This document shows, piece after piece, positions 1-60,577 of a DNA stretch of 60,577 bases. Numbering within the stretch: position 1 is the stretch's first letter; the number at the start of each line of letters is the position of its first letter. The notes under the pieces were generated by a model. That model was not told where the DNA came from, ran no database searches, and saw only the letters and a list, made by a program, of their open reading frames with translations. The stretch is from an uncultured Thermomicrobiales bacterium (GTDB taxonomy: Bacteria; Chloroflexota; Chloroflexia; Thermomicrobiales; UBA6265), in assembly GCA_902806345.1 (NCBI GenBank), contig CADCWF010000296.1:1-60577 (forward strand), in the 5' to 3' direction. Position numbers and translations under genes: made by a program.

Positions 1-805
1 TGGGGTCGGCAAAGGTCTGGGAGAAGGACGCGCCGGGGTCGAAGATGCCGGAGTCGAACGCGCCGTCGAGCGCGGTGGCGGTGTGCGGCACGGCGTCGTC
101 GTTTGTCCAGGCGACGGTCGTCCCGGTCGGGACGGTGAGCGAGGCGGGCTCGAAGGCGAGGTTGGCGATCCGGACCGCCGTCGCGCCCGCTGGTGGCGCC
201 GCGGCCGCGGCCTGCAGGGGGACGACCCCGGAGGCGTCGCGGACGGCGATGCGGCCGGTCATCTCGGGGTGAATCTGGCAGGCGTAGGCGAAGGTGCCGG
301 GTTCGTCGAGGACGACGGTCGCCAGGGTTCCGGGCTGGATGATGCCGGTGTCGAAGCCGGAGCCGGTGGCGGTGTGCTCGTCGTCGTGGGCGTTGACGAA
401 GGTGACCGACTGGCCGAGATCGACCTCCAGTTCGCCGGGGACGAAGCCGCCGGCGTCGTCGGAGACGATCCGGACCTCGATCGAACCAGCCGGCACCTCG
501 CCGACGATGGCCACGGTCTCCTCGGCCGCTTCGGCCGCTTCTTCGGCGGCCTCCTCGGCGGCTTCGGCGGCTTCCTCGGCGGCCTCCTCGGCGGCTTCGG
601 CCGCCTCCTCGGCCGCGTCGTCCCCGCCACCCGGACCGCTGTTGTCCCCGCGGTGGTTGTCGCTGGCGTGGACGGGGCCGCGGGTGCCGACCGCCGCGAC
701 CAGCAGGGCCGTGCCGGTGGCCCCGGCTAGCGCCCCAAGGAGGCGCCGGCGCGAACGGGGAAGCGCGGCAGGAGGGGCGATCGCGTCGGGTCGAACGTCC
801 GCCAT
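1..805 (-). CDS. Tat-exported tandem cupredoxin (amicyanin/plastocyanin-like) protein, truncated by the window edge
   Basis: Not in the ORF track because there is no stop inside the window. Manual translation from ATG 805 (GAGGAG upstream) gives SRRRLLG Tat motif, an (AAEEAAE)n linker, domain 1 with HTAT...YACQIHPEM type-1 Cu ligands, and domain 2 WTNDDAVPHTATALDGAFDSG. Confidence 0.85.
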   Translation of the reverse strand, partial: MADVRPDAIAPPAALPRSRRRLLGALAGATGTALLVAAVGTRGPVHASDNHRGDNSGPGGGDDAAEEAAEAAEEAAEEAAEAAEEAAEEAAEAAEETVAIVGEVPAGSIEVRIVSDDAGGFVPGELEVDLGQSVTFVNAHDDEHTATGSGFDTGIIQPGTLATVVLDEPGTFAYACQIHPEMTGRIAVRDASGVVPLQAAAAAPPAGATAVRIANLAFEPASLTVPTGTTVAWTNDDAVPHTATALDGAFDSGIFDPGASFSQTFADP

Positions 806-1050
806 GGCATGATCTCCTCGGATGGTTCGGCTCGGGCGTCGGCCGTTCGGTGCCGATTGCGGCGGATGCTAGGCGCTGGCAGGGGCGGCAGGCAAGGCGA
901 CAAAGCGTCGGGACACGGAAGGAGCGCGGCCGGTAGGGACGCTCCCCGGTGAATTCCGGGCGATCACGTCCGGCTCGCGGGGAACGGGCCCCTCGCCAAC
1001 CCCGGCGAACAGGGTCCGGCGGCCGCGTTCCACGGACGCCGGACCGCAAT

Positions 1051-1084
1051 CCTCACCCCCTCGCCCGCTGCGCGGGAGAGGGGG
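1051..1084 (+). repeat. REP-like palindromic repeat, family A (CCCTCACCCC...GGGAGAGGGG)
   Basis: CCTCACCCCCTCGCCCGCTGCGCGGGAGAGGGGG; related copies at 29220, 33623, 38526, 43812, 53189, 53360 and 56437. Confidence 0.65.
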
Positions 1085-1526
1085 ACCGCGCCCGGATCTC
1101 TCGCCTCCGCTGCGGTGCCTGCTCCTGTCGGCCGATCGGGGGAGGCGGGTAGGATCGAGATCGGCCTGCCTGCTGCCAGGGTTCGTTTGCCGTAGGGAGC
1201 GCGCTGGAAAGCCGGACCGAACGGGATCGCGCCCGTCACGGCTTCGCCGCGACCGAGGCCAGCGCGCCGAGCAGCACCCGCCGCATCGCGTCGGCCAAGA
1301 GACCGAGCGCCCGTACCAGCGCCCAGCCGTCACGGCCGTCGGCGCCGAGCCACACCCCGTCGGGGTCCGGCGCGGGTGCCAGGGGCGGCACGGCGTAGCC
1401 GACCAGCAGCAGCGTGCCGACGCAGCCGAAGCCGCCGCCACAGCCGATGCCGCCCTAGGGAACTTGGGCCGGTGTCGTGGTGACCACCCACCAGAACGAC
1501 GAGGTGAAGCGAGGAGAACGCCTCCT

Positions 1527-1991
1527 ATGGCCCTAACCGCTCGGGACAGCGACGCATCGCTCAGGCCGCGATGGCCCGATGTGCCGTTTGCCCTGGATCG
1601 GTCCTACATGCACTACGGTGCCTTTGCCGACGAGCCTGTGCTCTTCTTCTCGCTTGAGCCGGTTGCGTCCTACGTCTCGGGGATCGGCGTTCCCGAGGAT
1701 GACGTTGCCGCCATCATGGTCGGCCTTGGGCCGGATGACGAAGGCACCGGCGAGGTCGTCGGCATCCACGTCTATCCCCTGCTGGCCGAGGCCGCCAGAA
1801 AGCCCGCCCATTGGCGCCGCCTCGCCGAGCCCGACCCGCCGGCCGAGCTGGTCGCCGCCTTTGTCGCCGAGGTGAGCGGGCTGTTCGAGCGGTACTGGCG
1901 GCCAGCGCCGCCAATCGACGAGCAGTTCGCTCGGACAGGTCGGATTATGGGGACGGCGCCGGACGCACCGACTGGCAACCCGACACCGTAG
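1527..1991 (+). CDS. Hypothetical protein (weak DUF2283-like GEVVGI motif)
   Basis: GAGGAG before ATG 1527; protein-like composition; family assignment is weak. Confidence 0.55.
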   Translation: MALTARDSDASLRPRWPDVPFALDRSYMHYGAFADEPVLFFSLEPVASYVSGIGVPEDDVAAIMVGLGPDDEGTGEVVGIHVYPLLAEAARKPAHWRRLAEPDPPAELVAAFVAEVSGLFERYWRPAPPIDEQFARTGRIMGTAPDAPTGNPTP

Positions 1992-2057
1992 CCGGCTCAA
2001 ACCGGGAGCGTGGATGCCGGCCCGTCGGGGTGCACGCGGTGGCCGGGCCGCGGAGGC

Positions 2058-2870
2058 TCACAGGTGGCGGAAGAACGCCTCCGGGTCGTTGAGGAACTGG
2101 CGGGTGACGCGGACGTGGTCGAGGTCGTCCCAGGCGACAGGGCGGACGCTCCCCTCGTCCAGGCTGAGGATCGTGGCGCCCGGGAGCGCCGTCAGGATCG
2201 GCGAGTGGGTGGCGACCAGGAACTGGCTCTCGCCGGGGCCGCTCGCTTCGATCAGCAGCGCCAGGAGCGCCAGTTGGCGCAGCGGCGAGAGGGGCGCCTC
2301 CGGTTCGTCCAGCAGATAGAGCCCGCGCGGGATGAGCCGGTCGCGGAAGAGCGCCAGGAAGGTCTCGCCGTGGGAGCGGGCGTCGGCGCCGGCGCCGTAG
2401 CGACGGCGCAGCTCGGCCAGCTCCCGCGCGTAGGCCATCTGGCCGAGGCCGCGCGCCTTGTCTGAGAGGGATGCGTCCTCGGCGATCACCCGGCGGTCGG
2501 CCTCCAGGTCGTCGCGAGTGCGGTCGACGAGCTTGGCGAAGCCGAAGACATCCTCCGCCCGCAGGAAGAAGCCGGTCCGAGTCCGCGCCCGCCAGGTGAG
2601 CTTGAGCGTCGCCGCCAGCTGCCGCGCCGGGGCCAGCGACGGATCGCTGCCAAGCGGGGCGCTGCCGAGGGCGATCGAGCCGGCGGCGCAGGCGATCGCC
2701 TCCAGCAGGGTGCTCTTGCCGCTGCCATTCTCGCCGACGAGGAAGGTGACCGGCCGGTCGAAGGAGAGCGGCGCCTGGCGCAGCGCGGCGATGGCCGGCA
2801 CCGCGAACGGGTAGCGCTCGTCCTCGTCGGTCCCTTCGCGCCAGGCCACGGAGCGCAGGTGGACGACCAT
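2058..2870 (-). CDS. Standalone ABC/AAA-type ATPase (COG3910-like)
   Basis: Walker A GENGSGKST, SHGE signature, Walker B LLDEPE, ATHSP; start MVVHL with GGAG upstream. Confidence 0.9.
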   Translation of the reverse strand: MVVHLRSVAWREGTDEDERYPFAVPAIAALRQAPLSFDRPVTFLVGENGSGKSTLLEAIACAAGSIALGSAPLGSDPSLAPARQLAATLKLTWRARTRTGFFLRAEDVFGFAKLVDRTRDDLEADRRVIAEDASLSDKARGLGQMAYARELAELRRRYGAGADARSHGETFLALFRDRLIPRGLYLLDEPEAPLSPLRQLALLALLIEASGPGESQFLVATHSPILTALPGATILSLDEGSVRPVAWDDLDHVRVTRQFLNDPEAFFRHL

Positions 2871-3138
2871 CGCCTCCCCTCTCCCGTCTTTCGACGTCGC
2901 CCGCCGCGACGGGGCAAGCCGGGCAGCACGCCGACGAGCGATGGTTGGGCTTCGAGCCTCTGCTCTGAGGGAGACGGCAACCCTCGCCGTCTGTCGTACC
3001 ATCCCCGGTCGGAGCCGGCTCGGCAAGGGCCGCACCCGGCAGACCGCTCCGATCGACGTGCCACGGGGCCGGTACGGGGCAGACCGGACCGACGTTGCGC
3101 GGTCTCGGTTCGGCCGCTCGGCCCTGCGGGAGGCGAAC

Positions 3139-3516
3139 GTGACCGAGACGGTCGGCGACGGCGGGCCGCATGGCGAGCGCCTCCACCCGGCCAGGGTCGG
3201 GTCGCCCCGGCTCGAAGGCGCTGAATTGGCGGCGCTTGCCGCCGAGATCCCAGAGTGGCGGGTGGTCGCGGAGGACGGCGTCGAGCGTCTCGAGCGGACC
3301 TTCCGGATGCCGTCCTACCGGGCTGCGCTCGGATTCACGCTCGCCGTCGGCCGCCTCGCCGAGGCCGCCGACCACCACCCCGCGATCCTGACCGAGTTCG
3401 GCCGGGTCACGGTCCGCTGGTGGACGTGGACGGTCCGCGGGCTGCACCGCAACGACATCGTCATGGCCGCCAAGACCGACCGCCTCTTCGAGGCTCGGCA
3501 ATGGGAGGCGGGGTAG
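3139..3516 (+). CDS. Pterin-4-alpha-carbinolamine dehydratase
   Basis: AEAADHHP and W-T-x-x-x-x-GLHRNDIVMAAK motifs; GTG start after GGAGG. Confidence 0.85.
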   Translation: MTETVGDGGPHGERLHPARVGSPRLEGAELAALAAEIPEWRVVAEDGVERLERTFRMPSYRAALGFTLAVGRLAEAADHHPAILTEFGRVTVRWWTWTVRGLHRNDIVMAAKTDRLFEARQWEAG

Positions 3517-3537
3517 TGGTCGTGGTTCGACACCGCC

Positions 3538-4131
3538 CTACGCCTCGTCGTCGGTCGGGAGGTCAGCGCCGACGAAGAGCGCCGAGACGGGGAATTTCGC
3601 CGCCGCCGGCAGCAGCGACGACCGCACCGGGTCGACGCCCGAGGCCGTCTGGTGGCCGCGGAGGGCGTCGCCGTCGAGGACGAGGATCTCGAGCGCGCGC
3701 GCCTCGGGGTCGACAATCCAGTACTCGCGGACGCCGGCGCGGGCGTAGAGGGCCGGCTTGCTCAGCAGGTCGTGGCCGCGGTTCGACGGGCTGAGCACTT
3801 CAATCACGAGGTCGGGAGGCCCCTGAACGCCACGCCGCACCGGCTTGGCCCGCCCCCCGGAGAGCAGGACGACGATGTCCGGTTGGACGGGGTCCGCCCC
3901 GGGAAAGAAGACATCGAGCGACGCGGTCCGGATCAACCCGCCGAGCGCCTGGACGATCGGCCCCAGGAGCAGCATCAGGTTGGCAATAACGGTCGCGTGG
4001 GCCCAGGCCGGCGCCGGCGTCTCGTAGAGCACCCCCTCGATGATCTCGTAGCGCTTGCCGTCGTCGGGCAGGGCCAGGAGGTCGTCGTAGGTCCAGGTGC
4101 CGGGGGCCGGGGTCGGTCGGACGAGCGCCAT
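3538..4131 (-). CDS. Uma2 family endonuclease
   Basis: WTYDDLLALPDDGKRYEIIEG, QPD, PDLVIEVLSPS, YARAGVREYWIVDP. Confidence 0.92.
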   Translation of the reverse strand: MALVRPTPAPGTWTYDDLLALPDDGKRYEIIEGVLYETPAPAWAHATVIANLMLLLGPIVQALGGLIRTASLDVFFPGADPVQPDIVVLLSGGRAKPVRRGVQGPPDLVIEVLSPSNRGHDLLSKPALYARAGVREYWIVDPEARALEILVLDGDALRGHQTASGVDPVRSSLLPAAAKFPVSALFVGADLPTDDEA

Positions 4132-4172
4132 CGGGCATCCCTCCTCAGTGTGGCCGGGAGTCTAGCAGCGAC

Positions 4173-4427
4173 TCACGAAGGGGGGATCAGGAGAATCTTG
4201 CCGCGGAGCCAGCCGGCCGCGCTCCGCTCATGCACCAGCGCGGCCTCAGACAGCGGGGACCTGTCGCCGATATCGACGCGCACCGTCCCGTCATTCTTCC
4301 GGGCCACGTTGGCGGCGAGTTGTCCGGCAGCGCCGCGGACGAACATACCGATCGTCCACCCTCCGCGAGGGGGCTCCGGCGCCGGGGTGGTGGTCGTGTA
4401 GGGGCCCCCGGCGGCGCGGACCAGCCC
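4173..4427 (-). pseudogene. C-terminal remnant of an NADP-dependent (MDR/zinc-ADH-type) oxidoreductase
   Basis: FVRGAAGQLAANVARKNDGTVRVDIGDRSPLSEAALVHERSAAGWLRGKILLIP resembles the ADH_zinc_N_2 C-terminus; no start codon or N-terminal part found. Confidence 0.5.
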
Positions 4428-4528
4428 GCCGCGCCCCGCAATTGCCTCGTCGGATGTCCGAACCACGGTCGGCCGGACGTCGAGCGAAGCGCCTTCATTC
4501 CCGACATTCGGCCGGTACCGCCGTGGCT

Positions 4529-5527
4529 TCAATGCTGGTCGAGCCGTTCCAGCACCGGCGCGAACGCCTCGATCCCGGCCAGGCTGTTCGGCGCCAACAA
4601 GACCTGGACCTCGCCGATCCCGGCACGGGCGAACCCCCGCAACGATTCGGCCATCTCGTCCGGGGTGCCCCGCAGAGGCTCCTCGCCCGGCGCCTGGCTG
4701 GTTGCGGCGCGGTCGAGTAACGCCACCTTGATCGCGACCGTCCGCCCCAGGGTCGACGGATCTCGGTCGTACGCCAGGCACGCTCCGTCGACCGCCTCCC
4801 GGAGCGGGGGAATCCGGTCCGGGTGGCTGCGCTCGAAGGCGAGGCCGGCATTCCAGTAGTCCGCGTACTCCGCCACCAGCCGCAGCATCCGCGGACCCTG
4901 CCCGAGCGCGCCGATCAACAGCGGCGGCCCTTCCGGCCGGGGTCCCCGGAGGCGCAACACGCAGTCGGGCGCCGCGTACCACTCCACCGCGAAATCCACC
5001 TGGCCGTGCCGCAGCAACCCCGCGACGATCGCCAGCGCCTCTTCGAACCGGCCGATCCGGTGATCTACGGGGACCCCGAGCGACCGGTGTTCGTCCTCGT
5101 AGTTGCCCGCGCCGAGCCCCAACACCAACCGCCCGCCGCTGACCTCGTCCAGGGTTACCGCCATGTTGGCCAGCACCACCGGGTTGCGGTAGCCCGTGCA
5201 ACTCACCAGCGTCCCGAGCCGGATCCTACTGGTGACGGCGGCGAGCGCGGCGAGTAGCGTCCAGCAATCCCGGAAGCCTTGGGGCGGCTCGGCGGCCAGA
5301 TCTGGCGACACCGGCAAGCCGAACTGCGCGGCGACCGCCGCCGGGCGCACGAGTAGGTGATCGACCGTCCACAGGGAATCGAACCCCGCGTCCTCGGCGC
5401 GCCGGGCGAAGGCGCGAAAGTCGGCCCAGCCGGCCGTGCGGCCGTCGAACTCGCCCTCACCGTTCGGCAGCAGCAAGCCGACCTTCAGCGGGCGTCGGGC
5501 GCCTGCCAGGAGATCCTCGATCGGCAT
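4529..5527 (-). CDS. LLM class flavin/F420-dependent oxidoreductase
   Basis: AEDAGFDSLWTVDH, LAAVTSRIRLG, SGGRLVLGLGAG. Confidence 0.92.
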   Translation of the reverse strand: MPIEDLLAGARRPLKVGLLLPNGEGEFDGRTAGWADFRAFARRAEDAGFDSLWTVDHLLVRPAAVAAQFGLPVSPDLAAEPPQGFRDCWTLLAALAAVTSRIRLGTLVSCTGYRNPVVLANMAVTLDEVSGGRLVLGLGAGNYEDEHRSLGVPVDHRIGRFEEALAIVAGLLRHGQVDFAVEWYAAPDCVLRLRGPRPEGPPLLIGALGQGPRMLRLVAEYADYWNAGLAFERSHPDRIPPLREAVDGACLAYDRDPSTLGRTVAIKVALLDRAATSQAPGEEPLRGTPDEMAESLRGFARAGIGEVQVLLAPNSLAGIEAFAPVLERLDQH

Positions 5528-5701
5528 GAATACGGCATCCTTCGCGCGAACCGCCGGTCATGGTGAGCACCGGCGCGGGCATTCCGGCAAAGGGCCGATC
5601 CACCTTGCCTCCGTTCGGGTCTTGACCTGGCCCGAGTGGCTTGGTCATGCTGTCTCCGGCGCAGGGGGCGAGGAACGCGATGGGACGCCGGATCCAACGA
5701 G

Positions 5702-6109
5702 TCAGCCCGGGTTGGCGGCGATGAGGGACCAGGCCAGGAACAGCAGCGACGCCGCGATCAACGCGGCGCCGACGGTCGTGATGGTCGTCCCGACCGACGG
5801 GGCGTCCGGGCGACCGACGGCCATGTGGACGAAGAACCCGCCGGACTGGGCGAGGATGCCGAGCACGAGCACGGCGCAGGCCGCCCACTTGAGCCCGTCG
5901 GCGGCGCTCGTCTGGGCCAGGTACTGGTAGTAGACGAGGGCGAGGATCTGCAGCACCCCGGCGTGGGCGTGGCCGGCCCGGAAGTAGGTCCGCCGGAACT
6001 CGGTCAGTTCCTCGCCGCTCTCAAGCAGGCGCCGCAGGGCGTAGCCGCCGTACATCACCGTCGGCAGCGCGATCAGCGAGATGATGGCGAACAGGCGGGT
6101 CGGCTCCAC
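5702..6109 (-). CDS. Four-TM membrane protein with FRAGHAHAG motif
   Basis: Four hydrophobic helices; His-rich motif; function unknown. Confidence 0.8.
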   Translation of the reverse strand: MEPTRLFAIISLIALPTVMYGGYALRRLLESGEELTEFRRTYFRAGHAHAGVLQILALVYYQYLAQTSAADGLKWAACAVLVLGILAQSGGFFVHMAVGRPDAPSVGTTITTVGAALIAASLLFLAWSLIAANPG

Positions 6110-6172
6110 GGCGTTCCCCCTTCGTTCTCGACAGCGGTCACAGGCCGGTCGCGCCGCGGCCCGCGGATGGGT

Positions 6173-7152
6173 TCAGGTGCTCGACGCCGGGGCGGACCCG
6201 AGCATTCTACCGACCCACTGGGTCCGCGTCTCGCGGGCGGCCACCGACGGCGCGGCGGCGGGGGCGGCGCCGTCGAGGATGCGGAACCCGCCCGGCCAGG
6301 CGTGCGGCTCGGCCTGGACGCCGGCCGCCCAGGGCCGGCCGGCGGAGGCGACCGCCCCGTCCCGGAAGACCTCGGCCGACCCAACGTCGACGAACGCCGG
6401 CAGCAGCCCGCCCGGGTCGGTCGCCCGCGACGGCGCGGCGGCGGCGGCGACGCGGCCGGCCCGGCGCCGGTCCCCGAGCAGGGCGTCCCAGCCGGTGTCG
6501 TTGCGTTCCCGGCTCCAGGAGCCGGTCCTCGTGTACTGCCGGCCGGAGACGGTCCCGTTGCGGTCGTCGAGCATCGGGCTCATCGGGAGCTGGGCGAACG
6601 GCGCCGGCCCGCCTTGGTCCCGCGCCAGCAGGGCCACGCCCGCCGCCAGGCCGCCGCCCGCCGACGTGCCCGCGAGGAGGACCCGAGCGGGGGCGATGCC
6701 GAGCTGGGCGGCGTGCTCGACCGTCCAGACCAGGCCGGCGTAGCCGTCCTCGACCGGCGCCGGGTCGGGGTGCTCCGGCGCCAACCGGTCGTCGGGCGAG
6801 ACGACCGTGGCCCCGAAGGCCTCGGCACAGTTGAGGACCTGCTCGATGCCGGTGAACCGGTCGCCAACGATCATGCCGCCCCCGTGCGGGAAGCAGACCC
6901 CGGGGCCGGGGCCGGGCCGGGTTCGGGGTTGGAAGACCGCGACGCCGAGGTCGCCCGCCGGACCAACGACCGAGCGGTCGTGGTGGTCGATCGGGCGGGT
7001 CCGCAGGAGCTCCGCGATCGGCGCGGCGAACGGCACCGCCCGGAGCCCGGGGATCATGCCCGGGGTGACGACGGACGGGAGGGGGCTCGCCTCGAGCGCG
7101 GCGGCGAGCTCGCGGTCGTACGGGGGCCGGGGCAGCGTGGCGAGGGGGGCAT
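6173..7152 (-). pseudogene. Degenerate HSL-type alpha/beta hydrolase (esterase)
   Basis: HGGG and GTSAGG are present, but the SD-preceded ATG (7152) is out of frame across a G6 run (7144-7149). DYRLAPE has become DDRLAPE and the catalytic-His region GGFH has become GGFR. Confidence 0.7.
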
Positions 7153-7371
7153 GTCGTCTCCTCGGGTGGGGGCGGCTGGTCGTGACCCGGTCGCCTGCGA
7201 CGGCCCTCGCGGCGCCAGACGGCGTGCCCGCCGGACGTCGCGACGGGGAGACGCGGGCGTTCCGTCGTGGCGTGCCGACGCGGGAAGTTCGGGTGTGGGA
7301 AGCGCCCCGGGCGGTTGGGCCAAGCCGGGCATCGGCGTCACGGGACACGACCGGTGGCCCCGGGGCTCGGG

Positions 7372-7920
7372 TCAGGGCAGGAGCAGCTCCGACCGGTACC
7401 GCGGCGCCAGCTCCAGCGTCTTGGCCATCAGCGCCGCCCGGTCCGCCTCGTCGAGGGGCGGTGGCGGCGTCGTCCGGGTCGCCACCGGCAGGCCGACCGC
7501 CAGGAAGAACTCCTCCTGCCCTGCCGGCGCGCAGAGGCAGAGCAGCCGGGCCGGCGCGGCCGAGACGTTCTCGAACCGGTGCGGCGCGTTGGCCGGGATG
7601 TTGACCGTCTCGCCGGCCCGGGCGACGGAGACCTCCCCCCGGAAGGTGACCTCGATCTCGCCGGCGAGGACGGTGAACGCCTCCTCGAAGTCGTGGCGGT
7701 GGGGCGGCGGCCCGCCGCCGGGGGGGACGTGCATGTCGATCAGGCAGAAGCGGCCGGCGGTGTCGGCGCCCGAGAGCAGGACGGTGTAGGTGTCGCCGAC
7801 GAGGCCGACGTGGGGGAGCGACCCCGCGTCGTCCGGCCGGGCGACGACCAGCTGGCGCCGCCGGTCGTCGGTCGGGATCGGCGCGGTGGCAGCGGCGGGT
7901 TGGTCGGCGCGGTCCGTCAT
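7372..7920 (-). CDS. Cupin domain protein (quercetinase-like)
   Basis: PPGGGPPPHRHDFEEAFTVLAGE...NIPANAPH. Confidence 0.88.
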   Translation of the reverse strand: MTDRADQPAAATAPIPTDDRRRQLVVARPDDAGSLPHVGLVGDTYTVLLSGADTAGRFCLIDMHVPPGGGPPPHRHDFEEAFTVLAGEIEVTFRGEVSVARAGETVNIPANAPHRFENVSAAPARLLCLCAPAGQEEFFLAVGLPVATRTTPPPPLDEADRAALMAKTLELAPRYRSELLLP

Positions 7921-8114
7921 GATCTGTCTCCCGATGACCGCCCGGGCGCCATCTTCGGCTCCCGAAACGGCGACCGACCGGCTTCTCCTGGCGGGCGACC
8001 CGCCGAATGGCGATCCCGTCTGAGCGTACCCTATGATGCGGCGAGTGATGCCGTCAATGCATGAATTGGTATCGTGATATAGCTCAAACGACATGAACGA
8101 TCCGGGAGATACCG

Positions 8115-9086
8115 ATGGAACTGCTGCAGCTCTCGTTCTTCCGGGTCGTCGCTCGGCTCGAACACATGACCCGGGCGGCCGAGGAACTCAACCTCACCCA
8201 GCCATCGCTGAGCCGTGCCATCGCCCGGCTGGAGCGCGAGGTCGGCGTCCCCCTGTTCGACCGGCAGGGGCGCGGCCTACGCTTGAACGGTTACGGTACT
8301 GCCTTCCTCGGGCACGTCGAGCGGGTCTTCCGGGAGCTGGACGACGCAACCGCCCAGCTCCGCGACATGGGAGGGCTGGAACAGGGGAGCGTCTCGCTCG
8401 CGGCCGGGGCGCTCCACTGGCTGCCGGAGGTGCTGGAGCCCTTCCTGGCGGCCCACCCCGAGGTCCGGTTCCGTCTGGCGCAGCGGTCGCTGCCGGAGAT
8501 GATCCGTCTGGTGGAGGACGGGGAGGTCGACTACTGCTTCCTGCCCGGCATCCCAGAGGGGCCCCGCACGAGATGGCGGCATCTGCGCACCGCCCCGATC
8601 TCGCTGATGGTCCCGTCGTCGCACCGGTTGGCCGGACGGGCGAGCGTCCGGCTGGGCGAGCTGGCGGGGGAGGAGATGATCCTGGGCAAGCCAGGTGACG
8701 TCCTGCGGGAGACCATGGACGGCTACTTCCGGCAGGCCGGGATCGCCCCGGTCGTCGCCTGCGAGGCCGACGAGCCGGCCGCCGTCGAGGACTTCGTCGC
8801 GGCCGGGCTGGGGGTGGCGTTCATCCCCGGTCTCCTGAAGCCGACGCCGAGGCACGCCCTGACGGCGTGGGTCGCGATCACCGACCCGGCCTGCGAACTG
8901 AGGCTCGGCATCGCCTGGAACGAGACCCGCTACCTCTCCTTGGCAGCTCAAGCGTTCCGGGACCAGGTGGTCTCGCATTTCGGGGCGGGATTGCCGGACG
9001 TCGATCCCGGAGGCCGAGCCGCGGTCGTCGGAGGCGGAGCCAACCGCGCCCGGTTGCAGGGAGAAAACGACCGGATGCACGGCTAA
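8115..9086 (+). CDS. LysR family transcriptional regulator, divergent from the cupin gene
   Basis: HTH HMTRAAEELNLTQPSLSRAIARLEREVGVPLFDR; VAAGLGVAF. Confidence 0.95.
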   Translation: MELLQLSFFRVVARLEHMTRAAEELNLTQPSLSRAIARLEREVGVPLFDRQGRGLRLNGYGTAFLGHVERVFRELDDATAQLRDMGGLEQGSVSLAAGALHWLPEVLEPFLAAHPEVRFRLAQRSLPEMIRLVEDGEVDYCFLPGIPEGPRTRWRHLRTAPISLMVPSSHRLAGRASVRLGELAGEEMILGKPGDVLRETMDGYFRQAGIAPVVACEADEPAAVEDFVAAGLGVAFIPGLLKPTPRHALTAWVAITDPACELRLGIAWNETRYLSLAAQAFRDQVVSHFGAGLPDVDPGGRAAVVGGGANRARLQGENDRMHG

Positions 9087-9133
9087 CGGGTCCGCCCTCC
9101 CCGGCGATCGCGCGTCGCGGTCGCCCACCCGTC

Positions 9134-9925
9134 CTAGGCCGATCGGTCCGCCTGCCGGTCGCGCCAGTCGATGAGCTTCCGCAGCGGCGCCAGGTCGTAG
9201 TCGGGTCCGCCCGCGTCGCAAATGAAGTGGGTGATCCCTTCGGCGAGGTACTCGTCCAACCGGTCGAGCTGCTCGCCGAAGATCTGGGCGGACCGCTCGA
9301 TCTCACGCGGATCCCGACCGACCTTGGCGCACCATTCGTCGAGGATCCGGTTCTTGCGCCCGAGCACGTCCGGCTCCCCCTGGCCGTTCCAGATGGTGGC
9401 GTGCTGGGCGACGATCCGGAGGGTCACCTTTTCGCCGCCGCCGCCGATGAGAATCGGCAGCGATCCCCGGACCGGGCCGGGGTTCAGCTTCGCGAGGCGG
9501 TCGACGATGGTCGGCATGTCGCGGTCGAGGTCCCGCAGCCGCGAGGCGGCGGTGCCGAACTCGTAGCCGTACTCTTCGTAGTCGCGCTCGTTCCAGCCGC
9601 TGCCGATGCCGAGGATGAAGCGGCCCCCGGAGATGTGGTCGAGCGTCCGGGCCATGTCGGCGAGCAGGTTGGGGTTGCGGTAGGAGTTGGCGGCAACGAG
9701 GCACCCGATCTCGACCCGCTCGGTGACCTCGGCCATCGCCCCGAGGGCGGTCCAGTTGTCGAGGTGGGCCCCGTCCGGATCGCCCGAGAGCGGGAAGAAG
9801 TGGTCCCAGTTGAACAGGGTGTCGGCGCCGCTGGCGTCCACGGCCTGCCAGGCCTGGCGGATCTGGCGGTAGGTCGCGTGCTGCTGCTGGATCTGGATCC
9901 CGACGCGGACGGTGGGCGCGGCCAA
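9134..9925 (-). CDS. LLM class F420-dependent oxidoreductase
   Basis: TTG start after AAGGAG; [40 protein letters not shown]. Confidence 0.9.
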
Positions 9926-10073
9926 GCGGTGCTCCTTCTCAGCGGGGCGGGGCGAAATCCGGCGACGGCCCGGCGGGGCATGCCGCCGGGCTGTCGCATT
10001 CTCTCGCAACCGTCGCCGACGTGGCCGGCGCTCCGCCGCGGCGTCCCCGGCGGTTCGCCCGACCGTCGGCGGC

Positions 10074-11462
10074 CTAGTAGATCTCCAGGTAGCGGTCACG
10101 CTCCCAGGTCGAGACGTGCTTGCGGAAGGCATCCCACTCGGCGGTCTGGGCCTCGGTCAGACGGTCGAAGACGTGGTCGCCCAGCGCCTCGCGGACGACC
10201 GGGTCGGCGTGCATCTCCTGGACCGCCTCGCCGAGCGTGGCCGGCAGGGTCGGGATGTTGCGCCGCTTCAGGTCCTCGTCGGTGAAGTGGTAGAGGTTCT
10301 CCTCGACCGGCTCCGACAGCTCCAGCTCGTTGACGATGCCATCCATGCCGGCGGCCAGCATCACCGCGAAGGCGAGGTAGGGGTTGCACGACGGGTCCGG
10401 GCAGCGCAGCTCGACCCGGGTCGCCCCCGTCTGGCCCTTGCGGATCGCTGGCACCCGGATCAGGGCCGAGCGGTTGGTCCGCGCCCAGGCGACGTAGACC
10501 GGCGCCTCGTAGCCTGGCACCAGGCGGCGGTAGGAGTTGACCAGGGGGGCGATCACCCCGCAGAGGGCGCGGGCGTGCTTGAGCTGACCGGCGATGAAGT
10601 GCTTGGCCACCTTCGACAGCCCGTACGGGTCGTCGCCGTCGACGAAGGCGTTGCCCTTCCTGTCGAGGAAGCCGAGGCTCTGGTGGACGTGCATGCCGGA
10701 GCCGTTGATCCCCTCGACCGGCTTCGGCATGAAGGTGGCGTGCAGGCCGTGGCTGGCGGCAACCGCCTTCAGGGTGTACTTGAAGGCGGTGGCGCGGTCG
10801 GCGGTGTTGACCGCCGCCCCGTACTCGAAGTCGATCTCGTGCTGGCCGATCGCCACCTCGTGGTGGCTGGCCTCGACCTCGATCCCCATCTCCTCGAGCG
10901 CCCGGACCATGTCCTTGCGGACGGTGTAGCCGAGGTCGGTCGAGAAGTCGAAGTAGCCGGCGCCATCGTGCGGGTCGGTCTGGATCCGATTGCCCTCCTT
11001 CGGGAAGAGGAAGAACTCCAGCTCCGGCCCGGTGTTGTAGGTGTAGCCGAGGGCCGCCAGCTTCTCGAGCTGGCGGAGGAGGACGCCACGGGGGTCGCCG
11101 GCGAACGGATCGCCGTTCGGGCTGTTGACCCAGCAGATGATCCGCGCCGTGGTGTGCTCGCCCCGCGTCCAGGGGAGGACGGCGTAGGTCGAGAGGTCCG
11201 TCTCCAGGAACATGTCCGACTCGGCGATCCGGGTGAAGCCGGCGATCGACGAGCCGTCGATCCACTGCCCGTCGTCGATGACGTGGGGGAGGATGCTGAC
11301 CGGCAGGGTGACGCTCTTGACGAGCCCCATCACGTCGGTGAACTGGAGGTCGATGAACTCGACGCCGTCCCGCTGCGTCCGCTCCAGGATCTCCTCCTTG
11401 GACGGACTCTTGCCGAGGATCGTCTCCCGCGAGACGCCGTTGAGCACCTGCTGCGCCGCCAT
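10074..11462 (-). CDS. glnA: Type I glutamine synthetase
   Basis: [37 protein letters not shown]...GSGMH, GYEAP, NRSALIR, ELRCPD. Confidence 0.95.
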
Positions 11463-11837
11463 CGACCGCTCCCCTTTTGCCGCGCGTGCCGCGGCCCCTC
11501 GGCCGGGGCGCACTTCGCCCCGGCGCCGACCCCCAACGCCCAAATCGGATGGGTCTTGTACCCGCGGAACCGTACCCGCCCGCCGCGGCCCGTGTCATCG
11601 TGCGGAACGCATCGACCCGGCACCGGTTTTTGTGCAATCTGCACGGATCTGGCTGGCGAAACCCAGGGCGGTGGCCGCGCGTTCCTGAGCGGGGAAGGGA
11701 TCTCCACCCGGCCGCCGAGGCCGTGCCTCGACGCGCCCGCCGCCGTTCCGTATCATCCAAGCGCGGTTCCGGCACACCGACGCCGGGCCGGCAATGGTCC
11801 ACCCGAGCGACCATCGGGACGGACCGGGGAGGACACG

Positions 11838-12461
11838 ATGCTCCGCCTGACCCGACCGCTCGCGGTCGCCGCCTTGGGGTGCGCCCTGGCGCTCTCCACC
11901 TCGTCCGCCGCGCTTGCCCAGGAGCCCGGCACCGACGAGCGGGAGGTCGCCGTCGGCGACGACGTCGGCAACATCGCCGTCGACGCCGCCGACGTCGACC
12001 CGGCGCCGGACAGCCCGACGACCATCGCCGTCGGCGGCGACTCCAACGAGACCGTCCCCCAGCCCGACCTGAGCAGCGTACCTACCTCCGGCGGCGACGG
12101 CGTTTTTAGCGCCCCGACCGGGATCGCCCAGGCTCCGACCGGCGTCATCGAGCCGGCGACGATCGCCGCCGCCCCGGCGGCTCCGGTCGAGGCGGCACCG
12201 GTCGAGGCGGCCCCGGCCGAGACCGCTCCCGTCGAAGCGGCGCCGGCTGAGGCCGCGCCGGCCGAGTCGGCACCGGTCGAGGCTGCCCCCGTGGAGGCAG
12301 CGCCGGCTGCAGCGCCGGCCGAGTCGGCGCCGGCACCGGGTCCGGCCTGCGGCTACCCGAGCTGGTACGACGCCCAGCTCGCGCTCGAGGCCGACGCCGC
12401 CCTCGCCGCCACGCTCGACGCCGACAACGACGGGATCGCCTGCGAAGAGGCGATGTCCTAG
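11838..12461 (+). CDS. Secreted Ala/Pro/Glu-rich protein with C-terminal Excalibur-like Ca-binding domain
   Basis: GGAGGA RBS; signal peptide ending ALA-Q; APVEA/APAEA repeats; C...LDADNDGIACE. Confidence 0.85.
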   Translation: MLRLTRPLAVAALGCALALSTSSAALAQEPGTDEREVAVGDDVGNIAVDAADVDPAPDSPTTIAVGGDSNETVPQPDLSSVPTSGGDGVFSAPTGIAQAPTGVIEPATIAAAPAAPVEAAPVEAAPAETAPVEAAPAEAAPAESAPVEAAPVEAAPAAAPAESAPAPGPACGYPSWYDAQLALEADAALAATLDADNDGIACEEAMS

Positions 12462-12683
12462 GCCACCCCCCCCGCGACCGCCTAGTTCTCCCGGAATCTG
12501 CCGTGGCCGTCCAAATGGGCGGCCACGGCGGCGTCCGGGAGGTCGTCACCGGCACTCCGCCCGGCCGGATCGTCCGGCTGCCATCGGGGTGTCTCCGGGG
12601 GAGGTCGTGGGGCATACTGGGACGGCGCGTGCTGGCCGGACACGGGAAGCCGGGCAGCAGGGGATCGAGGGGAGGGAGTTCCG

Positions 12684-13418
12684 ATGGACCGTCGCGTGAC
12701 GGCGCTGGCCGCGCTCGTGCTGGGGGCGGCGCTGGCGCTGCCGGGGGCGGGCGGCACAGCCGCCCAGGAAGACCAGGAGCTGACCGGGCCGACCCAGACC
12801 GGGGGGCTCGGCGACATCGCCGCCAGCCTCAGCGCCGGCCCGGCCAGCGATTCCGATGTCGGCACCGACGGCAACATCGTCGGCCCGAACGGCGAGGTGG
12901 GGGTGGCCGGGATCCCCGGCGTCGGGGTCCGGGTGCCGGGGGCGGACTCCGCGATCGGCACCGCGCCGGGGACCGCCTCGACGATCACCGGCGCCCCCGA
13001 GACGGCGACGGCGCCCGGCGCGATGGCGCCGACGGTGACCGAGGAGACGACCGATCCACTCGGCTCGGTGCTCGACGAGGTCGCCGGCGAGGGCGTCGGC
13101 AACCGCGGCAACGCCGGCGCCGACGGCACCGATTCGGCCGTGGCCGGTCCCGCAGGCAGCGTGCCCGAGCCGGAGACGCCGGCCGAGCCCGCGCCGGCCC
13201 CAGCGGCCGATCCGGCAGACGGCGGCGACGAATCCGCCGCCCCGGTCGAGGCTGCGCCGGCCGCGCCTGCCGAGGGATCGGCGGCGGCACCGGCCGGGGA
13301 CGCCTGCGGCTACCCGGCCTGGCTGGATGCCCAACTCGCTCTCGAAGCCGACGCCGCGCTGGCGTCAACGCTTGACCCGGACGGTGACGGCATCGCCTGC
13401 GAAGAGGCGATGTACTAG
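12684..13418 (+). CDS. Second secreted protein with a paralogous Excalibur-like C-terminal domain
   Basis: Signal peptide; C-terminus CGYPAWLDAQLALEADAALASTLDPDGDGIACEE. Confidence 0.85.
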   Translation: MDRRVTALAALVLGAALALPGAGGTAAQEDQELTGPTQTGGLGDIAASLSAGPASDSDVGTDGNIVGPNGEVGVAGIPGVGVRVPGADSAIGTAPGTASTITGAPETATAPGAMAPTVTEETTDPLGSVLDEVAGEGVGNRGNAGADGTDSAVAGPAGSVPEPETPAEPAPAPAADPADGGDESAAPVEAAPAAPAEGSAAAPAGDACGYPAWLDAQLALEADAALASTLDPDGDGIACEEAMY

Positions 13419-13770
13419 GGCCGAACCGAAGACCTGCCGAACGGCCGCCGCCCCCGATCGACTTCGGGAGCGGCGGTCGTTTGTCGTCAACCAGGGAGGT
13501 ACACGAGCGAGGGGAACCCCGATGTCCGCCCGGCCGGCGCACCCCGTCGGCGGCCGCGATGTCGTCTCGGACCTGGGCCGCCCCGTCCCCTAAACCGCCC
13601 TCGTCAAGGCCGACGTCGCCGGGCGGATCGCCGCCACCATCGGCGGGTGCGGATGGAACCGACGGACAGCCAGGGACGCCCCGGGTCTGAGTCTCCAAGG
13701 GCTCGAACAGTGGGCGGAGCCGACTCCGCGGCGTCTCGCGAGGACGTCTGTTGAAGCGACGCCGCGATGG

Positions 13771-14823
13771 CTAGCCTCCCCCGGCTTCCGACCGTGGAGC
13801 GGCAGGGTCCAAGGGACCCGCCGACGCTTGTTCGAGGCGGCTGAGGAATCCCGGTTCGCCGACGGCGGCGATCACGTCGCCCTCCCGCAACACCAGGTCC
13901 GACGGCGGAGGCACCATCGTCTCCAGGCCACGTCGCAAGGCGACGAGCGACAGGTCCGGCAAGAGGTGGCGGGCCTCGACCACCGAGCAGCCGAGGAGCG
14001 GCGACGCCGCCGAGAGCCGGATGTCTTCGATCAGCGGCCCCCGTTCTCCCTGAAACAGATTCTCGACGAAGGCGACCGTGGCCGGCCGCCGCACCAGACG
14101 CGCCATCTGCCGACCGGCCATATCGTACGGCGAAACCACCTGGCTGGCGCCGGCGCGGTACAACTTGGCGACCGTCTCGTCGTGACTTGCCCGGGCCACG
14201 ATCGGGAGATCGGCCGCCAGCGACCGGGCGGAGAGGACCACGAAGACGTTGTCGGCGTCGGTGGCGACGGCCGTGATCAGACCGCTGGCCGAGTCGATCC
14301 GTGCCCGGAGCAACGTGGCGTCGCTGGTGGCGTCGCCGCCGACCGCGAGGAAGCCGGCGGCGGCGGCGGTGGCGAGTGGCTCCGCGTCGTGGTCGACCAC
14401 GACGACCGATTGGCCGTCCCGCTGGAGCTGCTCGGCGATCTCGCGACCGACGCGGCCGTAACCGCAGACGACGTAGTGCTCGCGCAGCCGTTCGAGCTTC
14501 CGTTCCATCCGCGACCGCTCCCACTCCCGTCCCAATTCGCCCCCGGCGACGATGGCGACCAGCACGCTCAACCCGTACCAGAGCAGGGCCAGCCCGACGG
14601 CGATCAGGAGCAACGTCCAGGCGCGCCCGGCCGGCGAGAGCGGCCGGACCTCGCCGAACCCGACCGTGGTGATCGTCGTCGCGGCCATGAAGAGGGCGTC
14701 GTCGACCGACCATCCCTCGACGAGGACGTAGCCGACGGTGCCGACCAGGAGCAGCGCGAGGAGCGCGCCCAGCGGAACCCCGAGTCGCCGCGTCAGCACC
14801 CTCCGGCCGTGGCCTTGACCCAT
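13771..14823 (-). CDS. Potassium channel with TrkA-N/TrkA-C (RCK) domains
   Basis: Selectivity filter TITTVGFGE; HYVVCGYGRVG; GDAT. Confidence 0.93.
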   Translation of the reverse strand: MGQGHGRRVLTRRLGVPLGALLALLLVGTVGYVLVEGWSVDDALFMAATTITTVGFGEVRPLSPAGRAWTLLLIAVGLALLWYGLSVLVAIVAGGELGREWERSRMERKLERLREHYVVCGYGRVGREIAEQLQRDGQSVVVVDHDAEPLATAAAAGFLAVGGDATSDATLLRARIDSASGLITAVATDADNVFVVLSARSLAADLPIVARASHDETVAKLYRAGASQVVSPYDMAGRQMARLVRRPATVAFVENLFQGERGPLIEDIRLSAASPLLGCSVVEARHLLPDLSLVALRRGLETMVPPPSDLVLREGDVIAAVGEPGFLSRLEQASAGPLDPAAPRSEAGGG

Positions 14824-15242
14824 GGGTCCCCCCCGCACCGGCTCCGGCGAGCGGTCGGCCTGCCGCCGAGACATCCAGGCCGCCCTCGAGCCCGCCGCGC
14901 CGTTCCGGGCAACACGGCCGCGCCGTATGGTACGACCCCGACCCTTGCTCGGGGTCTCGGAGGAGCGCGCCGCGTCGTCGGTTGATCGACGGGGTGGCGA
15001 TTCGTGGGGCAGCCGGCCGCTCAATGTCGCCGCGCCGCCTGCTCGACCCCGCCCCGTCCAGGCCTGGAACGCGATCCGGAGATGCCCCGAGCCACCGGCG
15101 CCACCGGGCTGGATCACCTGATCGCCGCGACAGTAGCCGACACTCGACAGCATTTCGAGGATCCGCCATGGATCCGGCCGTGGACCTGGAGTGGCCCGGA
15201 CCGGCTGAACGGTCGCCGGAACGTTGCCGGCCGAGTCCCCCC

Positions 15243-16142
15243 TCAGTCGCTCGTGGCGTGCTTGCCCAGCCCGGCCGGCGGCTGCGAGTTGCGGACCAGA
15301 CCCGTCACCGCCAGCAGCGTCACCAGGTACGGCAGGGCGATCAGGAGGTCCTGCGGGATCGGCCAGTTCAGCGCCTGGACCTGGAACCGCAGCGCCTGGG
15401 CGAAGCCGAAGAGCAGCGCCGCGCCGAGGGTGCCGAGCGGCGTCCAGTTGCCGAAGATCACCGCCGCCAGGGCGATGAAGCCGCGGCCGGCGGTCATGTT
15501 CGTCGTGAACTGGGAGAGGTCGCCGATCGAGAGGTACGCCCCCCCCAGCCCGGCCAGGAGGCCGCTCGCCAGCACGGCAGCGTAGCGGTATCGGGGGACG
15601 TCGATGCCGACGCTCTCGGCCGCCCGCGGCGACTCGCCGGCCGCCATCAGCCGCAGGCCGCCGGTCGTCTTGAACAGCACCCAGTGGACCACCGGCACCG
15701 CCAGGAAGGCGAGCGGCACCAGCACGTTGAGGGTGCTGCCGCCGACCTCGAACGACGGCAGGCGGGCGACCGAAGGGGAGCCCCCGGCCTGGTTCCAGAT
15801 GCGCTGGACGAGGAACGCCGTCAGGCCGAGGCCGAGCAGGTTGATCGCCGTGCCGGCGACGATCTGGTCGGCCCGGAGGCCGATTGCCCAGAGCCCGAAG
15901 ACGACGGCCCCGAGCATCCCGGCGAGGACGCCGACGAGCAACCCGAGCAGCGCGTTACCGGTGAACCAGGCGCCGGCGGCCGCGGCGAAGGCGCCGAGCA
16001 ACATCAGCCCCTCGAGGGCGATGTTGGTCACCCCGGAGCGCTCCGAGAGCAGCCCGCCCATCGCCGCGAAGACCAGCGGCGCGGCCGAGCGCAGCGTCGC
16101 CGTCAGCAGCGCGACCGAGAAGAAGCCGACGATCGCGTCCAC
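15243..16142 (-). CDS. Nucleoside/BMP ABC transporter permease
   Basis: SERSGVTNIALEG, GRGFIALAAVIFG. Confidence 0.93.
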   Translation of the reverse strand: MDAIVGFFSVALLTATLRSAAPLVFAAMGGLLSERSGVTNIALEGLMLLGAFAAAAGAWFTGNALLGLLVGVLAGMLGAVVFGLWAIGLRADQIVAGTAINLLGLGLTAFLVQRIWNQAGGSPSVARLPSFEVGGSTLNVLVPLAFLAVPVVHWVLFKTTGGLRLMAAGESPRAAESVGIDVPRYRYAAVLASGLLAGLGGAYLSIGDLSQFTTNMTAGRGFIALAAVIFGNWTPLGTLGAALLFGFAQALRFQVQALNWPIPQDLLIALPYLVTLLAVTGLVRNSQPPAGLGKHATSD

Positions 16143-16157
16143 GACACCTCCCGAGCG

Positions 16158-16251
16158 GATAGGCCATAGAAGATAGGGGATAGGAGACTGGAGTTCGCGC
16201 CGCCGTGTCGTCGCCTCTCTCCTATCCTCTATCTCCTAAGACCTGTCCCCT
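16158..16251. repeat. Heptamer tandem-repeat hairpin, family D
   Basis: Left arm of GATAGGG-like heptamers and right arm of CCCTATC-like heptamers, in an intra-operon spacer. Confidence 0.7.
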
Positions 16252-16255
16252 CCGT

Positions 16256-17446
16256 TCACACCGCCGGCTGCGGCGGCCGCGATTCCAGCTCCGGTTCGTC
16301 GGCGGTGGCCGCGGTGCGGTCGCGGCCGGGACCACCGGGGCCAGCCGCCGCGGCGAGCTGGCGGCGGCGGCGGAACTGGTCGAAGACGGCGAAGGCGGAG
16401 ACCGAGAGGATCACCAGCCCCAGCAGCACCGAGACCAGATCGCGGCTGGTGCCCGCCGTGTTCTGCATCCGGGTCGCCCCGGCGCTGAGGGCGCCGAAGA
16501 GGAGCCCGGCCAGGACCACCCCGAACGGGTGGTTGCGGCCGACCAGGCCGACTGCGATCGAGGTGAAGCCGTAGCCGGCGGCGACGTTGTAGTAGCGCCC
16601 CTGGAGGCCGAGCGTATCGGCGGCGCCGCCGAGCCCGGCGAGGACGCCGCTCATCGCCATCGCCAGGGTGATCGTCGCCCCCCAGGCGATGCCGGCGTAG
16701 GCGGCGGCCCCCCGGCTGAGGCCGACGGTCCGCAGCCGGTAGCCGAGCGTCGTCTTGTAGAGGAGGTACCAGAGGACGGCCGCCATCAGCAGCGCCAGCA
16801 GGAAGCCGGCGTGCATCCGGGTGCCCTCGACGAAGCGGGGCAGGCGGGCGCCCGCTTCGGCGGCGTTGGTCGCCTGCAGATTCGGGTTGACCGGGAGGCG
16901 GTCTTCGAGGTCGATCACCACCGTGCTGACCCGGAACGCCAGGTAGTTGAGCATGATCGTGGTGATCACCTCGTGGGCGCCGGTGCGGGCCTTGAGGAAA
17001 CCGGGGATGCCGCCCCAGATGCCGCCGGCGACGACCGCCGCCAGCAGCGCCAGCGGCAGGTGGACCACGGCCGGCAGCCCGAGCGGGAGGGCGGCGACCA
17101 GCCCGGCGGCGAGCCCGCCGAGCACGAGCTGCCCCTCGATCCCGATGTTGAACAGCCCGGCCTGGGCCGCCACCGCGAAGGCCAGGCCACCGAGGATCAG
17201 CGGCGTCGCCGCGACCAGCGTTTCGGTGATCGGCTCGACGCCTCCGAGCGCGCCTTCGAAGAGGGCGACGTAGGCGACGAGGGGGTTCTGCCCCGAGAGC
17301 AGGATGACGACCGCCCCGATCAGCAGCGCGATCGCCACGGCGCCGGCCGAGGAGAGGGCCGTCGGCAGGGCGCCGCGCAGCCGGTCGAGCGGCCCGGGGA
17401 TCGCCGGCCCGGTCACCCTGCCGTTAGGCGACGCGGACGTGCTCAT
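16256..17446 (-). CDS. Nucleoside/BMP ABC transporter permease
   Basis: GLFNIGIEGQ, HEVITTIMLN, GFTSIAVGLVG. Confidence 0.93.
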   Translation of the reverse strand: MSTSASPNGRVTGPAIPGPLDRLRGALPTALSSAGAVAIALLIGAVVILLSGQNPLVAYVALFEGALGGVEPITETLVAATPLILGGLAFAVAAQAGLFNIGIEGQLVLGGLAAGLVAALPLGLPAVVHLPLALLAAVVAGGIWGGIPGFLKARTGAHEVITTIMLNYLAFRVSTVVIDLEDRLPVNPNLQATNAAEAGARLPRFVEGTRMHAGFLLALLMAAVLWYLLYKTTLGYRLRTVGLSRGAAAYAGIAWGATITLAMAMSGVLAGLGGAADTLGLQGRYYNVAAGYGFTSIAVGLVGRNHPFGVVLAGLLFGALSAGATRMQNTAGTSRDLVSVLLGLVILSVSAFAVFDQFRRRRQLAAAAGPGGPGRDRTAATADEPELESRPPQPAV

Positions 17447-18992
17447 CGACGCCGACCCCCTCGCCCGTCTCGCCGGTCTTGTCCTTGCCGCCCATCAGCA
17501 GCCCCAGCTCCGTCCGGCTGACCCCGCCGCTGGCGAACTCGCCGACGATCCGGCCGCCGAAGATGACCAGGATGCGGTCGCTCAGGTCGAGGATCTCGTC
17601 GAGGTCGAACGAGACGAGGAGGACGCCGCGCCCCTTGTCACGCTCGGCGACGAGTTGCTTGTGGACGAACTCGATGGCGCCGACATCGAGCCCACGGGTT
17701 GGCTGCACCGCCAGCACCAGCTCCGGCTCGCGGTGCAGCTCGCGGGCGCAGATCAGCTTCTGCTGGTTGCCGCCGGAGAGGGCGGCGGCGGGCGTCGCGG
17801 CCGAGGGAGCGCGGACGTCGAAGGCGGCCATCAGCCGCTCGGTCAGCGCGGCCGTCGCCGGGTAGTCGATCCGGCCGCCGTGGCTGAAGGGCGGGTGGTC
17901 GACGTTGCCGAGCAGGACGTTCTCGGTCAGCGAGAAGGGCAGCACCAGGCCGCGGCCGTGGCGGTCCTCGGGGATGTAGGCGAGCCCGACCTGGCGGATC
18001 GCCTCCGGGTTCTGGCCGGTAACCTCCCGGCCGGCGAGGGTCACCCGGCCCCGCTCCGGCCGCCGCAGCCCGGCGATCGTCTCGACCAGCTCGGCCTGGC
18101 CGTTGCCTTCCACCCCGCAGATGCCGACGATCTCGCCCCGACGGACGGCGAGGCTGAGACCGCGGAGGGCAGCCTCGCCGCGGGTGCCGGTGACCTCCAG
18201 CCCCTCGGCGGTCAGCACCGGCTCGCCGGGGGTGGCGGGGGGGCGCTCGACCCGGAGGTTCACCTCGCGGCCGACCATCAGCTCGGCCAGCTCGTCGGCC
18301 GTCGTCTCGCTCGTCTGCCGGGTGCCGATGGTGCGGCCGCGGCGGATGACCGTGACCCGGTCGGAGACGGCGGCGACCTCCCGCAGCTTGTGGGTGATGA
18401 AGACGATGGTGCTCCCGCCCTCGCGCAGGCGGTTCAGGATGGCGTAGAGATCCTCAACCTCCTGGGGCGTCAGGAGGGCGGTCGGTTCGTCCAGGATCAG
18501 CGTCCGGCCGCCCTGGTAGAGCGCCCGCAGGATCTCGACCCGCTGCTGGACGCCGACCGGCAGGTCGCCGACCGTCGCCGTCGGGTCAACCCGCAAGCCG
18601 TACCGCTCGGCCAGCTCGCCGACCCGCCGGGCGGCGGCCGCCCGGTCGAGCCGGACGCCCGTCCCCTCGGAGCCGAGGACGACGTTCTCGGCGACGGTGA
18701 AGCGGGGGATGAGCATGAAGTGCTGGTGGACCATGCCGAGGCCGGCGTCGACGGCGTCGCGCGGGCCGTGGAAGCGGACCGGTCGGCCGGCGACGCGGAT
18801 CTCTCCCTCGTCCGGGTGGTAGAGCCCGAAGAGGACGTTCATCAGGGTCGACTTGCCGGCGCCGTTCTCGCCGAGCAGGGCATGGATCTCGCCCGGCTCG
18901 ACGACGAAGGTGATGCCGTCGTTGGCAACCACGCCGGGGAACCGCTTGACGATCCCCAGCATCTCGATCGCGGGAGGCCCTGCCGGCGCCAT
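17424..18992 (-). CDS. Nucleoside ABC transporter ATP-binding protein (two ABC domains)
   Basis: GENGAGKST, ILDEPT, LSGGNQQK, QPTRGLDVGA. Confidence 0.95.
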   Translation of the reverse strand: MAPAGPPAIEMLGIVKRFPGVVANDGITFVVEPGEIHALLGENGAGKSTLMNVLFGLYHPDEGEIRVAGRPVRFHGPRDAVDAGLGMVHQHFMLIPRFTVAENVVLGSEGTGVRLDRAAAARRVGELAERYGLRVDPTATVGDLPVGVQQRVEILRALYQGGRTLILDEPTALLTPQEVEDLYAILNRLREGGSTIVFITHKLREVAAVSDRVTVIRRGRTIGTRQTSETTADELAELMVGREVNLRVERPPATPGEPVLTAEGLEVTGTRGEAALRGLSLAVRRGEIVGICGVEGNGQAELVETIAGLRRPERGRVTLAGREVTGQNPEAIRQVGLAYIPEDRHGRGLVLPFSLTENVLLGNVDHPPFSHGGRIDYPATAALTERLMAAFDVRAPSAATPAAALSGGNQQKLICARELHREPELVLAVQPTRGLDVGAIEFVHKQLVAERDKGRGVLLVSFDLDEILDLSDRILVIFGGRIVGEFASGGVSRTELGLLMGGKDKTGETGEGVGVDEHVRVA

Positions 18993-19175
18993 CGCGCTCC
19001 CATGGCTAGAACGGCTGGCGCCGGGGGAAGTTCCCGGGGCGGTTGCCGGCCGCGATGCCGGCGCTGCCGTGGCGGTCTGGCGTCAGTGCCACCTGGTGGG
19101 GATCGACCGGCGGACCAGGGCGACCGGGCACGATGGTCGATCCGGGTGTTCGGTGCGGACTCGGGTGAACCCGGA

Positions 19176-19412
19176 CCCGGCCCTCAAGGGACCGGGCTCA
19201 AGCGACGAAGGGTCCTGGGCACTGCGTGCCTTAGGTTCCGGGCAAGCTCCACATCCTCCTCGATCGGGCCACGGTCGGGAGTGACGGCCTGTATCTGCCA
19301 GATCGGAGCAAACGGCTGCCCGATCCTCGGTATCGGTCCAGATGCGAACGAACTCGGGCTCAGGGCCCTTCAGAGTCCTTTGTCGGTGAGCCCGGCCCCT
19401 CGAGGGCCGGGC
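19176..19412. repeat. REP-like inverted pair, family C
   Basis: CCCGGCCCTCAAGGGACCGGGCT ... AGCCCGGCCCCTCGAGGGCCGGGC; related copies at 32581 and 35497. Confidence 0.7.
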
Positions 19413-19492
19413 ACGGGTGGGGTCGGTCCGAATCGTTCGGGGGTCGGCTACCGCCGCACCCGCCAACGGTGCGGCGGCATTGTGGGATCGTC

Positions 19493-20599
19493 CTACGCCG
19501 CCGGGGTGGCCCCTGCCGCCGGCGTGGCGGCGGCGGCCGGCAGCGCGTCCGGCGCCGTCGGCGTGTAGGCGGCCAGCTCCTCTTCGTCGGCCGGGACCGT
19601 GATGGCGCCGTCGATGATCGCCTGCTTGTAGCGCTCGACGATGGCCATCACCTCCTCGGGCACGAAGCCGCCGGGGTTGAGGAGGTCGACGCCGCCCTCG
19701 GCCAGGCCGAGGCTCTGCTCGCCGCCGGCGAAGGCGCCGTTGACCACCTGCTCGGAAAGCGCGTAGACGGCGGTGTCGACGCCCTTGGCCGCGACGGCGA
19801 GCTGCTGCTCGGCGCCGAGCTGGCTCTGGTCGGCGTCGGCGGCGATCACCCAGAACCCCTCGCCCTGCTCCTTGGCGGCATCGAACGAACCGATGCCGGT
19901 GGCGCCGGCGACCGGGAAGGCGATGTCGGCGCCCTGGTTGTACTGGGCCAGGGTCAACTCCTTGCCGAGCGCCGGGTCGCTGAAGGAGTCGGCGTAGGCG
20001 ACGATCACCTCGGCCTCGGGGTTGACCGACGTGACGCCGGCCTCGAACCCGACCGCGTAACGGATCACGGGCGGGATGGCGATGCCGCCGACGACGCCGA
20101 CGGTGTTGGTCTCGGTCATCAGGCCGGCGACGACGCCGGCCAGGAATGCCCCCTCGTGCTCGCGGAAGGTGACGCCGGCGACGTTGGGCGCCTCGGAGAC
20201 GGCGTCGATCAGGAGGAAGTTGTCGTCCGGGTACTGGTTGGCGACCTCGGTGATCGCCTCGGTCAGGAGGAAGCCGACGCCGACGGTGAGGTCGCCCTGC
20301 TCGGCGGCCTGGGTCAGGTTGGGGATGTAGGCGGCGGCGTCGCGGCTCTCGATGACGCGGGGGTCGATGCCGAGTTCGGCGGCGGCGCGGTCGAGGCCGC
20401 GCTTGGCGAGGTCGTTGAAGTTCTGGTCGCCGAGGCCGGCGGTGTCGGTCACCATGGTGACGACAACCGGCTCCTGGGCGCCCAGGCGGCCGACGACCAC
20501 GCCGCCGAAGACCGCGGCGAGCGGCGCGGCGGCGGCCACCTTAAGGACGGCGCGGCGGGACGCGGGCGCGGCGGACGCGGTCTTAAACCGGGGCGACAT
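19493..20599 (-). CDS. BMP family ABC substrate-binding protein with Tat signal
   Basis: SRRAVLK; DTAGLGDQNFN; FREHEGAFLAG; AGATGIG. Confidence 0.93.
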   Translation of the reverse strand: MSPRFKTASAAPASRRAVLKVAAAAPLAAVFGGVVVGRLGAQEPVVVTMVTDTAGLGDQNFNDLAKRGLDRAAAELGIDPRVIESRDAAAYIPNLTQAAEQGDLTVGVGFLLTEAITEVANQYPDDNFLLIDAVSEAPNVAGVTFREHEGAFLAGVVAGLMTETNTVGVVGGIAIPPVIRYAVGFEAGVTSVNPEAEVIVAYADSFSDPALGKELTLAQYNQGADIAFPVAGATGIGSFDAAKEQGEGFWVIAADADQSQLGAEQQLAVAAKGVDTAVYALSEQVVNGAFAGGEQSLGLAEGGVDLLNPGGFVPEEVMAIVERYKQAIIDGAITVPADEEELAAYTPTAPDALPAAAATPAAGATPAA

Positions 20600-20852
20600 G
20601 GGCGGCTCCCTTGCTTTCTGCCTGCGGCGGACGTGGTGTCGGCGGTTTCGCCGGGTCGTGATTCTGCCCCTGGGGGCGACCGCCGCATGGTAGCAGGATT
20701 GGGGGCACGGCAGATGGCAAGAGCCATCGTGGCCCGACCGCTGGTCATGAACGGCTCCAGGCTGGTCAGGAGCGGGGCGAATGCAAAGCCCTTCGCGTGA
20801 TGGTTCGGGGCAGAGCGGTTCTCCGAGCCAGACGAGGGGTGACCGGAACCAA

Positions 20853-21101
20853 CTACCCGCGCGCCGCCGCCACCATCCCCGCGGCGTCCTGACCGGCCAG
20901 CCCCAACTCGTCCAGACCCCGCGCCACCGCCCGGAAGTCCGTCCGCAGCACGGCCGAGGCGAGCGTTACCAGGGCGTCGATCGTCGGCGTCTCGACACCC
21001 AGCGCGTCCCCGATCAGTCCCCAGGTCGCCAGTCCGTAGGGCACGTCCTCCGTGAGCCAGTGGGTGTCGAGCCCCCCGGGGGCCCGCAACGCGGTCAGCA
21101 T
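20853..21101 (-). pseudogene. 3' part (82 aa) of an interrupted NAD/NADP opine (octopine/nopaline) dehydrogenase
   Basis: MLTALRAPGGLDTHWLTEDVPYGL...GVETPTIDALV...ARGLDELGL is the Octopine_DH C-terminus; it joins in frame to 26573-27415. Confidence 0.88.
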
Positions 21102-21339
21102 CCGGCTCTCCTTGCTGACCAAGGATCTCTCCTGGGGAGTGTGGTTGGGCGTTGGCCCATGCCTTTCGAGGACTTCGACCAAGTAGCCGACCTGGAGGTA
21201 GCCCCAGTGGCGGCCGAATGGCTTGCCTCGGCGCGTCGATATCGACGAGATGGCTGCAACACGACGCCCGGTTCGTGCGGGTGCCGTACCGAGCGCCAGG
21301 CAACGGGCTTTCCCTTCGCCGCCCTCGTCCCCAGTCTTA

Positions 21340-21356
21340 GAGCGCGTTGCAAAACC
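21340..21356 (+). mobile_element. IS5-family-like terminal inverted repeat (orphan end)
   Basis: TTA|GAGCGCGTTGCAAAACC is a 16/17 inverted match to 22419-22435. Confidence 0.7.
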
Positions 21357-21672
21357 GGTGAGACGCTGCCGAGCAGACGGAGCCGGCGGTGGTCCCGCCG
21401 GTCGGTGGTCCGGCCGCGCTCGGGGATTGACCGGGGGGGACGCCCCCACTAGCATCCGTCTCCCCCCTGCCTCGGCCGGGGATCCGAGGAGGAGCGACCC
21501 GCCAACGGGAGCGGACCGTGGGCCGTCGGTCGTTCGCGTCCGTCGTCGCCGGCGGCGGAACCTTCGCGATGGGCCCGCGAGAGGTTCCGGGCGGCCACAG
21601 CATCGTCGGCGAGGACCCGCGGGGCGCGGAATGCGCGCTCGTCGGAAAAGCCCGAACCCAAAGGAGAGCGAC

Positions 21673-22170
21673 ATGTCCGACAAGCTCGTGATCTGCTTGT
21701 GGTTCGACAAAGGCGAGGCGCGCCGGGCCGCCGAGTTCTACGCGTCCGTGTTCCCGGACACCCGCGTGGGACCGACGCACGAAGCCGCCTCCGACTATCC
21801 CGGCGGCGAGCTGGGAGACGAGCTGACGGTCGAGTTCTCCGTCCTCGGGCGGCCCTTTATCGGCCTCAACGGCGGCCCGACCTTCACGCCGAACGAAGCC
21901 GTCAGCTTCATGGTCATGACCGAGGACCAGGAGGAAACCGACCGCTACTGGAACGCGATCACCCGGAACGGCGGAGAAGAGAGCGCGTGCGGCTGGTGCA
22001 GGGACAGGTGGGGCTTCTCGTGGCAGATCACCCCCCGGCGGCTGCTCGAGCTGACGGGCGAAGGCGGCGAGCGCGCAAAGCGGGCCTTCGAAGCGATGAT
22101 GGGCATGCAAAAGATCGACGTCGCGGCGCTCGATCGGGCGGTCGAAGGCGTGCCGGCGACGTTGACGTAG
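21673..22170 (+). CDS. VOC/PhnB family protein (3-dmu-9_3-mt domain)
   Basis: AAGGAG RBS; CLWFD...AAEFYASVFP, LNGGP, CGWCRDRWGFSWQI, AMMGMQKID. Confidence 0.92.
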   Translation: MSDKLVICLWFDKGEARRAAEFYASVFPDTRVGPTHEAASDYPGGELGDELTVEFSVLGRPFIGLNGGPTFTPNEAVSFMVMTEDQEETDRYWNAITRNGGEESACGWCRDRWGFSWQITPRRLLELTGEGGERAKRAFEAMMGMQKIDVAALDRAVEGVPATLT

Positions 22171-22300
22171 CGACGCCGCGGCGCGAGCGTGCGCTTGACG
22201 GGCAGGCTCTGGCGGTCGACCCGAGCGATCACGTTCCGGGCAAGCCCACCGGCCGGGTCGATGGCGATGAGGGGAACGTTCAGGCTCAGATCGGCGGGCA

Positions 22301-22438
22301 TAAGAGCGTGCTGCAACACCTCTCGGAGGCTCCTCGGGTAGCCGCCGATGGTCGGCATCTCCCGTGTCCCGACGGGTGATCCGCATGCCGTCGTCCGCGG
22401 GCGAGGCGGATGGGGGAGGGTTTTGCAACACGCTCTAA
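22301..22438. mobile_element. MITE (132 bp) with 17-bp imperfect TIRs and TAA target duplication, IS5-family-like
   Basis: TAA|GAGCGTGCTGCAACACC ... GGTTTTGCAACACGCTC|TAA. Confidence 0.75.
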
Positions 22439-22855
22439 GGCCGTGGCCCACCCTCCTCCGTCACGATGCTTTGCCCGAAGAAGCACACTACCTGCCCGCA
22501 ACGCCAGCTAGATCCCAATCGGGATCGAACGCCCGGGCCGGGGGGGTGGCGGGAACGCCCTGGACTGGGGGCACTGGCGACGGTGAAGCACGAACTGGCG
22601 CGAGCATCCGGGTAGAGCAATCGCTTTACTCCCAGCACAAACACCCCTGGAGAAGCCAGGCATCGATCGGGCTTCGAGGGGAGCGCCCGCCGCATGCGCG
22701 TGGTAGATCCGCTCACCACCCCCTGCCGAACGGGGATCGCCTCATGTACGCTTAACATCCCCCTCGGAGCGTTGCTCCCGGGGCGATTTCGACGTGGGCT
22801 CGCCCTGCACTCCGCAACACGCCGGGCGAGGTCGACGTGCGGGGCGGGGGGGCAC

Positions 22856-25750
22856 GTGGAGGACTCCGAGCGCACGGAGCCCGAGGCAGGCGGGACTGTC
22901 GACGAGCTCCGGGTCTGGGGGAATGCCCTCGGGATCCTGGCCAAGCAGTTGCCGGCCATCCTCTGGACGGTCGACGCCGAGCTGCGCTTCACCTCCTCCT
23001 TCGGGGCGGGCCTCCGGGCCCTCGGCCTACGTCCGGGGGAGGCGGTTGGCCAGACCCTCGCCGAGTTCTTCGGGGTCGGCGACCGCGACCACCCCTCGAT
23101 CGCCGCCCACCGCCGTGCGCTGCGCGGCGAGCCGGTCGTCTACCACGAGGCGTGGGCGGGCCTCTCCTACCGCGTCCACCTTTCGCCGGTGCGCGGCCCC
23201 GATGGCGCGATCGACGGCGTCCTCGGACTCGCCTTGGACGTCACCGGGCAGGCGGCGGCCGAGGAGCGGTACCGGCGGAGCGACGAGCGCCTCGGGCTGG
23301 CCCTGGCCGCCGTCGGGATGGGGACCTGGGACTACGATATCCGGTCCGGCGAGGTCGCGTGCTCGCCGACGACGGCCGCCCTCCTTGGCCTCCCACCCGG
23401 CACCGCCCGTTACCCCTATGCGGCGACGCTCGCGCGCATCCTGCCCGAGGACCGGCGGCGGCTCGAGGAGGCCGATCGGCGGTCGGTCGAGGCCGGGGCA
23501 GTCTACGAGGTCGAGTACCGTTTCCTCCTGCCCGACGGCCGCGTTCGCTGGCTGGCGGAGCGGGGGGAAGATTCCGAACGCGGCGCGGACGGCCGCGCCA
23601 CGGTGATGCGCGGCGTCATCTTCGACGTCACCGAGCGCCACGAGGCGGAGGAGGAGCTGCGGCTCAGCCAAGACCGCCTTGCCACGGTCTTCCGCGCCAG
23701 CCCGGTCGCGATCGTCGTCCGGTCCCTGATCGACGGCCGGTTCCGGGACGTCAACGACCGCTTCCTCGAGATGACCGGGTACGCGCGGGAGGAGGTGATC
23801 GGCCGGACGCCCGCCGAAGTCGGCGTCTGGGCGGGGTCGTCCGAGGACGACCGGAACCTGGTCGCGGGGCAAGTGCGGGCGAACGGCAGCGTCCGGAACC
23901 ACGAGGGCACCTTCCGCACCAAGGCCGGGAACATCCGGCGCGTGCTGCTGTCCCTGGAGAGGATCGAGCTGGAGGGGGAGCCCTGCCTCCTCGGGTTCGG
24001 CTACGACGTCACAGAGCGCAAGCGGATGGAGGAGGAGCTGCGCCGGAGCGAGGAGCGTTTCCGGGCCCTGGTGGCCAACGCCTCCGACGTCATCACCGTT
24101 CTCGACGCCGAGGGCACGATCCGCTACGAGAGCCCGGCGGTCGAGCGTATGCTCGGATACTCCCCCGAGGAACTCGTCGGCTCCGACCCCATCGCCCTGG
24201 TCCACCCCGACGACGCGGCGGCGGCACAGGACTTCTTCGCGGAGATCCTGCGCTCACCCGAGACCAACGTCCCGTCGACCGCGCGCTTTCAGCACAAGGA
24301 TGGGTCGTGGCGCTGGCTGCAGGCGGTCGGCACCAACATGCTCGACGACCCGGCGGTCGGCGGGGTCGTCGTCAACGCCCGCGACGTCACCGAGCGCCGA
24401 GAGGTGGAGGCGCTGTTGGAGCACCGGGCCTTCCACGACCCCCTGACCGACCTTCCCAATCGGGCCCGCTTCATCGAGCGGCTCGAGCAAGCGATTGCCG
24501 CTACCGGTCGTCATGGCAACCCCATCGCGATCCTCCTGGTCGACCTCGACGGCTTCAAGGTCGTCAACGACAGTCTCGGCCACGTCTCCGGTGACGCGCT
24601 CCTGGTCGCCGTTGCCGCACGTTTGCGGGCCGCGCTGGCCCCGGAGGCGCTGCTCGCCCGCTTCGGTGGCGACGAGTTCGCCGTCCTGCTCGCGGGACTC
24701 GGTTGCCCGGATGCGGCGACCCGCGTGGCGAAGGAACTGGTCGAAGTGCTGGATGCCCCGTTCCTCGTCGACGGGCGCGAGACGTACGTCACCGCCAGCG
24801 TGGGCATTGCCCGACGGACGCCCCGACGAGCCGACCCGAATGACCTCCTGCGCGACGCCGACACCGCGCTCTACCGCGCAAAGGCAGCCGGGCGCGGCGG
24901 GTACGCCGTCTTCGTGCCGCGGATGCGGGCGGACGCGGTGGCGCGGCTGGAGCGGGAGACGGCGTTGCGGCGGGCGGTCGAGCGGGATGAGTTGGTCCTC
25001 CACTACCAGCCGGTCGTCGAGCTGGCAACCGGCGGCATCATCGGGGCGGAGGCGCTGCTGCGGTGGCGGCAACCCGGGGGTGGGCTGCTGCCGCCGGCCG
25101 AGTTCATCGGGCTGGCGGAGGAGACCGGGCTGGTCGTCCCGCTCGGGCGCTGGGTGCTGCGGGAGGCGTGCCGCCAAGCGGCGGCCTGGCTTGCCGCCGC
25201 GGAGGAGGGGTTGCCATTCGTCATCGGCGTCAACGTGTCGGCCCGCCAACTCCAGCACGTTGGGTTCGTACAGGAGGTGGCGACGGCGCTGGACGAAGCC
25301 GGGCTGGCACCTTGGCGGTTGGAACTGGAGGTCACCGAGGGCGTGGCGACGGCGGACGCCGAGACAACCCGAAGGGCGCTGGCGGCGCTGCGCAAGCTCG
25401 GCGTTCGCCTTGCGATCGACGACTTCGGGACCGGCCAGTCGTCGCTGGGTCGCCTGCACGCACTGCCCTTCGCGACGCTCAAGATTGACGGCTCGTTCGT
25501 CGCCGGGCTGGGACGTGACCGGGCCGGTCTGGCCGTGGTCCGGGCAGTGACCGGGCTGGCCCACGACCTCGGGATTGCCACAACCGCGGAGGGCGTCGAG
25601 ACGGCCGAGCAGGCGGCGGCCCTACGGGACCTGGGGGTCGACCGTGCCCAGGGGTACCATTTCGCGCCGCCGCTGGACGCCGACCGCGTCGGCGTGCACC
25701 TGGCCCGGCACGACCGGTCGCTCGGGGGATCCGATGCCACGCCGGGCTGA
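22856..25750 (+). CDS. Multi-PAS diguanylate cyclase/phosphodiesterase (about 4 PAS + GGDEF + EAL)
   Basis: Repeated DVTER PAS ends; [10 protein letters not shown]; RFGGDEF; AEALLRW; IDDFGTG; AEGVET. Start uncertain (ORF is open from 22694). Confidence 0.93.
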
Positions 25751-26548
25751 CGGGGTGGGAGGGCACGAGGCGCGGGTCGGCGTCGGGCAGCGTGGCCGGA
25801 CCCGAGCCCGGCGGCGATGCGCCCGGAGCGACGGGCAGGGGTCGAGCCGAGCCCGAGTCCTTCCAGCCTGACTCCGGCGCAGCAGCGGTTCCTTCGCTTG
25901 GAAGGAGAGGCGCTGGCGTGGCCGCCCCTGCCGCTCCCCTACGTCGTACCTGGAAGGCGGCCACAAGAAGCAACGAAGCCGATTCACCGCCTCGTGCGCG
26001 GCACGATTCGGTACCGCGGCTAGGACGCATCGCCGCGAGCGCAACCAAGGAGAGCGGCCCGAGGCGAGGAACCGATCGGATCCCTGCGGCTGCGTCACTG
26101 ACACTCCGCCTGTCCCAGCAACCGGCATATGCCCACCCGCATGGGCCTGCTTCTGCCCGCAGGCGAGGGCGGGGCTTCGGCCGCCGCGTCGGCGGCGCGG
26201 CGGCATCCAACTGCACATTAGGACCGACTGCCACGGCCAGAACTACTCCAGCCACCAGCCGTCGGCGATGCTGCCAACGGTCCAGGAGCAGCGCCAGGTC
26301 TACCTGGCAACCTTCCGCCTCCCGGCGAAGACGGTGGCCGAGGTCGTCCGGCGGGAGCCTCGCCCCTGGCCACCCCAATCGATTGAATCGCACCGCGTGT
26401 CGGAGCCGACGATTGGCGTAACCGAGCGCGCGGCAGGGTGCTGGTCGAGCGGCGATTGTTGCCGGGGAGGACTCAGCGCTAGCGGCTCGCGGGCACGCCC
26501 TAGCTACTCCCGGAGGTCGGGTTCTTCTCCTCGGACGACCACCACAAT

Positions 26549-27415
26549 TCAAGCAGCGGCGGATTGCGTTCCCATCCGGCTGCCGTTGATGACCGCCCAG
26601 AGGTCTGCCGAGGCGGGACCGAACCCCGCCCGGGCGAACGCCTCCGCTACCGGCGCCAACTCCAGCCCGAGCGCCGCCCCCAGTGCCCGCCGCTCGCCGT
26701 CAACCGCCCCGATCGCGGCGACGACGCCGGGCGTCACCCCTTCCTCGTAGAACCAGAACTCGCCGCGGCTGCGCTCGATCCGGCCGGCGTTGAGGAGTAC
26801 CCCGGCCGGGTGAACGACCGGGTTGAGCGCCGAGAGCCCCGCCTCCAGGGCGTGGCCGTAGGCGACCGCGCCGGGGAACAGCGACCCCAGCCTGGTCATC
26901 GCCCACGCCGTCTGCCGCGCCGGCCGGACGCCGATCCCCAGCCCGGTCACCGTCCCCCAGATCACCGCCGCGTCCGGCGCCGTCTTGCGGCAGACGTAGG
27001 GCGCCGTGTCCGACTCGGCGACGACGACCTCGGCAACCCCGGCGGCGGCCAGCCCCCGGCCGAGCGCCAGCGCGCCGAAGTTCCCCGGCAACAGGGCCAG
27101 GAGGTGGCCGGGGCGCAGGAACGGCAGGATCTGGCGGAGGATCGGGGCGTGGGCGAAGCTGGGGACGGAGCAGAGCAGGGTGTCGGACCAGGCCAGCGCC
27201 TCGGCGGGGTCGGTCGTCGCCCCGGCCAACCGCGCCCGGCCGGTCCGCGCCGCCCCCTCGAGCCGGATCTCCCGGCCGTGCCGGATCGGCTCGAGCCCGG
27301 CGGCGTGGTCGGGGTGCTCCCAAAGGAGCACCGCGTGCCCGGCCAGCGCCAGGTCGGCCGCCATCGCGACGCCCGTGTTGCCGACCCCAAGGACCGCGAT
27401 CCGGTCTCCGCCCAC
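26549..27415 (-). pseudogene. 5' part of the interrupted NAD/NADP opine dehydrogenase
   Basis: GGAGG plus GTG; IAVLGVGNTG Rossmann motif; NPVVHP; EFWFYEEG; DGERRALG. Homology ends at GSRM, followed by insert-derived GTQSAAA*. Confidence 0.88.
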
Positions 27416-27429
27416 GACCGCCTCCGAGG

Positions 27430-27566
27430 GGATAGGGGACAGGAGAACGTTATCGGGCGGCCCGGGTGTTCCTTTGCCGCTGGCCGCGCCGAGGTTGAGC
27501 ACTATCTCCTACGCCCCATCCCCTGTCCCCTATCTCCGATACCCGATGCCCTATCCCCAATCCCCT
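27430..27566. repeat. Heptamer tandem-repeat hairpin, family D
   Basis: Nine CTATCCC-like heptamers at about 27502-27566, facing GATAGGG GACAGGA. Confidence 0.75.
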
Positions 27567-27587
27567 CGTAGGCTCGCTACGGCGGCG

Positions 27588-28304
27588 CTACGAGCTGGCG
27601 CGGAGCACGTAGCCGACGCCGCGGACGGTCTGCAGCAGGCGCGGCTCTCGGTTCGCCTCAAGGGCCCGGCGGACGGCGGCGACGGTGACGGCCAGGACGT
27701 TCGACTCACCGAAAAAATCGTCGCCCCAGATGCGCTTCATTAGGGTGTCGTGGGTGAGCACCTGGTTGGGGTGGCGAACGAAGAAGTGCAGCAGGTCGAA
27801 CTCGCGCGCCGTCAGCGTCACCTCGCGGCTGCCGCGGGTGACGATCCGGCTGCTGGGGTCGAGGGTCAGGTCCTCGTAGCGAAGTGCCTCGGTCGGGGCG
27901 CCATTCGGGGCGGCGGGGGTGGGGGCCTGGGCCCGCCGCAGCAGCGCCTTGACGCGGGCGATCAGCTCGGTGATGGCGAAGGGCTTCGGCAGGTAGTCGT
28001 CGGCCCCCGCCTCGAGGCCGGAGACGCGGTCGGTGACGGCGTCGAGCGCGGTCAGCATCAGGATCGGCGTCGGCGGCAGGCCGGCCGCATCCTCCATCGC
28101 CCGGATCCGCTTGCAGATCTCGATCCCGTTGATGTCGGGCAGCATCAGGTCGAGCAGGATCAACTCCGGCGGCTGGTCGCGCACCGCCGCCAGGGCCGCC
28201 TTGCCGTCGTTGGCGATATCGACCTGGTGCCCTTCCAGGAGAAGGCTGCGCTGAACCAGCCGGACGATTTCCGGCGTGTCCTCGACCACCAATACCCGCG
28301 CCAT
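27588..28304 (-). CDS. OmpR/MprA-type response regulator with no adjacent kinase
   Basis: VLVVED, LDLMLP, GADDYLPKPF, LTAREFDLL, TVRGVGY. Confidence 0.95.
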   Translation of the reverse strand: MARVLVVEDTPEIVRLVQRSLLLEGHQVDIANDGKAALAAVRDQPPELILLDLMLPDINGIEICKRIRAMEDAAGLPPTPILMLTALDAVTDRVSGLEAGADDYLPKPFAITELIARVKALLRRAQAPTPAAPNGAPTEALRYEDLTLDPSSRIVTRGSREVTLTAREFDLLHFFVRHPNQVLTHDTLMKRIWGDDFFGESNVLAVTVAAVRRALEANREPRLLQTVRGVGYVLRASS

Positions 28305-28781
28305 CGCGTCGGCCCCCTTGCGCCCGGCGGCGCGGGGACCGTCCCGCGGCGCCTTCCGGTGGAGTCTATCGTAGACGGTTCGGCGAGCGAGCCTGGCCAG
28401 GGGCGGGTGGCATCCGCGGCGGAACGTCCTGAATCCGCCGCGGACGGCACCGCCGGCGGCAATCCTACCGTGCCCGAAGCGCGAGGCGGACCGGCGTCAC
28501 ATCGCGAGCGGCGCACCATCCAGAGCCGCCCGATTCTCCGCCTTCCCGATACCCGCCGGCCGAACCCTTCGCTCCCTCACCCCACCGGTACCGGGCACCC
28601 GGCTTCACCATGCAGGACTGGCGGGGGCGAGGGCTCGCCCCCGCCGGACCGACGACGCGATCGCGGATCTCGGACGGGGGTCGCCAGCGGCGAGGGCGTA
28701 CAATCGGATGGTCGGGGAGGGGACGTCCGTCCCGTCCGCCCCCGTTCGCGCCGGACAGACCGCTCGCCGGAGGTGCCCTCC

Positions 28782-29105
28782 ATGAACGATCGTTTCCCGC
28801 GCCGCCTGGGCGTGGTCGCCCCAGCCCTGGCCCTGGCCACCGCGCTCGGATGCGCCGTGGCGGTCGCCGCCGAGGAGGCCCCCGTCGCGGGGCCGGCGGT
28901 CGCGGCCGCCGAACCCGCGGCCGTCCCCGCAACCGTGCCGCTGGCCGGCTCGGCGTCGGTGGCGGCGACGACGTTCATCGCCACGAGCGGACCGGTCGCG
29001 GTCAACAGCGACGGCCTGACGGCGGCCTCGGGCACCGTCGCGGTGCCTTCGGGCAGTCCCCTCGGCCCGGTCACGGGGTCGGCGCCGGCGGCCGTGGTTC
29101 CGTAG
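28782..29105 (+). CDS. Small secreted Ala/Pro-rich hypothetical protein
   Basis: GGAGGT RBS; signal-peptide-like N-terminus; GC3-rich codons. Confidence 0.6.
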   Translation: MNDRFPRRLGVVAPALALATALGCAVAVAAEEAPVAGPAVAAAEPAAVPATVPLAGSASVAATTFIATSGPVAVNSDGLTAASGTVAVPSGSPLGPVTGSAPAAVVP

Positions 29106-29219
29106 GTGCGGGGTGCGGACGCGAGGCGCCGCGACCGAACCGTCCTCGCCCCCGGCCCTCTCTCCCGCTTCGGCCCGACAAGGGTTCCAATCCAAGTGGA
29201 GGTGGCTGGTCCACGCCTG

Positions 29220-29284
29220 GCCCTCACCCCCCTGCCGCCACCTGCTCCGCGGGTACCCGGCCCGATGCGCGGGAGAGGGGGAGA
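29220..29284 (+). repeat. REP-like repeat family A, long variant
   Basis: The 30-bp block 29244-29273 is identical to the reverse complement of 56456-56485. Confidence 0.75.
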
Positions 29285-29405
29285 GCTGGCCTCGCCGCCT
29301 CGATTGCGTCCCGATCCCCGACCCTGTCGGGCGCGGCGGGAGCCGGGGGGCGGGTTCCGACCGCACCGTCGCGTGGTACGGAGGTCGGTGCTTGTTGTGC
29401 TTGAC

Positions 29406-29438
29406 CCCACCCAATCGGTAACGGCATCGTTGGGTGGG
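29406..29438 (+). promoter_or_regulatory. Hairpin covering the translation-initiation region of crcB
   Basis: CCCACCCAA (29406-29414) pairs with TTGGGTGGG (29430-29438), 5 nt before the GTG start. Confidence 0.45.
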
Positions 29439-29443
29439 CGGCG

Positions 29444-29818
29444 GTGACGGCCGTCGTCTGGGTCGCGCTCGGGGGGGCGCTGGGGTCGGTTGCCCGCTAC
29501 GGCGTCTCGCTGATCGGCGCCCGCCTCGGCGCCGCCTTCGCGCTGCCGACGTTCGCCGTCAACGTCACCGGCTCGTTCGCCATCGGCCTCGCCATGGCGC
29601 TGCTGCTGGGGCGGGCGGCGGACCCCGCCTGGCGGTTCTTCCTCGTGACCGGGTTCCTCGGCGGCTACACCACCTTCAGCACCTTCGCCTTCGACGCCCT
29701 CCGCCTGACCCACGAGGGCCGCCCGGCCCAGGCGGCCCTGTACGTCGTCGGCACGACTGTGGTCGGGTTGCTGGCGTGCGCCGCTGGCGTCGCGCTTGGC
29801 CGTCTGCTGGCCCGCTAA
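29444..29818 (+). CDS. crcB: Fluoride channel Fluc/CrcB
   Basis: GGALGSVARY, TFAVNVTGSF, TGFLGGYTTFSTF. Confidence 0.95.
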   Translation: MTAVVWVALGGALGSVARYGVSLIGARLGAAFALPTFAVNVTGSFAIGLAMALLLGRAADPAWRFFLVTGFLGGYTTFSTFAFDALRLTHEGRPAQAALYVVGTTVVGLLACAAGVALGRLLAR

Positions 29819-30254
29819 CGAGGCCGGGAGACGGGAAGACTCGTCGAGAGGCAAGCAGGCACCCGCGCTCACCGACCCGTGACGACGGTTGCCCCCTTCG
29901 TTATCTCGCACCAGACATCCAACCGATGCGGAATCCGGCGGGACGGGTCCGGTATCCGGGGCCGGGCCCTCGCCCTACTCGGGGACCCGACCGCCGCCCG
30001 TTCCGCGGGCACCCGGCCTGACGCGCGGTTCCCCGAGCTGAGCGGGGGCTCGTGCCGACCTGCGAGCAGAAGCATCCAAGCGGATGTCGCATGAACGATC
30101 CCGCGTGGGCGAGTGCCATGCGGCATGGGGCAGCAATCGGAGCCGGAGTGGGCGTGTCCGTAGGGCCGGGCGAACGACCATCGACCGTCGGCTCGGACAG
30201 ACGGCAAACCGGGCGGTCGCTCTCTGGCCTGGCGACTTGGGGCCGAACGCCGCT

Positions 30255-31676
30255 TCATGCCCCGCGCAGCAGCGCCACCACCTCGGCCAGCGTCTCCGGG
30301 CCGCCGACGTTGCCGGGGAAGACGACGTAGGGCAGGCCCGGGTAGCGCGTCTCCGGCCCCAGCCGCCAGACGGGCACCCCCGGCCGCACCTGGCCGAGCA
30401 CGATCGCCCGCCGTGCCCCGAGTGCCTCCGTCCCCACGTCCGAGGAGGTGATGCCGCCCTTGCCGACCACCCAACCGGGGACGCCGCCTTGGGCACCCCC
30501 AAGGCCGCGGACCGCCGACACGAGGGCAGCCGAGACGCTCCGGCTGATCCGCAACTGGTCCTCCGGTCCGTCGCCCTGGACGACCTCGCGGGTGGTGGCG
30601 AGGACCGGCGTCTCCCCCCGGCCCAGCGCCTCCCGCGCCGCCCGGCTCGCCGCCGTGATGGCCGCGCCGCGCCGCGCCGGGTCGAGCACGGCCGGCACCG
30701 AGAGCCCGACCGCGACGACCCCCGGCTGTTCCACCAGCGCCGCCAACTGCTGCCCCGTCCGCCCGACGTGGGAGCCGACGACGACGAAGCCGGGCAGGGG
30801 GGCGGGGGCATCCGGGCCGAGCAGGTCGTCCCGCGAGAGCAGGGGCCGCGCCTCCTGCCCGGCCCGGATCCGGACGAACGAGGCGGCGGTGCGGGCCAGC
30901 AGCCGGATCCCCGCCGCCTCGGCCAGGAGCGACCCGAGGGCGACGACCTCCAGGTCGCGGTCGGCGACGGCGTTGACGACGACCACCTGCCCGCCCGCGC
31001 AGGCCCGGAGCGCCCGCGCCACGCCGTCCGGCCCCTCGCCACGGATGAGGTCGAGCCCGAGCGAGGCGACCTCGGCCGCCGGAATCCGCCCTCCCGTCCG
31101 CTCCTCGACCCAGGCACGCAGGTCGGACGAGCGGTAGCCGAACGAGGCGTCGAGGGCGAACTCGCTCTCGGCCGCCGCTATCCATTGCTCGCCGTCGCGC
31201 ACCCAGTGGGTGTCGCCGACGGTGAGGCGGCCGCCCTCGACGAAGGCCGGGGCCAGCAGCAGGGCGTCGACGCCGCCGAGCACCTCTGCCAGGGCGTCCG
31301 TCTCGGCCGGGAAGTGGCCGCGCAGGGTCGAGTCGCTCCGGCTGAGCACCGTGGCCTCAATCCCCGCCTCCCGACTGGCGGCCAGCAGGTTGGCGGCGAT
31401 CTCCCGGTTCAGCGCGGCCGCGTCGGCCTCTGGCAGCGAGCGGCTGTTGGTCAGGACGAAGCAGAGCGGGCCCGGATCGCGCAGCTCGGCGGCGAGGTCG
31501 GGAACCTCCCAGCGGGCCAGCACCGGCGTCTGGGAGACGGTCTGGACGCCGGTCGGGTCGTCGTCGAGGGCGACCAGCTTGCGGCCGGAGCGCGCCTGGG
31601 CCCCCCGGATCCAGGGGAGGAGCGGTTTGGGCCATTCTGGCGGCAGACCGGCGAAGGGGCCGGTCGGGGCTGCCAC
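30255..31676 (-). CDS. Four-carbon acid sugar kinase family (DUF1537)
   Basis: LDDDPTG, LTNSRS, SRSDSTLRGH, KGGITSSD, VVFPGNVG; the GTG start overlaps the SDR stop. Confidence 0.9.
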   Translation of the reverse strand: MAAPTGPFAGLPPEWPKPLLPWIRGAQARSGRKLVALDDDPTGVQTVSQTPVLARWEVPDLAAELRDPGPLCFVLTNSRSLPEADAAALNREIAANLLAASREAGIEATVLSRSDSTLRGHFPAETDALAEVLGGVDALLLAPAFVEGGRLTVGDTHWVRDGEQWIAAAESEFALDASFGYRSSDLRAWVEERTGGRIPAAEVASLGLDLIRGEGPDGVARALRACAGGQVVVVNAVADRDLEVVALGSLLAEAAGIRLLARTAASFVRIRAGQEARPLLSRDDLLGPDAPAPLPGFVVVGSHVGRTGQQLAALVEQPGVVAVGLSVPAVLDPARRGAAITAASRAAREALGRGETPVLATTREVVQGDGPEDQLRISRSVSAALVSAVRGLGGAQGGVPGWVVGKGGITSSDVGTEALGARRAIVLGQVRPGVPVWRLGPETRYPGLPYVVFPGNVGGPETLAEVVALLRGA

Positions 31677-32461
31677 TACTGGGCCAGGAAGCCGCCGTCG
31701 ACCGGCAGGATGGCGCCGGTGACGAAGGAGGCCTCGTCGGAGGCGAGGAAGAGGATCGCCCGCGCCACCTCGTCCGGTTCGCCGATCCGGCCCATCGGGT
31801 GGGCTTGTTCGATGGTGGCCAAGTACTCGGCGCCGCCCGGTTCGTCCGGCAGTTGCTTGACGCGGTCGGTGCGGATGGTGCCGGGGGCGACGGCGTTGAC
31901 CCGGATGCCCCGGTCGGCCCACTCGATGGCGAGGTGCTTGGTGATGCCGGAGGCGACGAACTTGGCCGGGCCGTAGGCGGCCTGCCGTTTCTGGCCGGCG
32001 AGGCCGGAGATGGAGGAGAGGCAGACGATGCTCCCGCCGCCGGTCTCAAGCATGGCGGCGATGGCGTGCTTGCAGGAGAGGAACATGCCCCGCCCGTCGA
32101 TCGCCATCACCGCGTCCCACTCCTCGGGCGTCGTCTCCAGCGCGTCGGAGAGGGGGATGATGCCGGCGTTGGCGACGAGGACATCGAGCCGCCCGAACCG
32201 GCCGACGGCGGCGTCCACCGCCTGCCGCACGTCGGCGTCCTGGGAGACGTCGCCGGCGACGGTCGTCACCTCGGCGCCGGACGCCGTCAGCTCGTCGGCC
32301 AGTCGCTCTAGCGCCGCCGCGTTGACATCGAAGAGCGCCAGCCGCGCCCCCTCGCGGGCGAACAGCTCGGCGGTGGCGCGGCCGATGCCGGCGGCGGCAC
32401 CGGTGACGAGACAGGCCTTGCCGCGGAGGCGGCCGAGTGCTTGGGGAGCGGGGTCGGTCAC
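31676..32461 (-). CDS. Short-chain dehydrogenase/reductase
   Basis: TGAAAGIG, ANAG, YGPAK, IRVNAVAPG. Confidence 0.95.
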   Translation of the reverse strand: MTDPAPQALGRLRGKACLVTGAAAGIGRATAELFAREGARLALFDVNAAALERLADELTASGAEVTTVAGDVSQDADVRQAVDAAVGRFGRLDVLVANAGIIPLSDALETTPEEWDAVMAIDGRGMFLSCKHAIAAMLETGGGSIVCLSSISGLAGQKRQAAYGPAKFVASGITKHLAIEWADRGIRVNAVAPGTIRTDRVKQLPDEPGGAEYLATIEQAHPMGRIGEPDEVARAILFLASDEASFVTGAILPVDGGFLAQ

Positions 32462-32580
32462 GGGGTCCTCCTGAGCGGTGCCGCCGGCATCGCGAACGGT
32501 AGGGTCGCCGCCGCCGATCGGCCTGCTCCACGGCCATCAATCCGAGCGGCTAAACAAGACCGGCAGCTGCGCCGCCGAGT

Positions 32581-32704
32581 CCGGCGCTGAAGCACCGGGC
32601 TGAAGCCACGAAGGACCCTTAAGGGCCCTGAGCACGGGGTGGTGGTCGGGTCGCGTCTCGTCTCCTCGTCTCCTCGTCTTCCCGACTCACGACTACCGAC
32701 TCCC
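32581..32704. repeat. Family C half-element plus short 7-8-mer tandem repeats
   Basis: CCGGGCTGAAGCCACGAAGGACCCTTAAGGGCCCTGAG, then CTCGTCTC repeats and CCGACTC-like repeats. Confidence 0.55.
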
Positions 32705-33514
32705 CGGCCCTCGTTGCCGCGGCACCAGCCCGATCGCCCGCGCCGGGCCGGCCGAGCCGCCGGCGATCTTGAGCGGCAGGCAGACGAAGAGGGCGCCGCG
32801 GGGCGGCAGCTTGTCCAGGTTGGCGAGCAGCTCGACGAAGACCATGTTGCGGCCGAGGCCGAAGACGTGGGGGGGCACCCCGGCGTGGCTGGCGCCGACG
32901 CTGACGCCGTCGAGGCCGACGACGGTGGCGCCGCGGTCGAGCAGCAATCGCAGCGTCGGCACGCCGGGGGTCGGCCAGCCGGGGCCGCGGCCCAACAGGA
33001 ACGGCTCGCGGGCGTAGCGGTCGCCCTCCGGCGGCGGCTGGTAGAAGCGGTCCCAGCCGGAGGCGAAGAGGACGATGTCGCCGGGCCGGAGGGCGCCGTG
33101 CTCGGCCTCCCACGCCTCGACCATCCCCGGGGTGATCTCGGGGCTCTCGCCGTGCTCGCCCTGGCCGGTCAGGTGCGAGACGTCGATGACGGCGGCGGGG
33201 CCGATCAGGCGGGAGAGATCGAGCTTGTCGACGGTGAGGGTGCCCAGCTCGCCTTCGTGCGGGAGGCCGGAGCCGGGCGGCGGGACGAAGTGGGCCGGGG
33301 CGTCGACGTGGGTGCCGCAGTGCTCGTCGAGGAGGACGAAGCCGGTGTGGTAGGGGCCGATGGGGCCGAACCAGTTGAAGACCTTGCGCTGGAACGGCAC
33401 GTGGGTCGGCCAGGCGCCGGGCAGCTCCTCGGCCAGGGTGACGGTGAGGTCGACGACCTCGCTGGTGGCGAGGGCGGCGGTCAGGGCGGCGAGGGAGGGG
33501 GCGGCGTCGGGCAC
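32693..33514 (-). CDS. Cyclase family (kynurenine formamidase-like) metallohydrolase
   Basis: EHCGTHVDAPAH, VELLANL, PLKIAGGSAGPARA. Confidence 0.92.
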   Translation of the reverse strand: MPDAAPSLAALTAALATSEVVDLTVTLAEELPGAWPTHVPFQRKVFNWFGPIGPYHTGFVLLDEHCGTHVDAPAHFVPPPGSGLPHEGELGTLTVDKLDLSRLIGPAAVIDVSHLTGQGEHGESPEITPGMVEAWEAEHGALRPGDIVLFASGWDRFYQPPPEGDRYAREPFLLGRGPGWPTPGVPTLRLLLDRGATVVGLDGVSVGASHAGVPPHVFGLGRNMVFVELLANLDKLPPRGALFVCLPLKIAGGSAGPARAIGLVPRQRGPGSR

Positions 33515-33622
33515 GGGCGGCTCCGGGGCAGGGCGGCAGGTCGATGGGGGGGAGGCTAGCAGAACCGGGGGAGGGGGTGGAACCTGGCGTCAAGCAGGTT
33601 CGCTCCGGACATGGGAACGCCG

Positions 33623-33666
33623 GCCCTCACCCCCCAGCCCCCTCTCCCGATGCGCGGGAGAGGGGG
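33623..33666 (+). repeat. REP-like repeat family A
   Basis: CCCTCACCCCCCAGCCCCCTCTCCCGATGCGCGGGAGAGGGGG. Confidence 0.75.
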
Positions 33667-33702
33667 TGCAGCCTCCCGTTGTTGGGGAACCCAATTGCCA
33701 TA

Positions 33703-33850
33703 TCACGTCCACGACTCACGAGAGCGTGGGAGCGCCGTCTCCAGGCGGCCGACGAACTCGGCCAACGTGATCCCGAGGGCGGGGCAGAGGGCGCCGGCTT
33801 CGAGCAGATCGAAGCGGCCTTCGCCAGCCTCGATCTTGGAAATGACGGGG
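33703..33850 (-). pseudogene. XRE-family HTH remnant
   Basis: VISKIEAGEGRFDLLEAGALCPALGITLAEFVGRLE matches the C-terminal half of small XRE regulators; the N-terminal helices are missing. Confidence 0.55.
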
Positions 33851-33890
33851 GGGGACGCCGAGGCGGGTGGGACCAGGTACTCATCGCGGT

Positions 33891-35336
33891 TCACGCCAGC
33901 GCCGGCATCATCTCTCCGTGGGCCGCGAGCAGGTCGTCCACCAGGGAGACGATTTGCTCCGGGTCGAGCTCGGCAGCGGTGTGGGGGTCGAGCAGCGCGG
34001 CCTGATAGACGTGCTCGCGCTTGCCGGTCAGCGCGGCCTCGACGGTCAGCTCCTGGACGCCGATGTTGGTCCGCATCAGGGCCGCCAGTTGGGGCGGCAG
34101 CGCCCCGACGACCGTCGGCTGGACGCCGAGGCGGTCGACCAGACAAGGGACCTCGACGCAGCAGCCGGCCGGCAAGTTGGTGATGGGACCCGGGTACCGG
34201 TTCGGCACGTTGCCGTAGACGACCCGGGGCTCACCGGTCTCGGCGCTGTGGATGATCAGCGTGCCGTACTCCCCAGAGTGGCCGCCGGCGTGCTCGGCCT
34301 CGGCGGCCAGCTCGGCCTGCCGCAGGCGGTCCGCCCGCGACGGGTCCTCCTTGGCCACCATCGCCAGGCGCCGCTCGGTCATCCCGTGGAGCTGGCCCGC
34401 CCGGGCTGCCTCGTAGCGGGGCAGCGCGTCCGGGTCGGCGGCGGTCAGCGCCTCTCGGAACTCGCCCCACTCGGCGATCTGGTCGACGCAGCGGGCCGGG
34501 TACTCGTCGAGCGGGACGTTGTAGCGGTCGATCAGATCGGCCCGGCCCGGCTTGATGAACCAGGGGACGTACTCGGAGAAGTGCTCGCTCGACTCCGTGA
34601 CGAAATGGCCGAAGCGGCGGAAGACCTCGAACCGGACCCGCTCCCAGGCGGGGTAGTCGCCCGATTCGGCCAAGGCCCGGAGGGCCGGGTAGAGGTCCTC
34701 CCCGTCCCGCTCGAACCGCAGGTAGAAGGCGACGTGGTTGATCCCGGCGCAGAGGTAGTCGACCTCGTCGAACGGGACGTCGAGCCACCCCGCGAGGTCG
34801 GCGGCGGTGCCCTGGACGCTGTGGCAGAGGCCGACGGTGCGGATGGTGGTCGCCCGCTCCATCGCCATGCAGAGCATCGCCATCGGGTTGGAGTAGTTGA
34901 GGAAGAGGACGTCCGGGCAGACCTCCTCCATCCGGCGGCCCATCTCCAGCATGACGGGGATCGTCCGCAGGGCGCGCATGATGCCGCCGATGCCGAGGGT
35001 GTCGCCGATGGTCTGCCGCAGGCCGTACTTCTTCGGGATCTCGAAGTCGGTGACGGTGGCCGGCTTGTAGCCGCCGACCTGGATCATGTTGACGGCGTAG
35101 TCGGCCCCGTCCAGCGCCCGCCGGAGGTCGGTCGTCGCCTCGACGGTGGGGGAGGCGCCGGCGTCGTCCGCCAGCTTGCGGGCGACCCCCTCGGTGTCCG
35201 CCAGCCGCCCGGGGTCGATGTCCATCAGGGCGATGGTCGAGCCGTGCAGCTCCGGGAAGGTGAAGAGGTCCTGGAGCAGGTTGCGGGCGAAGACGGTGCT
35301 GCCCGCCCCGATGAACGCGATCTTGGCCTTGGCCAT
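33891..35336 (-). CDS. melA: Family 4 glycoside hydrolase (alpha-galactosidase/glucosidase, MelA-like)
   Basis: IGAGSTVF, QTIGDTLG, LNYSNP, VGLCHS, AGINH, ESSEHFSEY, VEVP. Confidence 0.9.
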   Translation of the reverse strand: MAKAKIAFIGAGSTVFARNLLQDLFTFPELHGSTIALMDIDPGRLADTEGVARKLADDAGASPTVEATTDLRRALDGADYAVNMIQVGGYKPATVTDFEIPKKYGLRQTIGDTLGIGGIMRALRTIPVMLEMGRRMEEVCPDVLFLNYSNPMAMLCMAMERATTIRTVGLCHSVQGTAADLAGWLDVPFDEVDYLCAGINHVAFYLRFERDGEDLYPALRALAESGDYPAWERVRFEVFRRFGHFVTESSEHFSEYVPWFIKPGRADLIDRYNVPLDEYPARCVDQIAEWGEFREALTAADPDALPRYEAARAGQLHGMTERRLAMVAKEDPSRADRLRQAELAAEAEHAGGHSGEYGTLIIHSAETGEPRVVYGNVPNRYPGPITNLPAGCCVEVPCLVDRLGVQPTVVGALPPQLAALMRTNIGVQELTVEAALTGKREHVYQAALLDPHTAAELDPEQIVSLVDDLLAAHGEMMPALA

Positions 35337-35496
35337 GCTGGTGTTCTCCCTCGTCGTGCGTTCTCGCTCGGGTGATGGGGGCGAATGTGTGCCGCTTGTC
35401 CCGCCATCCTACTCGGGAGCGGCGAGGGCGGCTCGCGATCCGCACCCCGGAGTCGGCGCGCCGAGCCCGGCGATGCATCACCGACGCGGCCCCGCG

Positions 35497-35709
35497 CCCG
35501 GCCCTAAAGGGACCGGGCTGAACGGTCGAAGGACCCTGAAGGGCCCTGATGACGGATGGCGCGGGAGGGCATCGGGTTGCGGATGAGTCGACGACCTTGG
35601 GTCTGCTAGCGGCCGGCTGGCGGTTGCCCCACCGTCGTTCTCAGCCCGATTCATCGGGCTTCGTTGCCTTAGCCCGGTCCCTGTAGGGCCGGGCTAAGGC
35701 AACGAAGCC
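35497..35709. repeat. Family C inverted pair ending in a perfect 21-bp-stem hairpin
   Basis: GGCTTCGTTGCCTTAGCCCGG-N11-CCGGGCTAAGGCAACGAAGCC at 35657-35709. Confidence 0.75.
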
Positions 35710-36920
35710 GCCGTACCGCGGGCGACATTGAACCCCGAATCGAGCGCTCGGGACGGCGGGCGCGGAGTTGTCCCTGGCGCCGACGGTCTCTCCACTCTCC
35801 CAGTTCGGCCGCCGCTACCGAACGACATCGCAGGGACACCTCCCTGCCAAATCAGCCGGAGCGCATTCTCCCGGTACACCTTCCGCAGCACGTCGTCCGG
35901 CAGGTCCAGCGCGGAGACGTTCCAGCGGCCCTGACCTCCGCCGTAGTCGAAATACTCGTCGCGGGTCTCGAGGAACCGGTACCAGCGCCGGTACGCCGCC
36001 AGGTTCGGCGCCGCGTCGCTGCCGAAGAGGATGCGGTCCTGCCAGCGGAGGAAGAAGTCCCGGGCGGAATAGGGCTGCCGCCCCAGCTCCGCCATCCGGG
36101 CCGATGGGTCGACGTGGAAGTTGGGGAACGCCGCCAGGGCCTCCCCCACCCAGGCCAGGTTCTCGGCGTAGCAGCCGACGTGGGCGCCGATGAAGACGGT
36201 CCGCGGGTGGCGGCCGAGGAGGCCGGCGAACTGCTCCATGATCTCCTCGAAGGGCGGGAAACCGGGGTAGGCGGGGTCGGGTTCGGGCCGGGTCGGGAAG
36301 AAGTGCCAGTCGGGGTGTGCCGCCAGCTCCTCAATGCGCTCGTTGAAGCGGTCGGCCGGTTGGAAGAACGCGACCGGGTCGGCGACGTGGATCATGACCG
36401 GCAGCCCAAGGTCGGCCGCCGCCGCCCAGAGCGGATCGAGGCGCTCGTCGTCGACCGCGATCAGGTGGTCGCGCCCGTCGCGCAGGCGGAGGCCGAGGGT
36501 CTTCCAGACCTTGAGGCCGCGGGCGCCGGCGGCGGCCGATGCCCGCAGCCGCCGCGCCTCGGTCTCGCCGAACGCCGGGTCGGTCGCGAAGGTTCCGTCG
36601 TCCAGCCCGCAGAAGACCGCGAACCGGTCCGGGTGGGGCGCCTGCAAGCGAGCGATCTCGCGGGCCAGGGCGTCCCCGAAGCGGCCGTCGAGGTCGACGA
36701 TCCGCTCGACGCCGGCCTCGTCCATCAGCGCCAGCAGCTCACCGACCGGCCGCCCCGGCCAGTCGCCGCTGGCGTCGCCGAAGGCGCCGCCGAGGTGGTT
36801 GTGGGCGTCGATCGCGGGGAACCGTGGCCGGTCCGGTGCCCCCGCACGGGCGAGGCGCAGCTCCGGCCGGGGCGCGAAGTCGCGCAGGAGCAGCGTATCC
36901 AAATCGACGGACCGGCTCAC
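35694..36920 (-). CDS. Amidohydrolase family protein (Amidohydro_2)
   Basis: IDAHNH, IHVADP, GAHVG, LFGSD. About 50 C-terminal residues look like a non-conserved extension. Confidence 0.9.
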   Translation of the reverse strand: MSRSVDLDTLLLRDFAPRPELRLARAGAPDRPRFPAIDAHNHLGGAFGDASGDWPGRPVGELLALMDEAGVERIVDLDGRFGDALAREIARLQAPHPDRFAVFCGLDDGTFATDPAFGETEARRLRASAAAGARGLKVWKTLGLRLRDGRDHLIAVDDERLDPLWAAAADLGLPVMIHVADPVAFFQPADRFNERIEELAAHPDWHFFPTRPEPDPAYPGFPPFEEIMEQFAGLLGRHPRTVFIGAHVGCYAENLAWVGEALAAFPNFHVDPSARMAELGRQPYSARDFFLRWQDRILFGSDAAPNLAAYRRWYRFLETRDEYFDYGGGQGRWNVSALDLPDDVLRKVYRENALRLIWQGGVPAMSFGSGGRTGRVERPSAPGTTPRPPSRALDSGFNVARGTAASLP

Positions 36921-38254
36921 GCGGCGAACCGGGGCAGGAACGGCGCGTGCGCTGCCAGCGCCTCGTCCAGCATCGCTTCAGCCGTCTCGACCGAGGGAAC
37001 CAGCGGGTCGGCGAGCAGCGCCTGGAGCGCCAGGGCGCGGTCGCCGGCGAGCGCCGCGTCGACGGTCAGCTCCTGCTGGTGGACGCGGGCGGCGAGGAGG
37101 GCGGCGATGCCGTCCGGCAGGCGGCCGACCGCGACGCCGTGGACGCCGCGGCCGTCGACCAGCCCGGGGACTTCCACCACCGCCTCGGGCGGCAGGTTGG
37201 GGACCAGCCCGTCGTTGCGGACGTTGACCGCCAGCTCGGTCAGCGGCTCGCCCGTCGCCATCGCCTCGACGATGCCGACCAGCCGCTCGCCCTCGCGGGC
37301 TTCGTCGAAGAGGGCGCGGTCCAGCTCGGCCTGTCCCGCCGCCTGCTCGGCGATCCGGTCCCACCGCTCGTCGCGGGAGGCGAGGATCCGGTTCGTCATG
37401 TCCAGCCCGGTTTGGGTGCCGTAGGCGAGACCGGCGCCGTCCTCGGTCCGCCGCAGGAAGTAGGGGAAGAACTCGGCGACATGGCGGTCGCCCGGCGACG
37501 GGTAGAAGCCGTACAGCGCCATCAGGCGGGCGCTGACCTCCTGGAACCCCTCGTAGGGATCGCCGGAAGTCGGCGGCGGCGACGCTTGCCAGCCGTGGAC
37601 GAGTTCCCGGAAGCTGGGGTAGACATCCTCCCCGCCGTGGCGCAGGTCGAGCACCCAGGCCAGGTGGTTGAGTCCGGCCGCGGTCAGGCCGAGGTCGGCC
37701 GGGCGGAGCCCGAGGTCGTGGGCGATCGCGGCCCGGGTGTGGAGCACGCCGTGGCAGAGGCCGACGCACTTGATCGGACTCGTCTTGTGGACGGCACGGA
37801 CCAGCGGCGTCAGCGGGTTGGTGTAGTTGAAGAGCCAGGCGTCCGGGCAGAGATCCTCCATGTCCCGCGCGATGGCGACCAACTCCGGCACGTGCCGCAG
37901 CGCCCGGAAGACGCCGCCGGGGCCGACGCTGTCGCCGACGGTCTGCCAGACCCCGTGCCCCTCGGGGATGCGGACATCGCGCTCCCAGGCCCGCGCCCCG
38001 CCGACGGCGATGGTGACGGTGACGATGTCGGCCCCGGCCAGCACCCGCCGCCGGTCGGCCGCGTGCTCGACCCGCAGCCCGACGCCGCGCTCGCGGGCGA
38101 CCCGCTCGGCGTAGCGAGCCATCGTCGTCGCCGCCCGCTCGTTGATGTCGACGAGGGCGACCGTCGCGTCCGCGAAACGCGCCGAGCCCGTCAAGTCGGC
38201 GATCAGGCCGGGGGTGAAGACGGTGCTGCCGGCCCCGATAATGACGATTTTCAC
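36917..38254 (-). CDS. Second family 4 glycoside hydrolase
   Basis: IGAGSTVF, QTVGDSVGPGG, FNYTNP, VGLCHG, AGLNH, VVEVP. Confidence 0.92.
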   Translation of the reverse strand: MKIVIIGAGSTVFTPGLIADLTGSARFADATVALVDINERAATTMARYAERVARERGVGLRVEHAADRRRVLAGADIVTVTIAVGGARAWERDVRIPEGHGVWQTVGDSVGPGGVFRALRHVPELVAIARDMEDLCPDAWLFNYTNPLTPLVRAVHKTSPIKCVGLCHGVLHTRAAIAHDLGLRPADLGLTAAGLNHLAWVLDLRHGGEDVYPSFRELVHGWQASPPPTSGDPYEGFQEVSARLMALYGFYPSPGDRHVAEFFPYFLRRTEDGAGLAYGTQTGLDMTNRILASRDERWDRIAEQAAGQAELDRALFDEAREGERLVGIVEAMATGEPLTELAVNVRNDGLVPNLPPEAVVEVPGLVDGRGVHGVAVGRLPDGIAALLAARVHQQELTVDAALAGDRALALQALLADPLVPSVETAEAMLDEALAAHAPFLPRFAA

Positions 38255-38414
38255 GAAGCAACCCCCCGATTACGGAATCCAGGTGAACGGTGGGCATTGG
38301 CGCGCGGCGGCGTACCCCGCAACTCTGAGGCGAAGCCGATGAATCCCTTTCCGACTGGGCCGACCACCAGCGGACGGCCGCTGCGGCGGCGGGTCCTCCC
38401 CGAGAACCCGAGGA

Positions 38415-38444
38415 GAGATCCTTCGCCTGCGGGCTCAGGATGAC
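38415..38444. repeat. REP-like repeat family B arm
   Basis: GAGATCCTTCGCCTGCGGGCTCAGGATGAC, identical to 45120-45149. Confidence 0.8.
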
Positions 38445-38582
38445 TTGGGGGCAGGCAAGCCTCCTACCGGATTCTCGTATAACGTGTCTCGTCTCGAAGG
38501 AAACACCCATCATCGCCCCACGGTTCCCTTCCCCTGTCGCCGCGGCGGGCGGCCTCGGGGCGGCGAGTCGGGGGTGAGGGCA

Positions 38583-39434
38583 TCACTTCATCCCGGCCAG
38601 GACCAAGGCCTTGACGATCTGGCGCTGGAAGATCAGGAAGACGACCAACACCGGCACCACCGCCATCGTCGCCGCCGCCATCACCAGGTCGTAGCGGGTG
38701 GCGTTGACGCTGTTGAAGAAGGTCAGCGCCAGCGGCAGGGTGCTCTTCTCGAGGTCGTTGATCGCCACCAGCGGCCAGAGGTAGTCGTTCCAGGAGGCGA
38801 GGAAGGTGAAGACGCCGAGGGCGGCCAGGGCCGGCCGCACCAGCGGCACCACGATCCGCAGGAAGATCGCCCACTCCGAGGCGCCGTCGAGGCGGGCCGC
38901 CTCGATCAGGTCGCTCGGGATCCCGGCGACGAACTGGCGGACGAGGAAGATGCCGAAGGCGCTGACCACCCCCGGCAGGATCAGCGCCCAGAGGGAGTTG
39001 AGCAGGCCGAGCCGGTTGGCGACGAGGTAGTTGGGGATCAGCAGCACCGGGAAGGGGATCATCAGGGTCGCCAGGACCAGGGCGAAGAGCGGCTTCTTCA
39101 GCGGGAACTCGAACTTGGCGAAGATGTAGCCGCCGAGGGCGCTGGTCGCCATCGCCAGGAAGGTGACCGCCCCGGCCACGACCAGGCTGTTGCGGTACCA
39201 GGCGCCGTAGGGGGCCTCGGCAAGGACGGTCCGGAAATTGTCCAGCGTCGGCGACTGCGGCAGGAGAGTGGGCGGCGATTGCAGGATCTCGGCCGAGGGC
39301 TTGAAGGCGGCCGCCAGCATCAGCAGCAGCGGCAGCACGAAGACGAGCGAGGCGACGGCGAGGGTCGCCACCAACAGCCACGGCCAGAGGTCGCGCTGCC
39401 GCCGGCCGGGGCGGCTGGGCAAGAGGGTGGCCAT
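38583..39434 (-). CDS. Carbohydrate ABC permease (CUT1)
   Basis: EAA loop IEAARLDGA; WNDYLWP. Confidence 0.95.
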   Translation of the reverse strand: MATLLPSRPGRRQRDLWPWLLVATLAVASLVFVLPLLLMLAAAFKPSAEILQSPPTLLPQSPTLDNFRTVLAEAPYGAWYRNSLVVAGAVTFLAMATSALGGYIFAKFEFPLKKPLFALVLATLMIPFPVLLIPNYLVANRLGLLNSLWALILPGVVSAFGIFLVRQFVAGIPSDLIEAARLDGASEWAIFLRIVVPLVRPALAALGVFTFLASWNDYLWPLVAINDLEKSTLPLALTFFNSVNATRYDLVMAAATMAVVPVLVVFLIFQRQIVKALVLAGMK

Positions 39435-39437
39435 CGG

Positions 39438-40379
39438 TCAGTACTCCCAGCGCGTGCGGAGGAACCGGAACTGGGCGAGGGTGACCAGCAGGATGATCGC
39501 CATTAGGACGACCGACATCGCCGAGGCGTAGCCGAGCTGCATGTCGGAGAACGCCTTCGAGTAGACGTAGAGGACCATCGTCTCGGTCGAATGGATCGGG
39601 CCGCCCCCGGTCATCACCTGGACGTAGGTGAACTGCTGGAGGTAGGAGATCATCGTCAGCACCGAGACGAAGAGCAGGGTGCGGCCGAGCAAGGGCAGGG
39701 TAATCCCGACGAAGCGGGCCCAACCCCCGGCGCCGTCGGTCTTAGCCGCGTCGTAGAAGTCGTCGGGGATGCCCTGCAACCCCGCCAGCAGGATCAGGAC
39801 GTTGTAACCAAGATCTTGCCAAACGGCCGTGGCCATGACCGCCCAGAGGGCGGTGGCCGGCTCGGACAGCCAGGAGTGTTCCAGCAACCCGACGGCGCCC
39901 AGCGCCACGTTCAGCCAGCCCGTTTGCGGTTCGTAGATGTAGCGCCAGATCAGCGAGACGGCGACCGCCGAGGCGACGGTCGGTAAGAAGAAGGCGGAGC
40001 GGAAGACCGCCCGCAAGCGGGGCACCGCGTTCAAGCCGAGGGCGATCGGCAGGGCGAACAGGAGGTTGAGCGGCACGGCCACCACCGCGTACTTGAGGGT
40101 GGTGCCGAGGGCGCCGAGGAAGAAGGGGTCCTTGGTAAAGGCGAAGGTGAAGTTGTTGAGCCCGATGAAGGGCGCCGTCGGCGCCAACTGGTTGTAGCGG
40201 TGCAGGCTGAGCCAGAGGACGACGCCGATCGGGAGGAAGGCAAAGACGACGAACATCGCCAAGATCGGGATCAACCCGGTCCAGACGAAGGCCATCTGGC
40301 TGGCGTAGCCCGGCGGCCGGGAGCGGCGTGCCGCCCCCGGCCGGGTCGGGGCCAGGACCGAGGTGGTGGGTGCGGCCAT
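39438..40379 (-). CDS. Carbohydrate ABC permease (CUT1)
   Basis: LAGLQGIPDDFYDAAKTDGA; LGYASA. Confidence 0.95.
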   Translation of the reverse strand: MAAPTTSVLAPTRPGAARRSRPPGYASQMAFVWTGLIPILAMFVVFAFLPIGVVLWLSLHRYNQLAPTAPFIGLNNFTFAFTKDPFFLGALGTTLKYAVVAVPLNLLFALPIALGLNAVPRLRAVFRSAFFLPTVASAVAVSLIWRYIYEPQTGWLNVALGAVGLLEHSWLSEPATALWAVMATAVWQDLGYNVLILLAGLQGIPDDFYDAAKTDGAGGWARFVGITLPLLGRTLLFVSVLTMISYLQQFTYVQVMTGGGPIHSTETMVLYVYSKAFSDMQLGYASAMSVVLMAIILLVTLAQFRFLRTRWEY

Positions 40380-40401
40380 GGCGTCGGCCTCCCGCCCGCG
40401 G

Positions 40402-41769
40402 CTACGGGCCGACCGTCTCGTCGATCATGGCGTTGATCTGCTGCTCGGCCTGGACCAGCCCGGTCGCGGCGTCCACCTGGCCGAGGCAAACCGCGGTGAA
40501 GTTGTCGTGGATCGCCTGCCAGAAGCGGTCCCGGTTCTGGACCGGGCCGACCCATTGCCCCAGCGGCAGGACATCGAAGGCCGCCTTGAGGAGGGGGGCG
40601 GCCTCGAGGATGGCCGGGTCGCTCTGGAGCGCCGTCACCGAGGGGATCGTGTAGGTGGCGAGGTTCCAGTCGCGCTGGTTGTCGGGCTGGGCCATGAAGT
40701 CGATGAACCGCCAGGCCGCCTCCTTGTTCTCGGCCGGGGCGGCGGCGTTGACGACCTCGCCCCAGCCCGACTCGGCGGCGAAGCGGTTCTCGGTGCCGGC
40801 GTAGGGCGGCATGTTGACGTAGTCGAAGGCCAACCCGGGGAACTGCTCCTCGCCGACCGGGATCACCCAGGGCCCTCGCATCGCCATCGCCACCTTGCCC
40901 TGGAAGAAAAAGATGAAGCGGGAGTCGTCCGTCCCGTAGGAGGTCTCGTCGTCGACGTGGTGTTTCAGCACCAAGTCGACCTCGTCCTGCCAAGCCTTTT
41001 TGGCGGCGTCGGTCTGGAGGTTGACGTGGACGCCGTCGTCGGCCCAGTAGGTGGCGCCCTGCTGGAGGATCATCGCCAGGAAGAGGAAGGTGATCGAGTC
41101 GTTGTCGGTGAACTGGAAGCCGGCCTGGGTGATCCGGTCCTGGTCGTCGTACTTGGTGGCCTTGACCGCGGCGTCGACCAGCCCCTGCCAGTCCGTCGGC
41201 AGGTCGGTCACCCCGGCCTCCTCCAGCAGGGCCGGGTTGACGAGCATGCAGCCGTTCTCGAGGTTGAACTCCTTGGGCATCCCGTAGAACTGCTCGTTCA
41301 GCCCATAGGCGCCGGCGGCGGCCGGGTAGAAGCGCTCGGCGTAGCCCTCGGCCATCGCCGCCGGCACCGGGTCGAGCAGCCCGAACCCGGCGTACTGGGT
41401 GACCCAGGTGCCGAACATCTGCTGCATGTCGGCGACGTTGCCGGCGTTGTAGCCAGCCTGGAGCTTGCTGATGAAGACCTCGTAGGGGAAGTACTGGTAG
41501 ACGATGTTGACGTCCGGGTTGGCGGCGTGGAAGCGGTCGATCATCGTCGTGTTGGCGTCGACGAAGGCCGGGTTGTTGTGGGTCCACCAGGTGACGTTGA
41601 GCTTGCCCTCGACCGGGGTGGTGACGGTCACCTCCTCCGGCTCGGGCGTCGGGGAGGCGTCCTGCGCCCGCGCCGCCAACTGCCGCTGGAACGCCAGCCC
41701 CGCCGCCAGGGCGGCGGTGCCCCGCAGCACCGCGCGCCGCCCGATCCCGGTCTGCCGTGGCGTCGTCAT
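40402..41769 (-). CDS. Carbohydrate ABC substrate-binding protein with Tat signal
   Basis: GRRAVLRG; FFQGKVAMAMRGPW; AAWRFIDF. Confidence 0.92.
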   Translation of the reverse strand: MTTPRQTGIGRRAVLRGTAALAAGLAFQRQLAARAQDASPTPEPEEVTVTTPVEGKLNVTWWTHNNPAFVDANTTMIDRFHAANPDVNIVYQYFPYEVFISKLQAGYNAGNVADMQQMFGTWVTQYAGFGLLDPVPAAMAEGYAERFYPAAAGAYGLNEQFYGMPKEFNLENGCMLVNPALLEEAGVTDLPTDWQGLVDAAVKATKYDDQDRITQAGFQFTDNDSITFLFLAMILQQGATYWADDGVHVNLQTDAAKKAWQDEVDLVLKHHVDDETSYGTDDSRFIFFFQGKVAMAMRGPWVIPVGEEQFPGLAFDYVNMPPYAGTENRFAAESGWGEVVNAAAPAENKEAAWRFIDFMAQPDNQRDWNLATYTIPSVTALQSDPAILEAAPLLKAAFDVLPLGQWVGPVQNRDRFWQAIHDNFTAVCLGQVDAATGLVQAEQQINAMIDETVGP

Positions 41770-42010
41770 TGTCGACCCTCCTCGGTCTCGTCGATCGTCC
41801 GACCAATGGGCACGGTAGAGCAGCTAGGCCGGGGCGTCAACATGGAGCCCGGCGGCGGGCGCGGGTGGGCGTTGACCCGCCCCGCCTCGTTCGTCATGAT
41901 CCTGTCGGTGCCGGCCGTCCTGCCGATCGGGCAGCAGCGCTGGCGCTTCGACGACGGGCTCCCCGAGGCCGGGCGGAGTCCGGAGGCGTGCCGCGGGAGG
42001 GTTTCGTCCG

Positions 42011-42640
42011 GTGCCGGTATTCAGGAGCGGGGCGGGTCGCGCCCCGGGGTGGTGCGAACTGACCGCCTTCGAGGTCGTCGCGCTGGGGCCGGGGGACCGC
42101 CGTCGGTTCGAGCGAGAGGCGTCGCGGGAGCGGGTGGTCGTTGGCAGCGGCACGGTCCGCTTCGGTGGTGCCGGGCCGGAGGAGGTCGCCGCGACCGGGG
42201 CGGTCGTCGACCGGCCGCCGGGGGATGTTTGGGAGGTCGAGGCGATCGAGCCGGCGACGCTCGTCCGTCTGGGCGGCCGGTGGGGCGACGAGACCGGGGG
42301 CTGCGGCCTCTTCTCGGTCCGGCCGAGCACCGCCCCGGCCGACCACGGCGACCCGGTGCCGTACGGGAAAGAGACCGACTTCGACAGCCATTTTCACGAC
42401 TGCGACGAGTACTGGATCGTCCTGGAGGGACGGGGCGTTGCGGTCTCCGAAGGCCTCCCCTACGAGGTCGGCCCGGGCGACTGCGTGGCCACCGGGATGG
42501 GTCACCACCACGATTTCCCGAAGGTCGACCGGCCGGTGCGGGCCGTCTACTTCGAGACGACGCTCGGAGGGGCGAAGCGGCGGGGGCACCTCTGGGAGCA
42601 CACCCACGGCCCGGCGGCTCCGCGCCGCGACCGGATCTAG
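42011..42640 (+). CDS. Cupin domain protein
   Basis: HFHDCDEYW...GHHHDF metal-binding motif. Confidence 0.85.
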   Translation: MPVFRSGAGRAPGWCELTAFEVVALGPGDRRRFEREASRERVVVGSGTVRFGGAGPEEVAATGAVVDRPPGDVWEVEAIEPATLVRLGGRWGDETGGCGLFSVRPSTAPADHGDPVPYGKETDFDSHFHDCDEYWIVLEGRGVAVSEGLPYEVGPGDCVATGMGHHHDFPKVDRPVRAVYFETTLGGAKRRGHLWEHTHGPAAPRRDRI

Positions 42641-42708
42641 GACGGCCGACGGCCGAGACCGCGACCGCGGCGGCCCCGGCCCGACGAGCCAGCGGCGGGG
42701 AGGGGACG

Positions 42709-43785
42709 ATGGAACGGGCGAACGGCGGCGCGCGGGAGGCGACGGTCCTGCTGGTGGAGGCGCCGCCGTTCGGCGCCACCTACGCGGACCCCGAAGGGAC
42801 CGCGCTGGCCGGCATCGGCACACTGCGGCGGGCCGCCTGGTCCGAGGCGACCGCCGAGGCAACGACGACCGAGGCGTTCGATGCGGCGTTGCCCGAGATC
42901 GACGGGATCGTCGTCTCGCCGTGGACGAAACGGCTGCCCGAGTTCACCCCTGAACGGTGGGCCAAGGCGGAGCGGCTCCGGGTGATCGCCGGCACCTTCG
43001 ACCATCGCTACGGCGACTGGATCGATGTTGAGGAGGCCCACCGCCACGGGGTGACGATCGTCGATACCTCGCGCAGCATGACGCCGACCGTGGCGGAGTT
43101 TGCCCTGGCGATGACGCTGAACCTGCTGCGCGACATCCCGACCTCGATCGACCTCGTCCGCGGCGGCGGCTGGAAGGAGTCGGCCTGGGACCAACCGGGG
43201 TTCGTCTACGGCGACCTGACGGGGCGCCGGGTCGGCTTGGCCGGCTTCGGTAGCATCAACCGCCGCTACGCCGAACTGCTCGCCCCGTTCCGCTGCGCCG
43301 TGGCGGCCTACGACCCCTTCGTGGCCGACGCCGACCTCCGGCAGGCCACCATCGCGCGCGCCGAATCGCTCGTCGATCTCGCCGCGGCCAGCGAGATCTT
43401 CGTCGTCGGCATTCCGCCGACCCCGGCCACCAAGGGGATCATCGCCGAGGCGGTCATCGACGCCTTGCCCCGCGGTGCCCTCTTCGTGCTGGTGACCAGG
43501 ATGGCGGTGGTCGAGCAGGCGGCGCTTTGGCGCCGCGCGTTGGCAGGCGAGATCCGGGCCGCGATCGACGTCTTCGAACCGGAGCCGCCGCCGTCGGGGG
43601 CCCCGTTCCGGCGGAGTCCCTTCGTCCAGCCGACGCCTCACATCGCCGGTGGCGCCGCCTATTGCCATCGTCGCTGCTTCGCCACCGCCGCTGCGGACGC
43701 GGTGGCGATCCTGAACGGCGGCGACCCGATCTACGCCGTTACCCCCCGCGACGAACAGCTCTACCAGGGCGAACTGACCACGTAG
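42709..43785 (+). CDS. D-isomer-specific 2-hydroxyacid dehydrogenase
   Basis: VAEFAL, VGLAGFGSI, IDVFEPEP, TPHIAG. Confidence 0.9.
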   Translation: MERANGGAREATVLLVEAPPFGATYADPEGTALAGIGTLRRAAWSEATAEATTTEAFDAALPEIDGIVVSPWTKRLPEFTPERWAKAERLRVIAGTFDHRYGDWIDVEEAHRHGVTIVDTSRSMTPTVAEFALAMTLNLLRDIPTSIDLVRGGGWKESAWDQPGFVYGDLTGRRVGLAGFGSINRRYAELLAPFRCAVAAYDPFVADADLRQATIARAESLVDLAAASEIFVVGIPPTPATKGIIAEAVIDALPRGALFVLVTRMAVVEQAALWRRALAGEIRAAIDVFEPEPPPSGAPFRRSPFVQPTPHIAGGAAYCHRRCFATAAADAVAILNGGDPIYAVTPRDEQLYQGELTT

Positions 43786-43875
43786 GCACGACCGATTCCG
43801 CCCGCAACAAGCCCCCTCGCCGGCCGCAGCTGGAGCGGGGTCTCCGAGCAGGTCGGGGGGTGAGGGCTTCCTGCC

Positions 43876-44919
43876 CTACTCCGTCCGCGCCCGCACCCGC
43901 TCGATCCGCAGGGCGAAGACGTTGAGCAGCAGGGCGGCCAGGAGGACGATCCCCTGCAGGGCCTGCTTGAAGGTGATCGGGATGTTCGGCAGCAGGTTCA
44001 GCCCGTTGTTGAGGATGCCGAAGATGAGCAGGCCGAGGATCGTGTTGCGGATGCCGCCCTCGCCGCCGAAGAGGGAGGTGCCGCCGAGGACGACCGCCGC
44101 GATCGTGAAGATCAGGACGTCCTCGCCGGCCGCGGGGTTGGCGCTGGAGAGGCGGCCGATGAAGAGCAGCCCGGTCATCCCGGCGGTCACCGCCGAGATC
44201 GCCAGCGAGACCATGATCACCCGCCGGGTGTCGACGCCGCTCATCTCCGCCGCCTCGCGGTTGGCGCCGGTCATGTAGACGTAGCGGCCGAACTTGGTGT
44301 AGCCGAGGACGAACTCGCCGAGCAGCAGCACCGCCAGCGCGAACAGCCCGATGACCGGGATGCCGAGGACCTGGCTGGAGACGCTGCCGAGCGCCTTCAA
44401 CACCGGCGGCACGTCGAAGATGGGCTTCCCCTCGCTGACGTAGACCGAGAGGCCGCGGGCGATCGTCAGCATCGCCAGGGTCATCATGAACGAGGGGATG
44501 CCGACGTAGGCGACCAGGAAGCCGTTCAGCAGCCCCAGCGCCAGGGCGATCAGGAGGGCGACCGGGATCCCCCAGGTGCCGAGGGCGACCGCGTCGCCGA
44601 CGAAGAAGAAGGCGCCGAGGACGCCGGTGAAGGTCGCGATCGAGGCGATCGAGAGGTCGATCTCGGCGCAGAGGAGGACGAAGGTGATGCCCACCGCCGC
44701 GACCGCGATCGGGGCGATCTGGGTGACGATGTTCTGGAGGTTCTGCGGCGTCAGGAAGACGTCGGTGACCAGGCTGAAGAAGATGAAGAGGAAGACGAAG
44801 GTCAGCAGCGGCGCCAGCAGGCGGGCGTTGCGGCTGGCCCAGTCGAGGGCGCTGCCCGTGGATCTCGGCTGTGCCGTTTGCCCGCCGACCGGGGCCCCGA
44901 CCGGAACCTGCTGTGCCAT
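43876..44919 (-). CDS. Ribose-type (CUT2) ABC permease
   Basis: EIDLSIAS, IPSFMMTL, AAVVLGGTSLFGGEG. Confidence 0.95.
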   Translation of the reverse strand: MAQQVPVGAPVGGQTAQPRSTGSALDWASRNARLLAPLLTFVFLFIFFSLVTDVFLTPQNLQNIVTQIAPIAVAAVGITFVLLCAEIDLSIASIATFTGVLGAFFFVGDAVALGTWGIPVALLIALALGLLNGFLVAYVGIPSFMMTLAMLTIARGLSVYVSEGKPIFDVPPVLKALGSVSSQVLGIPVIGLFALAVLLLGEFVLGYTKFGRYVYMTGANREAAEMSGVDTRRVIMVSLAISAVTAGMTGLLFIGRLSSANPAAGEDVLIFTIAAVVLGGTSLFGGEGGIRNTILGLLIFGILNNGLNLLPNIPITFKQALQGIVLLAALLLNVFALRIERVRARTE

Positions 44920-45025
44920 TCCCGCTCCCCTGTTGGACCCGGGGCGAAAGACCCCGGGCAGACATCACGAGGCCCCGTGAACGGGGCTGAGCACGGACGT
45001 CGCCCCCGTCCGCCCGACCTTCTCC

Positions 45026-45149
45026 GTCATCCTGAGCGACGCCGAAGGATCCCGCTCCGCCTCGGCCACCCACGGGCCATTGACGCCGCCACGGCGGATC
45101 CGCCTCCGATCCCCGACTCGAGATCCTTCGCCTGCGGGCTCAGGATGAC
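45026..45149. repeat. REP-like family B inverted pair
   Basis: GTCATCCTGAGCGACGCCGAAGGATC ... GATCCTTCGCCTGCGGGCTCAGGATGAC. Confidence 0.8.
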
Positions 45150-45155
45150 AGGGGG

Positions 45156-46691
45156 CTAGGCGAACTCCATCAGCCGGTCCTTGCTGACCGTCTCGCCGGC
45201 GAACTCGCGGGTGATCCGGCCGCGGCTGAGGACCAGGATCCGGTCCGACTCGGCGAGCACCGTCTCCGGTTCGGTCGAGAGGAGGAGGATCGCCACGCCC
45301 TCCGCCTTGAGGGCCTTGACCAGGTCGAGCACCTCGCGCTTGGCGCCGACGTCCATCCCCCGCGTCGGCTCGTTCAGGATCAGCACCTTCGGCCGTTTGG
45401 TGAGCCACTTCGCAAGGACCACCTTCTGCTGGTTGCCGCCGGAGAGGTTGCCGGCGTTCAGCAGCGGGTTGGCCGGCCGCACCCCCGTCCGGCCGACCTG
45501 CTCCCGCGCGATCGCCACCTCCGGCCCCGGCCGCAGGACCGGGCCGAGCAGGGTGTCGAGGTGGGCCAGCGAGATGTTCTTGTAGACCTCGTGGCGAGGG
45601 AAGATGGTCTTGCGGCGGTTCTCCGAGAGGTAGGCGATGCCGAGCCGCTTGGACTCGCGGGTGGTGCGCGGCCGGATCGGCTTGCCGTCGAGCGCGATCT
45701 CGCCCGCCGCCGGCACGACCTGGCCGAAGAGGGCGCGGGCGATCTCGGTCATGCCGGCGCCGAGGTTGCCGAAGAGGCCGAGGATCTCGCCGGCGTGGAG
45801 GTCGAACGAGATGTCCGAGAAGCTGCCCGGCGCCTCCAGCCCGCGCAGCGAGAGGACGGTCTTGCCCGCGGCCGGCGGTGGCAGATCGATGCCGGTGGCG
45901 GCGTAGCTCTCGGCCAGGGCGTCGGCGTCGCGGCCGATCATCAGCTCGATCAGCTTCGCCTTGGTCAGCCCCGCGTTCGCCAGGGTCGCCACCTTGCGCG
46001 AGTTCTTGAGGACCGTGATCCGGTCGGCGACGGCGAGCACGTCCTCCAGGAAGTGGGAGATGAAGACGAGGCTGGCGCCCTGCGCCTTGAGCCGCGCCAT
46101 CGCCGCGAAGAGTCGCTCCGACTCCGGCCCGGAGAGGGCCGAGGTCGGCTCGTCGAGGACGACGATGCCGGCGCCCGAGAAGACGACCCGGGCGATCTCG
46201 ACCATCTGCTGGGAACCGAGCGAGAGCGACCCCAACGGCGCCCGCGGGTCGACCTTCAGCCCGAGGGAACCGAGTTGCTCGGCGGCGGCGGCCCGCATCG
46301 CCTTCCAGGAGACGACGCCGCCGCTCGTCGGTTGGCGGCCGAGGAAGACGTTCTCGGCGATCGAGAGCTGGGGCATGCAGGAGAGTTCCTGGTAGATCAT
46401 GCCGACGCCGCGCGCCTTGGCCTCGGCCGGGGAGGCGAAGCGGACCGCCTCGCCGCGCAGCGCGATCTCCCCCTCGTCCGGGGCGTGGACCCCGGAGAGG
46501 ATCTTCATTAGGGTCGACTTGCCGGCGCCGTTCTCGCCGATCAGCCCGTGGATCTCGCCCGGGCGCAGGTCGAAGTCGACGTTGTCGAGCGCGGTCGCGC
46601 CGCCGAACCGCTTGGTGACCCCGCCGAGGCGCAGGATCGGCGCGTCGGCCGTGCTGGACACGGCGGTCGGCTCGGGGGCGAGGCTGGCCAT
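45156..46691 (-). CDS. Ribose-type (CUT2) ABC ATP-binding protein
   Basis: GENGAGKST, LDEPTSAL, LSGGNQQK, NEPTRG. Confidence 0.95.
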   Translation of the reverse strand: MASLAPEPTAVSSTADAPILRLGGVTKRFGGATALDNVDFDLRPGEIHGLIGENGAGKSTLMKILSGVHAPDEGEIALRGEAVRFASPAEAKARGVGMIYQELSCMPQLSIAENVFLGRQPTSGGVVSWKAMRAAAAEQLGSLGLKVDPRAPLGSLSLGSQQMVEIARVVFSGAGIVVLDEPTSALSGPESERLFAAMARLKAQGASLVFISHFLEDVLAVADRITVLKNSRKVATLANAGLTKAKLIELMIGRDADALAESYAATGIDLPPPAAGKTVLSLRGLEAPGSFSDISFDLHAGEILGLFGNLGAGMTEIARALFGQVVPAAGEIALDGKPIRPRTTRESKRLGIAYLSENRRKTIFPRHEVYKNISLAHLDTLLGPVLRPGPEVAIAREQVGRTGVRPANPLLNAGNLSGGNQQKVVLAKWLTKRPKVLILNEPTRGMDVGAKREVLDLVKALKAEGVAILLLSTEPETVLAESDRILVLSRGRITREFAGETVSKDRLMEFA

Positions 46692-46700
46692 GGAACTCCC

Positions 46701-46786
46701 GCAGGGGAGAGGGGATAGCGAATAGGAGACCGATGCCGGCGGCGCCGACCGTCCTCCTATCCGCTATCCCCTACGCCCTATCCCCT
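46701..46786. repeat. Heptamer tandem-repeat hairpin, family D
   Basis: AGAGGGG ATAGCGA ATAGGAG ... CTCCTAT CCGCTAT CCCCTAC GCCCTAT. Confidence 0.7.
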
Positions 46787-47897
46787 AGTACTGCATGTTG
46801 TCGTGCAGCCAGATGTAGCCGGCGGCGTTGTCGGCGGTGATCGGGCCGCCGTCGGTGCGGATGAACTTCGGCACCCCGCCCGGGGCCATGTCGGTCTCGG
46901 AGACGGTCAGGTAGCCGGCCCAGATGGCGCCGCCGTGGATGCGGCCGCTGGGGTTGATGACCGAGGCCAGGAGGCGGCCCTCCATGATCGCCTCGGAGGC
47001 GTTCTTCAGCCCGTCGACGCCGACCAGTTGGATGGCGTCCTGCTTGCCGGCCGCCTCGATCACCGAGGCCGCCGCCAGCGCCATGTCGTCGGAGTGGAAG
47101 AAGCCGCCCTTGACATCCGGGTACCGCTGGAGAAGGTCCTGCCAGAGGGAGGCGACCTGGTCGATCTCCCAGTCGCCGGGGGTCTCGTCGACGACCTCGA
47201 TGTTCGGGTACTGCTCGAGCATGTTGGCGAAGCCCTGGGCGCGGCCCTGGGCGCCGGTGTGGGCGAGGGCGCCCTGGGTGTGGATCACCTGGCCCTCGCC
47301 GCCGATGGCGTCGAAGAGCTGCTTGGCGACCGTTTCGCCCATGTAGATGTTGTCCGGCTCCAGGTAGGTCAGGTAATCGAAGGTCGCGAACTCCTCCGGA
47401 TCCTGGATCAGCCGGGTGTCCATGACGATCAGCGGCGTGCCGGCGGAGACGATCTGGGTCGCCGCGTCGACCAAGGCATCGGAGGCCGAGGGGTGGACGG
47501 CGACGAAGTCGAAGCCCTGGGAGGAGATCGTCTGCAGATCCTGGAGCTGCTTCTCGGTGCTGAACTCGCCGTCGAAGGAGGTCACCTCGACACCGAGGAG
47601 GTCGCCGAAGAACTTGGCAACGTCCATCCCGTGGGCGACCCAGGTCGAGCCTGCGCCGACCTCGGAGGTGGCAGCGGTGAACTGCTTGGCGGGCAGGTCC
47701 TCCGGCAGGAGGCCGAGCGAGGCGACGGCCGAGGCCGCCGAGGTGCCCTTGCCGACGCCGGTGGCCACCGCCAGGGCGCCGAGCATCGCGAAGCTGCCCT
47801 TGAAGGCGTCCCGCCGCTTGATCCCCTTCTTCAGGCGGTCGCCGATCAGCTCCAGTTCGAGCCCGGCCAGCGGGCCGCGCTGCGCGATATCTCCCAT
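46785..47897 (-). CDS. Sugar ABC substrate-binding protein (RbsB-like) with Tat-like signal
   Basis: GGAGG upstream; KRRDAFK; DDMALAA; VGVDG. Confidence 0.9.
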   Translation of the reverse strand: MGDIAQRGPLAGLELELIGDRLKKGIKRRDAFKGSFAMLGALAVATGVGKGTSAASAVASLGLLPEDLPAKQFTAATSEVGAGSTWVAHGMDVAKFFGDLLGVEVTSFDGEFSTEKQLQDLQTISSQGFDFVAVHPSASDALVDAATQIVSAGTPLIVMDTRLIQDPEEFATFDYLTYLEPDNIYMGETVAKQLFDAIGGEGQVIHTQGALAHTGAQGRAQGFANMLEQYPNIEVVDETPGDWEIDQVASLWQDLLQRYPDVKGGFFHSDDMALAAASVIEAAGKQDAIQLVGVDGLKNASEAIMEGRLLASVINPSGRIHGGAIWAGYLTVSETDMAPGGVPKFIRTDGGPITADNAAGYIWLHDNMQY

Positions 47898-48542
47898 CGT
47901 TGTTTGCCTCCGTCGTGGACGTTCGTTGTCCGCGCCGGCGTCCATCGCCGGCGTTTCCGAGTGCCGCGGCCGCGGCCGCCATCGGGCCGGGGCGAACGAG
48001 GCCGAGGGTAGGGGGAGCGGGCGCGACCGAGGGACCGCGTGCGACGGCGGCCTCCGGGATTGCCCGCAGCATTGCGGGGTCGGGTCACCTCCGGGGCCGC
48101 CGGGAAGGCGGCTGGGGACGGGCACAGGCAATTCGGCGAGCGAAGTGCGCCGCACGGTAGCACAAGGTCGGGAGGTGGTCAACAGCGCCGTGCGACTGTC
48201 GTCTAGTGGACGATTGGGCGGGGACGTTGACCGCAAGCGATGCCCCCGCTACCGTCTCCGCCAACCCGGGCGTTTCCTGGGGGCTACTGACGGCGGCGAT
48301 CGCGCTCGGCACGCGGCCGACGCTGCTGGTGGTGGTCCCGGTCTAGCGGCTGATGGTGCGGGGGCTGACGGCGGGGGCGGTGCGATAGGGACGGAGCACT
48401 CGCGGCACCGCCGCCGAGCCCGGCATTGCAGTGCCGGGCTGAGGCGACGAAGTCTCTCCGGGTCCGAGACCGTGGGCAATCTGCGGCGGTATCCGCGAAT
48501 CGGGGTTGATGCACCACGAGGGCGGAGGAAGGGGGCGGGGCG

Positions 48543-49367
48543 GTGGCCGAGGAGCCGGGGGTCGAACTGGCGAAGATGACCTCGCCGCAGGCGGCGGCGG
48601 CGCTGGCGGCCGCCGAGGTCGCAATCGTCCCGGTCGGCGCCACCGAGCAGCACGGTCCGAACCTCAGCCTGGAGACCGACACCGCCATCGCCGACGCCCT
48701 GGCGCGCCGGATCGCGGCGGCGGTTTTCCCGCGGGCGGTCGTCACCCCGCCGCTGCCGTTCGGCGTCAGCCACCACCACCTGCGCTTCCCCGGCACCCTG
48801 ACCCTCTCGCCAGACACGTTCCAGGCGGTGCTCCTGGACTTGGCCGAGAGCCTGCGTCGCCACGGCGTGCCGCGCCTGTTCGTCGTCGACGGCCACGCCG
48901 GCAACCAGGGCGCGCTCGACGTGCTGATGACCAAGCTCCGCTTCGAGCGCGGCATCCCGGCCGCCTACCTCTTCCCCTTCGCGATCGCCGGCGACGCGAT
49001 CCGGGAGGGGGTCGGGAGCGAGCGCTGGGGCCACGCCTGCGAGGTGGAGGCGTCGCTCGGACTCGCCCTGCGGCCGGAGATCGTCCACGCCGAATCGCTC
49101 GAAGCGGGGGCGATCCTGCCGCCGCTGCTGCCGTTCGCCGACCCGCGGCAGCCGCACCGGATCGCGGCGCCGCTCTGGTTCGACGAGATCACCGCCAACG
49201 GCGCCCTCGGCGACGCCCGGCGGGCGAGCTCCGGTTTCGGCGAATCGGTCGCCTCGACGGTCGTCGCCCGGGCGGTCGCCTTCCTCGAGCGGTTCGTCGA
49301 GCTGGAGCCGGGCGACGACCGCTGGCCGGAGGCGGGCCCGCCGTCCGCTGCCTGGGGCAACGGCTGA
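48543..49367 (+). CDS. Creatininase family amidohydrolase
   Basis: PVGATEQHGPNL...TD, GVSHHH, DGHAGN, GHACEVE. Confidence 0.92.
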   Translation: MAEEPGVELAKMTSPQAAAALAAAEVAIVPVGATEQHGPNLSLETDTAIADALARRIAAAVFPRAVVTPPLPFGVSHHHLRFPGTLTLSPDTFQAVLLDLAESLRRHGVPRLFVVDGHAGNQGALDVLMTKLRFERGIPAAYLFPFAIAGDAIREGVGSERWGHACEVEASLGLALRPEIVHAESLEAGAILPPLLPFADPRQPHRIAAPLWFDEITANGALGDARRASSGFGESVASTVVARAVAFLERFVELEPGDDRWPEAGPPSAAWGNG

Positions 49368-49451
49368 TACCGGCTTCGGGGCGGTGACTGCACGTATCCG
49401 GCCGAACGGCCCTCACCGCCGGATTTCGGGCCTGTTCGGTCGGATCCCGGT

Positions 49452-49742
49452 TCAGACCCCCTCGACCACCGTTAGGAAGTTGGTCCGGGCGTGGCCCTGG
49501 CGGATCGGCAGGATCTCGGCGTAGGCTGGCGAGGCGTGCCAAGCCTTGGCGGTGGCCAGGTCCGGGAACTCGATGACCACCACCCGCTGCGGCCACCAGT
49601 CGCCCTCCAGCGTCTCCGACCTGCCGCCGCGGACCAGGAAGCGGCCGCCGAAGGGCTCCAACGTAGCCGGCACCCGGCTGGTGTAGGCCGTGTACGCGTC
49701 CGGGTCGTGGACCTCGACGTCGACGATCACGTAGGCCGCCAT
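49452..49742 (-). CDS. DUF1330 domain protein
   Basis: FGGRFLVRGG, VVIEFP, AKAWHASPAY. Confidence 0.9.
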   Translation of the reverse strand: MAAYVIVDVEVHDPDAYTAYTSRVPATLEPFGGRFLVRGGRSETLEGDWWPQRVVVIEFPDLATAKAWHASPAYAEILPIRQGHARTNFLTVVEGV

Positions 49743-49969
49743 CGCGCCGCTCCTTCCGCCTCGGCGGTCGCACGCCTGCTGCTCGTTGCCCGGACGATAG
49801 CCGATCGCCGCCGCCGCCGCTGGTCGCCTCCCCGACCTCCGAGCGGCAGGCATCCTCCTCGTCAACCTGACTGGAGGGAGGGGGCTCCCGCCAAGACGCC
49901 GCCCTTCATCTGTCGGGTTGAGACGGCGGGAGGGGAGTCATCGTCTTTGCTCGGGACGACGCGGGAGTG

Positions 49970-50630
49970 ACCGCTCCTCGCTCCGTCAGCCCTGCCAGCT
50001 CCTCCATCGGCAGAGCGGCCGAGAAGTCCAGCTCACCCTCGCCGGTCGCGTTCGCGGCCACGGTCGTCGCGTGGATGGCCGCGGGAACCGGCATCGCCAC
50101 CCCCAGATCGTTGGCCAGCCCGAGGTCCCTCCGCATGAGCCCAAGGGTGAAGGCGGCCGGCCGGGAGGTCCGTCCAGAGGTGGTTACCGCCTTGGTCGAC
50201 ACGACCGGCGCTCTACGGCCGAGGAGCCGGCGGGCACGGCGCAGATCGCGGGCGGCTCCGGCCCGCCTTCTCGCCGAGCGTCACCCCCTCGTACAGCACC
50301 TGGACGACCCCTGTGAGGAGCGCGTTCGCGGCGACCTTCATCGCCGCCTGGCTGCCGACTGGGTCCTGGTGGCGGGTTGCCTTTGCGAAGGCGGCGGAGA
50401 CGGGCGCGTACCGCTCGAGGGCGGTGTGGCCGGAGCCGGCCATCACCGCCCCTCGACGGCCGCTTTGACGGAGCCCGCCACCAGCGGGTCGAGGACCGTC
50501 GCCCCGCCATTCCGCCGCGTCCGTCAGCCGCCGCGAGAGCGCTGGCGCCACGGTGCCGCAATCGACCAGGACCAGCCTGCTCCCCGGTCAGCAGGCCGTC
50601 CGCCGCAAGGTAGACCGCCTCGCTACCAAG
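49970..50630 (-). pseudogene. Frameshifted 3-hydroxyisobutyrate/tartronate-semialdehyde reductase family gene
   Basis: Fragments in different frames: EAVYLAADGLL; AAMKVAANALL...EGVTLGEKAG; FTLGLMRRDLGLA...GEGELDFSA. Boundaries are approximate. Confidence 0.65.
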
Positions 50631-50657
50631 CCGGTGCCCACCTGTGGGCACTCCGCC

Positions 50658-51224
50658 CTAGCCGGCCAGACGGCGCCCGCCGCCCGGCTCGACCACGTAG
50701 ACGAGGCGGTCGGGGACGGCGTGCGGCGCGGACCCCGTGGCGGCGCCGCCCTCCGCCACCACGATCAGGTCCTCCCCGATCGTCGCCACCGCCCCCCCCG
50801 CCACCTCGTGGTGCTCCTGGAGCGGGCCGGGCGAGACATCGAGCGCCAACAGGCGAAAGCTCTCCTCGCCGAAGCGGACGCCGGCGACGCTGCCGAGCGC
50901 GACCCCGGCCTCGGTGACAACCTTGCGCCCGACCAGACTGCCGAGCTCGACCAGTTCGTCGCGGCGGGCGCCGACGGCGAACTCGCTCCGCACCGCCGCC
51001 GCGTCGTTGATGGTGACGGCGTCCGGCCCGAAAGCGTGGACGTCGCCGACCTCGACCAGGCCGACCATCGTGCCGCCGAAGAAGCCGCCCTTGTGGACGG
51101 TGAACCCGACGATCTCTTTCCGCGCCGGGTCCAGATAGACCCGCTCGACGGCGCCGATCTCCGCCCCGTCGGCCAGACTGACGACCGTGGTGCCCTTGGA
51201 CAGCCGAAGACCGTGGCCGTTCAC
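50658..51224 (-). CDS. Tandem PRC-barrel domain protein
   Basis: AGGAGG plus GTG; VVSLADGAEIG...HAFGPDAV; GRKVVTEAG...IGEDLIVV. Confidence 0.85.
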   Translation of the reverse strand: MNGHGLRLSKGTTVVSLADGAEIGAVERVYLDPARKEIVGFTVHKGGFFGGTMVGLVEVGDVHAFGPDAVTINDAAAVRSEFAVGARRDELVELGSLVGRKVVTEAGVALGSVAGVRFGEESFRLLALDVSPGPLQEHHEVAGGAVATIGEDLIVVAEGGAATGSAPHAVPDRLVYVVEPGGGRRLAG

Positions 51225-51491
51225 GCCGTTCCTCCTGGGTGCTTGGGTTCGACGCGGGGCACCACGAACGATGCACGAGATGTGCCAGGAGGTCAAGCGG
51301 CCTACGCGACGCCCGGACCGGGTGCCCGAGAGGCTTCGGTGAGGGGGCGAGCGGCAGGCATCGGGGACGCCCGCGCGGGCGTCCCCCCCGGCTGTCGTCC
51401 ATGGCCGCACGAGCGCCCCGAGCGCGGCTCAGCGGGGAGCGGCAACGAGACGGCGGGCCCGGCGATCGAGCGGCCAGCGGCTGGGAGGGCC

Positions 51492-51549
51492 TTGACAGAA
51501 CCTCCGCTCGGTCCTATTGTCCATATTGTCCACTGATTTAATGGACAAT
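51492..51549 (+). promoter_or_regulatory. sigma70-type promoter and palindromic operator of the ssu operon
   Basis: TTGACA-17 bp-TATTGT; ATTGTCCA-N9-TGGACAAT at 51525-51549; TATTGTCCA tandem duplication. Confidence 0.75.
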
Positions 51550-51590
51550 GAGAGATGGGCGAGGATCGCCCGGAGGAGGAGCCCCCACCC

Positions 51591-52187
51591 ATGCCCGATA
51601 TCGTCACCGTCGGCGGCAGCCCGGCCAGCCCATCGCGCTGCGCCACCACCCTCGGCCACGTCCGCCGATCCATGGCCGGACGCGGCTTCACCACCGACGC
51701 GGTCGAGGTCCGCGACCTCGATGCCCAGGGGCTGGTCTGGGCCAGCTTCGACGAGCCGACCATCCGCACCGCCATCGACGCCGTCCAGGAGGCCCGCGCC
51801 CTAGTCGTCGCCACCCCCGTCTACAAGGCCGCCTACTCCGGCGTCCTCAAGCTGTTCCTCGACCTCCTGCCGCCCGGCTCGCTCGCCGACAAACCGGTCC
51901 TGCCGGTGACGACGGCCGGCTCGCTGGCCCACTGCCTGGCGCTCGATTACGCGCTCAAGCCGGTGCTCGCCGCGCTCGGCGCCCGCCACATCCTGCAGGG
52001 CGTCTGCCTGCTCGACTCCGACTTCGAGTACGGCCCGGACGGCGCCGTCGTCGCCCTCAACCCCGCCTCCGCCGAGCGGCTGCACCAGGCGATCGACGCC
52101 CTCGCCCAGCCGCTCGGCAAGCCGCACCCCCAGCCCCAGTCCGACCCCCTGGCCCCCGTCGCGATCCTCGAGGAGGTCCCGGCATGA
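51591..52187 (+). CDS. ssuE: NADPH-dependent FMN reductase
   Basis: GSP...SR, ATPVYKAAYSGVLKLFLD, LDYALKPVL. Confidence 0.92.
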   Translation: MPDIVTVGGSPASPSRCATTLGHVRRSMAGRGFTTDAVEVRDLDAQGLVWASFDEPTIRTAIDAVQEARALVVATPVYKAAYSGVLKLFLDLLPPGSLADKPVLPVTTAGSLAHCLALDYALKPVLAALGARHILQGVCLLDSDFEYGPDGAVVALNPASAERLHQAIDALAQPLGKPHPQPQSDPLAPVAILEEVPA

Positions 52188-53179
52188 CGCTCGCGTCCCG
52201 TTCCCTCTCCCGCCGTTCGACCCTGCTCGCCGTCGCCGCCGCCCTGGCCGCGTCCGCGGCGCCCCCGCTTGCCCGCCCTAGCGGCGCCCAGGGGGGCGGC
52301 AAGCTGCGGGTCGGCTTCCAGAAGGGCTCGGCCAGCCTGCTGGTGCTGAAGTCGCAGTCGGCCCTCGAGGAGAAACTGGCCCCGCTCGGCTACTCCGTCT
52401 CCTGGGCCGAGTTCACCTCCGGGCCGCCGCTGCTGGAGGCGCTCAACGCCGGCAGCCTCGACTTCGGCAGCACCGGGGCCCCGCCCCCGATCTTCGCCCA
52501 GGCCGCCGGCGCCGACCTCGTCTACGCCCTGGCCGCCAAGCCCTCCCCCCGGACCCAGGCGATCGTCGTCCCCGAAGGCTCCGCGATCGCCACCCCGGCC
52601 GACCTCGCCGGCAAGCAGGTGGCGGTCGCCAAGGGGTCGAGCGCCCACGCCCTCCTGATCTGGGCGCTGCGCTCGGCCGGGCTCGACTGGGACGCCGTCG
52701 AGCCGGTCTACCTGCAGCCGGCCGACGCCAAGGCCGCCTTCGAGGGCGGCGACGTCGCCGCCTGGTCGATCTGGGATCCCTACTACGCCGCCGAGGAGGC
52801 GGCCACCGGCGCCCGCACCCTGATCACCGACGAGGTCGCCGGCGCCCCCAACCGCTCCTTCTACCTGGCCGCCCGCCCCTTCGCCGAGGGTCACGCCGAG
52901 GCGCTCGCGGTCGTCCGCGACGCCCTGGTCGAGACAGACGGCTGGGCGGCGGGGCACCCGGCCGAGGTGGCGGACATGCTCGCCGAGCAGACCGGCCTCG
53001 ACGCCGCCGTCCTCCGCACCGTCGAGGCCCGCCGTGCCTACGGCCTGGAACCGGTGACGGCGGCGATCATCGCCGACCAGCAGGCGTTGGCCGACGTCTT
53101 CTTCGAGCTGGAGCTGATCCCGGAGCGGATCGACGTGTCGTCCGCCTTCGTCGAGCTGCCGGAGCCGGCGCAGGTCTGA
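52184..53179 (+). CDS. ssuA: Aliphatic sulfonate ABC substrate-binding protein
   Basis: LRVGFQK, EFTSGPPLLEAL, PPIFAQAAG, KGSSAH, WSIWDPY; ATGA overlap with ssuE. Confidence 0.93.
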   Translation: MTLASRSLSRRSTLLAVAAALAASAAPPLARPSGAQGGGKLRVGFQKGSASLLVLKSQSALEEKLAPLGYSVSWAEFTSGPPLLEALNAGSLDFGSTGAPPPIFAQAAGADLVYALAAKPSPRTQAIVVPEGSAIATPADLAGKQVAVAKGSSAHALLIWALRSAGLDWDAVEPVYLQPADAKAAFEGGDVAAWSIWDPYYAAEEAATGARTLITDEVAGAPNRSFYLAARPFAEGHAEALAVVRDALVETDGWAAGHPAEVADMLAEQTGLDAAVLRTVEARRAYGLEPVTAAIIADQQALADVFFELELIPERIDVSSAFVELPEPAQV

Positions 53180-53188
53180 GCCAGGGTT

Positions 53189-53400
53189 CCCTCACCCCCC
53201 GCCCCCTCTTCCGCTGCGGCAGGAGAGGGGGAACCAGCCCCGTACGATCGCTCCCATTGCGAAACCTGCCCTTGTCGGGGTGTTGCGGGAGAGAGGGAAT
53301 CCCGGGTGATTGCCGCCAATCGCCAGTGGCCGGCGGACCTGAAGGCGGCGGACCGTGCTCCCCTCTCCAGCCGCGGCTGGAGAGGGGCTGGGGGTGAGGG
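53189..53400. repeat. Inverted pair of family A repeats between ssuA and ssuD
   Basis: CCCTCACCCCCC...GGAGAGGGGG and CCCCTCTCC...GGGGGTGAGGG. Confidence 0.75.
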
Positions 53401-53470
53401 AGTCTCGGCCGCAACCGCCCCCTGAACCCAACATCCACACAACACTTGAACGAAGGAGTACCTACCCACC

Positions 53471-54655
53471 ATGACCCCCACCGCCGAAACCACCGACGTC
53501 TTCTGGTTCATCCCGACCCACGGCGACGGCCGCTACCTCGGCGCGGCAGAGGCCGGCCGCAGCACGAGCCTGGCCTACATGCGGCAGATCGCCCAGGCCG
53601 CCGACGACCTCGGCTACGGCGGCGTCCTGCTGCCGACCGGCGCCTCCTGCGAGGACGCCTGGCTGGTCGCCTCCGCCCTGATCCCCGCCACCAGGCGGCT
53701 GAAGTTCCTGGTCGCGATCCGGCCGGGGTTGATGTCGCCGACGCTGGCCGCCCGAATGACCGCCACGTTCGACCGCCTCTCGGAGGGGCGGCTCCTGATC
53801 AACGTCGTCACCGGCGGCGACCCGGTCGAGCTGGCTGCCGACGGCCTCCACCTCGACCACGACACCCGCTACGACCTGACCGACGAGTTCCTCTCCGTAT
53901 GGCGGCAGGTGCTGGCCGGCGAGACGGTCACCCTCCACGGCGAGCACCTGACCATCGACGGCGCCCGGATGCTGATCCCCGGCGTCCAGAAGCCCCACCC
54001 GCCGCTCTACTTCGGCGGCTCCTCGCCGGCGGCCCAGGCCGTCGCCGCCCGCCACGTCGACCTCTACCTGACCTGGGGCGAGCCGCCGGCCCTCGTCGCC
54101 GAAAAGATCGCCAGCGTCCGCGCCCGCGCCGAGGAGGAGGGGCGGCAGATGCGCTTCGGCCTCCGCCTCCACGTGATCGTCCGCGAGACGGAGGGCGAGG
54201 CCTGGGAGGACGCCGAGCGGCTGATCTCCCGGCTCGACGAGGCGACCGTCGCCCGCGCCCAGGCCGTCTTCGCCCGGATGGACTCCCATGGCCAGGCGCG
54301 GATGCGGCGCCTTCACGGCGGCAGCCGCGAGCAACTGGAGATCAGCCCGAACCTGTGGGCCGGCGTCGGCCTGGTCCGCGGCGGCGCCGGCACCGCCCTC
54401 GTCGGCGACCCGGAGACGGTCGAGGCCCGGATGCGGGAGTACATGGACCTCGGGATCGACACGTTCATCCTCAGCGGCTACCCCCACCTGGAGGAGGCCT
54501 ACCGCTTCGCCGAGCTGATGTTCCCCCGCCTCGGCGTCGTCCCGGCCGGGGTCGGCGAGGCCACCGACGCCTTCTCGACCGTCTTCGGCACCGGCCGCGG
54601 CGAGTTCGTCGGGCACCTGGAGCGGCCGTTGGCGGGCGCCCGGGTGGCGGGCTGA
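53471..54655 (+). CDS. ssuD: FMNH2-dependent alkanesulfonate monooxygenase
   Basis: [53 protein letters not shown]. Confidence 0.96.
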
Positions 54656-54658
54656 TCG

Positions 54659-55465
54659 ATGGCGACCCTGCGCCTTTCCCCCTCCCCCGCTCGGCCGACC
54701 GACCCCGCCGCCACACTGGTGCCGTGGTTGGTGCCGGCGCTGGTCCTCCTGCTCTGGCAGGTGCTCGCGGCGAACGAGATCATCCCGCCCCGGATGCTGC
54801 CCGCCCCGCTCGCGGTCGGCCAGGCGGCGGCCGAGATGGCGGCCGAGGGCAAGCTGGTGCCGCACGTGCTGGCCAGCGCCCAGCGGGCCCTGCTGGGGTT
54901 CGCCATCGGCGGCGGTCTCGGCTTCCTGCTCGGTCTGGCCAACGGCTCCTTCGCCTGGAGCGGCCGCCTCCTCGACTCCAGCATGCAGATGCTGCGGACG
55001 ATCCCCCACCTGGCGCTGATCCCGCTGGTCATCCTCTGGTTCGGCATCGGCGAGACGGCGCGCGTCTTCCTGGTCGCCCTGGGGGTCCTCTTCCCGGTCT
55101 ACCTGAACACCTACCACGGGGTCCGCACCGTCGACGCCGGGCTGCTGGAGATGGCTCGCAACTACGGCCTCTCCCGCTGGCAGACCTTTCGCCAGGTGAT
55201 CCTGCCGGGGGCGCTGCCCTCGATCCTGGTCGGGGTCCGCTACGCGCTGGGGATCATGTGGCTGACGCTGATCGTGGCCGAGACGATCGCCGCCTCGTCC
55301 GGCATCGGCAAGGTGACGATGGACGCCCGCGAGTTCCTCCAGACCGACGTCCTGGTCTTCGGCATCCTCCTCTACGCCGGCCTCGGCAAGCTCGCCGATG
55401 TCGCCGCAAAGGGACTGGAGAAGCGGCTGCTGGCTTGGCACCCGAGCTACGTCCGGGCACGGTGA
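54659..55465 (+). CDS. ssuC: Sulfonate ABC permease
   Basis: [36 protein letters not shown]. Confidence 0.95.
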
Positions 55466-55536
55466 GAGTTTTCCGGTCTGTGTCGGCGAACCTGCATGCC
55501 GAAGATCAACCCATCCGACGAAAGGAGACGTCCCCC

Positions 55537-56382
55537 ATGGCCCCCATGGCCCTCGCCGCTCCCCCCCGCCCTGACGCCCCTACCCCCGCCTCCGCAACCC
55601 CGGCCGCCGCCCGCGGCGTCGCCGTGGCAGCCCGCGGCGTCGCCAAGGCGTTCGGTCAGCGCGGCGTCCTCCGGGCGCTCGACCTGGCCGCCGCCCCCGG
55701 GGAGTTCGTCGCCATCGTCGGCCGCTCCGGCTGCGGCAAGTCGACCGTGCTGCGGCTGCTCTCCGGGCTGGAGGGGGCCGACGCCGGGACGCTGACGATC
55801 GACGGCGCGGCCCCTTTCTCCGGCAACCCGCTGGCCCGGATGATGTTCCAGGACGCCCGCCTGCTGCCCTGGCGGTCGGCGGCAGAGAACGTCGCCCTGG
55901 CGGTCGGCGGCGACCGCGCGCGGGCCGCCGCGGCGCTGGCCGAGGTCGGCCTCGGCGACCGCGGTGGCGACTGGCCGGGCGTCCTCTCCGGCGGCCAGAA
56001 GCAGCGGGTGGCGCTGGCCCGCGCCCTCGTCGCCCAGCCCCGCCTGCTGCTCCTCGACGAGCCGCTGGGCGCCCTCGACGCGCTGACCCGGATCGAGATG
56101 CAGGGCCTGATCGAGCGGGTCTGGACGGAGCACGGCTTCACCGCCCTGCTGGTCACCCACGACGTGGCCGAGGCGGTCCGCCTGGCCGACCGCGTCGTCG
56201 TCCTCGACGGCGGCCGGGTCGCCCTCGACCTGGCGGTCGGCCTGCCACGGCCCCGCCACCGCGGCCACCACGTCTTCGGCGAGATCGAGGCGGCGGTGCT
56301 GGACCGGGTGCTCGGCGTCGCCGCCGATCCGGCCGCGCTCCACGAGATCCCCGCCCCCTGCGGACTGGCCCGGACGGCGTAG
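55537..56382 (+). CDS. ssuB: Sulfonate ABC ATP-binding protein
   Basis: [40 protein letters not shown]. Confidence 0.95.
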
Positions 56383-56436
56383 GCAGCCGCTGATACGAAA
56401 ATCGCTTGAATACTTCTGCTTCCGGGTCGGCCAGAG

Positions 56437-56508
56437 CCCCCTCTCTGCTCGGGGACCCGCGCATCGGGCCGGGTACCCGCGGAGCGGGTGGCGGTTGGGG
56501 GTGAGGGC
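56437..56508 (-). repeat. REP-like repeat family A, long variant
   Basis: Near-identical inverted copy of 29220-29273. Confidence 0.75.
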
Positions 56509-56660
56509 GGGCCGTTCGGTACCGTAGTTGTTTACCCGTATTTCGTATGAGAGACCGCGAACGGCGGCTGTCCCTGCCTCCGGCGCGGCGCGGCGCTCCG
56601 TGCCGGAGGCCCCGTCTCGAGACACCCTCCCGATCGAGCCGTCCGCCGAGGAGCAACCCG

Positions 56661-57029
56661 ATGAACGACCGGCGCCAGAGCGACCGCCTGGTGAGTCCCG
56701 ATCGGCTCCATGCCAGACTGGGGTCCGAACCGCCACAGGTGGTCGATGTCCGGAGCGCGGCCGAGTTCGCCGCCGACCACCTGCCCGACGCCGTCCACAT
56801 CCCGCTGGACGAGCTGCCGGCCCGCCTGGGCGAGCTGTCAGCGGGGCAGTCCGTCGTCACCTACTGAGCGATGGGTCACCCCGGTGCATCCCGCAGCGAG
56901 CGGGCCGCCGCGCTGCTCCGTGCGAGCGGCTTCGACGCCAACGCCCTCGCGGGCGGCCTCCCGGCCTGGGAGGCCGCGGGATTGCCGATGGCTCGGGAGG
57001 AGGCCGAGGCCCGCACCGCCGATGGGTGA
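56661..57029 (+). CDS. Single-domain rhodanese with in-frame TGA at the catalytic Cys (candidate selenoprotein, 122 aa, Sec69)
   Basis: GAGGAG RBS; VVDVRSAAEFAADHLPDAVHIP...VVTY-TGA(56865-56867)-AMGHPGASRSERAAALLRASGF...LAGGLPAWEAAGLP, all in one frame. Confidence 0.75.
56883..56909 (+). promoter_or_regulatory. Candidate bacterial SECIS hairpin
   Basis: GGUG/CGCC lower stem, CCCGC/GCGGG upper stem, AGCGA loop 27 nt after the UGA; folded by hand. Confidence 0.45.
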
Positions 57030-57056
57030 CGAGGAGGGCGTGGTCGGCTGCCGACG

Positions 57057-58283
57057 CTACCGCGCTCCCTGCCAGAGCACCAGACCGACCGCGGCGGCGG
57101 CAAGCACAAGGAGGGGCTCCGGCACCTTGAACCGCCAGAGCACGGCCAGGCTGCCGAGGGCGATCGCGGCCGTCGGCAGGTCGTAGATCGCCCGGCCGGC
57201 GAGGACGACCACCGCCCCGGCGATCGCCCCGCTCGCCGCCGCCGTCGCCCCGTCCGAAAAGGCGCGGAGCTGGGCGTTGTGGCGGTGGCGGACGAACCAC
57301 GGCGCGGGGACCACCGTCAGCACCCAGACCGGCAGGAAGATGCCGATCGCGGCCAGGGTCGCGCCCGGCAACCCGGCGACGAGGAACCCGATGAAGGCGA
57401 CCGTGATGACGACCGGCCCCGGGGTGATCATCGCCACCGCGACCGCGTCGAGGAACTGCTGCTCGGTCAGCCAGCCGTACCCTTCGACGACGCCTTGCTG
57501 GAGGAAGGGGACGATCGCCAGGCCGCTGCCGAAGACGAAGGAGCCGGCCTTGGCGAAGAAGAGCAGGATCTCCCAGAGGACGTTCGTGCCGGCCTGGGCG
57601 GCGACGAGCAGCGGGAGGACGAGCACGGCGGGGCTCAGCCCGAGGAACGGCAGGCGGGTCTTGAGCCAGCGCGGCGGCGCCTTGACCACCAGCACGACGA
57701 GCCCGGCGAGGAGGAAGAACTCGGCCAGCTCGGCCTGGGCGAGCGCGGTGACGACGAACAGCAGCGCGAAGACCCCCCACAGCAGGGGGTCGCGCCCGTT
57801 GACCTTGCGGGCCAGTTTGTAGGCGGCGATCGCGATGATCCCGATGACGGCGGCCGAGACGCCGTAGAAGGCGGCCTGCATCCACCAGAGACCGTCGTAG
57901 GCGACGTAGACCGCCGAGACCGCGAGCACCATCAGGAACGAGGGGAGGACGAAGGCGATCCCGGCCAGGGTGGCGCCGAGGACGCCGTGGGCGAAGTAGC
58001 CGATCGCGATCGCGAGCTGGGCGGCGAGCGGCCCCGGCATGATCTGGGCGAGGGCGAGCCCGAGCTTGTACTCCTCGTCGTCGATCCAGCGGCGGCGCTC
58101 GACGAGGTCGCGCTGCATGTAGCCGACGAGGGCAACCGGGCCGCCGAAGCCGACCGTGCCGAGCCGGAGGAAGTAGGCGACGAAGGGCCAGAGGCCGACG
58201 GCGGCCACCGGGCGTGACGCCAGGTTCTCCGCTTCGACGGTCGCTCCCCCGTCGGCGGTTGCGCTCTGGGCGCGGGTAGTCAC
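57057..58283 (-). CDS. chrA: Chromate efflux (CHR family) oxyanion transporter
   Basis: FGGP, AQIMPGP, FGSG, AMITPGP; GTGA overlap with the upstream gene. Confidence 0.93.
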   Translation of the reverse strand: MTTRAQSATADGGATVEAENLASRPVAAVGLWPFVAYFLRLGTVGFGGPVALVGYMQRDLVERRRWIDDEEYKLGLALAQIMPGPLAAQLAIAIGYFAHGVLGATLAGIAFVLPSFLMVLAVSAVYVAYDGLWWMQAAFYGVSAAVIGIIAIAAYKLARKVNGRDPLLWGVFALLFVVTALAQAELAEFFLLAGLVVLVVKAPPRWLKTRLPFLGLSPAVLVLPLLVAAQAGTNVLWEILLFFAKAGSFVFGSGLAIVPFLQQGVVEGYGWLTEQQFLDAVAVAMITPGPVVITVAFIGFLVAGLPGATLAAIGIFLPVWVLTVVPAPWFVRHRHNAQLRAFSDGATAAASGAIAGAVVVLAGRAIYDLPTAAIALGSLAVLWRFKVPEPLLVLAAAAVGLVLWQGAR

Positions 58284-58693
58284 GCCCCCGCGTTCCGTCG
58301 GAGGTCGTCGACCAAGCCTTCGACGTGGCGGCGGATCGCGGCCCGCGCCGCGGCGAGGTCGGCGCTCGCCGGTGGCACGTCGTCCCACCGGTCGATCGCG
58401 CCCCCCGAAGGCAGGAGCGTTCCCGGATCGCAGCCGAGCGAGACAACGCGGGAAGCCGAGGCCAGATCGGCGGCGGTCACCCGCCGCGGGCGGTGCGCCG
58501 AGACATCCACGCCCTCCGCGGCCAGCACCGCGACGACGGCCGCCGAGGGCGCGGCGGCCGGGTCCGTGCCGGCGGTGGCGGCCCGGAGCGGCAGACCCCG
58601 CTCGCGGGCGAGGCGGTCGAACTCGGCGGCGGCGAGCAGGCTCTTGGCCGCGTTGTGCGGGCAGAGGAAGAGGACGGTCCCCGTCGTCGACAC
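58280..58693 (-). CDS. LMW-PTP/ArsC-fold protein with variant P-loop
   Basis: VLFLCPHNAAKS, AGTDP, VVSLGCD, WDDVP. Confidence 0.85.
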   Translation of the reverse strand: MSTTGTVLFLCPHNAAKSLLAAAEFDRLARERGLPLRAATAGTDPAAAPSAAVVAVLAAEGVDVSAHRPRRVTAADLASASRVVSLGCDPGTLLPSGGAIDRWDDVPPASADLAAARAAIRRHVEGLVDDLRRNAGA

Positions 58694-58753
58694 CGAGCCA
58701 CGCTCCCTTCACGGTTCGCCTCGCACCGGGTCCGCACACCGGCAGCACGATTC

Positions 58754-58775
58754 GGTCCAGTATGATAGTGGACAA
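58754..58775. promoter_or_regulatory. Copy of the sulfur-cluster operator in the divergent ArsC-like/yqeB-like spacer
   Basis: GGTCCAG-TATGATA-GTGGACAA. Confidence 0.55.
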
Positions 58776-58797
58776 AGAAGACATCGGGGAGGGCACC

Positions 58798-59600
58798 GTG
58801 CGCGTCGTGGCGCGGGGGCTGGGGGATGTCGGGTCGGCGATGGCCCACCGGCCGTTCGGCGCCGGCCACGCGGTCGTCCTGCACGACGGGCCGCGGCCTC
58901 GCGACAACCTGGCGGCGGACGGCATTCGTCGACGCGGTCGTCGACGGGCAGGCCGAGCTCGCGGGGGTGCGGACCGTCCGGGTCAACGACCCGGAGGCGG
59001 TGCGCTCGGTCATCGCGGCCGGTACCGCCGTGCCAGTGGCCCCTCACGGGTAGCGCGGCACTCCTGGCGTTGGTCCGGCCGGACGTGCTGGTCGACGCCC
59101 GGATGCCCAAGCGGGCGGAGCCGGAGGACGGGCGCGCTCTGGCCGCCAGTGATGGTCGGCCTCGGTCCGGGCTTCGTCGCGGACGGCAATGTCGACATCG
59201 CCGTCGAGACGGGATGGGACGCCTTGGGCGGGATCGTCCGCACCGGGCCGACGCGGCCGTTGGCCGGGGAGCTACGGCCGATCAGCGGCGTCGCCCACGA
59301 CCGCAACGTCCAGGCCCCGGTCGCCGGGATCGTTCGCACCCGGCGGGACGCGGGCGAGCCGGTGCGGGCCAGCGACGGGGTCGCCCGCACCGGCGAGACG
59401 CCCCTCTCGGCCCCGGTCGCCCGCATCCTGGGCGCGATCGTCCGCGACGGGGTGCTTGTGGAGGCGGGAGCCAAGGTGGTCGAGGTCGCCCCCCGCGGCG
59501 CGGCGGAGGTGGCGGGGATCGGCGAGCGGCCGGGCCGGATCGCCGCCGGCGTGCCGGCGGTCGCGCGCGCGTTTGGAGGCGACCGCGGCGGGGCACCGAC
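58798..59600 (+). pseudogene. Frameshifted YqeB-like (selenium-dependent molybdenum hydroxylase accessory) gene
   Basis: VVARGLGDVGSAMAHR; RRTAFVDAV; PDVLVDARMPKR; VGLGPGFVADGNVDIAVET; IGERPGRIAAGV. About three frameshifts (near 58900, 59045, 59145); the end is approximate. Confidence 0.72.
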
Positions 59601-59761
59601 GGTGAACGGTTCCCCGCTGGGAGCTTGCCCCCGGCCCACGGGTGGCTCGGCCCCGCAACGGGATACGCCAGGGATCGGCCAGGCACCCTGGCGAGGCACC
59701 GACCTTTGGGGGGGAGGTCGGGGCGATCGCTCGTGTCCGGACATGCGCCCGCCGCAAGGCC

Positions 59762-59842
59762 TTGCCAACCCGGCCGAGGGCTGGTAGAGTCCGGTTGTCC
59801 ACAAAAACAGTGGAATTAACGGACAAAGTCGGGTTAGTCGGG
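59762..59842 (+). promoter_or_regulatory. Promoter and operator upstream of the sulfate-binding protein
   Basis: TTGCCA-17 bp-TAGAGT; TTGTCCAC-AAAAACA-GTGGA at 59795-59814. Confidence 0.65.
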
Positions 59843-59853
59843 AAGGGGAACAG

Positions 59854-60577
59854 ATGCGCTCGCTCGCCACCACGCCCGCCGCGGCCACCGCCTCGCGGCG
59901 TTCGGTCCTCCGGTTCGCCGCCCTTGGCGCGGCGTCCGTCTCTGCCGCCGGCCTCGGCCTCGCCGCGCCCCGCCGCGCCGCGGCCCAAGACGTCACCCTC
60001 ACCCTCGTCGCCTACTCCACCCCGCGCGAGGCGTACGAGGCGATCATCCCCCTCTTCCAGGCCAGCGAGGGCGGGGCGGGGGTCACTTTCGACCAGTCCT
60101 ACGGCGCCTCCGGCGACCAGTCCCGCGCCGTCGAGGCGGGGCTGCCGGCCGACATCGTCGCCCTTTCGCTGGAGCCCGACGTCACCCGCCTGATCGAGCC
60201 CGGGCTGATCGCCGAGGACTGGAACGCCGGCGAGCACAAGGGGATGGTGACCGACTCCGTCGTCGCCCTCGCCGTCCGCCCCGGCAACCCAAAGGGGATC
60301 GCCGGCTGGGACGACCTCCAGCGCGATGACGTCCAGACGATCACCCCCAACCCGCTCACCTCCGGCGGCGCCCGCTGGAACGTGATGGCCGCCTGGGGCG
60401 CCCAGCTCGAGCAGGGCAAAACCGAGGACGATGCCAAGGCGTATCTGCGCGGTCTCTTCCAACGGGTGCCGGTCCAGGACAAGAGCGCCCGCGAGAGCTT
60501 GCAGACCTTCATCGGCGGTCTCGGCGACGTCCTTCTCGGCTACGAGAACGAGTTCCTCCTGGCGCAGGCCAACGGCG
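59854..60577 (+). CDS. sbp: Sulfate ABC substrate-binding protein, truncated by the window edge
   Basis: Manual translation: SRRSVLRF Tat motif, LVAYSTPREAY, SYGASGDQSRAV, GNPKGI, TPNPLTSGGARWN, YENE. Confidence 0.92.
   Translation, partial: MRSLATTPAAATASRRSVLRFAALGAASVSAAGLGLAAPRRAAAQDVTLTLVAYSTPREAYEAIIPLFQASEGGAGVTFDQSYGASGDQSRAVEAGLPADIVALSLEPDVTRLIEPGLIAEDWNAGEHKGMVTDSVVALAVRPGNPKGIAGWDDLQRDDVQTITPNPLTSGGARWNVMAAWGAQLEQGKTEDDAKAYLRGLFQRVPVQDKSARESLQTFIGGLGDVLLGYENEFLLAQANG

Follow-up and report, generated by a model that had tools for sequence, protein, structure and literature searches.

A rhodanese gene of an uncultured Thermomicrobiales bacterium, split in public annotation at an in-frame UGA, is a probable selenoprotein gene with an enlarged active-site loop

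Introduction

Rhodanese-like proteins containing selenocysteine (Sec, U) have been reported, as an earlier note on the DNA studied here had stated, and five forms are tabulated in a 2026 review (PMC13188914): form 1 with the motif UxxS, form 2 with UxxG, form 3 with CxU (NF041203), form 4 again with UxxG, and form 5, TsoB. The table row for form 4 reads only 'rhodanese-related sulfurtransferase' and cites reference 59 of the review (PMC13188914). A rhodanese-related sulfurtransferase selenoprotein appears under COG2897 in a 2005 paper on the Sargasso Sea, and form 4 is here taken as that family. An earlier classification of the Sec-rhodaneses is given in a 2022 review (PMC9312934).

Here we describe a rhodanese gene with an in-frame TGA located in a 60,577-nt stretch of DNA, hereafter called the window, which is contig CADCWF010000296.1 (C296) of the genome assembly GCA_902806345.1 from an uncultured Thermomicrobiales bacterium. 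Judged by the entries of the 2026 table, the predicted product resembles forms 1, 2 and 4 in having a rhodanese domain, a UGA-encoded Sec and a motif beginning with U, but ten of the 11 Sec forms of its family show neither UxxG nor UxxS, a comparison that covers the listed motifs only. The window family may be identical to form 1, 2 or 4. Compared to the two modelled families of Sec-containing rhodaneses it scored far below the cut-offs, with 33.3 bits against NF041203 (CxU type, cut-off 115), where the Sec lies two residues after the Cys position and not at the Cys position itself, and 23.9 bits against NF045694 (TsoB rhodanese/DsbD selenoprotein, cut-off 805). None of the NCBIfam selenoprotein models covers the window gene, and our literature searches located no paper on a long-loop rhodanese family with the motif U-N-M-x-H.

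By genomic context, the nearest named family is ChrE (NF033833), which is likewise a small single-domain rhodanese adjoining chrA and which was the joint-best NCBIfam match. The window product is nevertheless not a member (41.7 bits, cut-off 120); it has Sec in place of Cys, and relatives are found beside PiT-type transporters about as often as beside ChrA. The fold and the position of the catalytic residue are the same as in GlpE, PspE and the rhodanese domains of persulfide-dioxygenase fusions (3tp9, 5ve3), but these have Cys and lack the four extra loop residues, and the score against the GlpE model was 34.6 bits (cut-off 102). In rhodanese-fold enzymes of the Cdc25 and Acr2 type, a longer, Arg-bearing CX5R loop shifts the substrate from sulfur to an oxyanion. 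The loop of the window product is longer still, with eight residues between U and R, whereas its sequence similarity is to rhodaneses of the sulfurtransferase type. The gene is filed here as a new addition to a known class, the Sec-rhodaneses.

Gene layout and read-through product

The sequence and its translation define a 122-codon rhodanese gene whose sole interruption is a TGA at codon 69 (Table 1). The earlier note had observed that the frame continues for 53 codons beyond the open reading frame (ORF) ending at 56867, and this was confirmed: after the TAC-TGA at 56862-56867 the frame is open for 53 codons up to the terminal TGA at 57027-57029. The ATG at 56661 is the protein start in three gene calls of public collections, and in the public annotation the gene is split into a 68-residue stub and an uncalled tail. 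The source assembly comprises 5.08 Mb in 377 contigs, with a G+C content of 71%, an estimated completeness of 90% and a contamination of 2.7%.

The spacer between the upstream ABC-ATPase gene and the rhodanese gene holds a dispersed repeat, for which blastn gave 33 additional genomic matches; six of these span 146-160 bp with 85-87% identity. Two of the further matches lie inside the window, at about 29220-30082, and many metagenome contigs stack on the core of the repeat. A search of 56300-56700 with Rfam at a permissive threshold returned no match. Contigs from an RNA run (X11) were considered as a sign of rhodanese expression and dropped; they are confined to 56942-57237, are of unknown strand and overlap the 3' end of chrA.

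Table 1 Features of the window and of related loci. Positions without a prefix are those of the window; C numbers are other contigs of the same genome and L numbers are loci on other contigs.
Feature	Position	Strand	Remarks
Dispersed repeat, about 160 bp	56390..56548	.	spacer between the ABC-ATPase gene (end 56382) and the rhodanese gene
Probable ribosome-binding site GAGGAG	56648..56653	+	7 nt ahead of ATG 56661; read from the sequence
Putative Sec-rhodanese gene	56661..57029	+	122 codons and terminal TGA; predicted Sec is codon 69
UGA, predicted selenocysteine U69	56865..56867	+	catalytic-Cys position; aligned codon is TGA in 10 other loci and TGC in 12
Enlarged active-site loop U-A-M-G-H-P-G-A-S-R-S	56865..56897	+	four-residue insertion compared to 3tp9 and 3iwh
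Hairpin 1 (of the earlier note)	56890..56904	+	5-bp stem, 5-nt AGCGA loop, 27 nt after the UGA, -8.2 kcal/mol
Hairpin 2, candidate SECIS	56912..56930	+	7-bp stem, CGUGC loop starting 51 nt after the UGA, -10.2 kcal/mol
chrA-family anion transporter gene	57057..58279	-	Pfam Chromate_transp E 3.2e-79, two domains; start between about 58184 and 58279
Low-molecular-weight phosphatase / ArsC-like gene	58280..58693	-	Pfam LMWPc E 1.6e-10; directly upstream of chrA
selB-like genes	C47:434-1522; C324:434-1486		both above the curated cut-off; only the second beside selA
selD and two formate-dehydrogenase-like genes with TGA	C105:16718-17650; C276:36699-37484; C343:13169-13915	-; +; -
Second Sec-rhodanese candidate, L092	C206:4221-4523	+	...SCA-TGA-PDE..., TGA two residues after Cys (CxU)
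PadR and rhodanese in a single open frame, Cys forms	L046 2584-3321; L068 2491-3285

Rhodanese domain and active-site loop

When read through the TGA, residues 12-106 of the product aligned with positions 1-102 of the 102-position Pfam Rhodanese profile (PF00581; E 2.6e-17), at 63.6 bits compared to a gathering threshold of 22.2, while the ORF ending at 56867 reached profile positions 1-67 only. The C-terminus that the earlier note had described as intact is thus matched to the end of the profile. The TGA codon aligned with the catalytic Cys, both in solved rhodaneses and in the Cys-containing homologues, so that the single interruption lies at the active-site Cys, where the note had placed it.

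Its observation that the active-site loop is longer than the usual CxxGxRS also held: the loop exceeds those of 3tp9 and 3iwh by four residues, and the window product is in this respect not of the short-loop kind seen in solved sulfurtransferase rhodaneses. Residues M71, H73, S77, R78 and S79 are invariant in the family alignment (A1). The start of the loop reads U-N-M-x-H in nine of the 11 Sec forms, U-S-M-R-H in one (L051) and U-A-M-G-H in the window, and the motif of the family is U-N-M-x-H-x-G-x-S-R-S-E-R.

A structural model was generated with AlphaFold2 from a family alignment of 30 sequences, giving a mean pLDDT of 88.2 (83 for the loop block) and a pTM of 0.80. The best structural match of the model was the rhodanese domain of 3tp9 (TM 0.77, rmsd 1.2 Å over 103 columns, 40% identity); single-domain rhodaneses ranked next. 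The Cdc25-like yeast homologue 3fs5 was distant and ranked 30th among the structural matches.

TGA and TGC forms across the family

The identity of codon 69 was read directly in metagenome and genome contigs scanned with the family alignment, and an additional search of 400 genomes of the phylum contributed one TGA form (L074, in genome G281) and nine TGC forms (L075, L076-L082 and L084). Homologues with both codons were found, as the earlier note had proposed to look for. Besides the window gene, ten loci have TGA at the aligned position (L045, L047, L048, L049, L051, L052, L053, L054, L067 and L074) and 12 distinct loci with DNA have TGC (L050, L068, L073, L075, L076-L082 and L084), where L046, L066 and L073 are one DNA and were counted once. 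Three further loci from the phylum search (L083, L085 and L086) fit no motif pattern and were left out of these counts. Across the 11 TGA and 12 TGC forms, no other stop codon and no other residue was seen at this position.

The ten other TGA orthologues are 38-72% identical and come from other contigs. In all 11 Sec forms the frame after the TGA is open for 43-57 codons, reaching the normal C-terminus of the family, and the mean pairwise protein identity between Sec forms is 0.72 after the TGA compared to 0.52 before it. Codon differences after the TGA comprise 810 synonymous and 607 non-synonymous ones among the Sec forms; beyond the TGA, the sequence is constrained at the protein level. Unlike hairpin 1 (see below), the sharing of the TGA and the conservation of the frame downstream of it are above chance.

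Assembled contigs from public biocrust and soil metagenome runs (X1 and X4) span the TGA site. In run X1, a 953-nt contig shows five base differences and one insertion relative to the window, with the TGA unchanged, and the single change after the TGA (at 56885) is synonymous. A 165-nt contig of X4 spans the TGA, 15 nt from the contig end, without a difference there; the figures for runs X4 and X5 were the same, and the two may be a single data set. The earlier note had named reads with TGC as evidence against its interpretation, and these independent assemblies, as assembled contigs, carry TGA. The window gene was also used as a query against five genomes of the same genus (70-95% complete), which yielded distant rhodanese matches but no orthologue.

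A TGC-to-TGA nonsense change in an ordinary Cys-rhodanese gene, raised as a caveat in the earlier note, would require a single base change in a family where Cys forms are common, and the hairpin proposed there as a Sec signal is not above chance. This pseudogene reading is countered by the conservation after the TGA and is close to refuted: the aligned codon is TGA in ten other loci at the identities given above, none of the TGA forms has a further stop or frameshift in the open stretch after it, the tail is more conserved than the head, and the strain variants retain both the TGA and an identical tail. Two other genomes with Sec forms were tested, G281 and G437 (the latter holding L067), and both have selA and tRNA-Sec above the cut-offs. 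The shared TGA, the conserved tail, the Sec-competent genomes and the contigs from other runs together rule out that the TGA arose by a recent nonsense mutation or through an error of assembly, and the pseudogene reading as a whole is highly improbable.

Searching 5.8 billion proteins recovered long-loop Cys forms known as proteins only (P0004-P0006, 60-64% identical), as well as a cluster of fragments ending at the TGA. These are three distinct 68-residue proteins, found in the window, in another assembly collection and on a Logan contig, which share the same end point. The 52-residue tail is recorded as an identical ORF on three contigs, and two remoter tails (80% and 76% identical) begin at a Met two residues past the site, as is expected where a stop precedes. 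This Met, encoded by an ATG two codons past the TGA in all forms, and the calling of the tail as a separate ORF by gene callers could speak for real termination, giving a functional 68-residue stub, possibly together with a 52-residue piece restarted at ATG 56871. The Met is, however, equally invariant in the Cys forms and is therefore part of the loop motif and no start marker. Neither of the two pieces would contain the catalytic residue, and in the structural model the split would fall between the central strand of the fold and the loop, which leaves real termination with very little credibility compared to a continuous product.

A representative library contains a 115-residue relative of L052 and L053 (P0155) with W recorded at the Sec position; it is evidently another hidden TGA form, called under a code in which TGA is W. 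One candidate was rejected: the best relative in a search of 41 genomes (G024, 1.9e-22), flagged with one TGA, has Cys at the site, and the TGA is its terminal stop.

In the family tree, nine of the 11 Cys forms with DNA fall into a separate clade, and only L068 and L073 are placed among the Sec forms. The base of the tree is unresolved; the best tree involves 3-4 changes between Sec and Cys, of which the well-supported branches force only one.

Selenocysteine machinery and other selenoprotein genes

The earlier note had named selA, selB, selD and tRNA-Sec as genes to look for, and all are present in the source genome above curated cut-offs. The tRNA-Sec scored 65 bits (gathering threshold 47) and was called SeC(tca) by ARAGORN, selA scored 464.6 bits and selD, which has its own in-frame TGA, 346.2 bits. 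Two selB-like genes were found (336.6 and 285.7 bits), the second of which adjoins selA. An additional N-terminal piece of selA lies at the end of contig C7. The doubled selB and the selA piece may reflect paralogy, strain mixture or the 2.7% contamination.

Further candidate selenoprotein genes are encoded elsewhere in the genome (Table 1). The two formate-dehydrogenase-like genes have their TGA in the classical ...ARI-U-HSS... context, followed after 18 nt by a hairpin whose loop reads GGUCU, and a GUG-loop hairpin lies 33 nt beyond the TGA of selD. A second rhodanese candidate, cut by the end of its contig, scored 81.5 bits against NF041203 (cut-off 115); judged from its motif it does fit the catalogued CxU type, unlike the window gene. 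By sequence, the genome thus has at least five candidate selenoprotein genes.

Decoding of the UGA by a near-cognate tRNA, with insertion of Trp, Cys or Gly, would also give a full-length product; the SECIS of the window gene is only a candidate, and the gene call of P0155 shows W at this position. Against this reading, the terminal stop is also TGA in the window gene and in five of the ten other Sec forms, so TGA is a working stop here and a local signal would be needed for read-through. Only Cys alternates with TGA among the homologues, and Sec and Cys are the usual alternating pair. As the Sec machinery is moreover present in all three Sec-form genomes tested, we regard read-through with an amino acid other than Sec as very unlikely.

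The shared TGA, the pairing with Cys, the constrained tail, the machinery and the other selenoprotein genes of the genome all argue for a selenoprotein gene and not a pseudogene. Comparative evidence of this kind strongly indicates that UGA-69 encodes Sec, and we consider it very probable that the locus forms a single gene encoding a single-domain rhodanese of 122 residues, with codon 69 decoded as Sec by the SelA, SelB, SelD and tRNA-Sec of the genome.

Hairpins downstream of the UGA

The consensus bacterial SECIS (bSECIS) has a stem of at least 4 bp, a loop of 3-9 nt with a G in the first two loop positions, a distance of 16-37 nt from the UGA and a folding energy of -7.5 kcal/mol or lower (PMC13188914). 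The hairpin that the earlier note had described 27 nt downstream and read as a SECIS does exist (hairpin 1, Table 1), and can be extended to 56882-56910 at -15.5 kcal/mol, but as a SECIS it was not discriminating. It satisfies the letter of the bSECIS model, as do 514 of 2999 random positions in this 71% G+C genome (17%), and 13.7% of the random positions were as good as hairpin 1 itself. Over the 71 nt after the UGA, folding was no more stable than in shuffled sequences (z -0.09). Covariation supporting hairpin 1 was not detected, with 77.0% of cells paired compared to 76.8% in shuffles and 273 of 500 shuffles as high. Hairpins within 16-37 nt were equally good in Cys forms (mean -8.3 kcal/mol, compared to -7.5 kcal/mol in Sec forms; p 0.62). 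Hairpin 1 is thus neither above chance nor specific to Sec forms, and was given little weight.

A second hairpin further downstream is the better SECIS candidate. With an energy of -7.5 kcal/mol or lower and a G in the first two loop positions, hairpin 2 is found in nine of the 11 Sec forms compared to one of the 11 Cys forms, with a background of 12% at random genome positions. The mean energies are -8.85 kcal/mol for Sec and -3.14 kcal/mol for Cys forms (p 0.004), although the sequences are related and nine of the 11 Cys forms are a separate clade, so the contrast is perhaps partly inheritance. Paired cells amount to 85.7% compared to 79.7% in shuffles (6 of 500 as high), and two pairs are changed on both sides. 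At codons +14 to +22 the synonymous-codon identity among Sec forms is 60%, compared to 34-42% elsewhere in the Sec forms and 37.5% at the same codons in the Cys forms. In most Sec forms the loop has a G followed by U or G at positions 2-3, G-U in the window, similar to the formate-dehydrogenase and selD elements of the genome. On the other hand, the bSECIS model allows 16-37 nt, and hairpin 2 is 51 nt from the UGA; together with the relatedness of the sequences, this makes it a candidate and not an established SECIS. RNAalifold gave only a weak consensus for ten Sec sequences (-11.5 kcal/mol), and Rfam at a permissive threshold gave no match in 56500-57200. An extension of hairpin 2 by a lower stem (alignment columns 49-53 with 83-87) was rejected, with just 62% of cells paired. 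If the UGA is decoded as Sec, SelB would be bound by a signal inside the 65 nt after it, for which hairpin 2 is the best-supported element.

Gene neighbourhood and possible function

The rhodanese gene and chrA are convergent, with a 27-nt gap, and are therefore not one operon in the window. The low-molecular-weight phosphatase / ArsC-like gene upstream of chrA has a P-loop that reads C-P-H-N-A-A-K-S; Arg is usual in this family at the position of the Lys. A sulfonate-utilisation-like cluster (52001-56382) lies directly upstream on the same strand as the rhodanese gene and encodes an NMT1-type solute-binding protein, a luciferase-like monooxygenase, an ABC permease and an ABC ATPase.

Similar neighbours recur in other loci. 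Among the 11 Sec loci, ChrA is adjacent in four (the window, L049, L067 and L074), a PiT/PHO4-family transporter in two (L052 and L053), and a PadR-type regulator is encoded directly upstream in four (L052, L053, L067 and L074); in L067 a TauE/SafE exporter is found farther upstream. The chrA of L067 is represented by two overlapping ORFs (2981-3967 and 3727-4167), which may result from a frameshift or from a ChrA made up of two genes. Five of the 11 Sec loci, mostly on short contigs, have no transporter or PadR neighbour, and PadR was not found among ORFs of at least 100 aa in 52001-60577 of the window. In the Cys loci scanned, PHO4 adjoins the rhodanese gene in L068 and L079, ChrA in L076 and a luciferase-like monooxygenase in L050 and L076.

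Among the carriers of the PiT and ChrA families are transporters of sulfate and chromate, and thiosulfate is split by rhodaneses, leaving sulfite and a sulfane sulfur in bound form. The recurrence beside ChrA- and PiT-type transporters and PadR suggests a role in handling or sensing oxyanions: the adjacent transporter would carry a sulfur, selenium or chromium oxyanion, which the rhodanese would process or sense. As a processing or sensing partner of this kind the enzyme is a tentative proposal, resting on its neighbourhood and the chemistry of its family. Mechanistically, a selenolate would stand in for the catalytic thiolate at the base of a loop rich in Arg and His and four residues longer than usual, and could accept sulfane sulfur (or selenium) from an anionic donor, e.g. 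thiosulfate, with release of sulfite. Such selenolate chemistry with an anionic donor is possible, though somewhat doubtful.

The domain could alternatively be mainly a sensing module for a PadR-type repressor, reporting sulfane sulfur, selenium or oxidant stress to the transporter genes, and not a metabolic sulfurtransferase. Apart from the PadR genes directly upstream in four Sec loci, PadR and the rhodanese are encoded by a single open frame in two Cys forms (L046 and L068), and two proteins of 226 and 236 residues (P0089 and P0159) have a long N-terminal extension ahead of the rhodanese that resembles such a PadR-plus-rhodanese frame by eye. These frames of about 226-265 residues suggest, by their sequences, a regulator with a built-in rhodanese sensor. 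The window copy has no PadR nearby, however, and other Cys forms (L050, L079 and L081) are fused N-terminally to DinB_2/DUF1706, which suggests a portable catalytic module. We consider a mainly sensory function rather unlikely.

A more far-reaching reading combines these elements: a sixth family of Sec-rhodaneses, defined by the motif U-N-M-x-H-x-G-x-S-R-S-E-R, which would use a SelB hairpin at about 51 nt that model searches miss, and whose loop would serve thiosulfate, selenite or chromate moved by ChrA or PiT transporters under PadR control. In this complete form it is speculative, and we consider it unlikely that all of its parts apply.

Conclusions

The window gene is a solid, unannotated selenoprotein candidate with an unusual active-site loop and possibly an unusual SECIS spacing, in a class already known to specialists. 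It is recorded publicly as a 68-residue fragment, and at least ten relatives are likewise recorded as fragments or are uncalled, i.e. selenoproteins lost to annotation. Since it is covered by none of the NCBIfam selenoprotein models, a family model would recover the gene in Chloroflexota-like genomes from soil and biocrust. Should the distal hairpin be the SECIS, search programs would need a wider spacing rule. The Sec/Cys pairs of one family beside anion transporters would offer a clean system for studying the benefit of selenium to a sulfurtransferase.
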